The notes under the pieces are model-generated. The model was given only the letters and a program-made list of their open reading frames with translations, made no database searches and was not told the origin of the DNA. From Planctomycetota bacterium (GTDB lineage: Bacteria; Planctomycetota; UBA1135; UBA2386), in NCBI GenBank assembly GCA_965228735.1, contig OZ245838.1:4800001-4864000 (forward strand): DNA of 64,000 nt, written 5' to 3'. The first letter of the stretch is position 1. Each line of letters starts with the position of its first letter. A program made the position numbers and the translations under genes. Positions 1-64,000 of this stretch are shown here, one piece after another.

Positions 1-1194
1 ATCGACCAGCTCCTCGCCAACTACGAGAAGCCAGAAGACCTGACAGGAAAGGACGGCATCCTCAAGGAGCTGACGGCCCGGCTGCTCGGCCGAGCCCTCG
101 AAGGCGAGATGACCGAGCACCTCGGCTACGAGAAGCACGCACCGCGTGCCGAGGGCACGACCAACGCCCGCAACGGATCGCGCAGCAAGACGATCAAGGT
201 CGAGGACGGCGAGCTCGAGATCGAGGTCCCCCGCGACCGCGACAGCACGTTCGAGCCCGAGATCGTCAAGAAGCGCCAGAGACGCTTCGCGGGCTTCGAC
301 GAGAAGATCCTGGCGCTCTACGCCCGCGGCATGACCGTCCGCGACATCCAGGGCCACCTGGAGGAGCTGTACGGCGTCGAGGTTTCGCCGTCGCTGATCT
401 CGAGCGCCACGTCGGCGGTCCACGAAGACGTCCTGGCCTGGCAGAGCCGACCGCTCGAGCCGGTCTACCCGATCGTCTTCCTCGATGCGCTCGTCGTGAA
501 GGTGCGCGATGAAAGCGTCGTCCGCAACAAGTCGGTCTACCTGGCGATCGGCGTCACGCTCGACGGCCGCCGTGAAGTCCTCGGGATCTGGATCGAGCAG
601 ACGGAGGGCGCCAAGTTCTGGCTGAAGGTCATGAACGAGCTGAAGACGCGGGGCGTCCAGGACATCCTGATTGCGTGCTGCGATGGCCTGAAGGGCTTCC
701 CGGACGCGATCGAGCACGTGTTCCCGCAGGCCACCGTGCAGACCTGCATCGTGCACATGATCCGGAACTCGCTGCGCTTCGTCAGCTACAAGGATCGCAA
801 GGCCGTCGCCAAGGACCTCAAGCCGATCTACACGGCGGCCAACCGTGAAGCCGCCGAGGCAGCGCTGGATGCCTTCGACAAGAAGTGGGGCCGCCGCTAC
901 GAGATGATCACCTCGTCCTGGCGAGCGAACTGGGAGCGTGTCGTGCCGTTCCTCGACTTCCCGCCCGAGGTCCGGCGCGTGATCTATACGACCAACCAGA
1001 TCGAGGCGCTCAACTCGAGCCTGCGCAAGCTGCTGCAGTACCGCGGCCACTTCCCGGACGACAAGTCCGTCACCAAGCTGCTCTACCTCGCGCTGCGTCG
1101 CTTCGAGAAGAAGTGGACGCGTGCGCTCTGGAATTGGAGCGCCGTCCTCGGGCAGCTCGCTATCTTCTTTCAAGGCAGGATACCTGCCCTGTAA
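1..1194 (+). CDS. IS256-family (mutator-type) DDE transposase, 5'-partial
   Basis: Frame +1 is open from position 1 (IDQLLANYEKPEDLTGKDGILKEL...). Motifs RNGSRSK, VPRDRDSTFEP, YPIVFLDAL, DGLKGF, QTCIVH and YTTNQIE are typical of IS256 transposases. Confidence 0.95.
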   Translation: MDQLLANYEKPEDLTGKDGILKELTARLLGRALEGEMTEHLGYEKHAPRAEGTTNARNGSRSKTIKVEDGELEIEVPRDRDSTFEPEIVKKRQRRFAGFDEKILALYARGMTVRDIQGHLEELYGVEVSPSLISSATSAVHEDVLAWQSRPLEPVYPIVFLDALVVKVRDESVVRNKSVYLAIGVTLDGRREVLGIWIEQTEGAKFWLKVMNELKTRGVQDILIACCDGLKGFPDAIEHVFPQATVQTCIVHMIRNSLRFVSYKDRKAVAKDLKPIYTAANREAAEAALDAFDKKWGRRYEMITSSWRANWERVVPFLDFPPEVRRVIYTTNQIEALNSSLRKLLQYRGHFPDDKSVTKLLYLALRRFEKKWTRALWNWSAVLGQLAIFFQGRIPAL

Positions 1195-1221
1195 CCGTGA
1201 CCTCACTCCGCCAGCTGGTCG

Positions 1222-1249
1222 CCGTTTACACCGTTAGCTGCACACTCCC
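1222..1249. repeat. Probable right terminal inverted repeat of the IS256 element
   Basis: ...TTTACACCGTTAGCTGCACACTCCC lies just after the transposase stop and resembles IS256 ends. The left IR is outside the window. Confidence 0.6.
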
Positions 1250-1692
1250 CCGCTTCCCCCGGGTTTCGGCAGCCTTTCGTCACCACTCCCCCGTTCCACG
1301 AGCTTCTCAGATGGCGTGCGCCGGAGACTCGTCTCGCCAGTAATCCTCGATCATCTGTAGTGCGCGAACATCCTGGTTCGTGATGGCTTGCCGCGTCGTC
1401 TCCATGACTTCGCGGACCCCCTGAACCCCCTTTCGGCGTGACCGCCTACGGTGGGCGTCGAGTTGCTCGTTCTGAGCAAGATCGACTGAGCAGTGCTCGT
1501 TCACGTCGCGGCTCAGCGGCGGGTTGGCTTGGAACCGCGGCCACACACGCTGCTCCCCGGTGGTTTTGCTCGTCGCAGCGTAGGGCCCTGCGATGTCGCC
1601 CACGCCGAAACCCCTGCACACCGTAGCCGTTAATCCCGGCACCAAAGTCATCGCTCTCCTCAACCCCGGCAGAGAGCCGGAAAGGCAGACCG

Positions 1693-3162
1693 ATGACCGA
1701 TTCGCAGAGACCAGAAGACAACGCTGACCAGCCGACCATTCCGATCGGGCCCGAGCCGACCTCGCAGTTCCCGCTGACGCCGCAGGCGCCCGGGATCGGC
1801 GGCGGAGAGGAGACGCACGGCGAAGCCGGGCGACTCCTCGGAGCCGGCGATCCCGGGCGGGCGCCAACCCCCTCGACGACAGGCGACCTGCCGCCCGAGC
1901 TCGCAGGCCGTCGTCGCTCGCGCACGCGCCGCCGTGTCGTGCCGCAACCGCGTCAGCATTTCAGCGCCCGCGAGCGCCTGCTGATCCTGGACACCTGGCA
2001 GCGCTCGAAGCTGCCGGCAAAGGACTTCGCTGCGCTCGTCGGAGTGTCGCCGCATTCGCTCTACAAGTGGCGCAGCCGCTTCCAGGAGGAAGGGCCGGCG
2101 GGCCTCGAGGATCGCCCGAAGGGCCCCGGGCCCGGCAGCCGCCTGTCGGACGAGACGAAGCGCGCGATCCTGATGATGAAGCAGGCGCATCCCGAGTGGG
2201 GCCAGGATCGCCTGCACTCGATGCTCATGCGCACGCAGGGCCTCGCTGCGAGCCCAGGTGCGATCGGTCGCTACCTGGAGGAAGAGGGCTACGTCGTCGA
2301 GGACGTGCCGACGAAGCCGCACCCGGACAAGCCACGACGCTTCGAGCGCAGCAAGCCGAACCAGATGTGGCAGACGGACCTGTTCACCTTCGTCTTGAAG
2401 CGTCAGAACCGACGTGTGCACCTGGTCGGCTTTCTCGACGACTACAGCCGCTACCTCGTCGGCTTCGGACTGCACGCGAGCAGCTCCGGTGCGATGGTGC
2501 GCGAGGCGCTGGAGTCGGCGATCGCCAACTACGGTGCGCCCGACGAAGTGCTGACCGACAACGGGACGCAGTACAAGACCTGGCGCGGCAAGAGCGCCTT
2601 CACCAAGTTGCTCGAGCGTCGCGGGATCAAGCAGATCGTCGCCAGCCCGCGGCATCCGCAGACGCTGGGCAAGATCGAGCGCTTCTGGGGGACGCTGTGG
2701 CGCGAGTGCGTGCAGCAGGCAGTGTTTCGCGATCTCGACGACGCGCGTGATCGCATTCGTCAGTTCGTCGATCACTACAACTTCCAGCGCACGCATTCGG
2801 GGATCGACGGCATGGTGCCGGCGGATCGCTACTTCGAATCAGCGCCGCAGGTGCTGGAGACGCTGCGCGAGCAGGTGAAGGCCAACGCCAAAGAACTCGC
2901 GCAGAACGGCGCACCGCGCAAGACCTTCTACCTGACGGGTCGAGTCGGTGACTCCAACATCTCGCTGCATGCCGAGGGCGAGCGGGTCGTGCTGACGAAG
3001 GAGGACGGCAGTCGCGAAGAGGTCGACCTCGGCGCGACCGGCCGGCGGGCCGAAGTCGGGAGCGAATCTGACGTCGAAGGGCCCGGCGAGTCTCCCCTCG
3101 ATGCCGCTCTGCAGGACCTGTCCGACGGTCTCGATTCGGAGACCGGGGAGGACGACTCGTGA
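1693..3162 (+). CDS. IS481-like DDE transposase/integrase (HTH + rve)
   Basis: HTH (FAALVGVSPHSLYKWRSRFQEEGPAGL), HPEWG, RFERSKPNQMWQTD, LDDYSR, LTDNGTQY, GKIERFW, YNFQRTHS. Confidence 0.92.
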   Translation: MTDSQRPEDNADQPTIPIGPEPTSQFPLTPQAPGIGGGEETHGEAGRLLGAGDPGRAPTPSTTGDLPPELAGRRRSRTRRRVVPQPRQHFSARERLLILDTWQRSKLPAKDFAALVGVSPHSLYKWRSRFQEEGPAGLEDRPKGPGPGSRLSDETKRAILMMKQAHPEWGQDRLHSMLMRTQGLAASPGAIGRYLEEEGYVVEDVPTKPHPDKPRRFERSKPNQMWQTDLFTFVLKRQNRRVHLVGFLDDYSRYLVGFGLHASSSGAMVREALESAIANYGAPDEVLTDNGTQYKTWRGKSAFTKLLERRGIKQIVASPRHPQTLGKIERFWGTLWRECVQQAVFRDLDDARDRIRQFVDHYNFQRTHSGIDGMVPADRYFESAPQVLETLREQVKANAKELAQNGAPRKTFYLTGRVGDSNISLHAEGERVVLTKEDGSREEVDLGATGRRAEVGSESDVEGPGESPLDAALQDLSDGLDSETGEDDS

Positions 3163-3689
3163 CGGCGAAGAAGCCACGCCCGAAGCCGGCGGGGCCGAAG
3201 GCCCTGACCGGCAGCGACGAGGCCAAGCGCCGCGCCACGGTCATCCTCGAAGCGATGTGTGGGCTTCGCACCACGCAGTCCGCCAGCGATGAGCTGCGCA
3301 TCGCGCTCGTGCGCTACTACGTGCTCGAGACGCGCATGCTGCAGGCGATGATCGACGCGCTGGAGCCGCGTGCGCGCGGTCGCAAGCGCGACATCGAGGC
3401 GGAACTCAAGCAGGTCCGCGAGGACGCCAAAAAGACGCAGCGCGAGCTGATGCGTCTGCAGGCGTTGCACCGCGTCACGCAGCGCGCTGTGTGCGTCAAA
3501 CCGGACAAGCCCGCCAAGTCGGCCAATTCAAAAGGCGGAGCCCCGGTGAAGAAGCGTCGCACCCGCAAGCAGTCACGCGGTGAGCGCGTGCTCGCGGCGA
3601 TGAAGGCTGCCGAGTCCGACGCTGCACCGGCGTCCTTGCCCGCGCCGAGTGCTATCGTGACGCGACAACCAGACGAGGGAGTGGCGTGA
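3159..3689 (+). CDS. HTH + coiled-coil protein (transposon accessory, OrfA-like)
   Basis: GTGA overlap with the upstream transposase. Sequence pattern is shared with the next ORF. Confidence 0.75.
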   Translation: MTAKKPRPKPAGPKALTGSDEAKRRATVILEAMCGLRTTQSASDELRIALVRYYVLETRMLQAMIDALEPRARGRKRDIEAELKQVREDAKKTQRELMRLQALHRVTQRAVCVKPDKPAKSANSKGGAPVKKRRTRKQSRGERVLAAMKAAESDAAPASLPAPSAIVTRQPDEGVA

Positions 3690-3690
3690 C

Positions 3691-4098
3691 ATGACGATGG
3701 GACGGCCGAACAAAGGACTGGATCACCTCGACAAGTACGACGTCTCCGAGCAGAGCCAGCTGCGCGGTCGCATCGTCATGCAGACCATCACGGGCGAGCT
3801 CTCGGTGGCAGATGCGTGCGAGCAGCTCGGTGTCGATCGCTCGCGCTTCTGGCGTCTGCGTGACCAGGCGCTGCAGTGGTATCTGGAGTCCTTCGAACCT
3901 GGCCGTCCCGGTCGTCCTCGGAAGCGAGACGCGGATGCCGAGACCGAAGAGCAAGCTCTGCGTGATCGTGTCGCGCAGCTCGAGCGTGAGCTCCGTCTCG
4001 CGGAAGCGCGGGCGGATCTCGCCGGTCTCGATCCAAAAAAAGTGACGCCGGAACCACGGCGCATGAGCCGACAGGAGCGGCGACGAAGAAGCCGGTGA
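3691..4098 (+). CDS. HTH + leucine-zipper-like protein (IS3 OrfA-like)
   Basis: GELSVADACEQLGVDRSRFWRLR HTH, PGRPRK, then heptad LRDRVAQLERELRL. RBS-like GAGGGAG upstream. Confidence 0.8.
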   Translation: MTMGRPNKGLDHLDKYDVSEQSQLRGRIVMQTITGELSVADACEQLGVDRSRFWRLRDQALQWYLESFEPGRPGRPRKRDADAETEEQALRDRVAQLERELRLAEARADLAGLDPKKVTPEPRRMSRQERRRRSR

Positions 4099-5171
4099 AC
4101 GCCACTGCGGGCAAGCGCTGGGCTGCGATCGACGTATCGCGTCAGGTGATCGCGAACGTCGTGCGCGACCTCGGCGTGACCTGTCGTCGTGCCGGCGAGT
4201 TACTGCGCTGCTCCGCGTCGACAGTGTCCGCCTGGATGCAGCGCGCGGCGCGCGCTGCCATCGGCACGCCCTATCGCAGGCCAGGTCGTCCGACTCTGGC
4301 CGCCGATCGACTGGCCCGCAACGACGTCTACGCCACGCTGCAGGCGCACGGCGGTCGCATCTCGGATCAGGAGCTCAAGCAGGCATACCCGGACGTCGGT
4401 CGCGCGGAGCTGCGGCGACTCAAGGCGCGATGGCGTCGGCTGTCGGCCCGGCTGCGCCGTCGCCGTCTCGAGCAGTTGACCTGGGAGTGCCCGGGCGCGA
4501 TCTGGGCGATGGACTTCGCCGAGTTACCCGGCGGCATCGAAGACCTCGGCAAGCACCTGCTCGTCGTGCGCGACCTCGCCAGCGGCGCTGTGCTCGAGGC
4601 TGCCGCGTGCCGGGCGCAAGATGCCGCGCACGTCGTCCGTGTGCTCCGCCGACTGTTTGCCGAGCATGGCGCCCCGCTCGTCCTCAAGAGCGACAACGGG
4701 AGCGCCTTCGTCAGCCATGCTGCGCAGGCGCTGCTCGCCGCACACGGCGTGCTGCCGCTCTTTTCGCCCCCCGGGACGCCGGCATACAACGGTGGCTGTG
4801 AGGCCGGCGTCGGCAGCGTGAAGTCGCGCGCTGTGGCCATCGCGAGCATGCGCGGCGTCGACTGTGGTGTCACGCTCGACGACTTGCACGACGCGGTCGC
4901 GCAGAGCAACGCGCAGCCGATCGCGCGGCGCGCCGGCTCGCCGCTGCGCGGGCCAACGTGGCTTGCTCGGGCGCCGCTAACGGCCGCGATGCGAGCTGGC
5001 CTGTGCCGCCGCGTCGAGCGGCATCGCGGGAGCGCCTGCCGTGCTCGGGGGATTGCCTGGGGCGCCGACCTCCCGCATCATCTACGGGCTTCGATTGATC
5101 GCTTCGCGATCGGTCGAGCGCTTCGTGAACTCCGTTTCCTATCAACCCGGAGAGCCGACTTTGCTGCCTGA
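4095..5171 (+). CDS. Second DDE integrase/transposase (OrfB-like)
   Basis: WAMDF...VRDLASG...LKSDNGSAF...YNGGCE gives a complete D-D-E set. GTGA overlap with the upstream ORF. Confidence 0.85.
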   Translation: MNATAGKRWAAIDVSRQVIANVVRDLGVTCRRAGELLRCSASTVSAWMQRAARAAIGTPYRRPGRPTLAADRLARNDVYATLQAHGGRISDQELKQAYPDVGRAELRRLKARWRRLSARLRRRRLEQLTWECPGAIWAMDFAELPGGIEDLGKHLLVVRDLASGAVLEAAACRAQDAAHVVRVLRRLFAEHGAPLVLKSDNGSAFVSHAAQALLAAHGVLPLFSPPGTPAYNGGCEAGVGSVKSRAVAIASMRGVDCGVTLDDLHDAVAQSNAQPIARRAGSPLRGPTWLARAPLTAAMRAGLCRRVERHRGSACRARGIAWGADLPHHLRASIDRFAIGRALRELRFLSTRRADFAA

Positions 5172-5211
5172 TTGCTCAGCCAGGGTGTGCAGTGTTTGGC
5201 GGGGGCGTACA

Positions 5212-5321
5212 AGTTCGCCGTCGTAGCCACCTCGGGGACGAGGGGCGACCTGAACGTTCTTGCGAACGAAGTAGCCGGAAAGTTCCAGGAACTCGGCGGT
5301 GAGGGCTTCGAGATGGTTCAT
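5212..5321 (-). pseudogene. 5' fragment of a putative PD-(D/E)XK nuclease-like gene truncated by the transposon
   Basis: ATG overlaps the rep stop (TGATG). Reads MNHLEALTAEFLELSGYFVRKNVQVAPRPRGGYDGEL and is cut exactly at the ACA element end. Confidence 0.6.
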
Positions 5322-6604
5322 CAGAGAGCTGACACAGTGTCAATATCTGGGCGGGCATCCTTGGGCTTCGGGCATCCGTAGCATGCGCTCAGTAGGTCGA
5401 GTTCTGCTCCTCCACTCTGAAGCTGGGCGGCGATCCTTCTGATCTTCTTGATGGACGTCCTGCCCCAGTGGGCCTCGAAGCTGCTCCTGAAGACTGGGTC
5501 GCGGATGTAGGCCCCAGCGAGTGCCTCGTTCTTGCTTGAGGCTTTCACTTCTCGGTGACGGAGCAAGTCGATTTCCCAAGCTAGCGCGGCGTGAAGCGCC
5601 TGAAGGTTCAGCTCGATCGCCACGGTCTTTCCTGGGATCTCTCGGTCGAGGATCTGCAGAAGCCTGCCGTGAACCCTGATCCCCGAGCCTGCGCCTTCGA
5701 GCGCCTTCCGAAGCGCCGGCAGGCCCGCCTTGCCCGTCCACTGCCTCTCAACTCGAACGACTTCGCCCGGAGCCGGCGCATCGACGAGAGCGTCGAAGTC
5801 CTCGACCGACTTGCCGGCCTCCGCCATCTGCCTGCCCTTGTCGTAGACGCGGAGCTGGTGTGGTCTCTGGCTCTTGCTGGCTGGGGCCCACCAGAGTCCG
5901 TTCTTCATTCGCTGGGGGAATGGTGGCTTGTTCACGCGAGGCCAGCGCGTGAACGCGTGAGCGTCTGCGTAGTCTGCGGCGTTTCCTGCGAAGTCGCGAG
6001 CCGCGTCGAGTCGGATGATCGCCCATCGCTTGTCGTGAATGTCTGCCATCGCCGTTGTCCACGGGAGCAGGGCCTGGGTCAGGGTCTCGAAGACGTGCTG
6101 CACGTCGGACTGCGTGAGTTCGTGCAGTCGGTAGTTGGGAACACCAAGAACGCGAGAGACCGAAACCTCGATCGCGCACTTGCCACCTCCGTCAGGCGTA
6201 GACGACCAGAGCTGCACGCGGCAGTCGTCCGAGGGTCGCTGCCAAAGCTCGCTGCCGTGATCCGGCTCTACCAAGGACCCGTCAGGGAGCTTCTTCGCGA
6301 AGTGCCTGTTCTTGACGAGCGCGAACCCGAGCTTCTGCAGGATAGCCCGATCTTTCGCGACAGGTGTCTGCAACAGCGAGAGGCGCACCGTGTCGATGCA
6401 GTTCTCATTCGCGGGAAGCGCGAGGTTGCGAGTGTCGGCAAGGGCCGTCAGCTCTCTTTGATTCGCGATGCCTGTTTGCCGCAGTTGGGCGATGGCCTTC
6501 CAGAGCTTCGCGTTCTTGTGCTTAAGGGCGTGCTTCCCAGATGCGGGCACATGTGGGTTCGCGACCGGGATAGGGGTGCCACTACGGACTGAGTGATGCA
6601 CCAT
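5321..6604 (-). CDS. Putative rolling-circle replication initiator (Rep_trans / phage gene II-like)
   Basis: Motifs IIRLDAARDF, LRVYDKG and VRVERQ match the RxD...YDK...RxE pattern of Rep_trans-type initiators. Confidence 0.6.
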   Translation of the reverse strand: MVHHSVRSGTPIPVANPHVPASGKHALKHKNAKLWKAIAQLRQTGIANQRELTALADTRNLALPANENCIDTVRLSLLQTPVAKDRAILQKLGFALVKNRHFAKKLPDGSLVEPDHGSELWQRPSDDCRVQLWSSTPDGGGKCAIEVSVSRVLGVPNYRLHELTQSDVQHVFETLTQALLPWTTAMADIHDKRWAIIRLDAARDFAGNAADYADAHAFTRWPRVNKPPFPQRMKNGLWWAPASKSQRPHQLRVYDKGRQMAEAGKSVEDFDALVDAPAPGEVVRVERQWTGKAGLPALRKALEGAGSGIRVHGRLLQILDREIPGKTVAIELNLQALHAALAWEIDLLRHREVKASSKNEALAGAYIRDPVFRSSFEAHWGRTSIKKIRRIAAQLQSGGAELDLLSACYGCPKPKDARPDIDTVSAL

Positions 6605-7014
6605 GGCTGCTCTGCTTCTGGTTGTGAATGGGGTCTCCGCTGGACGTTGACCCTACCTGGAGCGCTCGGCTCCGAGTCGGCTTGCCCTGCTAGGGCCTGA
6701 GCGTTGCTCTCCCTGCTGCCCGTTCGCGGTGCGAAGGGTGCGTCCGGTCCGTGTGTCGAGCTGGTTTGTGCCCGGAGTCCGGCTTCGTTTTGGCAGAACT
6801 TCGGCGCGAGGTTCTTTGCGAACTGCGCGTCGCGGCGGCGCGAACTCGTCGCTAGAGCATCGGCGGATTACGAATCGACGGTTCGGACAATGGGTCGACG
6901 CCGAAGGGGTGGCGGCGTAGCTCGGCGTCAAGCTGTCGTTTGGGCTGTCGAGCTTCTTCTGTCGGAGGTCTAGGTCACGACGGCCGGCAGACTTAGGCGC
7001 TAAGCCAGTCCGGG

Positions 7015-7034
7015 TTCGAGTCCTGCAGGGCCTA
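7015..7034 (+). repeat. att-like core, tRNA 3'-end fragment (copy 1)
   Basis: TTCGAGTCCTGCAGGGCCTA = T-loop + 3' T-stem + 3' acceptor strand. Identical copy at 9828-9847. Confidence 0.85.
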
Positions 7035-7042
7035 TCACCCAC

Positions 7043-7082
7043 ACCCCTCGAATGTGGCCGTTAACGGCCGATTCGCGGGGGT
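7043..7082 (+). terminator. Terminator-like hairpin immediately after the att core
   Basis: ACCCCTCGAAT-GT-GGCCG TTAA CGGCC-G-ATTCGCGGGGGT inverted repeat. Confidence 0.45.
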
Positions 7083-7102
7083 TCGGGGTCTGGGCGAGGG
7101 GC

Positions 7103-7170
7103 AGTGTGCAACAGAGTGTGCAACGGTCTTGTTCACACCCTGGCACGTTGTGGCACGATCTGGCACGGGG
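7103..7170 (+). repeat. Putative recombinase arm/accessory-factor binding repeats (left end of cassette)
   Basis: AGTGTGCAAC x2 (7103, 7115), then TGGCACG at 7141, 7151, 7161 (10-bp period). Confidence 0.65.
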
Positions 7171-7361
7171 TGGCGTTGGCGCTGCAGGGTGTGTCCTGCA
7201 GCGGGATGCGTTCCGGCGGGTGTGGCTGCTCGCGGGCGTGGGCCCGACGTTGGCCCGTGTCGGCACCTTCGGCGGCAGGGGCCCCCGGGTGAGGGGCGCG
7301 TCGCAGTGTGGGGCACTGAGCGGCCTACTTGGCCGCGCTTGAGTTCGCCGGTCGGTATTGC

Positions 7362-8093
7362 CTATTTCTCGGGGCTCGACTCAGCGGCCTGGGCCTTCTT
7401 TTTTTTCGCCTCAGCTTCACGCGCTCTGCGCGCTCGATCCAGGTGACGCTTCTTCTCCGCATCGAACCGGGGACTATACGGGCCGGCCGGGAGTGTAGCG
7501 CAGGCGTTGAGGTTGGCTTGCATGGCCATTGGCACATAGTCCGTGGCGGCTGCGGTCACAGCCGCATTGATCGCGGCAGCGATCAGGCCGCCCAGTCCGC
7601 CACCGCCGCCGCCTGAGTTGGACTGGAGCACTTCTTGGTGGCTGGTTTCCCAGAGCACTGCGCCAGTGCGCGTGGAGACAAGTTTGTAGTGCATCGACAC
7701 GGTGACTTGCGAGACGAGCACCGCGTAGGTTGTGTCCCAGGAGAGCAGTGTGATGAAGAGCACTGCGTCTGCGCCCAAATACTCTTCGAAGCGAGCGGGA
7801 GATACGCCGTCGAGGGCCCCGCCATCGGCAAGTCCCTCGGCAGCAAGGATGTCCGCAGTCGCCTCGACCGGGAGCACGTAGTAGCCCCGGTCCACCAACG
7901 GCTTGGTGATTGTCGACAAGAAGAAGCGCGGCGCCTCTGCATCGGCGGTTTGGTTGCGGACTGGTGGAACGACGACCGTGAAGGGCCGCTCGGCGTAGAA
8001 CTTCTCGTAGTCGGGGACCGGAGGCGCGCTTTGGCAGGCTATGGGCAAGACGCACGCGAGGAGGAGTCCGTAGCGAATGAACTCCCGCATCAC
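7362..8093 (-). CDS. DUF799/GNA1162-family lipoprotein
   Basis: Lipobox LPIAC; VVPPVRNQT, PLVDRGYYVLPV, LGADAVLFITL, LPAGPYSP. Confidence 0.85.
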   Translation of the reverse strand: MMREFIRYGLLLACVLPIACQSAPPVPDYEKFYAERPFTVVVPPVRNQTADAEAPRFFLSTITKPLVDRGYYVLPVEATADILAAEGLADGGALDGVSPARFEEYLGADAVLFITLLSWDTTYAVLVSQVTVSMHYKLVSTRTGAVLWETSHQEVLQSNSGGGGGGLGGLIAAAINAAVTAAATDYVPMAMQANLNACATLPAGPYSPRFDAEKKRHLDRARRAREAEAKKKKAQAAESSPEK

Positions 8094-8375
8094 TGCCCTC
8101 CCGGTTCGTCCATGGACTCAACAGTGGCGACCTGTGGGAGAAAGCGTTCCAGGAGCGCTACGAACTTCGCGGATTCTGGGTAGTCGGTTCGCTCTTTCTC
8201 GAGGGCGGCCTGCGCAATGTCCGGCTTCCCGACCTTGTAAGAGTAGTATGCATATTCCGCGGAGATTCCGGCAGGCGGCTTCTTCCCTGACTGCTCCGCC
8301 TTGAGGCACAGGTCTTCGAGCAGCTTGTGATGCGCCTTGATGGCTTGTGGCGACTCGGATCGCAGTGCTGAATAG
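8090..8375 (-). pseudogene. DUF4810-family lipoprotein, 5'-truncated by IS3
   Basis: KPPAGISAEYAYY...LEKERTDYPES resembles DUF4810. The N-terminus/lipobox is missing and the frame runs into the IS3 IR. Confidence 0.7.
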
Positions 8376-8425
8376 TGAACCGCCCCGGGTTTCTCGGAGG
8401 CTCCCAGACGTGAGAGGATGTAGCG

Positions 8426-9651
<1,226 letters not shown>

Positions 9652-9691
9652 CCGAGCCTCCGGAGAACCCGGGGCGGTTCACAATGCACTC

Positions 9692-9812
9692 GTTCACACC
9701 GCGACACAATCTGACACACCGTGGCACGGCCGCACCCCGGCGCGATCGCCGCATCGCCCGTCACGTGGCGCAGATAGGCGCAACCTGGCACTGTCTGTCA
9801 CAACCTGGCACG
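9692..9812 (+). repeat. 10-bp-periodic (T/C)G(G/A)CAC repeats (right end of cassette)
   Basis: GTTCACACCG CGACACAATC TGACACACCG TGGCACGG, and CAACCTGGCAC at 9781 and 9801. Confidence 0.6.
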
Positions 9813-9827
9813 ACCCCGCGCTCCGTC

Positions 9828-9847
9828 TTCGAGTCCTGCAGGGCCTA
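9828..9847 (+). repeat. att-like core, tRNA 3'-end fragment (copy 2, right island boundary)
   Basis: Exact 20-bp direct repeat of 7015-7034. Confidence 0.85.
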
Positions 9848-9968
9848 CTCACTCAAACCCGTCGACGAACGGTTTCGGAGAGTCCGAGCGGACCCCCGAG
9901 TGTGCGAGGCGCGCGGTTTCGCGGTTTGTCGGTCAGGTCCCCTGCCGCCGGGACACCGTCACCATGCC

Positions 9969-11729
9969 ATGACCAAGCCCTCCCGTCGGTTTGCGCTGTC
10001 CCTCCTGACCGTTGGCCTCAGTGCCGCCGCCGCGTCCGCGCAGTGCGGCATCGTTGCCGACCTCACCCCCGGCAACGCCAACAACAACAACATCGGCTCG
10101 ATCGTCGCCGCGTTCGACGAGCAGATCTACTTCTCGTACTACCATGCCACTTACGGAAGTGAGCTGTGGCGCTGGGATCACGTCAACGGGGCGCAGATGG
10201 TCGTCGACTACGCGCCGGGGACGTACAACCACTCTCCTGAGCAGATCACGCCCTGCTGCACGGCGGCCGGGCCGAGGGTGTTCTACAGCGGATTCGAGAT
10301 CGGTCACGGTCACGAACTGTTCGTGACCGACGGAACGGCCGCCGGCACGGCGCGCGTGAAGGAGATCCGCTCGGGTTCGTCGAGCGCGCTTCCGAGCAAC
10401 ATGATCGCGGTCGGGCAGCGCTTGTTCTTCAGCGCCAGCGATGGAGTTCATGGTCGGGAGCCGTGGATCTCGGACGGCACTGCGGCCGGCACGATGTTGC
10501 TGGCCAACATCAGGACCGGGGGAAGCAGCAATCCGCAATACCCGTTCATCTTCGGCGACAAGGTGTTGTTCGTGGCTCAGGCGACCACCACCGGCCGCGA
10601 GCTCTACATCACCGACGGCACGCCGGCCGGCACGCAGTTGCTGAAAGACATCAACCCCGGGGCCGGGAGCTCGAGTCCGGTGCAGTTCACCCGGATGGGC
10701 AACCACGTCTACTTCGTCGCGGACGACGGCTCGATCGGCTCGGAGATCTGGAAGACGGATGGCACCCCGGCCGGAACCGTGCCGATGGGCGACCTGTTCC
10801 CGGGGAGCTCGCACGGTCCGTATGGCCTCTGTGCCTGCGACGACAAGCTGTTCTTCTTCGAGTGGCACGGTTCCAACTCCGGCCCGGTCTTCGTCAGCGA
10901 CGGCACGTTGGCTGGCACCGTCGACCTCAGTGCGGCCACCGGCGTGTTCGGCCGGAGTCTCACGCCCGCGAACGGGCGCGTGTTCTTCGCCGGCGATGAT
11001 CTGATCCATGGTCAGGAGCCGTGGGTCACCGATGGCACAGTTGCGGGCACGCAGCTCATCGCCGACCTGCGGGCCGGTTCTTCCAACCCATCGCAGTTGG
11101 TGCCCACGGGCAACGGCATCTGCTTCGTCGCGCGGACGACCTTGTCGGGTGAGATCTGGCACAGCGACGGCACCCTGGCGGGGACCAACCTGCTCTGCAA
11201 CCTGGATCCGTCGGGCAACGCCAACCCCATGTTCTTGACGATGTGCCGCGGGCAGGTGTTCATGAACGCGTACAGCACCGGCTACGGCCGCGAACTGCAC
11301 GCCATCACGACCCCGGGCGCCACGGTCGTCGAGTTGCCCGGCGCGTCGGGCCCGGGTCAGCCGAGATTGCGGACCCGCAACTGCGGTGCGCCCGTTCTCG
11401 GCTCCACGGTCGACCTCGAAGCCATCGGGCCGGCGGGCAGCCTGACGTTCTTGCTTGCCGACATCGCCGGTCTGCCGGCGCCGATCGCGCCGATCCCCGG
11501 GGTCGTCGAGGGCGGTTACGACTACGTCGGCCTGCAGGCCGGGACGGCGATTCCGATCTCGTCGGCGCTCGGCGCGACGCTGACATTGCCGTTCGCGCTG
11601 CCGAGTTCGACGACGTTCGAGGGCGTGATCTTCGACTTCCAGGCGATCTGGTTCGACCCGGCGGCAACCCCGGCGCTGCAGGCGTCCAACGGTCTGCGGC
11701 TCGTCCTCGGGCCGGCGTCGGCGCACTGA
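9969..11729 (+). CDS. Secreted ELWxxDGT-repeat beta-propeller protein
   Basis: Signal peptide ending ASAQ; repeated ELFVTDGT/EPWISDGT/EIWKTDGT; shared C-terminal domain. Confidence 0.9.
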   Translation: MTKPSRRFALSLLTVGLSAAAASAQCGIVADLTPGNANNNNIGSIVAAFDEQIYFSYYHATYGSELWRWDHVNGAQMVVDYAPGTYNHSPEQITPCCTAAGPRVFYSGFEIGHGHELFVTDGTAAGTARVKEIRSGSSSALPSNMIAVGQRLFFSASDGVHGREPWISDGTAAGTMLLANIRTGGSSNPQYPFIFGDKVLFVAQATTTGRELYITDGTPAGTQLLKDINPGAGSSSPVQFTRMGNHVYFVADDGSIGSEIWKTDGTPAGTVPMGDLFPGSSHGPYGLCACDDKLFFFEWHGSNSGPVFVSDGTLAGTVDLSAATGVFGRSLTPANGRVFFAGDDLIHGQEPWVTDGTVAGTQLIADLRAGSSNPSQLVPTGNGICFVARTTLSGEIWHSDGTLAGTNLLCNLDPSGNANPMFLTMCRGQVFMNAYSTGYGRELHAITTPGATVVELPGASGPGQPRLRTRNCGAPVLGSTVDLEAIGPAGSLTFLLADIAGLPAPIAPIPGVVEGGYDYVGLQAGTAIPISSALGATLTLPFALPSSTTFEGVIFDFQAIWFDPAATPALQASNGLRLVLGPASAH

Positions 11730-11829
11730 GTTCGGCTTTCGATCTCGGCACCGAACTCCCCGCTTCCCTCAACTGGGCGACGATCGGAGAGGCAGACCCA
11801 GGACGAGTTCGCAGAGAGCCGTGAACTCG

Positions 11830-13242
11830 TTACTTCTGCGTCTCGAAGGACCACTCGAGCCGAATGCGGTTCGTCTCACCTTCGGCTTTGCACTCGAACA
11901 CAGCCGTGAACCAGGTCGAGGTCGCGAGCATCTTGTCGGCGACGAAGAAGGCGCTGCGACCGTTGCTGGGCGCGAGCGTGCTGTGGATGGGTTTCTCGTG
12001 CGTGAACAATCGTCCAGCCACGGGCTCTCGGCCTCGCCGCTCCTCTTCGAACAACTGCATCGTGATGTCCGACAGCTTCAGGTCGCCGTAGTGAACCGAG
12101 ACGGCCAGCCCACGTTGGGTGTCGTAGAAGGTGGGGTCATCTTCGACTTCGGGCGCCTCGCGGCCGGTGAATGTCGCGGTGCCGCGAGACCCCGGCGCGG
12201 GAAAGACCACCGGATGCCCGTCGGCGGGAACGGTGAGGGGCTGACTCCAGATCACGGTGTAGCCCGGTGTCCCACCGGCTCCAGGGCGGGAGCCTGGCTT
12301 GATCCCGATACCGAACGGCCCGGATGGCCCGAGGTGCCCGTCTCGGTGCAGCATCGTGAACAGGAGCGACGTGACTGCACCGGTTGGATCGGCCGCGAAG
12401 TAGATCCCGCCGTTCCGCCCGGCCTCGGCCCCCTCCTGCGAGTAGGCCGCGAGTCCGGGGTCCTGGTTGTGCGTCTTCTTGACCGACGTGCGATACGAGT
12501 ACTCGTTCGCGAACAGATACTCAGCGTGCAGCTCGCACGCCCGGCATCTCGCTTCGTCGAGGACGAGAGGCGGCAGGGCGCCGAGTTGACGGCTGTAGGC
12601 GAGGAGGATCGCGGCTTTGCGCTGCTGGTCCGTGCTCCACTCCGGCCAGGGTTGCTCCTCGACCGTGAGCTTGGGTGTGCGGCCCGTGACGTCGACGTCG
12701 TACGCGCCGAAACCGTCCTCGAGGAGCAGGCGGCGGTCGTCGTCGACAGCTCGAAACGCGGAAGCGTGATGGCTCATGTAGTCGTTGGCGCCGAGAAAAC
12801 TGCCATCGAGGTCGGCATCGAAGAACTCGAACACCGTGCCCTTGATCTTGCCGCGCAGCAGCGCGGCCGAGCTGGCGTGCCACACATCGGACTTCGTGTA
12901 GAACAAGATCGGGAGCTGCTGGTCTGCGATCGTCAGTTCGAGAACCTTGGACTTGTTCGGCGACAGTCTCGTCGGCCCTCGCCGGTCGGCGACCTTGACG
13001 CTCAGCCGGCCGCGGTCATCGACTGTGCAGCGATCGGCGAGCAGCTCATGCAGCCGCGTGCTTGCTGCCGTCGCGCGGAACCCGATCGGAGGGGGCAACA
13101 CGGTCGTCTCGGCCGCAAGTGGAACGAGCTGCGGGTCCTCGAGCTCGGCGGGGCGCAGATTGCTCCGAGCCTGGGCAGTCGCCATAGCGGCAAGTAGGGG
13201 TAGCGCGACCAGTTCGACGAGAGCGTGCTGGGGTTTGAGCAT
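11830..13242 (-). CDS. Secreted protein with CAP/SCP-like domain
   Basis: Signal peptide; RQLGALPPLVLDE..ACELHAEYL...HNQDP...TMLHR pattern of CAP domains. Confidence 0.6.
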   Translation of the reverse strand: MLKPQHALVELVALPLLAAMATAQARSNLRPAELEDPQLVPLAAETTVLPPPIGFRATAASTRLHELLADRCTVDDRGRLSVKVADRRGPTRLSPNKSKVLELTIADQQLPILFYTKSDVWHASSAALLRGKIKGTVFEFFDADLDGSFLGANDYMSHHASAFRAVDDDRRLLLEDGFGAYDVDVTGRTPKLTVEEQPWPEWSTDQQRKAAILLAYSRQLGALPPLVLDEARCRACELHAEYLFANEYSYRTSVKKTHNQDPGLAAYSQEGAEAGRNGGIYFAADPTGAVTSLLFTMLHRDGHLGPSGPFGIGIKPGSRPGAGGTPGYTVIWSQPLTVPADGHPVVFPAPGSRGTATFTGREAPEVEDDPTFYDTQRGLAVSVHYGDLKLSDITMQLFEEERRGREPVAGRLFTHEKPIHSTLAPSNGRSAFFVADKMLATSTWFTAVFECKAEGETNRIRLEWSFETQK

Positions 13243-13320
13243 TCGGATACGCCTTGATTGCCCTTCTTCGCCGTGCCGCAGAGCGGGCCGATATCTCTTG
13301 GGTGCAGAGGCAGGCTTGCC

Positions 13321-14286
13321 CTACCGCCGTTTGACCCGCATGTGGTCGAACCACACGCCTTCGAACTCGTCGACCGTCAGGCCATAGACCTTCTTGATGA
13401 GGCGCTGGCTCGGGTCGGCGCCGCGCGCGTACCCGTGGCCCTCGGTTCGCGCCGCCGCGAGGAACTTCTCGAACTTGCCGGCCACCGGCGCCTTCTTGGT
13501 GTTGATCATGAAGTCGACGAGGTCGCCGGCGTGGTCGTAGTTGCGGTGCCCGTTGCCCTCCGGGTCACCGAGCAGACTGGGCAGCGCAAAGAACTTCTCG
13601 AGCGGATAGTAGTCCCCGCGCTTCACGTCGCTGCGGCAGCTGCCGAGGCGCTGGTTCGTCATCTTCTTCTCGAAGTAGACCGCCATCCCTTCCTGGAACC
13701 ACGATCCCACGCCGTTCACTTTCAGGCACGCCCCGACGATCTCGTGGGCCGCTTCGTGATAGACGACCGGGGCGCGTGGCGACGAGTAGTACGTCGCGTA
13801 GAACGTCGACATCGCGTGGCCGGCGGTGGCGCGGGCTCCTGCTTCGGTGTAGCCCGTGACGCCGACGCAGTAGCGGTAGTACTCTTCCTTGTTGTCGAAG
13901 ATGTAAGCGACGAGCAGATGCTTCGGGTCCTCGAACGGCAGTTCCTTTTGCATCGTCTCGTAGAGGTCTTCGAGCGTGACCGCGTACTTCTTGCAGCTGG
14001 CCGAAGGACCGTTCGTGAACACGATGTAGTGGTCACTGACCACGGCCTGCCAGTCGTCCAGCCACTTGTTCCGCCGGAGCTCGTTGTCGTCGCACTTCTT
14101 GTCCCAGCAGTGCGGCAGAATCGTGGACTTGACGGTCGCGAGAGCTTTCTCGACGGCCTCGTCCGAAGGCTTCGGTTCGAGCACAGGGTGTCGAATACCG
14201 CGTGCCGGACCCTGGGCATTTCCCCGGGTTTGTGCGGCGAGTAGCGCGACGGCAACGAGAGCCACGAGCGTCTTCCGGTTCCACAT
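13321..14286 (-). CDS. Secreted zincin-like protein (DUF1570/peptidase MA-like)
   Basis: Signal peptide MWNRKTLVALVAVALLAAQ; HEAAH followed by WFQEGMAVYFE. Confidence 0.8.
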   Translation of the reverse strand: MWNRKTLVALVAVALLAAQTRGNAQGPARGIRHPVLEPKPSDEAVEKALATVKSTILPHCWDKKCDDNELRRNKWLDDWQAVVSDHYIVFTNGPSASCKKYAVTLEDLYETMQKELPFEDPKHLLVAYIFDNKEEYYRYCVGVTGYTEAGARATAGHAMSTFYATYYSSPRAPVVYHEAAHEIVGACLKVNGVGSWFQEGMAVYFEKKMTNQRLGSCRSDVKRGDYYPLEKFFALPSLLGDPEGNGHRNYDHAGDLVDFMINTKKAPVAGKFEKFLAAARTEGHGYARGADPSQRLIKKVYGLTVDEFEGVWFDHMRVKRR

Positions 14287-14779
14287 CTCGGCATGATGCA
14301 GGACAGCGGAGTGCGAGTGTCCGAGGGGTGCGTTACCGGAGGTAACGACTTCGTCGCGCGGAGCAGTGGGGTCGCGCAACGTCAATTCAGGCGAGCGGTT
14401 GAGTGGCCGTCGGTCGAGGGTACCTGCGATGCGCGCAGGGGGTAGCCGTGACGACTGCGAACGTCCGGATTCGCGCCGGGGATGGAGCGTCACCGGGGTA
14501 ACTTGCGACTACGAGTCCGCAATAGCGGCGCTCCACGCTCCCGCCGCAGCTTCGCACTGGGCATGCACGAGATGACGATGGCCGGCCAGGTCGTTCCTCC
14601 GACCGGGGGGAGATCGCCGTTCGGCGACGGCGCATCGTTAGGGCGGACGGCAGATTGCAGTCGCTGAGCACGCCTACCTCGTCACGCTCCACGGGCAGTT
14701 TGGCGGCTCGGATCAACCATGGTCCGGATCGATCCGTGCCCGGCCCCGCTCGCGCACAGCGCGCGAGGCAGGGTTGGCG

Positions 14780-16591
14780 TCACATCTGCGAGAACTCCGC
14801 GCTGCCGGCGTTCGAGTAGCCGAGGAAGCGCATTCCTCGGAGCCGCACGGGTCGGCCGTTGGCGTGATCGACACCTAGGATCCGGTAGTACTCGCGGCGG
14901 TTCGGGCCGGTGTGGATCTCGTGCGGTTTCGGGATCCGAACGACGAGACCGTCGTAGCCGGCCTCCGGCGAATGGAGCACTTCTTCCTTCGTGTGCTCGC
15001 TGATGACCCGGATGTTGCGAAGCCGCTCGGCCGTCATGTTTCCGGCTGCCGGTTGCCACCCGCGCCCGAGGACATAGCCGAGCCGTTCGGTGGTCGCGGC
15101 CGCCGTGGAGGTGTCGGACTCGGTGTTGCCGCCGCTGGGTAGCTCGGAAACGATGACTCCGAGGATGATCGGGGTCTCCGACGTCGACGTTCCGGCAAAG
15201 AACTGGCCGGCCTCACTCGCCTCCCAGCCGGCCTTCTCGTAGCCGCCGCTGGCGCCGAACTCGAACGGTCCGATGCGAAGCCCGCTCGCCGCCTTGAACT
15301 TCTCCTTGAACGCGGTGAACGACTCTTGGCTCGTGCGGATCGTGAAAGTCGGCTTGTAGCCGACGACCATCCCGGTCTTCACCAGGCCGAAGAAGCCTTT
15401 CGGACCGAAGACGGCCTGTGTGCCGTCCCCACCCCGGGCGCTGTAGCCTTGGATGAACGGGCCATTGGCCATACTCCGAACGAAAGCGCCATCGTACCAA
15501 TCCGTGGCCCGAAGGGAGACGGTTTCGATCGCGTCGAACTCGATCGCGACCTCGAGTTCCTGGTCGCTCGCAAACTCGTCGATACGTTCCCAGGATGCAC
15601 CGGCCTTCACGCCCCAGAAGAACTTGTTGATCCCGGCCGAGCCCTTGGCCCAGGTGCGTGAGTAGTCGTATGACTGATCACGATTGGTGAAGCCCATGGT
15701 CGCGCCGGGCGGACCGTTGCCAGCTTTGATGTTCGTGACCCACTGGGTCGCGTCCTGACCGACCGAGTACGCCGGTACCTTGGGGAACGTCGACAACCCC
15801 TGGCCGTTCAGCTTGGAGTAGAACGCCTCGTTCTCGAACTGCGCGTTGGCCTCATCGAGCCCTGGCGTGTTGGCCTGGTCGACCAGCGCGTTGAAGTTGA
15901 CCTGGGCCTGGGCCATGTCCTTGTCCGCGGCGGTGATCTTCGTTTGCCAGCCCTTGCCCGGTGGCGTGCCCAGCCACTCGGTGAATGGCGGTTGATTGTC
16001 GACGACGTCGTCTGCGTAGGTCGACCGAGCCTGATTGTAGGCCGTCGTGTAGGCATTGGTGGCCATCGTGAGCTGGTCACGAGCGACGGCGATCTTGGCG
16101 AGCAGCCCAGGTGGTGCGTCGGCGGGAGAAATCACGTTGAGGAACTGTCGATAGGACCCCTGAAGCTGATCACCGCTCGACGAGTAGTCACCGACGGCGC
16201 TCCACTGCGGATTCACGGAGCAGAAGTCGTACATCGCGGCGTTCAGAAAGCCCGCCTGCTCGGTTGGCCAGTTCCACTGACTGAACGGATAGATGAGTTG
16301 GAACTTGTCCGGGCCGGCACCAACGCTGTTGGAGATGGCCTGGTAGAGCAGGCCCCATGGCTTCTGGTCGTAGTCCACGCCGGAGTCGGTGACTCGGTCA
16401 CCGGCGCGCGCAGCCCGGACGAGCGCGCGCTCGGCGAACTCATGGGTGAAGCGCGCGGGCTCCGTCGGTCTGGGGGCGCTCTCCTGAGCAGAGCCGGGCG
16501 CGAGGAGCACGGTGCTCGCGAGCGTTGCGGCGACGGCGCAGCGAGAGCGCCTGGCCGCGTGGATGGTGTCGATACGTCGTTTGGCGGTCAT
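14780..16591 (-). CDS. Secreted hypothetical protein
   Basis: 603-aa ORF with coding-like composition and signal peptide ending GSAQ. No family recognised. Confidence 0.8.
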   Translation of the reverse strand: MTAKRRIDTIHAARRSRCAVAATLASTVLLAPGSAQESAPRPTEPARFTHEFAERALVRAARAGDRVTDSGVDYDQKPWGLLYQAISNSVGAGPDKFQLIYPFSQWNWPTEQAGFLNAAMYDFCSVNPQWSAVGDYSSSGDQLQGSYRQFLNVISPADAPPGLLAKIAVARDQLTMATNAYTTAYNQARSTYADDVVDNQPPFTEWLGTPPGKGWQTKITAADKDMAQAQVNFNALVDQANTPGLDEANAQFENEAFYSKLNGQGLSTFPKVPAYSVGQDATQWVTNIKAGNGPPGATMGFTNRDQSYDYSRTWAKGSAGINKFFWGVKAGASWERIDEFASDQELEVAIEFDAIETVSLRATDWYDGAFVRSMANGPFIQGYSARGGDGTQAVFGPKGFFGLVKTGMVVGYKPTFTIRTSQESFTAFKEKFKAASGLRIGPFEFGASGGYEKAGWEASEAGQFFAGTSTSETPIILGVIVSELPSGGNTESDTSTAAATTERLGYVLGRGWQPAAGNMTAERLRNIRVISEHTKEEVLHSPEAGYDGLVVRIPKPHEIHTGPNRREYYRILGVDHANGRPVRLRGMRFLGYSNAGSAEFSQM

Positions 16592-16777
16592 GGTTTCGGG
16601 TTCGTTTCGGTTGATGGAACGACGTGTCGGGCTGACACGTCGGCGGGGCGCGTTGGGGCTGCCTCGCGTTCACAACCGTCCGTGAGCCGAGAATCGGTTT
16701 TGGTGCCGGCATTCCCCTTAAAACCGCCTACACTGACGCGGCTGCGTGGGAGCGCCCCGCGGAGAAGGAGACAAGCG

Positions 16778-17380
16778 ATGGCCACCGACAAGGCTCACCC
16801 CAGAGTTCTGCCCCCGCCAGGGGGACCGATCGAGATCCGGATCCCGCCGCCGGAGGTCGGGATCGAGCGGGTCGAAGTACCGACGACCGGCGTACTGGTC
16901 GTGAAGCTCGCGCCGGTCGCGACGATTCCGCCGCCGCTCGACAAGTCCCGAACGCGTTCGGGTCTCGCGGCGTTCAGCAACAGCAATTATCGGCTGCTGA
17001 ACGTGGGTTCGTCCCGCGTCGCGGTCACGGCGTGGGTCGCGGACGGATCCGTGTACTCGGATCATGCTTCGTCACAGGCGATCGGGCAGCTCGTCGACGC
17101 ATTGAACGAAGGCGATAGCCACGATCTGACGTTCAACCTGCAGGAGCTCGTCGGCGCCACTCAGGGCAACATCGTCCCGACGCTCGAAGCAGTGCGCGTA
17201 ACCGGCGAACTCGCGGTAGAATACCTGGGGTCAACCGAGAGTGGTGGCGTCGGCAGCGTCAGCTGGGGCTATCACATCGACATGGTTCGGCTCCAACAGC
17301 TGATCGGCGACGCCGACTCGGAAGGCGACGAGGGTGACCGGGGCGACGATACGGGCCAGGCCGCCGACGCGTCGGTCTAG
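16778..17380 (+). CDS. Hypothetical protein
   Basis: AAGGAG RBS before ATG; protein-like composition (MATDKAHPRVLPPP...). Confidence 0.65.
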   Translation: MATDKAHPRVLPPPGGPIEIRIPPPEVGIERVEVPTTGVLVVKLAPVATIPPPLDKSRTRSGLAAFSNSNYRLLNVGSSRVAVTAWVADGSVYSDHASSQAIGQLVDALNEGDSHDLTFNLQELVGATQGNIVPTLEAVRVTGELAVEYLGSTESGGVGSVSWGYHIDMVRLQQLIGDADSEGDEGDRGDDTGQAADASV

Positions 17381-19773
17381 TCCTCAAACAAGCGCTGTGC
17401 CCGATGCAGGACGGCTTCGAACTCTGCACGTCGCGGCAGACCGATGGCGAGTGCGTGACGCGCCAGCTCTGTCGCCCGCGCGGACCAATGCCGTCCGTCC
17501 GCGCTGTCGCCCAGGTGGTCAGCGACCTGAAGGGCGACTTCGCACGCGTATAGCAGCAGCCCCGCATGGCCGTGCCGTTCCTTGTCGGCCCATTCGTCCG
17601 ATTGCCAGTGGCCGATCGCCGTTCCGGTCTCGTGGAGACGTTCGAACGACTGGTCCGCGACTGCTCCCAACAGAGTCTCGTGGGCGATCGACAGCAGCAC
17701 CGGCCGGTCACACGAGGGCAGGTGTTCTGGCTCGAGCCGCACCAGCCAGTGCGATAAGGCCGCCGAGTGGTGATAGATCGCGGCCTGTTGCGTGAGCCAC
17801 CAGACGGATCGTGCGTCGTGCGAAGTGTCGTTCGGCAACGGGTCCTCGTTCGACGGCAGGGACATCGATCTCGCCAGGGTGACATGGAGTCGGAGCGCGT
17901 GCTGCTCCAAGGGGTCGGTGGACCGTGAGAGGAGTTCCTCGAACCGCGCGCGGGCCGCGGCGGGGTCGTTGGTTTCGAGCAACCAGAGCGCGAGCGTCGT
18001 TCGGGCCAGGCGGTTGTCCGCATCGCGCTCGATCGCGAAGTCGAGGCTCTCGCGAGCTTCTGCGAGCAAGACGCGGCGCCGTTCCGGGGGAATTGCGAGC
18101 TTTGCTACGCGTCGTGCGACGCGGACGCGGTGAACGAGCCGGTAGGCGCGTAGAGACAACTCGGTCAGCGTGAGTTCTCCCAGTGCGTGAGAATTGGATA
18201 CTCGTTCTTCCGCGGAGGCCAACTCCTCGGGATCGCCGGATTCGGCGGCGAGCAGGGCCGCAACCTCAGCGAGGCGAGGGTCTCCTGAAGCGGACTCGGG
18301 GAAGGAGCGCAATGTTGTTCGTGCAAACTCGGCGCCGTGTTGCATGAGGTCAACCCACGTTGCTTGAAGCGCGAAATCGGCGCCCCCGCAAGTACTGTGG
18401 ATTCGTCGCGCCATCACTGAAGTTCGCAGCGCGATCGGAGTGACCGAGCCGACGCGCAGTCCCGTCGTTCGCAGCAGTTGTTGCGTCAAGCGATGGCCGA
18501 TCGTGGCGTGGTGGTGCAACAGCACGTCGCGAAGTGGCGTGGCTATCGCGCCAATCTCCCAGGCTGATTCGAACCGGTCAAGCACGATTTCGAGCGACTG
18601 GCGCTCGCGAACGGCGGTGTCGAATGCGCGAACCCGCTGCTCGATATTCGTGCCTTCCAGCCAATCGTGCACGACCGCGGCGGTCGTCAACACGGCGACC
18701 GCTGCAACAGTGGTGCGCGTCAGCGTGGAGTGGTTCCGAAGCCAGCGTCGAGATCGCGTGAGGCGCGATTCGGCCGCATTGGGAAGCGGCGCGTCTCGGA
18801 TCGACGCCATGAGGTCGGCGTGGAGCTCGTCGGCATCTGCGTAGCGTTCGGCCGGCAGCTTGCGAAGGGCCTTCGCGAGCACGGACCCGAGCAGCGGCGG
18901 CAGCTGCCGGCGGACTCGGCGTGGCAACCCGAGCGGCACTTCCATGAACGCGACCGTTTCGAGCACGCGACTGCGCCCGAACCGCTCGGCGAATCGTTCG
19001 CCGGCCCAGAACTCGAGCATGGAGATCGCCAGCGAGTAGACGTCGCTTGCCGGGGTTACGGCTGCGAGTCCACCGAGCGTCTGTTCCGGGCTCATGTACG
19101 GCAGCGTGCCGGCCAGCTCTCGGACTTCCGACCGGCGTGCGCTGCTGACGGCGAGTCCGAAGTCGACGAGCCGTGCTTGCCCGGCGTCGTCGAGCACGAT
19201 GTTCGCCGGTTTGACATCGCGGTGCACGATGCCGGCCTCATGCACTTTCGAGAGTGCGCTTGCGATCTCCCCGAACCACCCGAGGACACGGCGCGGAGCG
19301 ACGGATTCATCATCCAGTAGCTTCGCTAGGCTCGGACCCGGCAGGAGCTCGAATGCGGCGAACGCGCGGTCCGCGACGCGACCGGCCTCGTGGACCCGAA
19401 CGAGGTTCGGGTGGTCCAGGATCCGCGCGATCTCCGCTTCTTGCATTAGTGAGCGGGCGCCCGGCTCGTCCTGCGGCCGCGAGACTTTGAGCGCGACCCA
19501 CTGGCCATCGCGCAGCGAACGCGCGGCATACACGGACGAGAAACCGCCGCGTGCGATGCGGCGGTCGAGCCGGTAGCCCTCGAGTTCGCGGCCGCTCTCG
19601 TCGTCATCGATCGGCGGCCGCTCCCAGAACTCCTGCAACAGCGATGGGTGGCGTTCGAGGAACCGAAGTGTCGGGCCGGAGTCGCTGCTCGTACCGACGT
19701 ACTGTCGGAACGACTCGGGTAGCAGGCCGTCGGCTTCGGCGTTCATCCGAGCAACGCCGTCAGTCGACGGCAT
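17377..19773 (-). CDS. Serine/threonine protein kinase with TM segment and TPR-like C-terminus
   Basis: IARGGFSSVY, VALK, HRDVKPAN, DFGLA, GTLPYMSPEQ, SDVYSL. Confidence 0.93.
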   Translation of the reverse strand: MPSTDGVARMNAEADGLLPESFRQYVGTSSDSGPTLRFLERHPSLLQEFWERPPIDDDESGRELEGYRLDRRIARGGFSSVYAARSLRDGQWVALKVSRPQDEPGARSLMQEAEIARILDHPNLVRVHEAGRVADRAFAAFELLPGPSLAKLLDDESVAPRRVLGWFGEIASALSKVHEAGIVHRDVKPANIVLDDAGQARLVDFGLAVSSARRSEVRELAGTLPYMSPEQTLGGLAAVTPASDVYSLAISMLEFWAGERFAERFGRSRVLETVAFMEVPLGLPRRVRRQLPPLLGSVLAKALRKLPAERYADADELHADLMASIRDAPLPNAAESRLTRSRRWLRNHSTLTRTTVAAVAVLTTAAVVHDWLEGTNIEQRVRAFDTAVRERQSLEIVLDRFESAWEIGAIATPLRDVLLHHHATIGHRLTQQLLRTTGLRVGSVTPIALRTSVMARRIHSTCGGADFALQATWVDLMQHGAEFARTTLRSFPESASGDPRLAEVAALLAAESGDPEELASAEERVSNSHALGELTLTELSLRAYRLVHRVRVARRVAKLAIPPERRRVLLAEARESLDFAIERDADNRLARTTLALWLLETNDPAAARARFEELLSRSTDPLEQHALRLHVTLARSMSLPSNEDPLPNDTSHDARSVWWLTQQAAIYHHSAALSHWLVRLEPEHLPSCDRPVLLSIAHETLLGAVADQSFERLHETGTAIGHWQSDEWADKERHGHAGLLLYACEVALQVADHLGDSADGRHWSARATELARHALAIGLPRRAEFEAVLHRAQRLFED

Positions 19774-20423
19774 TCGGACTCGACCTCGGCGGACGACAGC
19801 GATTCGTGCATCGCGATCGCCTCACGAAGACACTCGTGAAAACGCCTCCTGGCGCGGGCGTACTCGCGTTGGACACGAACGGGTTCCTCGTTCCAGTGTC
19901 GCGCGATCGTGCGGATCGGTAGCCCGTCACGGAAACGGAGGTTGAGTAGCTCCGCCATACGCGCGGTCTCGCAGGTGCTCTCATGCGCATCCTGGCCCAT
20001 CAGATCGAGGGCATCGCGAACCACGGTACGGGCCCACTCTCGCTCGAACCAGTCGAGCAGATTGTCCCCCTCGCCGGAGCGCTCGGGCACCGCCATGAGC
20101 TCCATCGATTCCTGAACAGGACTGCGGTCCCGCCGGGCTTCGTGCGCTCGCGCGACGTTGCGAATGACGCCGAACAGATACGAGCGGAATCGCGCGGGCT
20201 GCTTCCGTTGCATGCGGTCCAATACGCCATCGGCTCTGAAGCACTCGACGAACACTTCCTGGCACGCGTCCTCGAGCTGGCCTCTGCACGCTGACGCATG
20301 CCAGCGGCGGCTCAGCACCCCGCGAATCAGTCCTTCGTAGCGGGTTGCGAATCGACGCTGTTGGGAACGATCGCCGGCGGCTGCCCCAAGAATCATACGC
20401 CAGCTGGTTCGCTCGGACTCCAC
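19743..20423 (-). CDS. ECF sigma factor (kinase-associated type)
   Basis: GGAGGAG RBS before GTG; TSW N-terminus, EDACQEVF, RFRSYLFGVIRN, FEREWA, region-4 HTH. Overlaps the kinase gene. Confidence 0.85.
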   Translation of the reverse strand: MESERTSWRMILGAAAGDRSQQRRFATRYEGLIRGVLSRRWHASACRGQLEDACQEVFVECFRADGVLDRMQRKQPARFRSYLFGVIRNVARAHEARRDRSPVQESMELMAVPERSGEGDNLLDWFEREWARTVVRDALDLMGQDAHESTCETARMAELLNLRFRDGLPIRTIARHWNEEPVRVQREYARARRRFHECLREAIAMHESLSSAEVESECRRLTALLG

Positions 20424-20628
20424 GCCATCTCCTCCATACCGCGCAATCCTAGGAGAGGGTCGGAATCCGTCAACCTGCGGTGTGCTCCTGACCGAGTTCC
20501 GTTGCCGGGGCGAGCGAATCGACCGTGCGGTCGGCCTGTCCACTTAAGGCCCAATCGTACTCTCTCCGGACGCGTACAGCGTGGTTGCAGCGAGCCGGGA
20601 CCTCACACAGGCCGAGGAGCCAGCAGCG

Positions 20629-21156
20629 ATGAAGGAAGTTGTCGGGCCAGAGCAGTGCGAAGATTTCCAGGATGAGGACGCGTTCTGGCGAGAGACGCTG
20701 CAGGCCCTTCGTGCAGCCGGTCGTGGTCACGATCACGACGACGACGTCCAGGAAACGCTTCTGGGTCTGCTGGGTCTCTCGCTGCACGACCGGGACGAAC
20801 TGCTTCGACTGCGTTGGACGATCTTGCGACGTCGCAAGATCGATCGCTATCGCGCCGCGTCTCGTCGAGCCTGGGAGGCGCTCGGGGCAGTTCCGGCGCC
20901 GGTCGATCGACTCGAGTCGAACGGCCTGGCAGACGCGCTGCTGCGTGAACACGCATTGGTAGGTTTGCTCGGCGAACGGGCGGTCGACCTGTTGATGTTG
21001 ATAGTTCTCGACGGCGCACGTGCGACCCATGCGATCGCGCGCCGTCACGGCGTGGCCCGATCGACAACCCGCGTCCGGCGTGCACGGATCTGTCGAATCC
21101 TGCGCCGATACCTCGCCGAGTTGGAGCGGTTGGGCGTGGATGGCGGACCGGCGTGA
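20629..21156 (+). CDS. Divergent/degenerate ECF sigma-like protein
   Basis: GAGGAG RBS; DDDVQETLL, RRRKIDRYR, C-terminal HTH (THAIARRHGVARSTTRVRRARI). Confidence 0.6.
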   Translation: MKEVVGPEQCEDFQDEDAFWRETLQALRAAGRGHDHDDDVQETLLGLLGLSLHDRDELLRLRWTILRRRKIDRYRAASRRAWEALGAVPAPVDRLESNGLADALLREHALVGLLGERAVDLLMLIVLDGARATHAIARRHGVARSTTRVRRARICRILRRYLAELERLGVDGGPA

Positions 21157-21333
21157 AGGTCGCACGCGACCGAGTCGTTCCGGGCTCGCCCAAGTGTCGA
21201 CCGAGAAAGGGCCAACTGCGTTCGGTCGGAGTGTGGGCCGGAACTTGGCGGGGTTCGTACTCCCCTCCAGAACGATGTAAGGGTGGGCGCGTGGATCTTC
21301 TGCGCCGGACCCTCTCGTCAACCCAAGGATCCG

Positions 21334-23838
21334 ATGGCTCTATCCGAAACCGGAGTCTCGTTCCCGCGCGCTGCCGTTCTTGGCGGTCGTCCTAGCGGGC
21401 TCACTCGCAACGACCTGCGGCTGGCTGCGGCGCTGCTCTGCATGGCTACGGTCGCCGCACAAGACGCGCCGCCGACGTGGACGGCAGCCCCGCCTGCGTG
21501 GGTCTCGCCCGCTCGCGCAGCCGCGTTCCACGCCTTCGTGGCGGAGCATGGACCGCATCAGGCGCGTTGGCATCGGGCGACCGGAACGCCGACCGAGGTG
21601 TTCGGTCGGGGGCTGGCGGTGGAGCCAGCGGTCGCGCGTGATCCGGAGGCTGCGCGTAACCACGCGCTCGCGCTGATCACCGAGCACGCCGATTTGCTGG
21701 CGAACGACGGCGATAGCTGGGTGCCGCGGATCACGCGTCGGGTCGGCCCCCTGGTCATCCTGGTGTTCGATCAGTACCGCGCGGGACTGCCGGTTGTCGG
21801 TGGCCGCGCCGACGTGCGCATCCATCTCAGCGGCCGCGTGTCGCTGCTCGGCGCGAAGAGCTTCTCGATCGATGACGAAGAATCGCCTTGGCCGGGCGTC
21901 GCCCCGGGCGATGCGATCCAGGCAGCGTGTGCGGAACTCGACGTGCGCTCGCTGGATCCACGGGTCCTGGCGCTGCAACCGCCGCCCCATCGGTTGGTCT
22001 ACTGGGCCGACGCCAATGCGGCTGCGCCGCAGTCGGCGCGGTTGTGTTGGGAAGTGACCGTCGATGCGGTCCGGGAGAAGCTCGTCGGGCGAGCCTACGT
22101 CGACGCGCGCACGGGTCGCCTGCTTGGATACGAGACCGATATCGGGTTCTGTTCGAGCGGTCATACCCACGTCCGCGGGTTCCACCCGACGGTCGGCAAA
22201 CGACTCGATGCGGTTCCGTCGACGGCGTCGGCGTCCGTGGCGGAGGCCAATTCTCCGATCGTCACCCCGATAACGGGAACGGTGAACGCAGTCATCCCGA
22301 CGGCGCACGAGCCGGGCGATCTCACGAGCGCCACGACACGCGCGAACACGCTGCAAGTCGTGCCGCTGCCCGGAGTGCGGGTCACGGTTCCGAGCACCGC
22401 CGCGTTCGCGTTCACGGATCAGAACGGGGATTTCTCGATCTCGCACCCCGGGACCGCACCGGTGGCCATCGAGGTCCGATTGCTGGATGCAGAGCGTTAC
22501 CGCGCGATCCTCCCGCAGCGCGGATCGACCGTGCAGGCGACCGCAACGGTGACACCCGGCACGCCGGCCACGCTCACGCTCGGGGCCGTAGCGACCATCA
22601 CCGAAGACGACCTGTCCCAGACTACGGCGGCCTACTACTTCGACTCCGTCAGCCGCTACCTGGAGAACATCCTCGGACCGCTGCCGGCGCGGACGTTCAA
22701 CCTGATCGCCGCGGTGAACTCGCCGCAGGTCTGCAATGCGTTCTACACAGCCCACTCGAACGCGATCACGTTTTTTGCGAGTCCGTCGAGCCAGAACATC
22801 ACGCCGAACTCGACGACGGTTCCGTGCAACGCTGATACCTACACGGCCTACTCGAACATCATCCAGCACGAGTACGGGCATATGCTCGACGACGTGTTCG
22901 GAGGGGAGAGCTTCTTCGAGGGACTGTCGGAGGGCTGGGGCGACACGATCGCGATGTATCACGCGGGCACTCAGTTCGTGAACAACCGGTTCTACAACTC
23001 GATGGCGCTGCCCGCACATCAGTGGGCGCGCAGCGGGGCGAATACCCAACAGTGGAACAACTGGGCGGCGGCTGGCCAGTCCGGTTGTGACTATCCGACG
23101 GGCGGGACGCCGACGGCGCTGCAGGTGCACTGCCAAGGCGAGTCGTGGATGGGCTTCGCCTGGAAGGTCCGAGCGAACTTCCTCGCGAGTGTGGGCAGTG
23201 GTCAGCAGAACGCATTCGCTGCGCCGGCGGACGCCATCGCCCATGCGGAGACAATCGTCATTGGATCGATCGCCGCCAACGCAACCGATCAGAATGGCGC
23301 GGCTCTGCAGGTCTACCTGCTGGACGACGACGATGGCGACCTGACGAACGGCTCACCTCACGACCTCTGGATGAACATGGCCGCCACGGCCCACGGGTTG
23401 ACCGTTCCGACCTCGAACAACGGGTTCGCCGGCTTCGCCGTCTATGGTTCCGGCTGCGCGGGGCCGAACGATGTCGAGATCGACGTCGCTGCCCAACCGC
23501 GAATCGGCCGGCAACTGGTGCTGATCGGCCGCAACGCGCCACCGTTCGCGCCCGCATCGGTGCTCTTCGGTTCCTCCAACGGGAGCTTCGGCGGGGTGCC
23601 CTTGCCGATCGACCTCGGCCAGTTCGGGGCCCCGGGCTGTCGCCTGCTCTGCAGCGTCGACGTGATCCTGCCCGGTCAGACGGACCAGGGTGGCATGTCG
23701 CTGGCGGGAGCCTGGATCCCGTTCGATCCGGCCCTCGTAGGAGCCACGTTCTTCTGTCAGTGGCTGGTTGCCGACCCGGTTGCGAACCAGGCCGGTCTCG
23801 TGGTGGGCCAGGCGGCCCGAGGAGTCGTGTCGCTATGA
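21334..23838 (+). CDS. Secreted M4/M36-like zinc metallopeptidase with FTP/PepSY-like propeptide
   Basis: FDQYRAGLPVVG and YVDARTGRLL propeptide; CNAFY; HEYGH...LSEGWGD; shared C-terminal domain. Confidence 0.85.
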   Translation: MALSETGVSFPRAAVLGGRPSGLTRNDLRLAAALLCMATVAAQDAPPTWTAAPPAWVSPARAAAFHAFVAEHGPHQARWHRATGTPTEVFGRGLAVEPAVARDPEAARNHALALITEHADLLANDGDSWVPRITRRVGPLVILVFDQYRAGLPVVGGRADVRIHLSGRVSLLGAKSFSIDDEESPWPGVAPGDAIQAACAELDVRSLDPRVLALQPPPHRLVYWADANAAAPQSARLCWEVTVDAVREKLVGRAYVDARTGRLLGYETDIGFCSSGHTHVRGFHPTVGKRLDAVPSTASASVAEANSPIVTPITGTVNAVIPTAHEPGDLTSATTRANTLQVVPLPGVRVTVPSTAAFAFTDQNGDFSISHPGTAPVAIEVRLLDAERYRAILPQRGSTVQATATVTPGTPATLTLGAVATITEDDLSQTTAAYYFDSVSRYLENILGPLPARTFNLIAAVNSPQVCNAFYTAHSNAITFFASPSSQNITPNSTTVPCNADTYTAYSNIIQHEYGHMLDDVFGGESFFEGLSEGWGDTIAMYHAGTQFVNNRFYNSMALPAHQWARSGANTQQWNNWAAAGQSGCDYPTGGTPTALQVHCQGESWMGFAWKVRANFLASVGSGQQNAFAAPADAIAHAETIVIGSIAANATDQNGAALQVYLLDDDDGDLTNGSPHDLWMNMAATAHGLTVPTSNNGFAGFAVYGSGCAGPNDVEIDVAAQPRIGRQLVLIGRNAPPFAPASVLFGSSNGSFGGVPLPIDLGQFGAPGCRLLCSVDVILPGQTDQGGMSLAGAWIPFDPALVGATFFCQWLVADPVANQAGLVVGQAARGVVSL

Positions 23839-26621
23839 TCCGTTCTCGTTCGTTCTGCGCGCGCCGCCTGGCGTCGGCGTGCATCCCCGTCTTCGCTTCG
23901 CACGCGCTCGCACAGTCAGATTGGTCGGAGCTCTACCCGATGCCGCGGACGGAGTTCGTGATGCAGATGTTCGACGCGACCGAGGCGTCGGGCCTCGAGG
24001 CCCACATCGTGATGTTCGGTGGTTTGACCGATCTCGGGACCGGCCTCAGCATCGGGGCGCCGCTCGGCGACACCTGGATCTGGAGTGGCGGCGAGTGGAT
24101 GCTGCACAAGCAGGAGAACGGCCCGCAGCGGCGCAACGCCGCGGCGATGTCGCGGGGGCCCGCCGAGACGCTCCTGATGTTCGGCGGACTCAACTCCGGT
24201 CAGGTGCTCAATGACACCTGGGTGTGGAATGGCGCGGAGTGGTCGTTTCGCCTGCCCGTGCAGTCACCGTCGCCGCGCGATCTGCATGCCATGGCGTACG
24301 AGCCGGGTCGCGAAGTCGTAGTGCTGTTCGGTGGCACGACCGGGTCCGGAACTCAGCTCGGTGACACGTGGGAATGGGACGGAACGGCATGGTCCCAGAT
24401 CGCGACGCAATGGTCTCCGCCTCCGCGTGAGGGCCACGTGATGATGCACTCCGACTCGGACTCGACGGTCTACCTCCACGGTGGCTGGGTCGGTGCGGGT
24501 TACTCCGCCGACGTCTACCGTTACGATTCGACGGTGCCGCGGTGGTACTACGTCGGGCAGACGTCACGCGCCGTTGGATACCATTACGGCGGCTACGATC
24601 CGGGTACCGACCGCCTCGTGGTCGGCGGTGGGCAGTACTCGGGCGGGAACAACACTCTGGGTTGGTTGATCAACACGACCAACGGCGCCGCTCAGCAGTT
24701 CACCGGGCACGCCATGGCGTCGACGTTGCGAACCCGCTACGGGATGACCGGCGGCAACCTCGACGGCAGTGGCCACAAGTTCTATCTGTTCAAGGGCCGC
24801 GGCACCGGCGACGTCCGATCGACGACCGAGGAGTTTCACTCGACGATGTCGAGTTGGAGCAACAGCGTCCTGCAGCGTTGGAACGGACCCGCCAACGGCC
24901 ATGGTGGCTCGATGGTCTATGACGCGAACCGCAACAAGATGGTCCTCGTCTCCGGAGCGCGCTACCTGGATCCGGCAATCGGCAACGTCACGCATCCGTG
25001 CAACATGCAGGATCCGCCGATCGGCACCCGCGCGAGCAATGGCTGGTGGTCGCAGGGCGGCGGCGTTGCCTGCGGGTCGACCGTCTGGGTCGCGCCGCGG
25101 ACGTTCGACGACTTCGTGGCGGACTACTCCTGGGGGGAGACGTTCGAGTTCGACCCGACCGCGAGCGGAGTTGATCGCGGGTGGGTGCGCTCCGACACGC
25201 CTGGCGATCCGACCGGCGGGGCGATGAACGCCGGTGCCGGATTGACGCTCGCACACCTGGCCACGAACGGCAAGACCTACCGGCTCGGAGGCTACGAGGT
25301 CGGCATCGGCGCGCCGGCCAATCCGGCCTGGGGCTGGCTGCTCACCTGCGTCTTTCAGTACAACTACAATTGCATGCAGGTGCCGGTGACCCGCCATATC
25401 CAGCGCTACCGGTACACCCCGCTCAACACGCTCACCGTCGATGACGACCTCTACGAGTATCTGGGTCCACAGACGACCGGGCCGAGCTGGACCCGAATCG
25501 CGTCGCACCCGGCGGGTGCAATTGCGTTCCACTCGCTCCATGCCGATCCTCAGCAGGGTCGCCTCGTCGTGTTCGGGGGATCCCGGATGCCAGCATCGAG
25601 CTCGACGGCCGACCTCAACGTGTTCGATCCGGGGACGTCCACGTGGACCACGTACTCGCCGCCGGTGACGGTGCCGGTCACGCCATGGCCGACGCCGCGA
25701 TTCGGGCACCGGATGGTCTACGACGAGCGGCGGAACGTCGCGGTGATGTTCGGTGGCTTCGATCTCAGCAGCGCCGCCGGCGCCGTCCGCAGCGATACGT
25801 GGGAGCTGAGCTGGGACCCGATGGCCAGCAGCTGGTCGTGGCAGGAGATCGATTACACGAGCACGCCGGGATTGCGGCCGGGGCCACGGATGCTGCACTC
25901 GATGGTGTACGACCCGGTGCGTCAGCGCGTCGTCGTGACCGGAGGCATTGCCCGCCCGTTCCTCGATACGAACAGCGGTACGTGGCCGTTCCGGACCAAG
26001 CCGACTCTGACCTCGTACCCCCAGGCCTACAGTGACGTATGGGAATGGGATGGTTCGACGTGGGAGTTGCGCGAGCCGGAAACCCTGCGCATCGAGCGAT
26101 TCTGTGCTGCGGCGGCGTGGAATCCCGAGACCGAGGCGACGATGACTTTCGGTGGCCTGACGCACGCCGGCATCCTGCCGAACGTGATCACGACACGCTT
26201 CGAGGCCGTCGACGACTACGGTCCCGAGCCGCTCGCCACGACGACCAAGATCGGCTACAGCTGCCCGACTGTCGGCAACGACATCGTCGCCGTTGCCGGT
26301 CAGCGCCCGTACGTCGGGACGGAGTTCGACATCAGTTGGTCGTTGCCGGATGCGACCATCAACTACCTGCCGGTGGTCTATATCGGTCTGGTGCAGCAGA
26401 CCACGAATCTCGGTTTCGTGGGGCTGCCGTCGTGCAACATGTTCACGGATCTCAACTATCCGGTGACCCTCGCCGTGAATCAGAGTCAATATACGCTGGC
26501 GATTCCCGATGGTCCGTACGGAGGTCTGCCGCTCTATATGCAGGTCGCGTTGTTCGACAGCAGCAACATGCAACTGAAGGACGTGACCGACGCGATCCAG
26601 CTCAACCTCCAGCTGCGTTGA
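23835..26621 (+). CDS. Secreted Kelch-repeat protein
   Basis: ATGA overlap; signal peptide ending ALAQ; repeated (L/M)FGG...DTWxWxG. Confidence 0.85.
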   Translation: MIRSRSFCARRLASACIPVFASHALAQSDWSELYPMPRTEFVMQMFDATEASGLEAHIVMFGGLTDLGTGLSIGAPLGDTWIWSGGEWMLHKQENGPQRRNAAAMSRGPAETLLMFGGLNSGQVLNDTWVWNGAEWSFRLPVQSPSPRDLHAMAYEPGREVVVLFGGTTGSGTQLGDTWEWDGTAWSQIATQWSPPPREGHVMMHSDSDSTVYLHGGWVGAGYSADVYRYDSTVPRWYYVGQTSRAVGYHYGGYDPGTDRLVVGGGQYSGGNNTLGWLINTTNGAAQQFTGHAMASTLRTRYGMTGGNLDGSGHKFYLFKGRGTGDVRSTTEEFHSTMSSWSNSVLQRWNGPANGHGGSMVYDANRNKMVLVSGARYLDPAIGNVTHPCNMQDPPIGTRASNGWWSQGGGVACGSTVWVAPRTFDDFVADYSWGETFEFDPTASGVDRGWVRSDTPGDPTGGAMNAGAGLTLAHLATNGKTYRLGGYEVGIGAPANPAWGWLLTCVFQYNYNCMQVPVTRHIQRYRYTPLNTLTVDDDLYEYLGPQTTGPSWTRIASHPAGAIAFHSLHADPQQGRLVVFGGSRMPASSSTADLNVFDPGTSTWTTYSPPVTVPVTPWPTPRFGHRMVYDERRNVAVMFGGFDLSSAAGAVRSDTWELSWDPMASSWSWQEIDYTSTPGLRPGPRMLHSMVYDPVRQRVVVTGGIARPFLDTNSGTWPFRTKPTLTSYPQAYSDVWEWDGSTWELREPETLRIERFCAAAAWNPETEATMTFGGLTHAGILPNVITTRFEAVDDYGPEPLATTTKIGYSCPTVGNDIVAVAGQRPYVGTEFDISWSLPDATINYLPVVYIGLVQQTTNLGFVGLPSCNMFTDLNYPVTLAVNQSQYTLAIPDGPYGGLPLYMQVALFDSSNMQLKDVTDAIQLNLQLR

Positions 26622-26964
26622 CCCGCCTCCGGGCGCGCGGCTGCGGTCGAACGGCTTGCGCAAGAACGTGAGCGCATCGGCAACACCGGGGTAGTTCGAC
26701 AACCACGCCGACCCGGTGTCGGCACCGGCGGCACTTCGCCGACGTAGATACTGGTGCGAACGTCGCCAGCGGCGGTGGCCGGCATCTGGGCCCTGGCTAT
26801 CGTGCGGGTCGGTATGGCCCGGGGAGAAGGTGGTTCACCGAGTTTTCGCGCTGGTTCGCGCGCATCGGGGAAACCCTGCCGCCGACGCGGGCTATGCGCA
26901 GCCGCGGCGAACTTCTCGACTTCGCGACAACCGTAGACCGCGGACCCAACACGAACTGCATCTC

Positions 26965-29364
26965 ATGACTGCTGCCATCCTCCGCAATTCTGCTCTGGTC
27001 CTCGCCACGCTCACCGTTCTCGGTCGGGTGGCGGTCGGCCAATGCGAGAACGCCTGGACCGCGTTCGCCGAGGCCCGGACGACTTCCGGCCAGATCCTCG
27101 ACATGAAGCTCTGGGATCCGGACGGAGCCGGGCCGTTGCCGGAGGAAGTGGTGATCGGCGGTGCGTTCGGCGCGGCCGGTGGCGAGGTGATCCCATATCT
27201 CGCGGCCTACGATCCCGTGCAGAACACGTGGCGCAGTCTCGGTGGCGGCACGAACGGCACGGTGCGCAGCATCGACGTCCTGCCGAACGGCGACCTCGTG
27301 ATCGGCGGCGACTTCACCGAGGCTGGCGGCGTGCCGGCAGTCGGTGTGGCGGTCTGGGACGGCTCGTCGTGGGCCGGGCTCGGCAACGCGCCGGGCGTGC
27401 TCTCGGTTCTGGCGACCTCGACCGGCGAGATCGTGGTCGGCGGACGGTTCACCGCGATCGACGGGGTCGCGGCGCTCAACGTGGCGCGCTGGGACGGCGC
27501 GGCCTGGCACCCGATGGCAACGGGCCTCGTCGACGTCAGCTGGTTGGGATTCGCCCCCGGAGTCGTCGATCTGGCGGAGCTGGACACGGGTGAGATCGTC
27601 GCGGTTGGCGGCCTCATCGATCGTGTGTCGGTCTGGGACGGGAACGCCTGGACGGCGAACGCACCGACCGTGAGCGCCGTCGTCTGCGTGCTCGCCGAGC
27701 CGGGCGGCAGCTTCATCGTCAGTGGACTGGGCCAGTCCAACCAGCAGATCGCCACCTGGGACGGTTCGAATTGGAGCGCGATGGGGGCAGCCGGCGGCGT
27801 CGTCCGAGATCTGGCACGGCTGCCCAACGGCGACCTGATTGCGGCGTACGATGGCGCCGGCGGCGCCGGCTCGTTCGCCTCCGGAGTGATGCGCTACCGC
27901 AACGGCATCCGCACGATGCTCGGTGGTGCGGGATCGAGCTCGATTTCGGCGGTAGAGGCGTTGCCCGGCTCCGGTGGGGCGCTGCTGGTTGGCGGTCGGG
28001 CCAGCGCGATCGGGCCGGTCGAGGGCCAGAACCTGTTCCACTACGACGGCTCGCAGTTTCTCGGTGCGGCGCCGTGGATCGACGGCGACTACGCGGTCAA
28101 GACGCTGTCCAACGGCGAGGTCTACGCCTTCGGATCGTTCAGCTCGATCGGCGGCGTCCCGTTCCAACGGATTGCGCGCTGGGACGCTGGCTGGCATCCG
28201 GTCGGCGCCGGGGTGCCGGCGAACGTCAACGACCTCGACGGATTTCCGGACGGCACGTTGGTCGCCGCGTGCACCAACCTCGTCTACCAGTTCGATGGCA
28301 CGACCTGGTCGTTCATGAGCCAGTCGCCGATCGGCGGCAAACTCATTCTCGCGCGCCCGACCGGTGAGATCGCGGTCACGGCCGGGTCGTCGGACACGCT
28401 CAACTGGTTCGATGGCTCGACCTGGTCGACGGTCGGCTCGTCGAGCCCGGCTCGATTCATCACGGGCATGGCCCTGCTTCCGGACGGCGACATCGTGCTG
28501 TCCTCGCAGTCCTTGAGCGGTCTGCCGATTTCTTACGGGCGGATCGGCCGGTGGGACGGCGCTTCCACGTGGACGGCACTCGATCCGTCTTGGACGGTCA
28601 CCAACCCGTCCGGGATCACCGCGACGCCTGCGGGCGACATCTGGGTCATTGACTCCGCCAACCCGTTCTTCGGAACCAGCCAGGTGGTTCGGCTCGACGG
28701 TTCGACGTGGACCCAGGCGGGTGTCCTCGACGGCTTCCCGGCGCAACTGATCACCAACTCGGCCAACGATGTGTTCGTCGCGGGCCAGTTCACGCAGAGC
28801 AGCGGGCAGCCCTGTCGTTACCTGGGGCGGTGGGACGGCTCGAACTGGCAGCCGGTTGCCGGCGGCGCACCGGACCGGACATGGCGCGTTGCTCTGACCG
28901 AGAACGGCGACACGCTCACGGTCGGCGGCGGCCTGTTCCTGCACCGGACGGCCTGCCCGGCGAGTGCCCAGCCGGTGGCGGCCGGCTGCGCCGGCTCGCA
29001 TGGGCCGAACGACCTCGAGGCCGAGATCCTGCCGCTCGCGGGTGGTGTCTACGAGGCGCGTGCGACCGGCCTGCCGGCGTCCGCCCTCGTGGTCGATGGC
29101 TATGGCTTCACGCTGGCGTCGACTCCGCTGATCAACCTGACGCCGTTCGCGGCTCCCGGCTGCACGTTGGCGCTCGTGCCCGACGTGATCGTCAGTCGCC
29201 TCGCATCCGGCAGCGCGACCAGCCGGCTCACGATCCCGAGCGATCCGACCTGGATCGGTTCGACGTTCCACCACCAGATGCTCGTCGTCGAGCTCGGCGG
29301 CGCCAGCATCGTCGAAGTGACGGTGACCGATGCGATCGCGGCGACGATCGGTCGCGGCTACTAG
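26965..29364 (+). CDS. Secreted beta-propeller repeat protein (WDGxxW / LPNGDL repeats)
   Basis: Signal peptide ending AVGQ; repeated ARWDG..W and LPNGDLVIGGDFT; shared C-terminal domain. Confidence 0.85.
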   Translation: MTAAILRNSALVLATLTVLGRVAVGQCENAWTAFAEARTTSGQILDMKLWDPDGAGPLPEEVVIGGAFGAAGGEVIPYLAAYDPVQNTWRSLGGGTNGTVRSIDVLPNGDLVIGGDFTEAGGVPAVGVAVWDGSSWAGLGNAPGVLSVLATSTGEIVVGGRFTAIDGVAALNVARWDGAAWHPMATGLVDVSWLGFAPGVVDLAELDTGEIVAVGGLIDRVSVWDGNAWTANAPTVSAVVCVLAEPGGSFIVSGLGQSNQQIATWDGSNWSAMGAAGGVVRDLARLPNGDLIAAYDGAGGAGSFASGVMRYRNGIRTMLGGAGSSSISAVEALPGSGGALLVGGRASAIGPVEGQNLFHYDGSQFLGAAPWIDGDYAVKTLSNGEVYAFGSFSSIGGVPFQRIARWDAGWHPVGAGVPANVNDLDGFPDGTLVAACTNLVYQFDGTTWSFMSQSPIGGKLILARPTGEIAVTAGSSDTLNWFDGSTWSTVGSSSPARFITGMALLPDGDIVLSSQSLSGLPISYGRIGRWDGASTWTALDPSWTVTNPSGITATPAGDIWVIDSANPFFGTSQVVRLDGSTWTQAGVLDGFPAQLITNSANDVFVAGQFTQSSGQPCRYLGRWDGSNWQPVAGGAPDRTWRVALTENGDTLTVGGGLFLHRTACPASAQPVAAGCAGSHGPNDLEAEILPLAGGVYEARATGLPASALVVDGYGFTLASTPLINLTPFAAPGCTLALVPDVIVSRLASGSATSRLTIPSDPTWIGSTFHHQMLVVELGGASIVEVTVTDAIAATIGRGY

Positions 29365-29405
29365 AAGCTCGGCCGGCGGGACCCACCATCCAGCCGGCGG
29401 CGACC

Positions 29406-31652
29406 CTACTGCCCGATCGTATGCAGCTGACGATCCGTCACCGCAAACCCCGGGAAGCTCGGGCACGCCGCGGTGCCGGGATCGTAGGTCGTCCACTGCG
29501 TCTCGAACTGCAGGCCGGCGAGGCCGGGATCACACGGCAGTGAGTACCGGAACATCGCGCTGTTGTTCGCCGCGATCGGGACGACGAGCGCGACCTGCGG
29601 TTGCAGCCACTCGCACGCGCCGCACGTGATGACGCTCGGCGCGATGGCGAAGTTGAACATCGTCAACGCCGCCGTCGCGGGTAACCCGATGACCGAGCTG
29701 TGGAGCTGCGTCATGCCGAGGTTGGGCGGCGTAGAGCTCTGCGTGCCGCCGGCGCCGCAGCCGCCGCCCTGATCGACGATGGTGCCGTTGTTGCCGTAAT
29801 TGCCGAGCCGCTGCGCCCAGACGTCCTGGCTCTCGCCCCAGACCGCGAGCCCTTCGAAGAGCGCCTGGTCGAAGCCCGACATCGTCGTCGCTACGACCAC
29901 GCGGGTGTCGGTCGAGGGCACCTGCGCCGAGAACAGGTCCTGGCAGTTCGAGCACGACGAAGGGTCGATGCCGCGCGCGCGCAGCGCGGTCGAACCGAGG
30001 AAGTTCTCGCGGTAGCCGAGCCACGTCTTGCCGTGCGAGTAGCCGACCGTCGGATGGTCGAGGCGGACCCACGACGTCCCGCCGAGCGTGACCGGCGCGC
30101 CGAACTGCAGCGCGCCGCCAACGAGCTGCGCCGACCGCACGCTGACCGCGTTGTAGGGGGTGCCGAACGCGTTCTGGCGCCACGCCACGACCCATTCGTC
30201 GCCGTAGCCGTCGACGTCCGGGCTCCAGAACTCATCGGTCGTGTTGGTCTCGATCGTCATGCGATTGGTGACCGTGTTGTTGCGCGCCGAGACCAGGGCA
30301 CACGCGATGCCGCGTTGCACGGTGCCGATGCCCCAGAATCGCCGGGCCACGACCATGAGCTTGCGGTCGGACTCCGCCGATCGGGCGATCGCCGGCTGCG
30401 AGTAGCCGACGAACGTCGAATCGTTGAAGACCGCGAATGGCGACGAGACCAGCGCCGTGCCCGACGCGTTCATGCCGATGCGGCGCGCGTAGATCCGGTC
30501 GGCGTTGGTGTCGTCCCAGACGGCGACGAACGCGTAATTCTGCTGGGACTGTCCGGCCTCGGCCCCGATGTCGGCATCGGTGACCGTCCACTGCGGACCG
30601 TTGGCGAGAATCGTCGTCGGCGACAGCGCGGTCGACGACGGCCCACCGTGCACCGTCACCGACCGGAAGTTGACGTGCGACTGGGTGCCGACCCGTTGCA
30701 CCCACACGACACCGAACCGCGAATGCCGTTTGCACGTCGCGACCCGGGGCCGGGAGGATGCGCCGCCCACGGTGAACCAGATCACACCCTGGAACAACGC
30801 GCCGGCGCGGTCGATGAGCTGACCACGAACGCGGATGTCGCTGCTGCTGAACGTCCGCAGGAACGTCACGAGGTAACGGTCCTCGACGCGCTCGAACGAG
30901 CAGTCCGGTTTGGAGTCGGAGTATGTCGGGCCGTTCCAGATCCCGATCGCCGGCCCGATCAGCGGATCGAGCACGAGCGGATACGTGGCACGGTCGACGA
31001 ACGCCGCGGGCAGCGACAGTTCGAGCACGCCGTCTCCGTATCGCAAGCCACCCGCGATCTTGCGACCGAGCGCGTCGATGCCCGTGACGCCGCCGAACGT
31101 GACACCGCCGATGCCAGCGATGCCGAACCGGAGGCTGCCGTCCGTATGCGCGACCGGCTCCGGCAGTCGGGTGTCCAATGCGTAGCGCGCGACCAGGTCA
31201 CCGCGTCCCGGCGGTCGCGTATCGAACTCCCAGGACAGCTCGACGCCGTCGACACCGACCGCATAGCGCTCACGGACACCGGGGCCGTGCGCGAACGTCG
31301 CCGTGCGTTCGCTCTGCTCGGGTCGGCAGTGCGAGGGCAGCGCGACGGCCGGCTCGCCGTCACGCCCGACCGACAGCGGTCGCAGCGCGAGATACTGGGT
31401 CTCCGCGACGGCCGTTCCCAGCGCGGGCTCCAGCCGCATGCCGGATTCGCGAAATCGCACGTCGTAGTAGGCGCCACCGCCATGGAGCACCCCTGGCTCG
31501 AGCTCGAACAGCCCCGAGCTGCGATGCACGGCGACGCGGTCGAGCTGCGGGCCGCTCGGTGGGGCGTCGGCGTCCTGCTGCGAGAGCGCGGGCAGCGCGA
31601 AGGCGCCGGCGGCGAACACGTTCGAGAGCAACGTTCGGTGGAGTTCCATCAT
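29406..31652 (-). CDS. Secreted hypothetical protein (N-terminal YPLVLDP-ending beta domain + propeller-like region)
   Basis: Signal peptide ending ALSQ; VRERYAVGVDGVELSW...ATYPLVLDP; shared C-terminal domain. Confidence 0.8.
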   Translation of the reverse strand: MMELHRTLLSNVFAAGAFALPALSQQDADAPPSGPQLDRVAVHRSSGLFELEPGVLHGGGAYYDVRFRESGMRLEPALGTAVAETQYLALRPLSVGRDGEPAVALPSHCRPEQSERTATFAHGPGVRERYAVGVDGVELSWEFDTRPPGRGDLVARYALDTRLPEPVAHTDGSLRFGIAGIGGVTFGGVTGIDALGRKIAGGLRYGDGVLELSLPAAFVDRATYPLVLDPLIGPAIGIWNGPTYSDSKPDCSFERVEDRYLVTFLRTFSSSDIRVRGQLIDRAGALFQGVIWFTVGGASSRPRVATCKRHSRFGVVWVQRVGTQSHVNFRSVTVHGGPSSTALSPTTILANGPQWTVTDADIGAEAGQSQQNYAFVAVWDDTNADRIYARRIGMNASGTALVSSPFAVFNDSTFVGYSQPAIARSAESDRKLMVVARRFWGIGTVQRGIACALVSARNNTVTNRMTIETNTTDEFWSPDVDGYGDEWVVAWRQNAFGTPYNAVSVRSAQLVGGALQFGAPVTLGGTSWVRLDHPTVGYSHGKTWLGYRENFLGSTALRARGIDPSSCSNCQDLFSAQVPSTDTRVVVATTMSGFDQALFEGLAVWGESQDVWAQRLGNYGNNGTIVDQGGGCGAGGTQSSTPPNLGMTQLHSSVIGLPATAALTMFNFAIAPSVITCGACEWLQPQVALVVPIAANNSAMFRYSLPCDPGLAGLQFETQWTTYDPGTAACPSFPGFAVTDRQLHTIGQ

Positions 31653-31754
31653 GAGACCTCGGGTCGCGACTCCTCCCCGGTGTCCGGGGGGCGACCGGGC
31701 TGACACCCGATCGGCAAAAGCGGGGTCTCTTGCGCGGTGGGCCGAACTGGCGCC

Positions 31755-32492
31755 TCAGGCGCCCAAAGCGGCCTGTCGCTGGCGTTGCAGCTCCTCGAAC
31801 AAGCGCGTCATGGTCGCGCTATGAACGATCCTGCAGGCAGTGGCCACGCCGGCAAGCCAGAGCAGCACGTCCAGGGGGTGGAACACGAGCGGGATGGACT
31901 CGAAGCCCCGCTGCATGGACCGGAGCTCCGCTGCCTCGACCTCTGGTCGTTGAACTCGCGGTCCGTCGACCAGCCACTCCGCGTAGTTCGGCTGCTTCTC
32001 GGCGAACGCGCGCAGCTGTCGACCGATCGTGTCGGCGAACTCCGCCGGATCCTCGCAGCGGTAGCCGTGACGACTCGCAAACGTCCGGATCTGAGTTTCG
32101 GACGGAGCGTCACCGAGGTCACGCCAACGGCGCGCGTCGCGCCGGATCGCCATCCATGTTCCCTGTCCAGACCCGGTCGTGACCGTGTCCGGGCCGACGA
32201 CGAAGTCGTAGTAGCGGTGTGCGGCCGACCAGGCGGCCAGTACCACCAACACCGCGGCGAATGCCATGTGCAGACGGCCGTAGCCGCCACCGAGCGAGAT
32301 CGCGTAGCCAACCATGGCTCCGATGCCACACGCGATGACGCCGAGGTGAAGGCCGGTGATCGCGGTGATCCAATACCAGGCCACGGCGCCCGCGGTCGCG
32401 GCCGCTCCGCCCAGGAGCAGAGGGCGGGTGAGCGGCGCGGGTGGCAGCGAGATGCCCATCCCCCGAAGGTCGTTGGCTTCGAACTCGCTCAT
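31755..32492 (-). CDS. Hypothetical membrane protein
   Basis: About four hydrophobic segments. Confidence 0.7.
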   Translation of the reverse strand: MSEFEANDLRGMGISLPPAPLTRPLLLGGAAATAGAVAWYWITAITGLHLGVIACGIGAMVGYAISLGGGYGRLHMAFAAVLVVLAAWSAAHRYYDFVVGPDTVTTGSGQGTWMAIRRDARRWRDLGDAPSETQIRTFASRHGYRCEDPAEFADTIGRQLRAFAEKQPNYAEWLVDGPRVQRPEVEAAELRSMQRGFESIPLVFHPLDVLLWLAGVATACRIVHSATMTRLFEELQRQRQAALGA

Positions 32493-32748
32493 GGCGGCGG
32501 GATTCTAGCGGGGTGCGATCGAGGTCGGTGGAGATCCGCGCGGTTCCCGGTGCAGTGGAAACCACAGACGGGCCAGCGTGTGCGTACCGACGCGCGTGGG
32601 TGTTGCATCGTCGCGTTCGCGATCCGTGACTGTTCCGCGAGGTTCACCAAACCCGTAACGGGGATGGCTCGCGGGTCCGGAGGTCGGTTCGACCCCGGAG
32701 CGTTGTGCTACCGTGCGCGCCCTCCTTTGACCTGACAACGCTCTGCCG

Positions 32749-35376
32749 ATGCTTCGCTGGAACCCGCTCGTTCGCCCCGTCGCCCTGCTCGCTCTGACCA
32801 TGCCAGCGCTCGCCCAGCAGGGTGAGGGCGCCGGCAAGGACACCGATGCCGCGAAGGCCGAGAAGGCCGTCGAATTCACGCTCGAGAACATCTTTCCCGA
32901 CCGGAAGAAGCCGTTGTTCGGTCCCGGGGCCAGGGGCGCGGCGTTCTCGCACGACGGCGCTCATGCCGCCTATCTGTATCGCGGTTACGACGAGCGCCGC
33001 CACGGTAGCGACTTGTGGCTGGTCGACGTCGCGACGGGGGAGCAACGTCGGTTGACGAGCGCTCTGACGTTGTCCGAGTTCCAGGCGTCGGCGCGCAAGG
33101 TCGTCGACGATCGTGTTCGGAAGGCCAAGGCGGCCCAAGAGAAGTCGGAGCAGAAGAAGTCGGAGAAGCAGAGCTCCGAGAAGAAGGCGACGAGCGAAGG
33201 GAAGTCGGAGGAGGAGAAGTCCGACACGAAGGCGAAGGACGGCGAGGCGAAGAAGGGCGGCAACGACAAGGACGACGCCGCGCGGCGGGATGCCGATCGC
33301 AAGAAGTTCGGCAACGTGGTCGACGAGAAGGACGCCACCGCGGAGAAGGCGCCGCGCTACGGCGGCGTCAGTTCGTTCGAGTGGTCGCCGAACGCCGACG
33401 AACTGCTGTTCACCGCGGGCGGCGACATCTACCGCTTCGCCGTCGGCACGGATGGGCCCGAGCGTCTGACGCAGACCAAGGCGAGCGAGCGTGACGTGCA
33501 GTATCTGCCGGACGGCAGCGGCTACACCTACCTGCTCGACGGTGCGCTGATGCAGGTGCGCTTCGGCAGTCACCTGATCGTGCAGCTCGATCCGAAACTG
33601 CCGCCTGGCGAGTCGATGTCGTCGTACCGGATCAGTCCCGACGGCAAGAAGCTGGTGTTCATGGCCGGCAAGGGGTCGTCATGGCGCGGCGGCAGCCGGC
33701 GGGTCAACATCGCGCGCTACCGCGAGCGGTTCATGGAGGTGCGCGAGGTGTCGCGCACGGTCTCGGACGACAAGCTGCCCGAGCGCGAGACGTTCGTCTA
33801 TCTGCACAAGCTCGAGGACGGACTGTTCGAGCGCAACAAGCCGATGCGCGTGTGGACGCACAAGCACACGGGACCGCGCGACATCCTGCGCGTGCCGGAG
33901 TGGGCGCCCGACAGCAGTCGCGTGACGTTCGCGACGTTCGAGCAGAAGAGCTCGCAGGTCATGCTGCTGCAGGCGCTCGTCGAACCGGCCAAGTTGGCTG
34001 ACAAGCAGACCGCGAAGAGTGGCAAGGGCGACAAGAGCAGCGAGAAGGCCAAGGGCGACCAGGCGGATCAGCCGTTCGTCGAGGCCGAGGCGGACGTCGT
34101 CTATCGCTTTCTGCACGACGGCGGTCCCAACACCCCGGGCATGATGCAGCCGCGCTACGGCGCGGACAGTCGCCACATCGTGTTCTTGTCCGAGCAGACG
34201 GGCTTCCGGCACGTGCACTTGCTGGACCCGCTCTATCAGAGTCAGCGGCCGCTGACGCACGGCCGCTTCGAGGTCTATCCGTTCGGCATCGACGAGCAGC
34301 ACCGCCGCCTGCACGTGCTGGCGACCAAGGAGCACCCGACGCGCCAGGACGTCTACACGTTGGACCTCGAGAGCGGTGAGCTGGCCCGGGTCAACAGCGC
34401 GCCCGGGGTCTACTCCAGCGCCGCGATCAGCCCCGACGGCAGCACGGCGCTCGCGACCCACAGCACCTACGGTTCGCAACGCGAGCTCGTGCTCGTCCGG
34501 CAGGGTGGTCGCCACGAGGTGCTGACCGATTCTCATCCGAAGCGCACGGCGAAGCTGACCGAGAGGGCACCCGAGTTCTTCGCTTTCGAGAACCGGCACG
34601 GCCACGAGATCCACGGCTACGTGTTCAAGCCCGACGACTGGACCGACAAAGACAAGCGGCCGCTGCTGCTCTACGTCTACGGCGGTCCGCTCGGCACGCG
34701 CAAGCAGGTCGTCGACGGCAGCTACCAGAGTGCTGGCTACTTCTTCGCCCAGTACATGGCGCGCAAGCACGGCTGGGTGACCTGCACGATCGATCCGCGC
34801 GGCATGTCCGGCTACGGCGGCGTGTTCGAGAAGGCCAACTTCGAGCAGGTCGGCAAGCCGCAGGTCGAGGACCTGACCGACGGCGTCAAGCACATGATCG
34901 CCGAGTACGGCGTCGACCCGAAGAAGGTCGCGATGCACGGCTGGAGCTTCGGCGGCTTCCAGACGCAGATGTGCATGTATTCGGAGCCCGACGTGTTCCA
35001 GGTCGGCATCGCCGGCGCCGGGCCGACGGAATGGGAGAACTACAACGCCTGGTACTCGACCGGCACGATCGGCAATAGCCGCGAGGGCAAGACCGACCTC
35101 GGCAAGTACTCCCTGCTGCCGCTCGCCAAGAACCTGAAGGGCAAACTGCTCCTCGTGCACGGCATGGAGGACAGCAACGTGCTCTACCAGGACACGGTGC
35201 GGGTGTACCGCGAACTGCTCAAAGCGGACAAGGAAACGCTCGTCGAGCTCTTCCTCGATCCGACCGGCGGCCACGGCCTCGGCGGCGACGTGACGACGTT
35301 GCGGCGGTATCGCAAGTACGAGGAGTTCCTCGTGCGCAACCTGGGCAGCGGGTCGCCGAAGAAGTCGACCGATTAG
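32749..35376 (+). CDS. S9-family (DPP IV-like) peptidase
   Basis: Signal peptide; YVYGGP, DPRG, GWSFGG nucleophile, HGMEDSNV, GGHGL. Confidence 0.93.
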   Translation: MLRWNPLVRPVALLALTMPALAQQGEGAGKDTDAAKAEKAVEFTLENIFPDRKKPLFGPGARGAAFSHDGAHAAYLYRGYDERRHGSDLWLVDVATGEQRRLTSALTLSEFQASARKVVDDRVRKAKAAQEKSEQKKSEKQSSEKKATSEGKSEEEKSDTKAKDGEAKKGGNDKDDAARRDADRKKFGNVVDEKDATAEKAPRYGGVSSFEWSPNADELLFTAGGDIYRFAVGTDGPERLTQTKASERDVQYLPDGSGYTYLLDGALMQVRFGSHLIVQLDPKLPPGESMSSYRISPDGKKLVFMAGKGSSWRGGSRRVNIARYRERFMEVREVSRTVSDDKLPERETFVYLHKLEDGLFERNKPMRVWTHKHTGPRDILRVPEWAPDSSRVTFATFEQKSSQVMLLQALVEPAKLADKQTAKSGKGDKSSEKAKGDQADQPFVEAEADVVYRFLHDGGPNTPGMMQPRYGADSRHIVFLSEQTGFRHVHLLDPLYQSQRPLTHGRFEVYPFGIDEQHRRLHVLATKEHPTRQDVYTLDLESGELARVNSAPGVYSSAAISPDGSTALATHSTYGSQRELVLVRQGGRHEVLTDSHPKRTAKLTERAPEFFAFENRHGHEIHGYVFKPDDWTDKDKRPLLLYVYGGPLGTRKQVVDGSYQSAGYFFAQYMARKHGWVTCTIDPRGMSGYGGVFEKANFEQVGKPQVEDLTDGVKHMIAEYGVDPKKVAMHGWSFGGFQTQMCMYSEPDVFQVGIAGAGPTEWENYNAWYSTGTIGNSREGKTDLGKYSLLPLAKNLKGKLLLVHGMEDSNVLYQDTVRVYRELLKADKETLVELFLDPTGGHGLGGDVTTLRRYRKYEEFLVRNLGSGSPKKSTD

Positions 35377-35474
35377 CGGGCCGGATCGGCGCCGCACTGG
35401 CCCGGTTCGGATCGTGGGGTTCCAATCCGATGAATCGGTGAACCTCGCACCGAGCGCGGACGACCAGTGATCAG

Positions 35475-36020
35475 ATGCACGATCTCGGCGCACGACTCGA
35501 ACTCGCGGTGCTGCGGGCGCAGGGCGGCGAGGCCGACGCCTTCGCGGCGCTGGTCCGCGACTGCCACGGCGTGCTGCTGCGGCATGCGCGGCGCTACCTG
35601 AGTGACCCGGGATTGGCCGCCGACGCGGTTCAGGACGCCTGGGTCGCGATCGTGAAGACCCTGCGGAGGCTCGATGATCCGGCGCGCTTTCTCGCCTGGG
35701 CGTTGCGCATCACCGCGCGGCGCGCGATCGATGTCGCGCGGCGCCGCGGCCGCACGGTCGGCGTGACGGTCACGGGCGATATTGACGGAGTCGTGGCTTC
35801 GCCTACCGCCGCCGGCGACGACACCGAACGGCTGCGGGCTGCGGTCGCGCAGCTCGACTTCGACCATCGGGTCGTCGTGGAGCTGTTCTACCTCGAAGAG
35901 CTGTCGCTGCACGCCGTCGCGGAGGCGACCGGCCTGCCGGCCGGCACCGTCAAGTCGCGGCTGCATCACGCGCGCAACCGGCTGCGCGCGACCCTGATGG
36001 AAACTGATGACAAGGAGTGA
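35475..36020 (+). CDS. ECF RNA polymerase sigma factor
   Basis: AADAVQDAW, RFLAWALRI, GTVKSRLHHAR. Confidence 0.92.
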   Translation: MHDLGARLELAVLRAQGGEADAFAALVRDCHGVLLRHARRYLSDPGLAADAVQDAWVAIVKTLRRLDDPARFLAWALRITARRAIDVARRRGRTVGVTVTGDIDGVVASPTAAGDDTERLRAAVAQLDFDHRVVVELFYLEELSLHAVAEATGLPAGTVKSRLHHARNRLRATLMETDDKE

Positions 36021-36023
36021 ACG

Positions 36024-36392
36024 ATGGACCAGTTCGATGACAAGTTGAAGCAGGCGCTGCGCTCCGGGCAGCGCGTCGAGATCGGTGGTGACGAGATCGG
36101 CTCGGTGCGCGGGCTCGTGACCGAGATCTTTCGGTTCCGCAGCAAGATGATCATGGTCGGCGGCATCGCCAAGATCATCGCGTTCTGGGCGATCGCGCTC
36201 GGCGGGTTCGTGATGACGTTCCTGGCCGAGACCGAACGCGGCATGTTCCTGTGGGCGTTCGTCAGCCTGTTCGCGCTGGTCGGGCTCGGCATCCTGTGGC
36301 AGTTCCACTGGGCGCTGCTCAACCGCAACGCGGTGTTGCGCGAGCTCAAGCGCCTCGAGATCGAGGTGAGGCGCGGCGACCGACCGACGTAG
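36024..36392 (+). CDS. Putative two-TM anti-sigma factor (DUF6768-like)
   Basis: AAGGAG RBS; two TM helices; C-terminal NRNAVLRELKRLE. Confidence 0.75.
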   Translation: MDQFDDKLKQALRSGQRVEIGGDEIGSVRGLVTEIFRFRSKMIMVGGIAKIIAFWAIALGGFVMTFLAETERGMFLWAFVSLFALVGLGILWQFHWALLNRNAVLRELKRLEIEVRRGDRPT

Positions 36393-36679
36393 GGGCAACG
36401 GCGACGCTGCCTGCTTTGATGCCGTAGACTGGTGCAACGCCGGGAGTCGCCAGTCGTGCTCTGCTCGTCACGCTCGTCGCCTGCCTGGCCTCCGCGCTCG
36501 CGTGCGCGCAGGAAGGTCGCGGAGTCGTTCTTCGGGATGGCTGTGGACGACGCGGAGCGCACGATCGATCAGGCGCCATCTCACCGTCGTGCAGTGGTGG
36601 CTCCCTGCGATCTTCCGGTTCTTCGACGAGCAGGCGAGGTAGTCGCCGGCCTCGCGAAGGCGAGTCGGGGCCGTTCCGG

Positions 36680-37711
36680 TCAGGTCCGTTCGAGCGTCTT
36701 CCGCACGCGGGGTCGGTCCTCGTACCACTCGGCGATCGACGGTTCGACCTCGCGACCCTCGGTGGCCACCCAGCGCAGGAAGGTCGGGGGGGCGTCGTCG
36801 CGCAGCGTCGGCAGCATCACCCCCGGGTTCGGGAAGCGCTTCTGCAGGTTCTGGTCGCGCTGCCAGAGCACCATGGCCGGTGGGGGCAGCGCGCTGTCGT
36901 TCCCGTTGGGTTGTTTGAGACCGAAGTAGCACGTGCCGGCGGCGATGCGGAGGGCGTCCTCCTGAGTGAAGCACTCGTCGAGCGCGGCGCCGTCGAACTG
37001 TCCGAGCGCCATGATCGCTTCGAGGAACTTGCGGTCGTGGTCGGTCTTCGGTTTGCAGCGTCGCAGCCAGTTCTCGAGGATGACCTTGAGGCCGTGTGAC
37101 GGCATGAGCCACGGCGGCACTTCGACCGTGATGGTCGAGAAGGCGGAGAACAGCAGCTTCATCCCCTCGGCCGAGGAGTGGAAGTAGCTCGCCGGAAAGC
37201 CGTGGAACGGGAACACGAACGAGCAGTCCGCGACCACCTGGCCGCCGGGCTTCAACACGCGCCAGATCTCGCGCGCCGCGGTGTGGGGGTCGGATAGATG
37301 TTCGAACACCGCGCCGGCCAGCACCATGTCGACGGATTCATCGGCGAACGGCAAGAACTGCGCGTCGCCGACCACGTCCACGCGTGGCGTGAAGCGCAGG
37401 TCCGTCAGCACGACCCGCGGATCGTTGGACTCGCGTTCGCCGGAGCCGATGTCGAGCAGGATCTGATCCGAGCCCCAGGCCTCGAGCATCTGGGTGATCG
37501 ACTCGGGATACGCCGAACGGACCTCCAGCTCGCGCTCGTGAACGATCTCGAGATCACGCTCGTGCTTCGGCAGCAGGAACGGCACGTCATCATGCACCGG
37601 GTGATCGAACGCGCAGGTCGCGCAGTGCATCCCGGCCTCGCCGCGTCGCAGGGTTCCGCGGCAGTCGGGGCACGCGAGCAGATCGACCAGGAGAATCTCG
37701 GAGGCTGACAC
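36680..37711 (-). CDS. Trm112-like Zn-knuckle fused class I SAM methyltransferase
   Basis: LLACPDCRG...CATC...DDVPFLL; LLDIGSG; GDAQFLPF; AVFEHL; RVLKPGG. Confidence 0.85.
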   Translation of the reverse strand: MSASEILLVDLLACPDCRGTLRRGEAGMHCATCAFDHPVHDDVPFLLPKHERDLEIVHERELEVRSAYPESITQMLEAWGSDQILLDIGSGERESNDPRVVLTDLRFTPRVDVVGDAQFLPFADESVDMVLAGAVFEHLSDPHTAAREIWRVLKPGGQVVADCSFVFPFHGFPASYFHSSAEGMKLLFSAFSTITVEVPPWLMPSHGLKVILENWLRRCKPKTDHDRKFLEAIMALGQFDGAALDECFTQEDALRIAAGTCYFGLKQPNGNDSALPPPAMVLWQRDQNLQKRFPNPGVMLPTLRDDAPPTFLRWVATEGREVEPSIAEWYEDRPRVRKTLERT

Positions 37712-37840
37712 GGCGCGCCGAGTCTAGGCCCACTCGAGCATGGACGGAACGGGCGATCGGTCGGACCCGCGGCGGTCGTTCAGCGCCGCGACGACGGCAG
37801 CGGCCAGGGCAACACGGCGCGGCCGCGCTAGCTTCTATGC

Positions 37841-38395
37841 ATGAGCAACGAGAGAGCTGCCTGGATCGAGACGATCGACGAAGGATCGGCCCGGGGTGAA
37901 CTTGCCGCGCTGTATGCGAGGTGCCTCGACCCTGGCGCCGACAAGGTCGACCACGTGCTCAAGGTGCATTCCCTGCACCCCGAAGGTCTCGCGGCGCACC
38001 TCGCGGTCTACCGCGCGTCGATGCAGAGCACGAAGGGGCTGCGGAAGGTCGATCGCGAGATGGTGGCGGTCGTCGTTTCCAAGCTCAACGGCTGCCACTA
38101 CTGACTCACCCACCATCGGCGCGGTCTGCGCCGGTTGCTCGGGGACGATGACCTGGCCGTTCGGATCGAAGCAGATTTCGAGGACGCCGGCCTCGATGCG
38201 CGGCGGCTCGCGATGCTGCGCTACGCGGTCAAGCTGACGGTCAGCCCCAGGGCGATGCAGCGCCGCGATGTCGACCGGCTGCGGGCCGTCGGGTTCACCG
38301 ACCGCGACGTGCTGGAGCTCTGCGAAGTCGTCGCGTATTACGCGTATGCCAACCGCATCGCCGATGGGCTCGGTGTCGCGCTCGAAGAGGACTGA
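37841..38395 (+). CDS. AhpD/carboxymuconolactone-decarboxylase-like peroxidase-related enzyme, probable selenoprotein (CxxU; TGA at 38102-38104)
   Basis: REMVAVVVSKLNGCHY-TGA-LTHH continues in frame into LRYAVKLTVSP...GFTDRDV...YANRIADGLG. TGA occupies the second Cys of the AhpD CxxC motif. Confidence 0.88.
38115..38135 (+). promoter_or_regulatory. Putative bacterial SECIS element
   Basis: AT-CGGCGC GGTCT GCGCCG-GT hairpin; loop starts 19 nt after the TGA and begins with G. Confidence 0.65.
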
Positions 38396-38448
38396 ACCGA
38401 TGAAGAAACACCGGTCATGCGCGCGCATCAGCCGCGGGTGTCGGTGCG

Positions 38449-39846
38449 CTAGAGCGCACCGACGACGGTGTTGATGGCGTTGGTGCTCTTGATCGATGTG
38501 AGCACGGTGCCGGTGATCTCGAGCGAGATCATCTGGCCGTTGATTGGCAACGCCGACAGCGTCGGGTCGTTGGGGATCGGGAAGGAGTACGGGGCCTGGC
38601 CGCTCGTGGGAAACAGCAGCTGGACCGCGTCCGTTGTCACGAGCAAGTCGCAACCCGGGCCGGCTGCTGGATCGAACGTGCTGAGCGGAACCGATTGTGT
38701 TCCGAAGCCGAGGATCATCGCGCCGATCGATCCGGTCGCGAAACCCGAACCCGTGACGCTCCAATCGCGGCCGGTCCACGGTAGCGAGTCGGCGACGAGG
38801 CCCATCCCGCCACAGCCCGTGCCGGCCGATGTGGCCGATGCGACGACGGCGGATTGATACTCGTAGGTGTTCGTCGGCACGAGATTCCCCTGACCGCTGA
38901 CCTTGTACGTCTTGCCCAGGGCCGGAACATAGGAGAGGAAGAAGCGGCTGAAGTAGCCCAGGCCAGGACGGATCACCCAGTCGTTCGTGAGGGTGTCGAA
39001 CTCGGAGACGCCGTTGAACTGATTGGCTGGCGTGCCACCGTTGCCCGAGGGCATCACGAGGCGTTGTCGGAGTTCGTCGTACGTTGCGCTGTTGGCGACG
39101 ACGCCTTGCGGGTCGGTCGCGGTCGGGATCAGCGTCCAGTCGGTGCCGTCCCAGCTGTGCACGTCTCGGCGCCACTTGGCCGGCGCGGAGAGCGATGCGT
39201 CCTGGCCGCCGACCAGTAGCACATCGCCAACGTCAGGCCGCGTTACGAGGTGGTGCTGACGACGGGTCGACGGGATGACCGTGGGGGTCGCCTGCACCCA
39301 GGCCGCGCCCCCGAACAGCATCCAGGTGTCGTCGAGGTGGGTGCTGGAACCATCGAGGCCTCCGAACATCACGATACCGGTAGTCGCGGGGTCGTAGGCG
39401 ATCGCCGTGAAGCGGCGCGCCGGTGGACTTGCAGCCGGAGTGACGTTGGTCCACGCGTTGGTGCCCGGGTCCCATTCCCAGAGGTCCGCCAGCACGTTGC
39501 CCGCGGAGTCCTGGCCGCCGAACACGACCAGCTTGCTGCGCGACGGATCCCATGTCACACCCGCCTGATGGCGTGCCGGCGGCGAACCGGCCGCTCCATC
39601 CGCAGTCATCTGAGTCCAGGAAGCGCCGTCGAAACGCCAAAGGTCGTTCATCCGCGAACCGCCCGAGTTGCCGGACGTTCCGCCGAAGACGTACATGTGA
39701 GTGCCGTCGGTCGTGCTGGCGTTCTCGCGGCGCAGCGGTGGTTCGGTGCCGCCAGTCGTCACCTGTGACCAGTCCGGGCCGGGGGCCTGGGCTATCGCGG
39801 TGGCGGTGAGCAACGGGAGCAGGGAAGAGGGGATCGCACGTCGCAT
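38449..39846 (-). CDS. Secreted Kelch-repeat protein
   Basis: Signal peptide ending AIAQ; VFGG...DLWRFDG repeats; shared C-terminal domain. Confidence 0.9.
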   Translation of the reverse strand: MRRAIPSSLLPLLTATAIAQAPGPDWSQVTTGGTEPPLRRENASTTDGTHMYVFGGTSGNSGGSRMNDLWRFDGASWTQMTADGAAGSPPARHQAGVTWDPSRSKLVVFGGQDSAGNVLADLWEWDPGTNAWTNVTPAASPPARRFTAIAYDPATTGIVMFGGLDGSSTHLDDTWMLFGGAAWVQATPTVIPSTRRQHHLVTRPDVGDVLLVGGQDASLSAPAKWRRDVHSWDGTDWTLIPTATDPQGVVANSATYDELRQRLVMPSGNGGTPANQFNGVSEFDTLTNDWVIRPGLGYFSRFFLSYVPALGKTYKVSGQGNLVPTNTYEYQSAVVASATSAGTGCGGMGLVADSLPWTGRDWSVTGSGFATGSIGAMILGFGTQSVPLSTFDPAAGPGCDLLVTTDAVQLLFPTSGQAPYSFPIPNDPTLSALPINGQMISLEITGTVLTSIKSTNAINTVVGAL

Positions 39847-40179
39847 CGGTCGTTCGAGTGGGGTTGAGATCGTCGAGATCGGAAAGAGTCGGCAGCGGGC
39901 TATGGTCGCTGCTCAGCGGAGGAGCGGCGTGTGGGTTGTCGACCGCCGAGGGAGAGACCTGGGGCCGGGTCGACCGCTGCAAGAAATCGCGCGGTGCTGG
40001 CCGGTCGCGGGTTTGCGCTGAACCGACTCGCGGGCTGGATCGGCTGGCTGCGTGCGGCCTTACGACTTCGACTTCCGTGCGTAGTGGTCGGGGAATCGCG
40101 ACATTCTTGCAGCGCCGCACGAGTCCCAGAGTCTCTTCGATTGGCCGGCTACACTGGATCCGGTTGGACCGCAATACCG

Positions 40180-43014
40180 ATGAGTTCTCCCGACTCAACC
40201 GAGGCGATCGAGGCCGCCTTTCTGGCGTACCGATGCAACCGGGACCCTGCCGCGCTCGCGACGGTGTACGACGGAACCGTCTCCCGACTGCTCGCGATCG
40301 CAACCCACATCAGCGGCGACACGGCGCTCGCGGAGGATGCCGTCCAGGAGACGTTCTTGTTCGCGCTCGAGAACCCGGAGCGGTGGAATCCGTCCCGGCC
40401 GCTCGTTCCGTGGTTGCTCTCGATCCTCGGCTTTCGGTTGAAGAAGGCTCGGGCACGTGAGCGGCGGGAGCCCGATCCAGAACGAGTTCCGGTGATGATG
40501 AGCGCGACCTCGGAGCCCGGAGCGGAGTTTGCGGCCAGCGAAGAGTTTGCGCGGATCGAACGTGCGATCACCCATCTGCCGCAGCCGTATCAAACGGTCG
40601 TCCTGTTGCGACTTCGCAGCGGGCTGCGTCCCGTGGACATCGCGGTCGCGCTCAACAGGAAGCCGAGCACCGTTCGCGCGCAACTGACTCGGGGTCTGGA
40701 GATGCTGCGGCGAGTTCTCCCGGTGGCGACGGTCGCGATGTTGTCGGGATCGCTGTCGGCGGCGTTCCGCAACCCGTCCGCACGGGAGGCCGTGCTTGCC
40801 CGTGCCACCGAACTGCATCGAGCTGTTCTGCTGGCACGTCGGGTGACCTGGCTGCGTTGCTGGGCGGTAGGCATGACGGCCTGCTTCGTCGCCGTCCTCG
40901 CGTGGTCGGGGTGGCACAGTGATGACGCCAGCAGAGCGCAGCTCGCCCAGCTCGACGGCAGCGCAGAGGTTCGTGCCGCACAGGCGGCTGTGCCGGATCA
41001 GGTTCCGCGCGTCGACGCGGGCAACCGCAGCTCTCCGAGCCGCGAGGCGGTTGCCCTGGGCGGCACGCTGAGAGTGACTGTCGAGTGTTTGGATCGCGAG
41101 CTGCCCTTCGCGGCGGTCGAGCTCGAGCCGCTCGCCGATCCGCCGCGCTACCTCGTTCACCACCACACCAGATCCGGACAACGTTGGAGTGAGGTTGCCT
41201 CGAATCCTCCGGCTCCCGTCGAGCAGCTGCGGCGCGGAACGACCGGGGATCGTGGTTCCGTGGAGTTCTCCCATCTGCCGCCAGGAGGCTGGATTTGCCG
41301 GGCGCTCGATGCCGCTGCCGTATTGCGGATCGATGCCGGCGAACTGACTGAGATCCGATTGCAGGTCGACTCGCGTTCCGTGTCGGTGCGAGGGTTGGTC
41401 CTGGATCACCGCGGTCAGCCGGTGCGCGGTGCCGAAGTGTGGAGCGTCGACGAGACGCGGAGAACGCACGCGAGGAGCCTCGCTCGAACGGATGCAGGAG
41501 GGCGATTTTCAGCGGCAGTTTCACCGTTCACGACCATCGGAGTTGCCCACTCGGGCGGTGCCGTGGTCGCGACGACGCTGACGCCCGACAACACCGCGAG
41601 CGTTGCCGAAGTCGTGCTGCGCTTGGCCGGGGCGGGAGCGATGCTCGAGGGGCGCGTGGTCGACGATCGCGGTCAGCCGGTGGGCGGCGCCGTCGTCGAG
41701 GTCGGACACCCCAACGACTGGCGGGTCGCCGAGGTCGCGACGCTGCCGCGCGAGATCGCCCGCCGGATGCGAACCGTTTCCGACGCGCGCGGACGATTCA
41801 CGTTCGAGGCACTGGTGCCCGGGGAGACCATCGTGCTTGCACATCGGGGCGGACTTGGCGCGCGGCTGCACGTCATCGATCTCGAACGCAGCCAACGCTC
41901 GACCGTCGAGATCGAACTCCCCGCCGTTGCGACCCTCGAGGGCATCGTTCGTGATGCCGCCGATCGCCCGGTTGCCGGCGCCCATGTCTCGGTAGGCCGT
42001 CGCGGTCGGATCGGCCACTGCGCTGGAGTGACGGACAAGGGTGGCCGGTATCGGTTGTCGGGAATCACGCCGGGTCGGCTGACCGTGGAGGTCAACGACT
42101 ACCGGGGAGCGTTCGCGTTCCGCACGGTCGATTGCTCGGCTGGTGAAACGAGCATCTGGAACCCGGTGCTCTCGCGAGGCAACCTGCGCCTTGCCGGTCA
42201 GGTCGTCGATGCTCGGGGCAAGCCGTTCGCGGGTGGCTGGATCGTCCATCGCGGTCAATGGAGGACGCGAGTACGGAAGCTCGATGAATCCGGTCGGTTC
42301 GAGGTGGTCTTGTCCGAACGAGTTGCGGCCTTGTCGAGTGGCATCCACGTGTATTCCGACGAGCCACGCACCGAGAACGGTCGAATCACGGGCACGCCGG
42401 TCGTTGCCCGTGCGGGTCTACGGGCGGGCGCGCCGGACCTCGTGATCACCGTGCCGGACGTGCGTGCAGCTGACTGCAGAGTCAGCGGCCGGGTGATCGG
42501 CTCGCCGGGAGTGGTTCCAGCAGACCTGATGCTGACCGGGAAGACGGACAGCGAAGCTCGACGAGGCCGGGCAATCCGCATCGAGTCGGATGGCACGTTC
42601 TCAGTCGACGGGGTCTTGCCCGGCACCTATGTGCTTCGGCTCGGCGCGACTCGGCGAGCGTTCGGCCCGTTCACTCTACGTGCCGGATCACATCTCGATG
42701 TCGGCACTCTGCGACTGCCGCCGTCCGACATCGATCAACGGTTCGTCAAGGTGCATTTCGCGCTCGTCTTCCCGCACCATGTAGCAGCGACCGAGGCCGT
42801 TCAGCTCGAGGTTCGAGACGAGCACGGCTGGCTGCGCTCGTTCAAGATCCAGGGTGCCAGCCTCGCGGGGAAGGACGTGTTCGTAGAGTTGCCCCCTGGT
42901 CGCTTCGTTCTGCGGGCCACCAGTGAGTCCGAGCTGATCGCGGAGCGGCAGATCGTCGTCGATCCACGGCAGCCGATTCTCCGCGCCCTGCCGATCGTGT
43001 TTGGGCCTCAGTGA
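40180..43014 (+). CDS. ECF sigma factor with TM helix and extracytoplasmic carboxypeptidase-regulatory-like (prealbumin-fold) repeats
   Basis: AEDAVQETF, PWLLSI, STVRAQLTRG; TM AVGMTACFVAVLAW; repeated GxVxDxxGxPVxGAxV...TDxxGRF. Confidence 0.85.
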   Translation: MSSPDSTEAIEAAFLAYRCNRDPAALATVYDGTVSRLLAIATHISGDTALAEDAVQETFLFALENPERWNPSRPLVPWLLSILGFRLKKARARERREPDPERVPVMMSATSEPGAEFAASEEFARIERAITHLPQPYQTVVLLRLRSGLRPVDIAVALNRKPSTVRAQLTRGLEMLRRVLPVATVAMLSGSLSAAFRNPSAREAVLARATELHRAVLLARRVTWLRCWAVGMTACFVAVLAWSGWHSDDASRAQLAQLDGSAEVRAAQAAVPDQVPRVDAGNRSSPSREAVALGGTLRVTVECLDRELPFAAVELEPLADPPRYLVHHHTRSGQRWSEVASNPPAPVEQLRRGTTGDRGSVEFSHLPPGGWICRALDAAAVLRIDAGELTEIRLQVDSRSVSVRGLVLDHRGQPVRGAEVWSVDETRRTHARSLARTDAGGRFSAAVSPFTTIGVAHSGGAVVATTLTPDNTASVAEVVLRLAGAGAMLEGRVVDDRGQPVGGAVVEVGHPNDWRVAEVATLPREIARRMRTVSDARGRFTFEALVPGETIVLAHRGGLGARLHVIDLERSQRSTVEIELPAVATLEGIVRDAADRPVAGAHVSVGRRGRIGHCAGVTDKGGRYRLSGITPGRLTVEVNDYRGAFAFRTVDCSAGETSIWNPVLSRGNLRLAGQVVDARGKPFAGGWIVHRGQWRTRVRKLDESGRFEVVLSERVAALSSGIHVYSDEPRTENGRITGTPVVARAGLRAGAPDLVITVPDVRAADCRVSGRVIGSPGVVPADLMLTGKTDSEARRGRAIRIESDGTFSVDGVLPGTYVLRLGATRRAFGPFTLRAGSHLDVGTLRLPPSDIDQRFVKVHFALVFPHHVAATEAVQLEVRDEHGWLRSFKIQGASLAGKDVFVELPPGRFVLRATSESELIAERQIVVDPRQPILRALPIVFGPQ

Positions 43015-43107
43015 CGGGCGTTCCACCGGGCCCGGAACTGACTGTCGTGATCGACGAGGCCTGAGCGGCGTCCGCGCTCGGGACGGTGGCGCACTCACCG
43101 ACGGTAC

Positions 43108-43893
43108 TCACTGGTCGAGCGCGGTCGTGCGCCACCCGTTCGCATCCGCGGATGCGACGAGGAGGCCTTCGCCTTTCGCGTCGAGCTCGCCGACGAGTTT
43201 GCCGCCCGCGGCCCAGATCGAACTGCGGCCGGCAGCGGGCAGGCCGCCCGACGGTCCGCCGTAGTTGGCGAACGCGACTGTCATCGAGTGGCGCTCGGCA
43301 AACTTCCGCAGGCGGGCTCGTTCGGCATCCAGATCCGCCGGGATCACGAACATGCTCGCGAGGTAACAACGAGCACCTCGGCGAGCCGCGCTGGCGGCGT
43401 GCGAGGGTTCACCGATGTCAGCGCAGATCGCGATCGCGGCCGGGTTCCCGTGAAGCGGCACGAGGGGATCACTGTCGCCCGCGACGAACACGCTGTCCTC
43501 CCGCGGCGGGACGCGGCCAGCAGGGTTGGCGTCGGGTGGGAACGCACCGAGGCGACGCTTGGTGTAGACCGCGGTCGAACCGTCGGGCCCGAACACGGGC
43601 GCGCTGAGGCAGAGTCGGCCGTCGACCCGGATCGGTGCGCCGGCGATCAGCGTGATTCCGCGGTCCGTTGCGAGGGCGCGCAGCGGCGCGAGGCGGTCGT
43701 CGTTGAGTTCCATCGCGAGTTCTGCCGCGAGCTCCAGTTCGTAGCCCGTCAGCGACAGCTCGGGGAAGACGACGAGCTGGGCGCCGGCGTCTGCCGCGCG
43801 TGCGGCGAGGCGAAGGTGGTCCGCGCGGTTGGCCTCGAAGTCTCCGGGCCGGGGGATGGTCTGAGCGATCGCCAGCGCAGCAGGGGCATTCAC
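43108..43893 (-). CDS. Carbon-nitrogen hydrolase (nitrilase family)
   Basis: VFPELSLTGY, YTKRRL, AICAD (E-K-C triad). Confidence 0.9.
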   Translation of the reverse strand: MNAPAALAIAQTIPRPGDFEANRADHLRLAARAADAGAQLVVFPELSLTGYELELAAELAMELNDDRLAPLRALATDRGITLIAGAPIRVDGRLCLSAPVFGPDGSTAVYTKRRLGAFPPDANPAGRVPPREDSVFVAGDSDPLVPLHGNPAAIAICADIGEPSHAASAARRGARCYLASMFVIPADLDAERARLRKFAERHSMTVAFANYGGPSGGLPAAGRSSIWAAGGKLVGELDAKGEGLLVASADANGWRTTALDQ

Positions 43894-43976
43894 GATTCGG
43901 ATGCTAACTCGGGTGATCTGCGTTCGGGTCCCGGGCTGCCATTCCGGTGGTCGGCCGTTGGCGATACGAAGGAGCC

Positions 43977-45332
43977 ATGGACTACGACCTGTTCGTCATC
44001 GGCGCCGGCTCGGGCGGGGTGCGCGCCGCGCGCATGGCCGCGGGCTTCGGCGCCAAGGTAGCGATCGCCGAGCACCTCTACCTCGGCGGCACGTGCGTGA
44101 ACGTCGGCTGTGTGCCGAAGAAGCTCTACGTCTACGCGTCCGAGTACGGCAAGGCGTTCGAGGACGCGCGGGGTTTCGGTTGGCGCAGTCAGGTGCCCGA
44201 GTTCGACTGGTCCACGTTGCGCGACAACAAGACCGACGAGATCGGACGGCTCAACTCGGTCTACGACAAGATGCTCTCCAACGTCGGCGCGGACGTGATC
44301 CGGGGGAAGGCCAGTATCGTGGGCCCGAACGAGGTCGAGGTGAACGGGCAGCGACACACGGCCGGCAAGATCCTCATCGCGACCGGCGGCTGGCCTCGAC
44401 GCGACACCCGGCCCGGTACCGAGCTCGGCATCACGTCCAACGAGGTGTTCGATCTGAAAGAGTTCCCGCAGCGGCTGCTCGTCGCGGGTGGCGGCTACAT
44501 CGCGGTCGAGTTCGCCGGCATCTTCAACGGCCTCGGCGCCGAGGTGATCCAGCTCTATCGCGGACCGCTGTTCCTGCGCGGGTTCGATCAGGACATCCGC
44601 GAGTTCGCGGCGCAGGAGCTGCCGAAGACCGGCATCGATCTGCGTTTCGAGGTGATCATCGACTCGATCGAGCGCACGGCGGACGGCCTGCGTTGCCAGC
44701 TCTCGGACGGCAAGGATGTGACGGTCGACCAGGTGCTCTACGCGATCGGTCGCGAGCCGAACACCGAGGGTCTCGGCCTCGAGAACGTCGACGTGCGCTG
44801 CGACGATCAGGGCTACATCGAGGTCGACGACGACTTCCGCACCGCGACGCCGTCGATCTTCGCGGTCGGCGACGTGACCGGCGGCATGGAGTTGACGCCC
44901 GTCGCACTCGCGGAAGGCATGGCGTTCGCGCGCAAGCAATTCGGCTCGATGCAGCGGCCGGTCGAATACGACTTCATTCCGTCGGCGGTGTTCTGCCAGC
45001 CCAACATCGGGACGGTCGGCTTCACCGAGGAAGAGGCGCGCGGGGAGTTCGACAGCATCACGCTCTACAAGTCGTCGTTCCGACCGATGAAGCACACGAT
45101 CAGCGGGCGCGACGAGAAGACGTTCATGAAGCTCATCGTCGACGACGCGACGGATCGGGTCGTTGGCGTTCACATGATGGGGCCCGACGCAGGCGAGATC
45201 ATCCAGGGCATCGCGATCGCGCTGAAGGCCGGCGCGACGAAGGCGACGTTCGACGCGACGATCGGCATCCACCCGACCGCGGCGGAGGAGTTCGTCACGA
45301 TGCGCGAGCCGTGGCAGGAGTCCAAGTCATGA
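43977..45332 (+). CDS. gor: Glutathione-disulfide reductase
   Basis: AAGGAG RBS; YDLFVIGAGSGG, GGTCVNVGCVPKK, LTPVAL, TIGIHPTAAEEFVTMR. Confidence 0.93.
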   Translation: MDYDLFVIGAGSGGVRAARMAAGFGAKVAIAEHLYLGGTCVNVGCVPKKLYVYASEYGKAFEDARGFGWRSQVPEFDWSTLRDNKTDEIGRLNSVYDKMLSNVGADVIRGKASIVGPNEVEVNGQRHTAGKILIATGGWPRRDTRPGTELGITSNEVFDLKEFPQRLLVAGGGYIAVEFAGIFNGLGAEVIQLYRGPLFLRGFDQDIREFAAQELPKTGIDLRFEVIIDSIERTADGLRCQLSDGKDVTVDQVLYAIGREPNTEGLGLENVDVRCDDQGYIEVDDDFRTATPSIFAVGDVTGGMELTPVALAEGMAFARKQFGSMQRPVEYDFIPSAVFCQPNIGTVGFTEEEARGEFDSITLYKSSFRPMKHTISGRDEKTFMKLIVDDATDRVVGVHMMGPDAGEIIQGIAIALKAGATKATFDATIGIHPTAAEEFVTMREPWQESKS

Positions 45333-45721
45333 GCGACGATCGCGAACGCATCTCCTCTGGTTCGGAGTTCGAGCGCCAGGTCGCCTACTCGCGAGCCGTC
45401 GTCTGCGGGCCCGACATCTTCGTCTCCGGCACGACGGGTTACGACTACACCACGATGACGATCGAGTCCGATGTCGTGGCGCAATGCCGGCAGGCGCTGC
45501 AGAACATCGAAGCGGCGCTCGCGCAGGCCGGCTCGTCGCTGCGCGACGTGGTGCGCGTGACGTACATCCTGCCGGACCCGGACGACTTCGAGGCGTGCTG
45601 GCCCGTGCTGCGCGAGTACTTCGGCGACGTGCGACCGGCAGCGACGATGCTCTCGGCGCGGCTCCTCAACGCCGACATCAAGATCGAGATCGAGGTGACC
45701 GCGCGCAAGCGTTCGGTGTGA
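45329..45721 (+). CDS. RidA/YjgF-family protein
   Basis: ATGA overlap; ISSGSEFERQVAYSRAV...FVSGTTG...RPAATM...IEIEVTA. Confidence 0.92.
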   Translation: MSDDRERISSGSEFERQVAYSRAVVCGPDIFVSGTTGYDYTTMTIESDVVAQCRQALQNIEAALAQAGSSLRDVVRVTYILPDPDDFEACWPVLREYFGDVRPAATMLSARLLNADIKIEIEVTARKRSV

Positions 45722-45872
45722 CGCCGGGCACCGCTCCCCGCTGTGCGTCGCCGTGAGCAACGACCACCGGCGTCAGCGCAGCTTCTCCGTTTCGCAGCGC
45801 GGCCTTGCGTTGTCGGACGTACGCGCGGTTGGGCGGCGGAGCCAGATCGGCGGGCTCTGGTAGTCTGGACCG

Positions 45873-47249
45873 ATGACCGTGCCGACCCGTCTGCTGCCGT
45901 GTCGCGGCGCCGCTCTCACGATGCTCGCTCTTGCCGGCGCTGTCGTAGCGCAGGCGGAGGCGCTTCCTCGCACCGCGGCCGAGGTCATCGACGCGTGGCT
46001 CGACGCACGACACGACGGCCCGCTGCTGCCGACGCCCGCGAGCACCGCGGCGTTGCTTGCGGAGCTGCGGGCGCTCGGCGTCAATACACCGGCTGCGCTC
46101 GAGGCGGCGCTGCGGGCACCGCGCCACGAGTATCCGCCCGCGGCCGAGTTGCTCGGCAAGACGACCGAGCACGAGGTCGAGTGCTACCACGTCGACTACA
46201 CGACACGGTTCTTCCTGTTCGTGCCGCAGGGCTACACGCCCGACCGCGCGCACCCGCTCGTGTTCGTCGCGCACGGCGGCAATTCGTCGATGTCGCCCGA
46301 GCGGGCCGGCCGGGTCGCGCGTTCGTATCTGCAGGCCTACGCGCCCGCAATGGCCGAGCACCTCGGCGCGATCGTCGTCGCGCCGGCCAGCTCGCGCGGC
46401 TGGGGGCAGATCGGCAACTCCATCGCGCTGTCCGTGATCTCGGACCTGCAGCGCCGCCTGCACATCGACGGCGATCGCCTCTACGTCACCGGTCAGTCGA
46501 TGGGTGGGCACATGGCCTTTCGCACCGCGCTGACGCTCGGCGACCGGTTCGCCGCGGTGTCGCCGCAGAGCGGCGGGTATGACTTCGTCGCGAAGCGGGC
46601 GATCGGCAACCTGCTGTCGGTGCCGGGGTATGTCACGTGGGGCAAGCGCGAGCCGTACGGCATCGACAAGGACAGTCGAACGAACGCCGCGTGGGCGCAA
46701 GAGCACGACCTCGACTGGGTCTTCGTCGAGAAGAACGGCGGTCACGAGATCTACGCCGACGAACAGCCGAAGGTCGCACGCTTCTTCGGCGCGCACCCGC
46801 GCAACCTGCATCGGCCCGAGGTCTACATCCGCGCGGGCGGCGCGATGAAGTTCACGCGGACCTGGGGCGTGAAGGGTTGGCCGGAACACACGGTGCGTCA
46901 CGAGACCCGACCGCTGCGCTGGAACATGCGCCACTGGCTCGAACTGACTCCGCGGCCGGACCATGAGGGGCCGTTGACCGCACACGCGTGCTACGTGGGC
47001 AAGAACCGCTTCGAGATCACGGCGAACGCGGTCCGCGAACTTCAGGTCTACCTGCACCCTGCCATGGTCGACCTCGCCGCGCCCGTGCACGTCGTCGTGA
47101 ACGGAACCGAGCGCTTCGCCGGCAAGGCCGAGACCGATCCGCGTCTGATGCTCGAACTCGTGCGCGAGTTCGACGACCGCGGGCGCATCTGGTGGGCCCG
47201 CGTTCGGGTCGAGGTGCCCGACGATCGACCCGATCCGTTCGGGTTTTGA
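45873..47249 (+). CDS. Secreted alpha/beta hydrolase
   Basis: Signal peptide; PLVFVAHG, RLYVTGQSMGG, GGH. Confidence 0.85.
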   Translation: MTVPTRLLPCRGAALTMLALAGAVVAQAEALPRTAAEVIDAWLDARHDGPLLPTPASTAALLAELRALGVNTPAALEAALRAPRHEYPPAAELLGKTTEHEVECYHVDYTTRFFLFVPQGYTPDRAHPLVFVAHGGNSSMSPERAGRVARSYLQAYAPAMAEHLGAIVVAPASSRGWGQIGNSIALSVISDLQRRLHIDGDRLYVTGQSMGGHMAFRTALTLGDRFAAVSPQSGGYDFVAKRAIGNLLSVPGYVTWGKREPYGIDKDSRTNAAWAQEHDLDWVFVEKNGGHEIYADEQPKVARFFGAHPRNLHRPEVYIRAGGAMKFTRTWGVKGWPEHTVRHETRPLRWNMRHWLELTPRPDHEGPLTAHACYVGKNRFEITANAVRELQVYLHPAMVDLAAPVHVVVNGTERFAGKAETDPRLMLELVREFDDRGRIWWARVRVEVPDDRPDPFGF

Positions 47250-47332
47250 CGGTCATCGGGGTTGGCCGGAGCGCGCATCGCACGCTCGACAGCTGCCTAT
47301 CTGCTTGCAGGCGGTCTGCTGCAGGCTGGTCG

Positions 47333-47593
47333 CTACAGGCGATACGTGATCCGACCGCGGGTCAGATCGTACGGCGACAGTTCCGCGCGGACGCGGTCGC
47401 CCTGCGTGATGCGGATGCGGAACCGACCCATCTTGCCGCCCGTCTTGCAGATCGGGGTCTGGTCGGTGCCATCGATACGAATGCGGTAGCGGCCATCACC
47501 GAGTGCCTGCAGGACTTCGCCCTCGACCTCGATCGCCTCTTCCTTCTGCGACGGCGGGGGGCCGCCACCAGAGCCACGCCGATGCCGACTCAT
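47333..47593 (-). CDS. infA: Translation initiation factor IF-1 (divergent)
   Basis: KEEAIEVEGEV...GKM..FRIRI..GDRV..ELSPYDLTRGRITYR; GAGG RBS. Confidence 0.85.
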   Translation of the reverse strand: MSRHRRGSGGGPPPSQKEEAIEVEGEVLQALGDGRYRIRIDGTDQTPICKTGGKMGRFRIRITQGDRVRAELSPYDLTRGRITYRL

Positions 47594-47774
47594 CGGTTCT
47601 GGCCCTCCGCGAGGACGCGGGCAACGGGGCGAAGAGGAACAGCTGTGGGATGATGTGGAGTTCTTTGCATTCGTACGGCGGAAGATGATATCCGCGATGA
47701 TCGTCCTCTGCGACCCCCTAGCCGTAGTCGGGGCGCCGAAGGGCCCGCGGAAACGGCGGTCGCCGGGGCGCCGA

Positions 47775-48543
47775 TCACGGTCGCTCGCGCCAGTTGCGGA
47801 CCGTCGGCAGGGGGGCCGGTCGGCCGGATCGGTTCGCCCGCCCGGGCCCCGCGACCAGGTCGGCGACGAGGCAGCGCTGCACGGGCAGGCCGGCGGTGCC
47901 GCGCGGTCGGCAGGTTGCGATCGACCGGACCTGCCAGCCGGCGGCCGGGCCCGGGAGCGCCGTTACCTCGACGGCCACGTCGGCGTCGCCGCGCGCGCGC
48001 GCGCGCGAGCGCCAGCAACAACGTCGGCGGTCCGGCCAGGCGTTCGGGTCGCCCGGAGATCAGCGACGGCAGCTCGGGCACGACCGGAGTCAGCAGCAGC
48101 GTCAGTGCCGCGCCGATCACGAACACGACGATCGCGGCGAGCAGCGGCATCTCGAGCCGGCGCCGCAGCTGGTCGCGGACGCGCGCGCGCAGGCTCGCGT
48201 CGGTGGCGATCTCGTCGAGCACGCCGGGCAGATCACCGGACTTGATCCCGGCCTCGACGAGTGCGCGATAGATCGGCGGGAAGCGTTCGGCTCGCTGGCC
48301 ATACGCCTGTTCGAACGGCACGCCCGCCTCGATCTCGGTGGCCATCGTGGCGCACTCGTTCTTCAGCTGTCCGCTGTCGACGTCGTGCACCAGGTTGCGC
48401 AGCGCTTCCGGCAACGGCAGGTCGGCGCGACACAGCCCCGCGAGGCTGCGATGGAACATGCCGATGTCACCGTACGGCTCCGGCTGCTGCTGCGGCTCCG
48501 CGGTGACCGAGCCGCTATGAACGTCGTCCTGCACCAAGGACAC
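47775..48543 (-). pseudogene. Type II secretion/pilus F-family (GspF/PilC) gene, truncated and frameshifted
   Basis: AGGAGG RBS; FHRSLAGLCRADLPLPEAL...FPPIYRALVEAGIKSGDL and one TM; coding sense is lost at the (CG)9 run 47990-48007. Confidence 0.7.
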
Positions 48544-49633
48544 GGTCGACCTCCTGGTAGTCGGTGATGCCGCGTTCGACGAGCCGCTCGGCCGCGTCGC
48601 GCAGGTTGGGAAAGTCACTGTCGGCCGCCGCTGCGGCGAGCTCGCTGCCGTCGCTGCGCGCGAGCACGGCACGGCGGAGGCTCGGCTGCATCGGCAGCCA
48701 CTCGGCGATGAGCTGGCGACCGGCGTAGCCCGAGCCGTGACAGCGCGGGCATTCGCTGCCGGCGCACGGCGCGGCGTCGCAGAGGCGCCGAAGGAGCCGT
48801 TGCGCGAGCACCCCGCGCACCGTCGTCGTCAGGACGAACGGCTCGACGCCCATCTCGAGCAATCGCGCGAACACCTCCGACGCACAACCGGCGTGCAAGG
48901 TCGATGCCACGAGGTGGCCCGTGAGTCCGGCCTCGAGCGCGATCGCCGCGGTCTCGCGGTCGCGGATCTCGCCGACGAGCAGGACGTCGGGATCCTGGCG
49001 CAGCAGCGAACGCAGGGCCTTGGAGAAGCCGAGTCCCGCGGCCGGATCGACCTCTGTTTGCACCACGCCTTCGAGTCGGCGTTCGACCGGGTCCTCGACC
49101 GTCACGATCGTGCGCTCGATATCGTGGTGTGCGAGGTGCTGCATGCACGAGTACAGCGTCGTCGTCTTGCCGCTGCCGCTCGGGCCCGTGAGGAGTACGA
49201 CGCCGTCGGGTTGTTCGATGGCGTGCGCGAGTGCCTTGCCGACCTCTTTCTCGAGCCCGAGTTCCGTCAGGGCGCGGGGCGCGCCGTCCGGCGCGTCGAA
49301 GCGCAGGGCCACGCGTTCGCCGAACAGCGTCGGGTAGGTCGCGACCCGGACCTCGCGGCCGATGCCCGAACGTGCCGCCGCGATGCGTCCTTCCTGCGGC
49401 ACGTCGCGGCGATAGACGAGCAGCTCGGCGAGCGCTTTGCAGCGGCCGACGAGCTGCGGACTCAGTTCGGCGGGCAGCGTCTCGACGGTGCTGAGTGCGC
49501 CATCGCGTCGCATGCGAACGCGCACGCCACCCTCGGTCGGATCGAGGTGGAGATCGCTGGCGCCGCGTTCGAGCGCGCTCTGCAGCAATCGCTCGACGAC
49601 CGCCGGGGCCGGTGCATCGACAAGATCGGGCAC
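48515..49633 (-). CDS. GspE/PilB-family secretion ATPase (short, lacking N-terminal domain)
   Basis: ASDLHLDP, PQEGRI, TGPSGSGKTTTLY, TVEDPVE, LRQDPDVLLVGEIRD, TGHLVASTLH. Confidence 0.92.
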   Translation of the reverse strand: MPDLVDAPAPAVVERLLQSALERGASDLHLDPTEGGVRVRMRRDGALSTVETLPAELSPQLVGRCKALAELLVYRRDVPQEGRIAAARSGIGREVRVATYPTLFGERVALRFDAPDGAPRALTELGLEKEVGKALAHAIEQPDGVVLLTGPSGSGKTTTLYSCMQHLAHHDIERTIVTVEDPVERRLEGVVQTEVDPAAGLGFSKALRSLLRQDPDVLLVGEIRDRETAAIALEAGLTGHLVASTLHAGCASEVFARLLEMGVEPFVLTTTVRGVLAQRLLRRLCDAAPCAGSECPRCHGSGYAGRQLIAEWLPMQPSLRRAVLARSDGSELAAAAADSDFPNLRDAAERLVERGITDYQEVDRVLGAGRRS

Positions 49634-49703
49634 GGTCCGTCATCGGCGAGACGGTGAACCCGCTTGCTCGCGGCGCGCAGTCGTCGATGGCACCGCGGCC
49701 TGG

Positions 49704-58910: not shown

Positions 58911-60269
58911 ATGCCGGCTCCCTTTCGCTCGAACGTCTCCGCCGCCGCGCTTGCGGCCGGCGCCTCGCTGCTCTCGGTGACCGCCCTGTCCGCGCAGATG
59001 AGCGCGGACTGGCCCGGCTTCCGAGGGGGCCACCACGACGGTATCGCAGCTGCCAGCAAGCCGCCGACGGAGTGGGCGAGCGACCGCAATCTGCTGTGGT
59101 CCGTCGAGTTGCCGGGTCCGGGTTCGTCGAGTCCGATCGTCGCCGGCGGGCGGGTGTGGGTCTATTCGTACTCCGGCTACGGCGCCTACCTCGACGACGG
59201 GGGCGACCGTTCGAAGTTGGTGCACCACCTGAGCTGTTACTCGGCGACGGACGGCAAGGCGCTCTGGAGCAAGGCCGTGCCGGGGCCGCTCGAGCAGGAT
59301 GCGCGGCGGATCCAGATCTCGCAGCACGGCTTCGCGTCGCCGACGCCGATTCTCGATGGCGAACGGATCTACTGCTACTTCGGGCGCGCCGGCGTGGTCG
59401 CGTTCGACCTCGACGGCAAGCAGCTCTGGCAGACCGATCTCGGCCACCCGGATCCCGACGCGCCGGTCGCGACGAACCAGATCGTGCAGGACGGCAAGGT
59501 CATCCCGTTGCGCTGGGGGTCGGCCGCGAGCCCGGTGCTGTTCGACGGCCTCGTGATCGTGAACTGCTCGGAGGAGAGCAACTCGATCCGCGCGTTGCGG
59601 CAGGAAGACGGTGAACTCGTGTGGCAGCACGAATCGGCCAACCTCGAAGGTACGGCCGTGACACCGGTCGTGTTGGGCGAAGGCGACGACGCGGTGCTGG
59701 TCATCACGCTCGGCGGTGCGATCTGGGGCATGGCGCCGAAGACGGGCAAGATGCTGTGGCAGATCGAGACCAAGACCGGCGGCGGGATGTCGTCGCTGCC
59801 CGTCGCGGATGACGAGCTGGCCTACGTGTTCGGCGGCGACGACGTGAGCTACGCGGTGAAGTGGCGGCGCGACGCCGAGGACCCGCGCGTCGTCTGGGAG
59901 AGCAAGAGCGTCGCGATCCCGTCGCCGCTGCTGCACGACGGCAAGCTGCTCGCGGTGCGCTCGTCGGGGTTCGGCCTGTGGCTCGAGCCGAGCACGGGCG
60001 AGGTCAAGCACGAGGCGCGGCTCGACGGTCGCACGAGCCAGGTCTACGCGTCGCCGGTGATCGCCGACGGACGGATCTACGTCGTGAGCCGCAAGCGCGG
60101 CACGTTCGTCTACTCGGCCGACGGCGCGTTCGAGCTGCTCGCGCGGAACGAGCTCGACGACGACAGTCAGTTCAACGCGTCGCCGGCGATCGCCTCGGAT
60201 CGCCTGTTCCTGCGCTCGGACGAGCAGCTCTACTGCATCGGCGCGGGCGCGAGCGGCGGCGACAAGTAG
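58911..60269 (+). CDS. PQQ-like beta-propeller repeat protein
   Basis: Signal peptide; DWPGFRG, GSSSPIV, ASPTP, YASPV, FNASPAI. Confidence 0.9.
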   Translation: MPAPFRSNVSAAALAAGASLLSVTALSAQMSADWPGFRGGHHDGIAAASKPPTEWASDRNLLWSVELPGPGSSSPIVAGGRVWVYSYSGYGAYLDDGGDRSKLVHHLSCYSATDGKALWSKAVPGPLEQDARRIQISQHGFASPTPILDGERIYCYFGRAGVVAFDLDGKQLWQTDLGHPDPDAPVATNQIVQDGKVIPLRWGSAASPVLFDGLVIVNCSEESNSIRALRQEDGELVWQHESANLEGTAVTPVVLGEGDDAVLVITLGGAIWGMAPKTGKMLWQIETKTGGGMSSLPVADDELAYVFGGDDVSYAVKWRRDAEDPRVVWESKSVAIPSPLLHDGKLLAVRSSGFGLWLEPSTGEVKHEARLDGRTSQVYASPVIADGRIYVVSRKRGTFVYSADGAFELLARNELDDDSQFNASPAIASDRLFLRSDEQLYCIGAGASGGDK

Positions 60270-60272
60270 CGT

Positions 60273-60992
60273 TCAGCGATCGTCGGGATCCGCCGCGTCG
60301 GCGTGGTCGTCGGCGTCGGCGATCACGGCCAGCGCGGCAGCCCAGTCGGGCAGTTCACACTCGCCCTTCGGCGACAGCGCGTAATGTCCGCGCTCGATGC
60401 GGTCGAACCAGCCGTAGTGGTTGGCCTGCAGGATGCCCGCGGCGCGCTGCACGCCGCTCTGATCGCGCACGACGCTGGCCTTGAGGGTGCCGTTCTCGGC
60501 GAGCTGCCGCGCGCAGCGCAGCGCGTCCTGGCGATACGCGGTGAGCCGGACGCGCGTCGCGGAGCCGCCTGGTTCGGGATCGCCGACCCGTTCGACGAAC
60601 TCCTTGAGCAGCCGTGCGCGGCGGCGCTTGTCCGGACGCGGACGATACGGCGCGGGGTCGAGCACGGGCGTGACGTTGCCGCTCGCGCTGACCGTCAGCA
60701 GACCGAAGCCGAGCCGGCGCAGCAGCGCCAGCACCTGCTTGCGTCGCGAGCGGAACGCGGCGCCCTTGCCGTCGTTCTCGCCGAACGCGAGGTAGACCGT
60801 GTCACTGAGGCGGGCGCGATCGACGCCCTGCAGCACGAGTGCGAGAGTGAGTCGTTGCTTGAGCTCGACGATGACCGGCGGCTCGTCGCCGCGGACGGCG
60901 ACGATGTCGCAGCCGTCGACCTCACCCTTGACGGTATAGCCCTGCCGCTCGAGGAAGCGCTTGACGGGCGGGTAGAGCTCGGCCTCTGCCAT
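60273..60992 (-). CDS. DUF2161 putative PD-(D/E)XK-type protein
   Basis: EAELYPPVKRFLERQGYTVKGEV..CDIVA...ELK...LTAYRQDAL...NHYGWFDRI. Confidence 0.85.
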   Translation of the reverse strand: MAEAELYPPVKRFLERQGYTVKGEVDGCDIVAVRGDEPPVIVELKQRLTLALVLQGVDRARLSDTVYLAFGENDGKGAAFRSRRKQVLALLRRLGFGLLTVSASGNVTPVLDPAPYRPRPDKRRRARLLKEFVERVGDPEPGGSATRVRLTAYRQDALRCARQLAENGTLKASVVRDQSGVQRAAGILQANHYGWFDRIERGHYALSPKGECELPDWAAALAVIADADDHADAADPDDR

Positions 60993-61003
60993 CCGCGGCG
61001 ATG

Positions 61004-62299
61004 CTACTTCTTGTCGGTGCGCGGCGCGCGCAGGTCCGCGCAGACGAGCTCTTCGTCGTTGCGCGCGAAGACGTGCCCGTAGGCGAACGCCGGATGGGAC
61101 CAGCAGACTCCGCCGCGACGGTTGAGCTGCGCGCGGGTCGGCGCGATCAGCTGCGCCCGGTCGAGGATCTCGAGGCCGGCGGGCGACAGCTGCGTGAGCA
61201 GCAGTTCGCCGCGTTCGTTGAACATCCACACGTCCTCGCCGTTCTTCACGAAGTGGATCGTCGCCCACCGCGAGCGCGGCACCGCGGTCAGGTCTTCCCA
61301 CACGCGTTCGCCGTCTGCGAACGCGAGGCAGCGCAGCTGACCGTAGCTGTCGACGCCGTAGATGTGCTCACCGATCGCGATCGGCGTCGAGATGATGCTG
61401 TGGAGGCCGTCGGTGCGCAGCTCGTTGCGGCCGCGGCGGCGCCAGAGCTCCTCGACCTTCGGCTCGGTCTGGTCGAGGCGCAGCAGCGCGCAGCCGTCGT
61501 AGAACGCCGTGAGGAACAGGCGGTCACCGTGCACCAGCGGCGTGGCGCACGCGAGCGGCATGTTCTTCGCCTTCAGGGGATACTCCCAGAGCAGCTGGCC
61601 GTCCTGCGGCGCGACACCGACGACGCGATCGCCCGACCAGCAGACGAGAACGCGCCGGCCGGCCTGGTCGATCACGATCGGCGCCGAGTAGTTGCCGCGG
61701 TCACCGAACGCGGTCCAGCGTTCGGCGCCGGTCTTCGTGTCGAACGCGACGAGCCACGCGTCCTTGCCGCTCGCTGGCACGATGAGCAGGTCGCCCTCGA
61801 TCACGGGCGCTGCCGCGATTCCCCAGATCGGCATGTCGATCTCGTACTCGGCGCGGAGGTCGTGGTGCCACACGACCTCGCCGCTGCTCGCGTCGAGCGC
61901 GTGCAGATGGCCGGTCGAGCCGAGGCCGAACGCGAGGCCGTCGTGGACGTGCACCGAACAACGGGGGCCGGCGGGATACGACACGCCGGCGTACGAGCAC
62001 GGATACGAGTGCACCCAGAGCGGCTTGCCCGTGTCCCAGGCGAAGCACCGGATGCGCTCGACCTCGTCCGGCTCGGTCCCGCGATCCATGACGAAGACCC
62101 GCTCGGCGGCGACGGTCGGGCCGCTGTAGCCCGTGCCGATCGGGGCGCGCCAGCGTGGTTCGAGCTCGTCGGGCAGCTCGCGGCGGATGCCCGTTTCGCG
62201 CCAGAGGCCGTCGCGCGTGGGGCCACGCCACTGCGGCCAGTCGTCGCCGGGGCCTTGTGGCGCGAGGGTGGGAAGTACGGCGGCCAGCAGTGCGAGCAT
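61004..62299 (-). CDS. PQQ-like beta-propeller repeat protein
   Basis: DDWPQWRGPTRDG, GYSGPTVA, WSHPAFA. Confidence 0.9.
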   Translation of the reverse strand: MLALLAAVLPTLAPQGPGDDWPQWRGPTRDGLWRETGIRRELPDELEPRWRAPIGTGYSGPTVAAERVFVMDRGTEPDEVERIRCFAWDTGKPLWVHSYPCSYAGVSYPAGPRCSVHVHDGLAFGLGSTGHLHALDASSGEVVWHHDLRAEYEIDMPIWGIAAAPVIEGDLLIVPASGKDAWLVAFDTKTGAERWTAFGDRGNYSAPIVIDQAGRRVLVCWSGDRVVGVAPQDGQLLWEYPLKAKNMPLACATPLVHGDRLFLTAFYDGCALLRLDQTEPKVEELWRRRGRNELRTDGLHSIISTPIAIGEHIYGVDSYGQLRCLAFADGERVWEDLTAVPRSRWATIHFVKNGEDVWMFNERGELLLTQLSPAGLEILDRAQLIAPTRAQLNRRGGVCWSHPAFAYGHVFARNDEELVCADLRAPRTDKK

Positions 62300-62386
62300 C
62301 GCCGGGCACGATACGCGCCGCGTCGCCGCTCGCCATCCCCGTGGGCGTCGGGCGCCCATCGGGGCAGTCGGATCAGGGGCAGCGGA

Positions 62387-63658
62387 TCATGCGTCCGCCT
62401 GGATCCGATAGAGATGCGTCTTCGTGCGCAGCACGAATGCGTTGCCGACGACGGCTGGCGAGGCCATGAAGCCGCTGTTGAGGCGATTGGTCCCGAGCTT
62501 CTCGAACTCGTCGCCGCGCGCGAGCACGACCGTGCGCCCTTCGCGGTCGAAGAAGTAGATGCGGTCGCCGATCGCGATCGGCGACGCCGAGTGTTCGCCG
62601 CCGATTCGCTGGCGCCAGATCGGCTTGCCCGTCGCGGCATCGAGGCACGTGCCGCGCCCGCCGTCGTCGACCATGTAGATGCGACCGTCCGCGAGGATGG
62701 GGGACGGCATCCGCGGGACGTTGCGCTGCCACTGCCAGATCGGCGCCGTGTCCGTGACATCCCCTTCGCCGCCGAGCCGAACGGCGTGCAGTTCCCCGCG
62801 CATGAAACCGGTCGTGAGGTAGACGGTCTCGCCGTCGGTCAACGGGCGCGAGGCCATCGAGAATCCGGGGTGACGCACGCGCCACAACTCGGCGCCCGTC
62901 TCGGGATCGTAGGCCATCGTGCAGCGCGCGCCCGAGCTGATGAGCCACTCCTGGCCGTCGACCGGTACGACGATCGGCGTGCTGTAGGCCTTGCGCAGGT
63001 CCGGTTGGACGCCGTTGAAGTCGGTCGAGCGCGGCGTGCGCCACCGCGTCTCGCCCGTGCGCTTGTCGAGGGCGATCACGTACTGCACGTCGCCGCCGTC
63101 CATGTGGAACACGAGCGCGTCGTCGACGATCACGGGCGAGCTGCCTGGCCCTTCCATGTGATCACAGTGGATGTCGCGGCGTTCCCAGAGCGTCTCGCCG
63201 GAACTCGCGTCGAGGCATGCCGTGCCGTAGGTCCCGAAGTGCACGTAGACGCGGCCGTCCTCGACCGCTGGGGAGGGTGACGCGTAGCTGTTGAGCTTGT
63301 TCTTCGGCTCGGGCCGTTCGTTCGTGAACACGATGCGGTCGTGCAGCACCTCGCCGTTCTGGAACGAGACGGCGACCACGTGCAGGTTGCGGCCCTTCTC
63401 GGTCGCCGTCGTGAGCCAGATCCGCCCCTCGTGCACGAGCGGTGACGACCAGCCCTCGCCCCGGATCGCAGTCTTCCACGCGACGTTCTTCTGCTCGCTC
63501 CACTCGAGCGGCACGTCGGCGTCGGGAAGAAAGCCGTTCCGGTCCGGGCCACGGTAGTCGAGCCAGGATTCGGTCTGCCCGCACGACGGGACCGCCAGTG
63601 TCGAGGTCGCCAGGATTGGAATGGCAACACGGGCGAGACGACGAAACGGCGAGAGCAT
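62387..63658 (-). CDS. PQQ-like beta-propeller repeat protein
   Basis: WLDYRGPDRNG, GWSSPLV, NSYASPSP, FMASPAV. Confidence 0.9.
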   Translation of the reverse strand: MLSPFRRLARVAIPILATSTLAVPSCGQTESWLDYRGPDRNGFLPDADVPLEWSEQKNVAWKTAIRGEGWSSPLVHEGRIWLTTATEKGRNLHVVAVSFQNGEVLHDRIVFTNERPEPKNKLNSYASPSPAVEDGRVYVHFGTYGTACLDASSGETLWERRDIHCDHMEGPGSSPVIVDDALVFHMDGGDVQYVIALDKRTGETRWRTPRSTDFNGVQPDLRKAYSTPIVVPVDGQEWLISSGARCTMAYDPETGAELWRVRHPGFSMASRPLTDGETVYLTTGFMRGELHAVRLGGEGDVTDTAPIWQWQRNVPRMPSPILADGRIYMVDDGGRGTCLDAATGKPIWRQRIGGEHSASPIAIGDRIYFFDREGRTVVLARGDEFEKLGTNRLNSGFMASPAVVGNAFVLRTKTHLYRIQADA

Positions 63659-63677
63659 GACGAGATGCTAACTCGAT

Positions 63678-64000
63678 TCAGCGGGGTGCGCGCTTCTTGC
63701 CCGGCAACTCGTCGGCCGGGATCGTCGCGTAGGGCCGGGGTCGCTGCGCGTCGACCTCGTCGAGCCACTGCATGAGCAGGGTGCGCAGGCGGGCGGCGTC
63801 CTCGGACCGCTGCTCGATCAGGTTCTCACGTTCGCCGAGGTCGGTGGCGAGGTCGTAGAGCTCGTGCGCGTCGTCGTCCCAGTGGTGGATGTACTTGAGA
63901 TCGCCGCGCCGCACGACGGAGCCCATGTGATTGTCGCCGTGGTAGCTGTAGTGCGGGTAGTGCCAGAACAGCGCTTCGCGTTCGAGCTCGCCCTGGCCGG
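63678..64000 (-). CDS. Sulfatase, C-terminal part (5'-partial)
   Basis: LEREALFWHYPHY...SVVRRGDLKYI...ELYDLATDLGERENL. Confidence 0.88.
   Translation of the reverse strand, partial: GQGELEREALFWHYPHYSYHGDNHMGSVVRRGDLKYIHHWDDDAHELYDLATDLGERENLIEQRSEDAARLRTLLMQWLDEVDAQRPRPYATIPADELPGKKRAPR

Follow-up and report, generated by a model that had tools for sequence, protein, structure and literature searches.

The window, the whole 64,000-nucleotide stretch of a Planctomycetota genome that was analysed (contig OZ245838.1), contains near its start a compact transposon of four genes, of which the two outer ones, A and D, encode DDE transposases and the two between them, B and C, encode small proteins. 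The genes are tightly packed, as A and B, like C and D, share the letters GTGA and B and C lie 1 nt apart. The features, in positions of the window, are as follows.

1594..5211, + strand: whole element, 3618 bp, with limits taken from the extent of identity among identical copies
1589..1593: left flank, without a repeat on the right side
1594..1635, + strand: left inverted repeat, beginning TGT, its subterminal motif set back from the tip by 1 bp more than that of the right repeat
1693..3162, + strand: ORF A, 489 aa, IS481-like DDE transposase (NF033577; Pfam rve, HTH_32, HTH_28)
3159..3689, + strand: ORF B, 176 aa, predicted HTH and coiled coil, OrfA-like, the marker of the family
3691..4098, + strand: ORF C, 135 aa, HTH and coiled coil, IS3 OrfA-like
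4035..4042, + strand: A7G run within C, from which the frame of D (-1) is open
4095..5171, + strand: ORF D, 358 aa, second DDE transposase (Pfam rve 59.6 bits, cutoff 32.6)
5171..5211, - strand: right inverted repeat, ending ACA
5212..5216: right flank, without a repeat of the left flank

The source genome, G000, carries three identical 3618-bp copies (C1:4801594-4805211, which is the copy in the window, 7175002-7178619 and 7181633-7185250), and their identity ends exactly at TGT...ACA, which sets the ends independently of the inverted repeats. A preliminary description had proposed other copies or empty sites as a means of defining the ends and the target duplication; the copies supply the former and show none of the latter. 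Identical copies with exact ends are also present in G344 (five), G327 (two) and G220 (two), runs X5, X6 and X8 contain a Logan unitig whose length is exactly 3618 bp, junctions in Logan contigs agree with the flanks of the assembly, and run X13 holds a variant approximately 98% identical to the element with different left flanks. The element has been mobile recently and moves as a unit. In G344 and G000 the copies are paired, inverted or direct, 3-24 kb apart, and truncated right-end remnants are common among the loci. An end-profile search of G000 recovered only the three left ends with the left profile and nothing with the right profile, a search too weak to exclude solo ends, and ARAGORN reported no tRNA in positions 1-12000 of the window.

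A single imperfect inverted-repeat pair of approximately 42 bp enclosing all four genes, as first described, withstands scrutiny: aligned with the reverse complement of 5171-5211, positions 1594-1635 give 32 identities in 39 aligned columns with 5 gap columns, and this score is not reached by any of 20,000 TGT-anchored pairs drawn at random from the element interior. The same is true of the reported absence of an internal pair, the best internal local score being 27.5 and the shuffled mean 28.7. No inner inverted repeats surround either enzyme module, so that on this count the element is not a composite or nested IS. The two ends are unequal in a consistent manner, the left being 1 base longer in register than the right (+1) in 29 of 34 elements; single-enzyme control elements have the +1 register in 3/14 and a register of 0 in 10/14, in a control that is noisy and whose ends were called automatically. 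This conserved 1-bp register difference lends indirect support to the idea that each asymmetric end may have its own enzyme.

ORF A is composed of an N-terminal HTH region, an rve core and a conserved C-terminal beta domain, with the triad D229/D289/E329 and W in place of K at E+7. It passes the IS481 model NF033577 (233.2 bits, cutoff 224), ORF D remaining below it at 70.2, and in a FastTree core tree (unrooted, midpoint) it groups with four IS481-type controls including ISEc19 (support 0.99); the best Foldseek matches to its predicted structure are IstA and TnsB. ORF D has its own N-terminal HTH and an rve core (D140/D200/E236, N at E-4, K at E+7) and falls in a separate clade in that core tree. 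Scored singly against the IS3 model NF033516, A and D reach 150 and 80.5 bits, both under the cutoff of 160. That both triads look complete, as was noticed from the outset, is reinforced by their near invariance: where covered, the residues of A are kept in 48/48, 51/51 and 55/55 sequences and those of D in 55/56, 56/56 and 56/56, across elements with approximately 40% identity in A and 18-35% in D. Beside the triad the enzymes diverge, with K or R at E+7 in 57/57 D sequences and 0/56 A sequences (K in 15/15 control transposases) and N at E-4 in 57/57 D sequences. Loss of the E+7 lysine was considered as proof that A needs D, an argument weakened by solo A-like relatives that mostly lack it as well (Y, Q, R, E and A in L198, L308, L309, L310 and L311). 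As judged from dN/dS, all element genes are under purifying selection (0.15-0.54 for the four genes of the window against L002, L013 and L015; 0.15-0.22 for D among the G344 variants), and D evolves approximately 1.7 times faster than A.

The two small proteins are related. B is a paralogue of C (27% identity over 83 aa, E 2e-8) and belongs to a family of 738 clusters at 50% identity (E of at most 1e-10), with no relatives found in viral contigs; a Foldseek search with its model returned nothing at E of 0.001 or less, weak HTH matches only. C matches positions 5-85 of NF033516 and, weakly and under cutoff, Pfam HTH_28, HTH_29 and HTH_Tnp_1. None of the four ORFs has a match to an ATPase family in Pfam or NCBIfam at E 0.1, in agreement with the early remark that no Walker motif is visible. 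The A7G run likely serves as a programmed -1 frameshift site giving a C-D fusion of the IS3 type, the slip site of IS2 being A6G in the passages of PMC3219604 cited here. Of 39 elements, 21 have at least six consecutive A within the final 110 nt of C, and the frame of D relative to C is -1 in 31, +1 in 7 and 0 in 1. A hairpin past the slip site (-20.3 kcal/mol, calculated without a shuffle control) is recorded for completeness and not claimed as evidence. The A7G run, the paralogy of B and C and the absence of a target duplication had all been missed in the preliminary description.

Comparison across relatives supports the view that the four genes move and evolve as one unit. Their order is conserved: in 80 metagenome loci found through B, where there is room, A is present in 48/50, C in 47/47 and D in 33/33, and D lies downstream of a strong A match in 25/25 genomes with room. 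Strong A matches occur in 32 of 401 sampled genomes of the phylum (approximately 8%), and there is a three-gene sister clade with the order A-X-D. The seven D-only loci are all 5'-truncated with no matching left end, and no intact solo D was found in the 28 D loci fetched. The opposing case, homologues of the two enzymes usually occurring separately, thus fails for close homologues and holds for distant A-like enzymes without B, C or D (L198, L308, L309), the first of them a solo element that has ends of its own and lies in a 92%-complete genome in which no D was found. Matches on PLSDB plasmids are limited to distant IS3 and IS481 elements with a single enzyme. The A and D trees largely agree, in that 14 of 15 strongly supported D splits are also in the A tree and patristic distances correlate with a rho of 0.84 over 48 elements, but agreement is looser within the four-gene clade, where A and D distances correlate at just 0.59 and three conflicts are strong.

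No exact target duplication of at least 4 bp is present in any of 34 insertions, flank matches of 1-3 bp are near chance, and duplications of 13-600 bp are likewise absent from these insertions. Other ISs in G000 keep theirs: eight of the ten full IS256 copies have 7-8 bp, all six listed copies of a second IS have 6-7 bp, and three of four IS3 copies have 3-4 bp. A thirty-fifth insertion, the third G327 copy, has an imperfect 13/17 flank match (a score at least equalled by 2 of 1190 mismatched pairs) that could represent a decayed 17-bp duplication; its two flanks read as different genes. Among 47 left-right cross-copy combinations there is one 4-bp match, between the left flank of L135 and the right flank of L139, an inverted pair in G344, which would fit replicative inversion; joining the G344 cross flanks restored no reading frame. 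Pairings of at least 3 bp are absent from G000, G327 and G220 and number only 2 of 25 in G344.

The flanks of the element do not belong together. Over 147 junction frames of the 34 insertions, none has the same protein family on both sides, and the matches are one-sided (GH77, two Mutator transposases, beta-CASP/RMMBL, IS66 TnpB, rve_3, YD-shell, FG-GAP and condensation domains). At copy 3 of G000, 195 bp of an IS256 are missing and nowhere present as a separate piece. An empty-site comparison shows deletion, in that G314 and G251 run colinear for 5.66 kb at 88% as far as the left end and the next 2.9 kb at the empty site were not found in G251, 825 bp of them being retained in G454; this is a single empty site, the deleted stretch is not delimited, and G251, which carries one full copy, is 91% complete. 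No further usable empty-site relative was found among G196, G407, G344, G327 and five relatives of G000, and no large duplications were seen. Nor was a circle junction, end-to-end joint or empty-site joint present in 8 runs, all of them contigs, which drop rare forms; IS3 elements pass through figure-eight and circle intermediates. Among the sequencing runs listed as containing the element there was no RNA run.

Our favoured reading, held tentatively and judged a little short of probable, is transposition by two enzymes, one per end, at two target sites, with replacement of host DNA. A and D would both act in a single transposition event, likely on different ends, and each end would likely be inserted at a target site of its own, so that the element would take the place of whatever host DNA had lain between those sites. 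The two strand transfers would thereby be uncoupled from one staggered cut. B, C and the probable C-D fusion may recognise the subterminal repeats and build or control the complex, in the manner of OrfA in IS3, and events of opposite polarity would generate large duplications, removable by recombination. C-D is itself IS3-like (orfA/orfB, with a likely -1 frameshift), so the layout probably goes back to an old fusion in which a solo IS481-like element of the A type joined an IS3-like orfA/orfB module and the inner ends were lost. Against the two-enzyme reading, solo A-like elements exist (L198, L308, L309), so that an A-type enzyme may be able to serve both ends. Snapshots of existing insertions would fit deletion on arrival and deletion soon after equally.

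Adjacent deletion by one-ended intramolecular attack is described for IS150, IS903 and IS26-type elements. In the main rival account, which we consider serious and nonetheless rather unlikely, a normal insertion with a short duplication or blunt joining, probably replicative, would similarly have been followed by very frequent one-ended attacks, driven by each active enzyme, that delete adjacent DNA; the missing duplications would then represent later damage, unusually frequent through the two enzymes. Duplications are known to go missing through such deletion, two-step IS150 deletions making up 14 of 83 IS events in the LTEE in the portion of PMC11708052 cited, and the copy pairs 3-24 kb apart, the 4-bp and 13/17 matches and the common right-end remnants would all be consistent with it. 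Nearly every copy would have to have been hit, however, given no exact duplication of at least 4 bp even among 100%-identical young copies, whereas 69 of the 83 LTEE events kept theirs (same portion of PMC11708052). Further, none of the 34 insertions splits a recognisable gene across both sides, and the conserved 1-bp end asymmetry would be left unexplained.

Labour might instead be split by step, D (or the C-D fusion) cutting and transferring both ends, which we regard as improbable, and A cutting target or second strands or aiding entry into existing breaks, loosely as TnsA beside TnsB, which is improbable to the same degree. The residues at E+7 and E-4 speak for this, as does the duplication-free insertion into existing breaks proposed for an IS481 element in the cited part of PMC11708052, but the solo relatives mostly without the lysine imply that the residue was lost before A and D became partners and that losing it does not necessarily prevent end binding, K159V only slowed integration, and the N-terminal HTH region of A is complete, as in ordinary IS481 enzymes that bind ends. 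Very improbable is a frozen composite of two ISs, in which one enzyme works and the other module is a passenger held by linkage: C-D does resemble an IS3 orfA/orfB pair and A a solo IS481-type enzyme, solo A-like elements exist and D evolves faster, yet there are no inner ends, both triads are kept at considerable divergence with dN/dS below 1 for both enzymes, and neither an intact solo D nor a close A with room and no D was found. Finally, the element might be real and its missing duplications and mismatched flanks mere assembly errors, contigs joined across collapsed repeats. Most loci do come from metagenome assemblies or MAGs, but we give this almost no weight, as only two of the 47 cross-copy pairings, both in G344, reach 3 bp, G000 resolves shorter ISs with correct duplications, Logan junctions equal the assembly flanks, and G251 has one full copy.

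IS481 elements have a single transposase ORF between their repeats. The present element resembles them in ORF A, which passes the family model and groups with controls including ISEc19/yagA, and in its short imperfect TG(T) terminal repeats; it differs in having four ORFs, two with DDE triads, in the missing E+7 lysine and extra C-terminal beta domain of A, and in lacking a duplication in the range of 2-15 bp, mostly 6 bp, given for IS481 in passages of PMC10045372. With IS3 elements (IS2, IS150, IS911) it shares TG...CA ends and the D(35)E spacing of D, and its C-D pair resembles orfA/orfB in the usual -1 overlap and a candidate A-run slip site, but D, at half the model cutoff with its own HTH and clade, stands apart, A and B are added, and a 3-5 bp duplication is missing. 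Like Tn7, IS21 and Mu it has several proteins and an A model fold closest to IstA and TnsB, but it has no AAA+ ATPase, cargo or duplication and measures 3.6 kb. Tn7 uses two different nucleases, of which the second, TnsA, is not a DDE enzyme. IS21, Tn7 and Mu have several repeated transposase-binding sites at each end; no such repeats are among the top families of the window repeat list, which was no dedicated search. IS26 copies often lack duplications and lie next to deletions. IS26/IS6 and IS150 elements share this habit with the family (for IS150, the cited portion of PMC11708052), but have one enzyme, and their fresh insertions mostly keep the duplication. In piggyBat, unequal ends are served by an asymmetric complex, but the system is eukaryotic with one natural enzyme and an engineered obligate heterodimer, against two natural genes here (10.64898/2026.07.15.738711, as far as cited).

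The literature searched, with ISfinder and TnCentral outside the comparison, yielded no description of a four-gene layout with two DDE enzymes. The early suggestion of an undescribed element class stands to that extent, tempered by the IS3-like character of C-D and a layout that is probably an old fusion. New are the likely C-D frameshift, the B-C paralogy, the 1-bp register asymmetry, the lack of duplications where other ISs of the genome keep theirs, the cut genes that do not continue across the element and the deletion in one empty-site comparison. With still greater reserve, the family may constitute a new transposon class with a naturally heteromeric transpososome, in which the two ends would be assigned to different DDE enzymes and integrate at separate sites, the normal product being replacement of a host segment and each jump a deletion without duplication.

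To our knowledge, the DDE transposons characterised so far rely on a single catalytic DDE protein to process both ends, and almost all of them generate a target duplication. A natural family of this size that has retained two DDE enzymes and dissimilar ends, and whose insertions are free of duplications, offers a direct test of why strand transfer at the two ends is normally coupled and of the consequences when it is not. Were A and D each to serve one end, they would be a naturally orthogonal pair that could be put to use in genome tools working directionally or making deletions. More broadly, such elements would, if the reading is true, drive gene loss and the remodelling of islands in environmental bacteria without having been recognised, because annotation labels the two genes as unrelated IS481 and IS3 transposases.

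The element at 1594-5211 of the window is a real, recently mobile unit, given that its ends match, that the host genome (G000) carries three identical 3618-bp copies whose identity breaks off exactly at the TGT and ACA end bases, and that it forms a unitig of exactly 3618 bp in three of four sequencing runs. The 42- and 41-bp ends have 32 of 39 aligned bases in common, which none of 20,000 random TGT-anchored pairs equalled, and no inner copy of the end repeats was detected within the element. The preliminary description of one inverted-repeat pair, with no second pair inside, around four same-strand genes is thereby borne out, and the element is almost certainly a real two-DDE unit under selection.

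Features of the window copy and its right flank
1594-5211, element ends (TGT at 1594, ACA at 5211), 3618 bp, from sequence
1693-3162, + strand, ORF A, DDE transposase
3159-3689, + strand, ORF B, small HTH/coiled-coil ORF
3691-4098, + strand, ORF C, small HTH/coiled-coil ORF
4095-5171, + strand, ORF D, DDE transposase
5321-6604, - strand, ORF of 427 aa, matching no Pfam or NCBIfam family, with 66% identity to a protein of genome G002

The four genes, earlier suspected to form a unit, are conserved as one. Among 93 metagenome loci from an alignment search with B, 80 of which were examined, A lies upstream of B at 48 of 50 loci with room on the contig (exceptions L041 and L060), and C and D lie downstream at 47/47 and 33/33 such loci. 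Reverse searches of 401 genomes of the phylum found D in 21 and A in 34; of 28 D loci examined, 19 have A-B-C-D, including one whose B is interrupted, one has B-C-D and stops at a contig edge, one is a decayed remnant and seven have only a 5'-truncated D, at which the right end is present and a matching left end is absent within 2.5 kb. The A profile exceeds 460 bits in 32 of the 401 genomes, and D lies downstream in all 25 with room among the 31 besides G000 (of the other six, three reach the contig edge after B and three, at contig edges, were left out), so that close relatives of A are not enzymes usually found separately. The A search also brought to light a sister clade, A-X-D, which has a single HTH gene and an A about 40% identical. 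The B family comprises 738 clusters at E<=1e-10, and the Atlas clusters nearest to B are mostly from Planctomycetota.

Distant A-like enzymes do occur alone. L198 (G216:C122:1-1460; 343 bits, 35% identity) is a single gene with its own, similar TGT ends, whose partner was not found in a 92%-complete genome without a D match other than A itself; it may represent an ancestor-like relative or a non-autonomous one. At L308 and L309, where the downstream spans covered are only about 0.7 and 2.1 kb, none of B, C and D lies nearby. Several variants were also seen. L260 (G407:C12:118503-119321) is an 819-bp derivative of the three-gene element in which an internal deletion fuses the beginning of A with the end of D, and its two tips are damaged; in L121 (G035:C10:2132300-2133440) an insertion of about 1.1 kb, weakly similar to the HTH region of A, splits B in an otherwise complete four-gene element. 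In the three-gene clade (for example L184, L185 and L190) the A frame continues across the middle gene for 150-250 low-complexity codons, to 600-720 aa, a candidate overlap or GC-rich chance. At L028/L026 (Ga0316209_1005203), A-B-C-D is followed about 4.3 kb on by A-B-C at 97% identity, either a tandem copy or a circular assembly. Relics of a related element, both without tips, lie at G000 C1:4784539-4784622 (84 bp, 89%; subterminal left region and start of A) and 7171366-7171458 (93 bp, 85%; inner A piece).

A scores above the IS481 model cutoff (233 bits vs 224), and D, which carries an rve core (59.6 bits), falls below both the IS3 and IS481 model cutoffs. B and C, which match no Pfam or NCBIfam family above cutoff, are paralogues with 27% identity across 83 aa (E 2e-8). 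ATPase families of these databases match none of the four ORFs, in agreement with the earlier remark that no Walker motif is visible. B is modelled as a predicted HTH and coiled coil (pLDDT 78, pTM 0.40); the nearest folds to the A model (pLDDT 76, pTM 0.50) are IstA and TnsB, with a small predicted beta domain at the C-terminal end. At the end of C stands an A7G run (4035-4042), from which the D frame, at -1, is open. Across 39 four-gene elements that frame relative to C is -1 in 31, +1 in 7 and 0 in 1, a run of at least six A falls within the final 110 nt of C in 21, and a start codon coincides with the C stop in 24; offset, run and start codon together make both a free D and an IS3-like C-D fusion likely predicted products. 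The slip site of IS2 is A6G (PMC3219604).

Both triads, noted earlier as apparently complete in the window, are near-invariant in covered sequences (A, 48/48, 51/51 and 55/55 for D/D/E; D, 55/56 with one N, 56/56 and 56/56). Measured over stop-to-stop frames, dN/dS stays under 1 in each of the 12 pairs, whichever gene is taken: the window compared with three relatives gives 0.15-0.54, and diverged pairs reach 0.85. Trees of A and D from 48 elements have 22 of 45 splits in common, and strongly supported splits recur in the other tree for D (14/15) and A (15/21); rho is 0.84 overall and 0.59 inside the four-gene clade, where three strong conflicts occur. Since kin have a common history, such agreement points to joint inheritance, not to physical contact. 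A core tree places the A enzymes of the two clades with IS481-type controls and sets their D enzymes apart as a group. Counted from the triad glutamate, all 57 D sequences carry N at E-4 together with K/R at E+7; K/R occupies E+7 in 0/56 A sequences, whereas all 15 controls have K. The matching lysine of HIV integrase touches the terminal A base (PMC3185514, PMC3219604). This lysine is mostly missing in solo A-like relatives too, so the residue marks a difference between the two enzymes, not a dependence of A on D.

The ends are likewise unequal. The subterminal motif lies 1 bp further from the left tip than from the right in 29 of 34 distinct elements (0 in four, one a tie; -1 in one, probably a misplaced end), and 14 single-enzyme controls, whose ends were called automatically and are in several cases doubtful, gave 0 in 10, +1 in 3 and -1 in 1. 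Target duplications were sought in 34 insertions, representing 26 distinct elements, for which both flanks were present, leaving out nine at contig edges, four with doubtful ends and seven without a candidate end; the end of L137 was set by copy alignment. Exact duplications of 4-12 bp and near matches of 13-600 bp are absent from all 34; a 3-bp match occurs once (0.36 expected), 2-bp matches three times (2.5 expected), and L031 matches at 5/6 positions. G000 controls show 7-8 bp duplications in 8/10 IS256 copies, 6-7 bp in 6/6 copies among those listed of a second IS, and 3-4 bp in 3/4 IS3 copies. The 47 left-right combinations within four multi-copy genomes matched only twice, once over 4 bp and once over 3 bp. 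A 35th insertion, whose flanks read as different genes, matches at 13/17 positions, as do 2 of 1190 mismatched pairs at least as well, and may represent a decayed long duplication.

The flanks themselves are unrelated. Pfam searches of 147 junction frames found a family at 17 of the 34 insertions and never the same family on both sides. Genes are clearly cut, at left as well as at right ends, among them GH77 (L136), Mutator transposases (L139, G000 copy 3), beta-CASP/RMMBL (L190), IS66 TnpB (L148), rve_3 (L127) and YD-shell (L137); the 195 bp lost from an IS256 at G000 copy 3 are absent as a separate piece. At the sole empty site (G314 vs G251), the alignment runs for 5.66 kb at 88% as far as the left end, and the next 2.9 kb were not found in G251 (91% complete, with one full copy of the element); 825 bp of them persist in G454.

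The simplest account of the two maintained enzymes, the unequal ends and the unrelated flanks taken together is a tentative though quite plausible one: each end would be served by its own enzyme, the strand transfers would be uncoupled and occur at two sites, and the DNA between these would be replaced by the element. That the element inserts normally and adjacent deletion then follows very often seems unlikely, if still a serious contender; such deletion is well precedented (14/83 events in PMC11708052), but it would have to strike nearly all copies. Poorer fits are a division of the enzymes by step, which is rather improbable, one module travelling as a passenger, which is very unlikely, and assembly error, which is hardly credible.

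A short repeat located near window 7105 has another copy about 22 kb upstream, close to G000 4784640, and this suggests that the window copy sits inside an integrated island. A tRNA-like fragment, not called by ARAGORN, adjoins the 427-aa ORF at about 6990-7125, and the region is bracketed by an IS256-family element (window 1-1250; 10 complete copies as well as broken ones, mostly with 8-bp duplications) and an IS3-family element (about 8375-9680; five full copies). Elsewhere, right flanks adjoin RHS/YD-repeat genes (L137, L190, L273) and flanks adjoin ISs, restriction or abortive-infection genes (L126, L146, L187); there may be a preference for, or persistence in, polymorphic-toxin/defence islands.

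In the way it works the element resembles the DDE insertion sequences of the IS3/IS481 group, yet it belongs to neither family: A alone passes the IS481 profile, but the element is not a single ORF and shows no duplication, and it departs from IS3 in profile, gene set and duplication. From IS21, Tn7 and Mu it differs in having no ATPase. The literature searched, outside subscription papers, ISfinder and TnCentral, yielded no description of such an element, and if the two-enzyme replacement reaction is true, it would be a categorically new kind.
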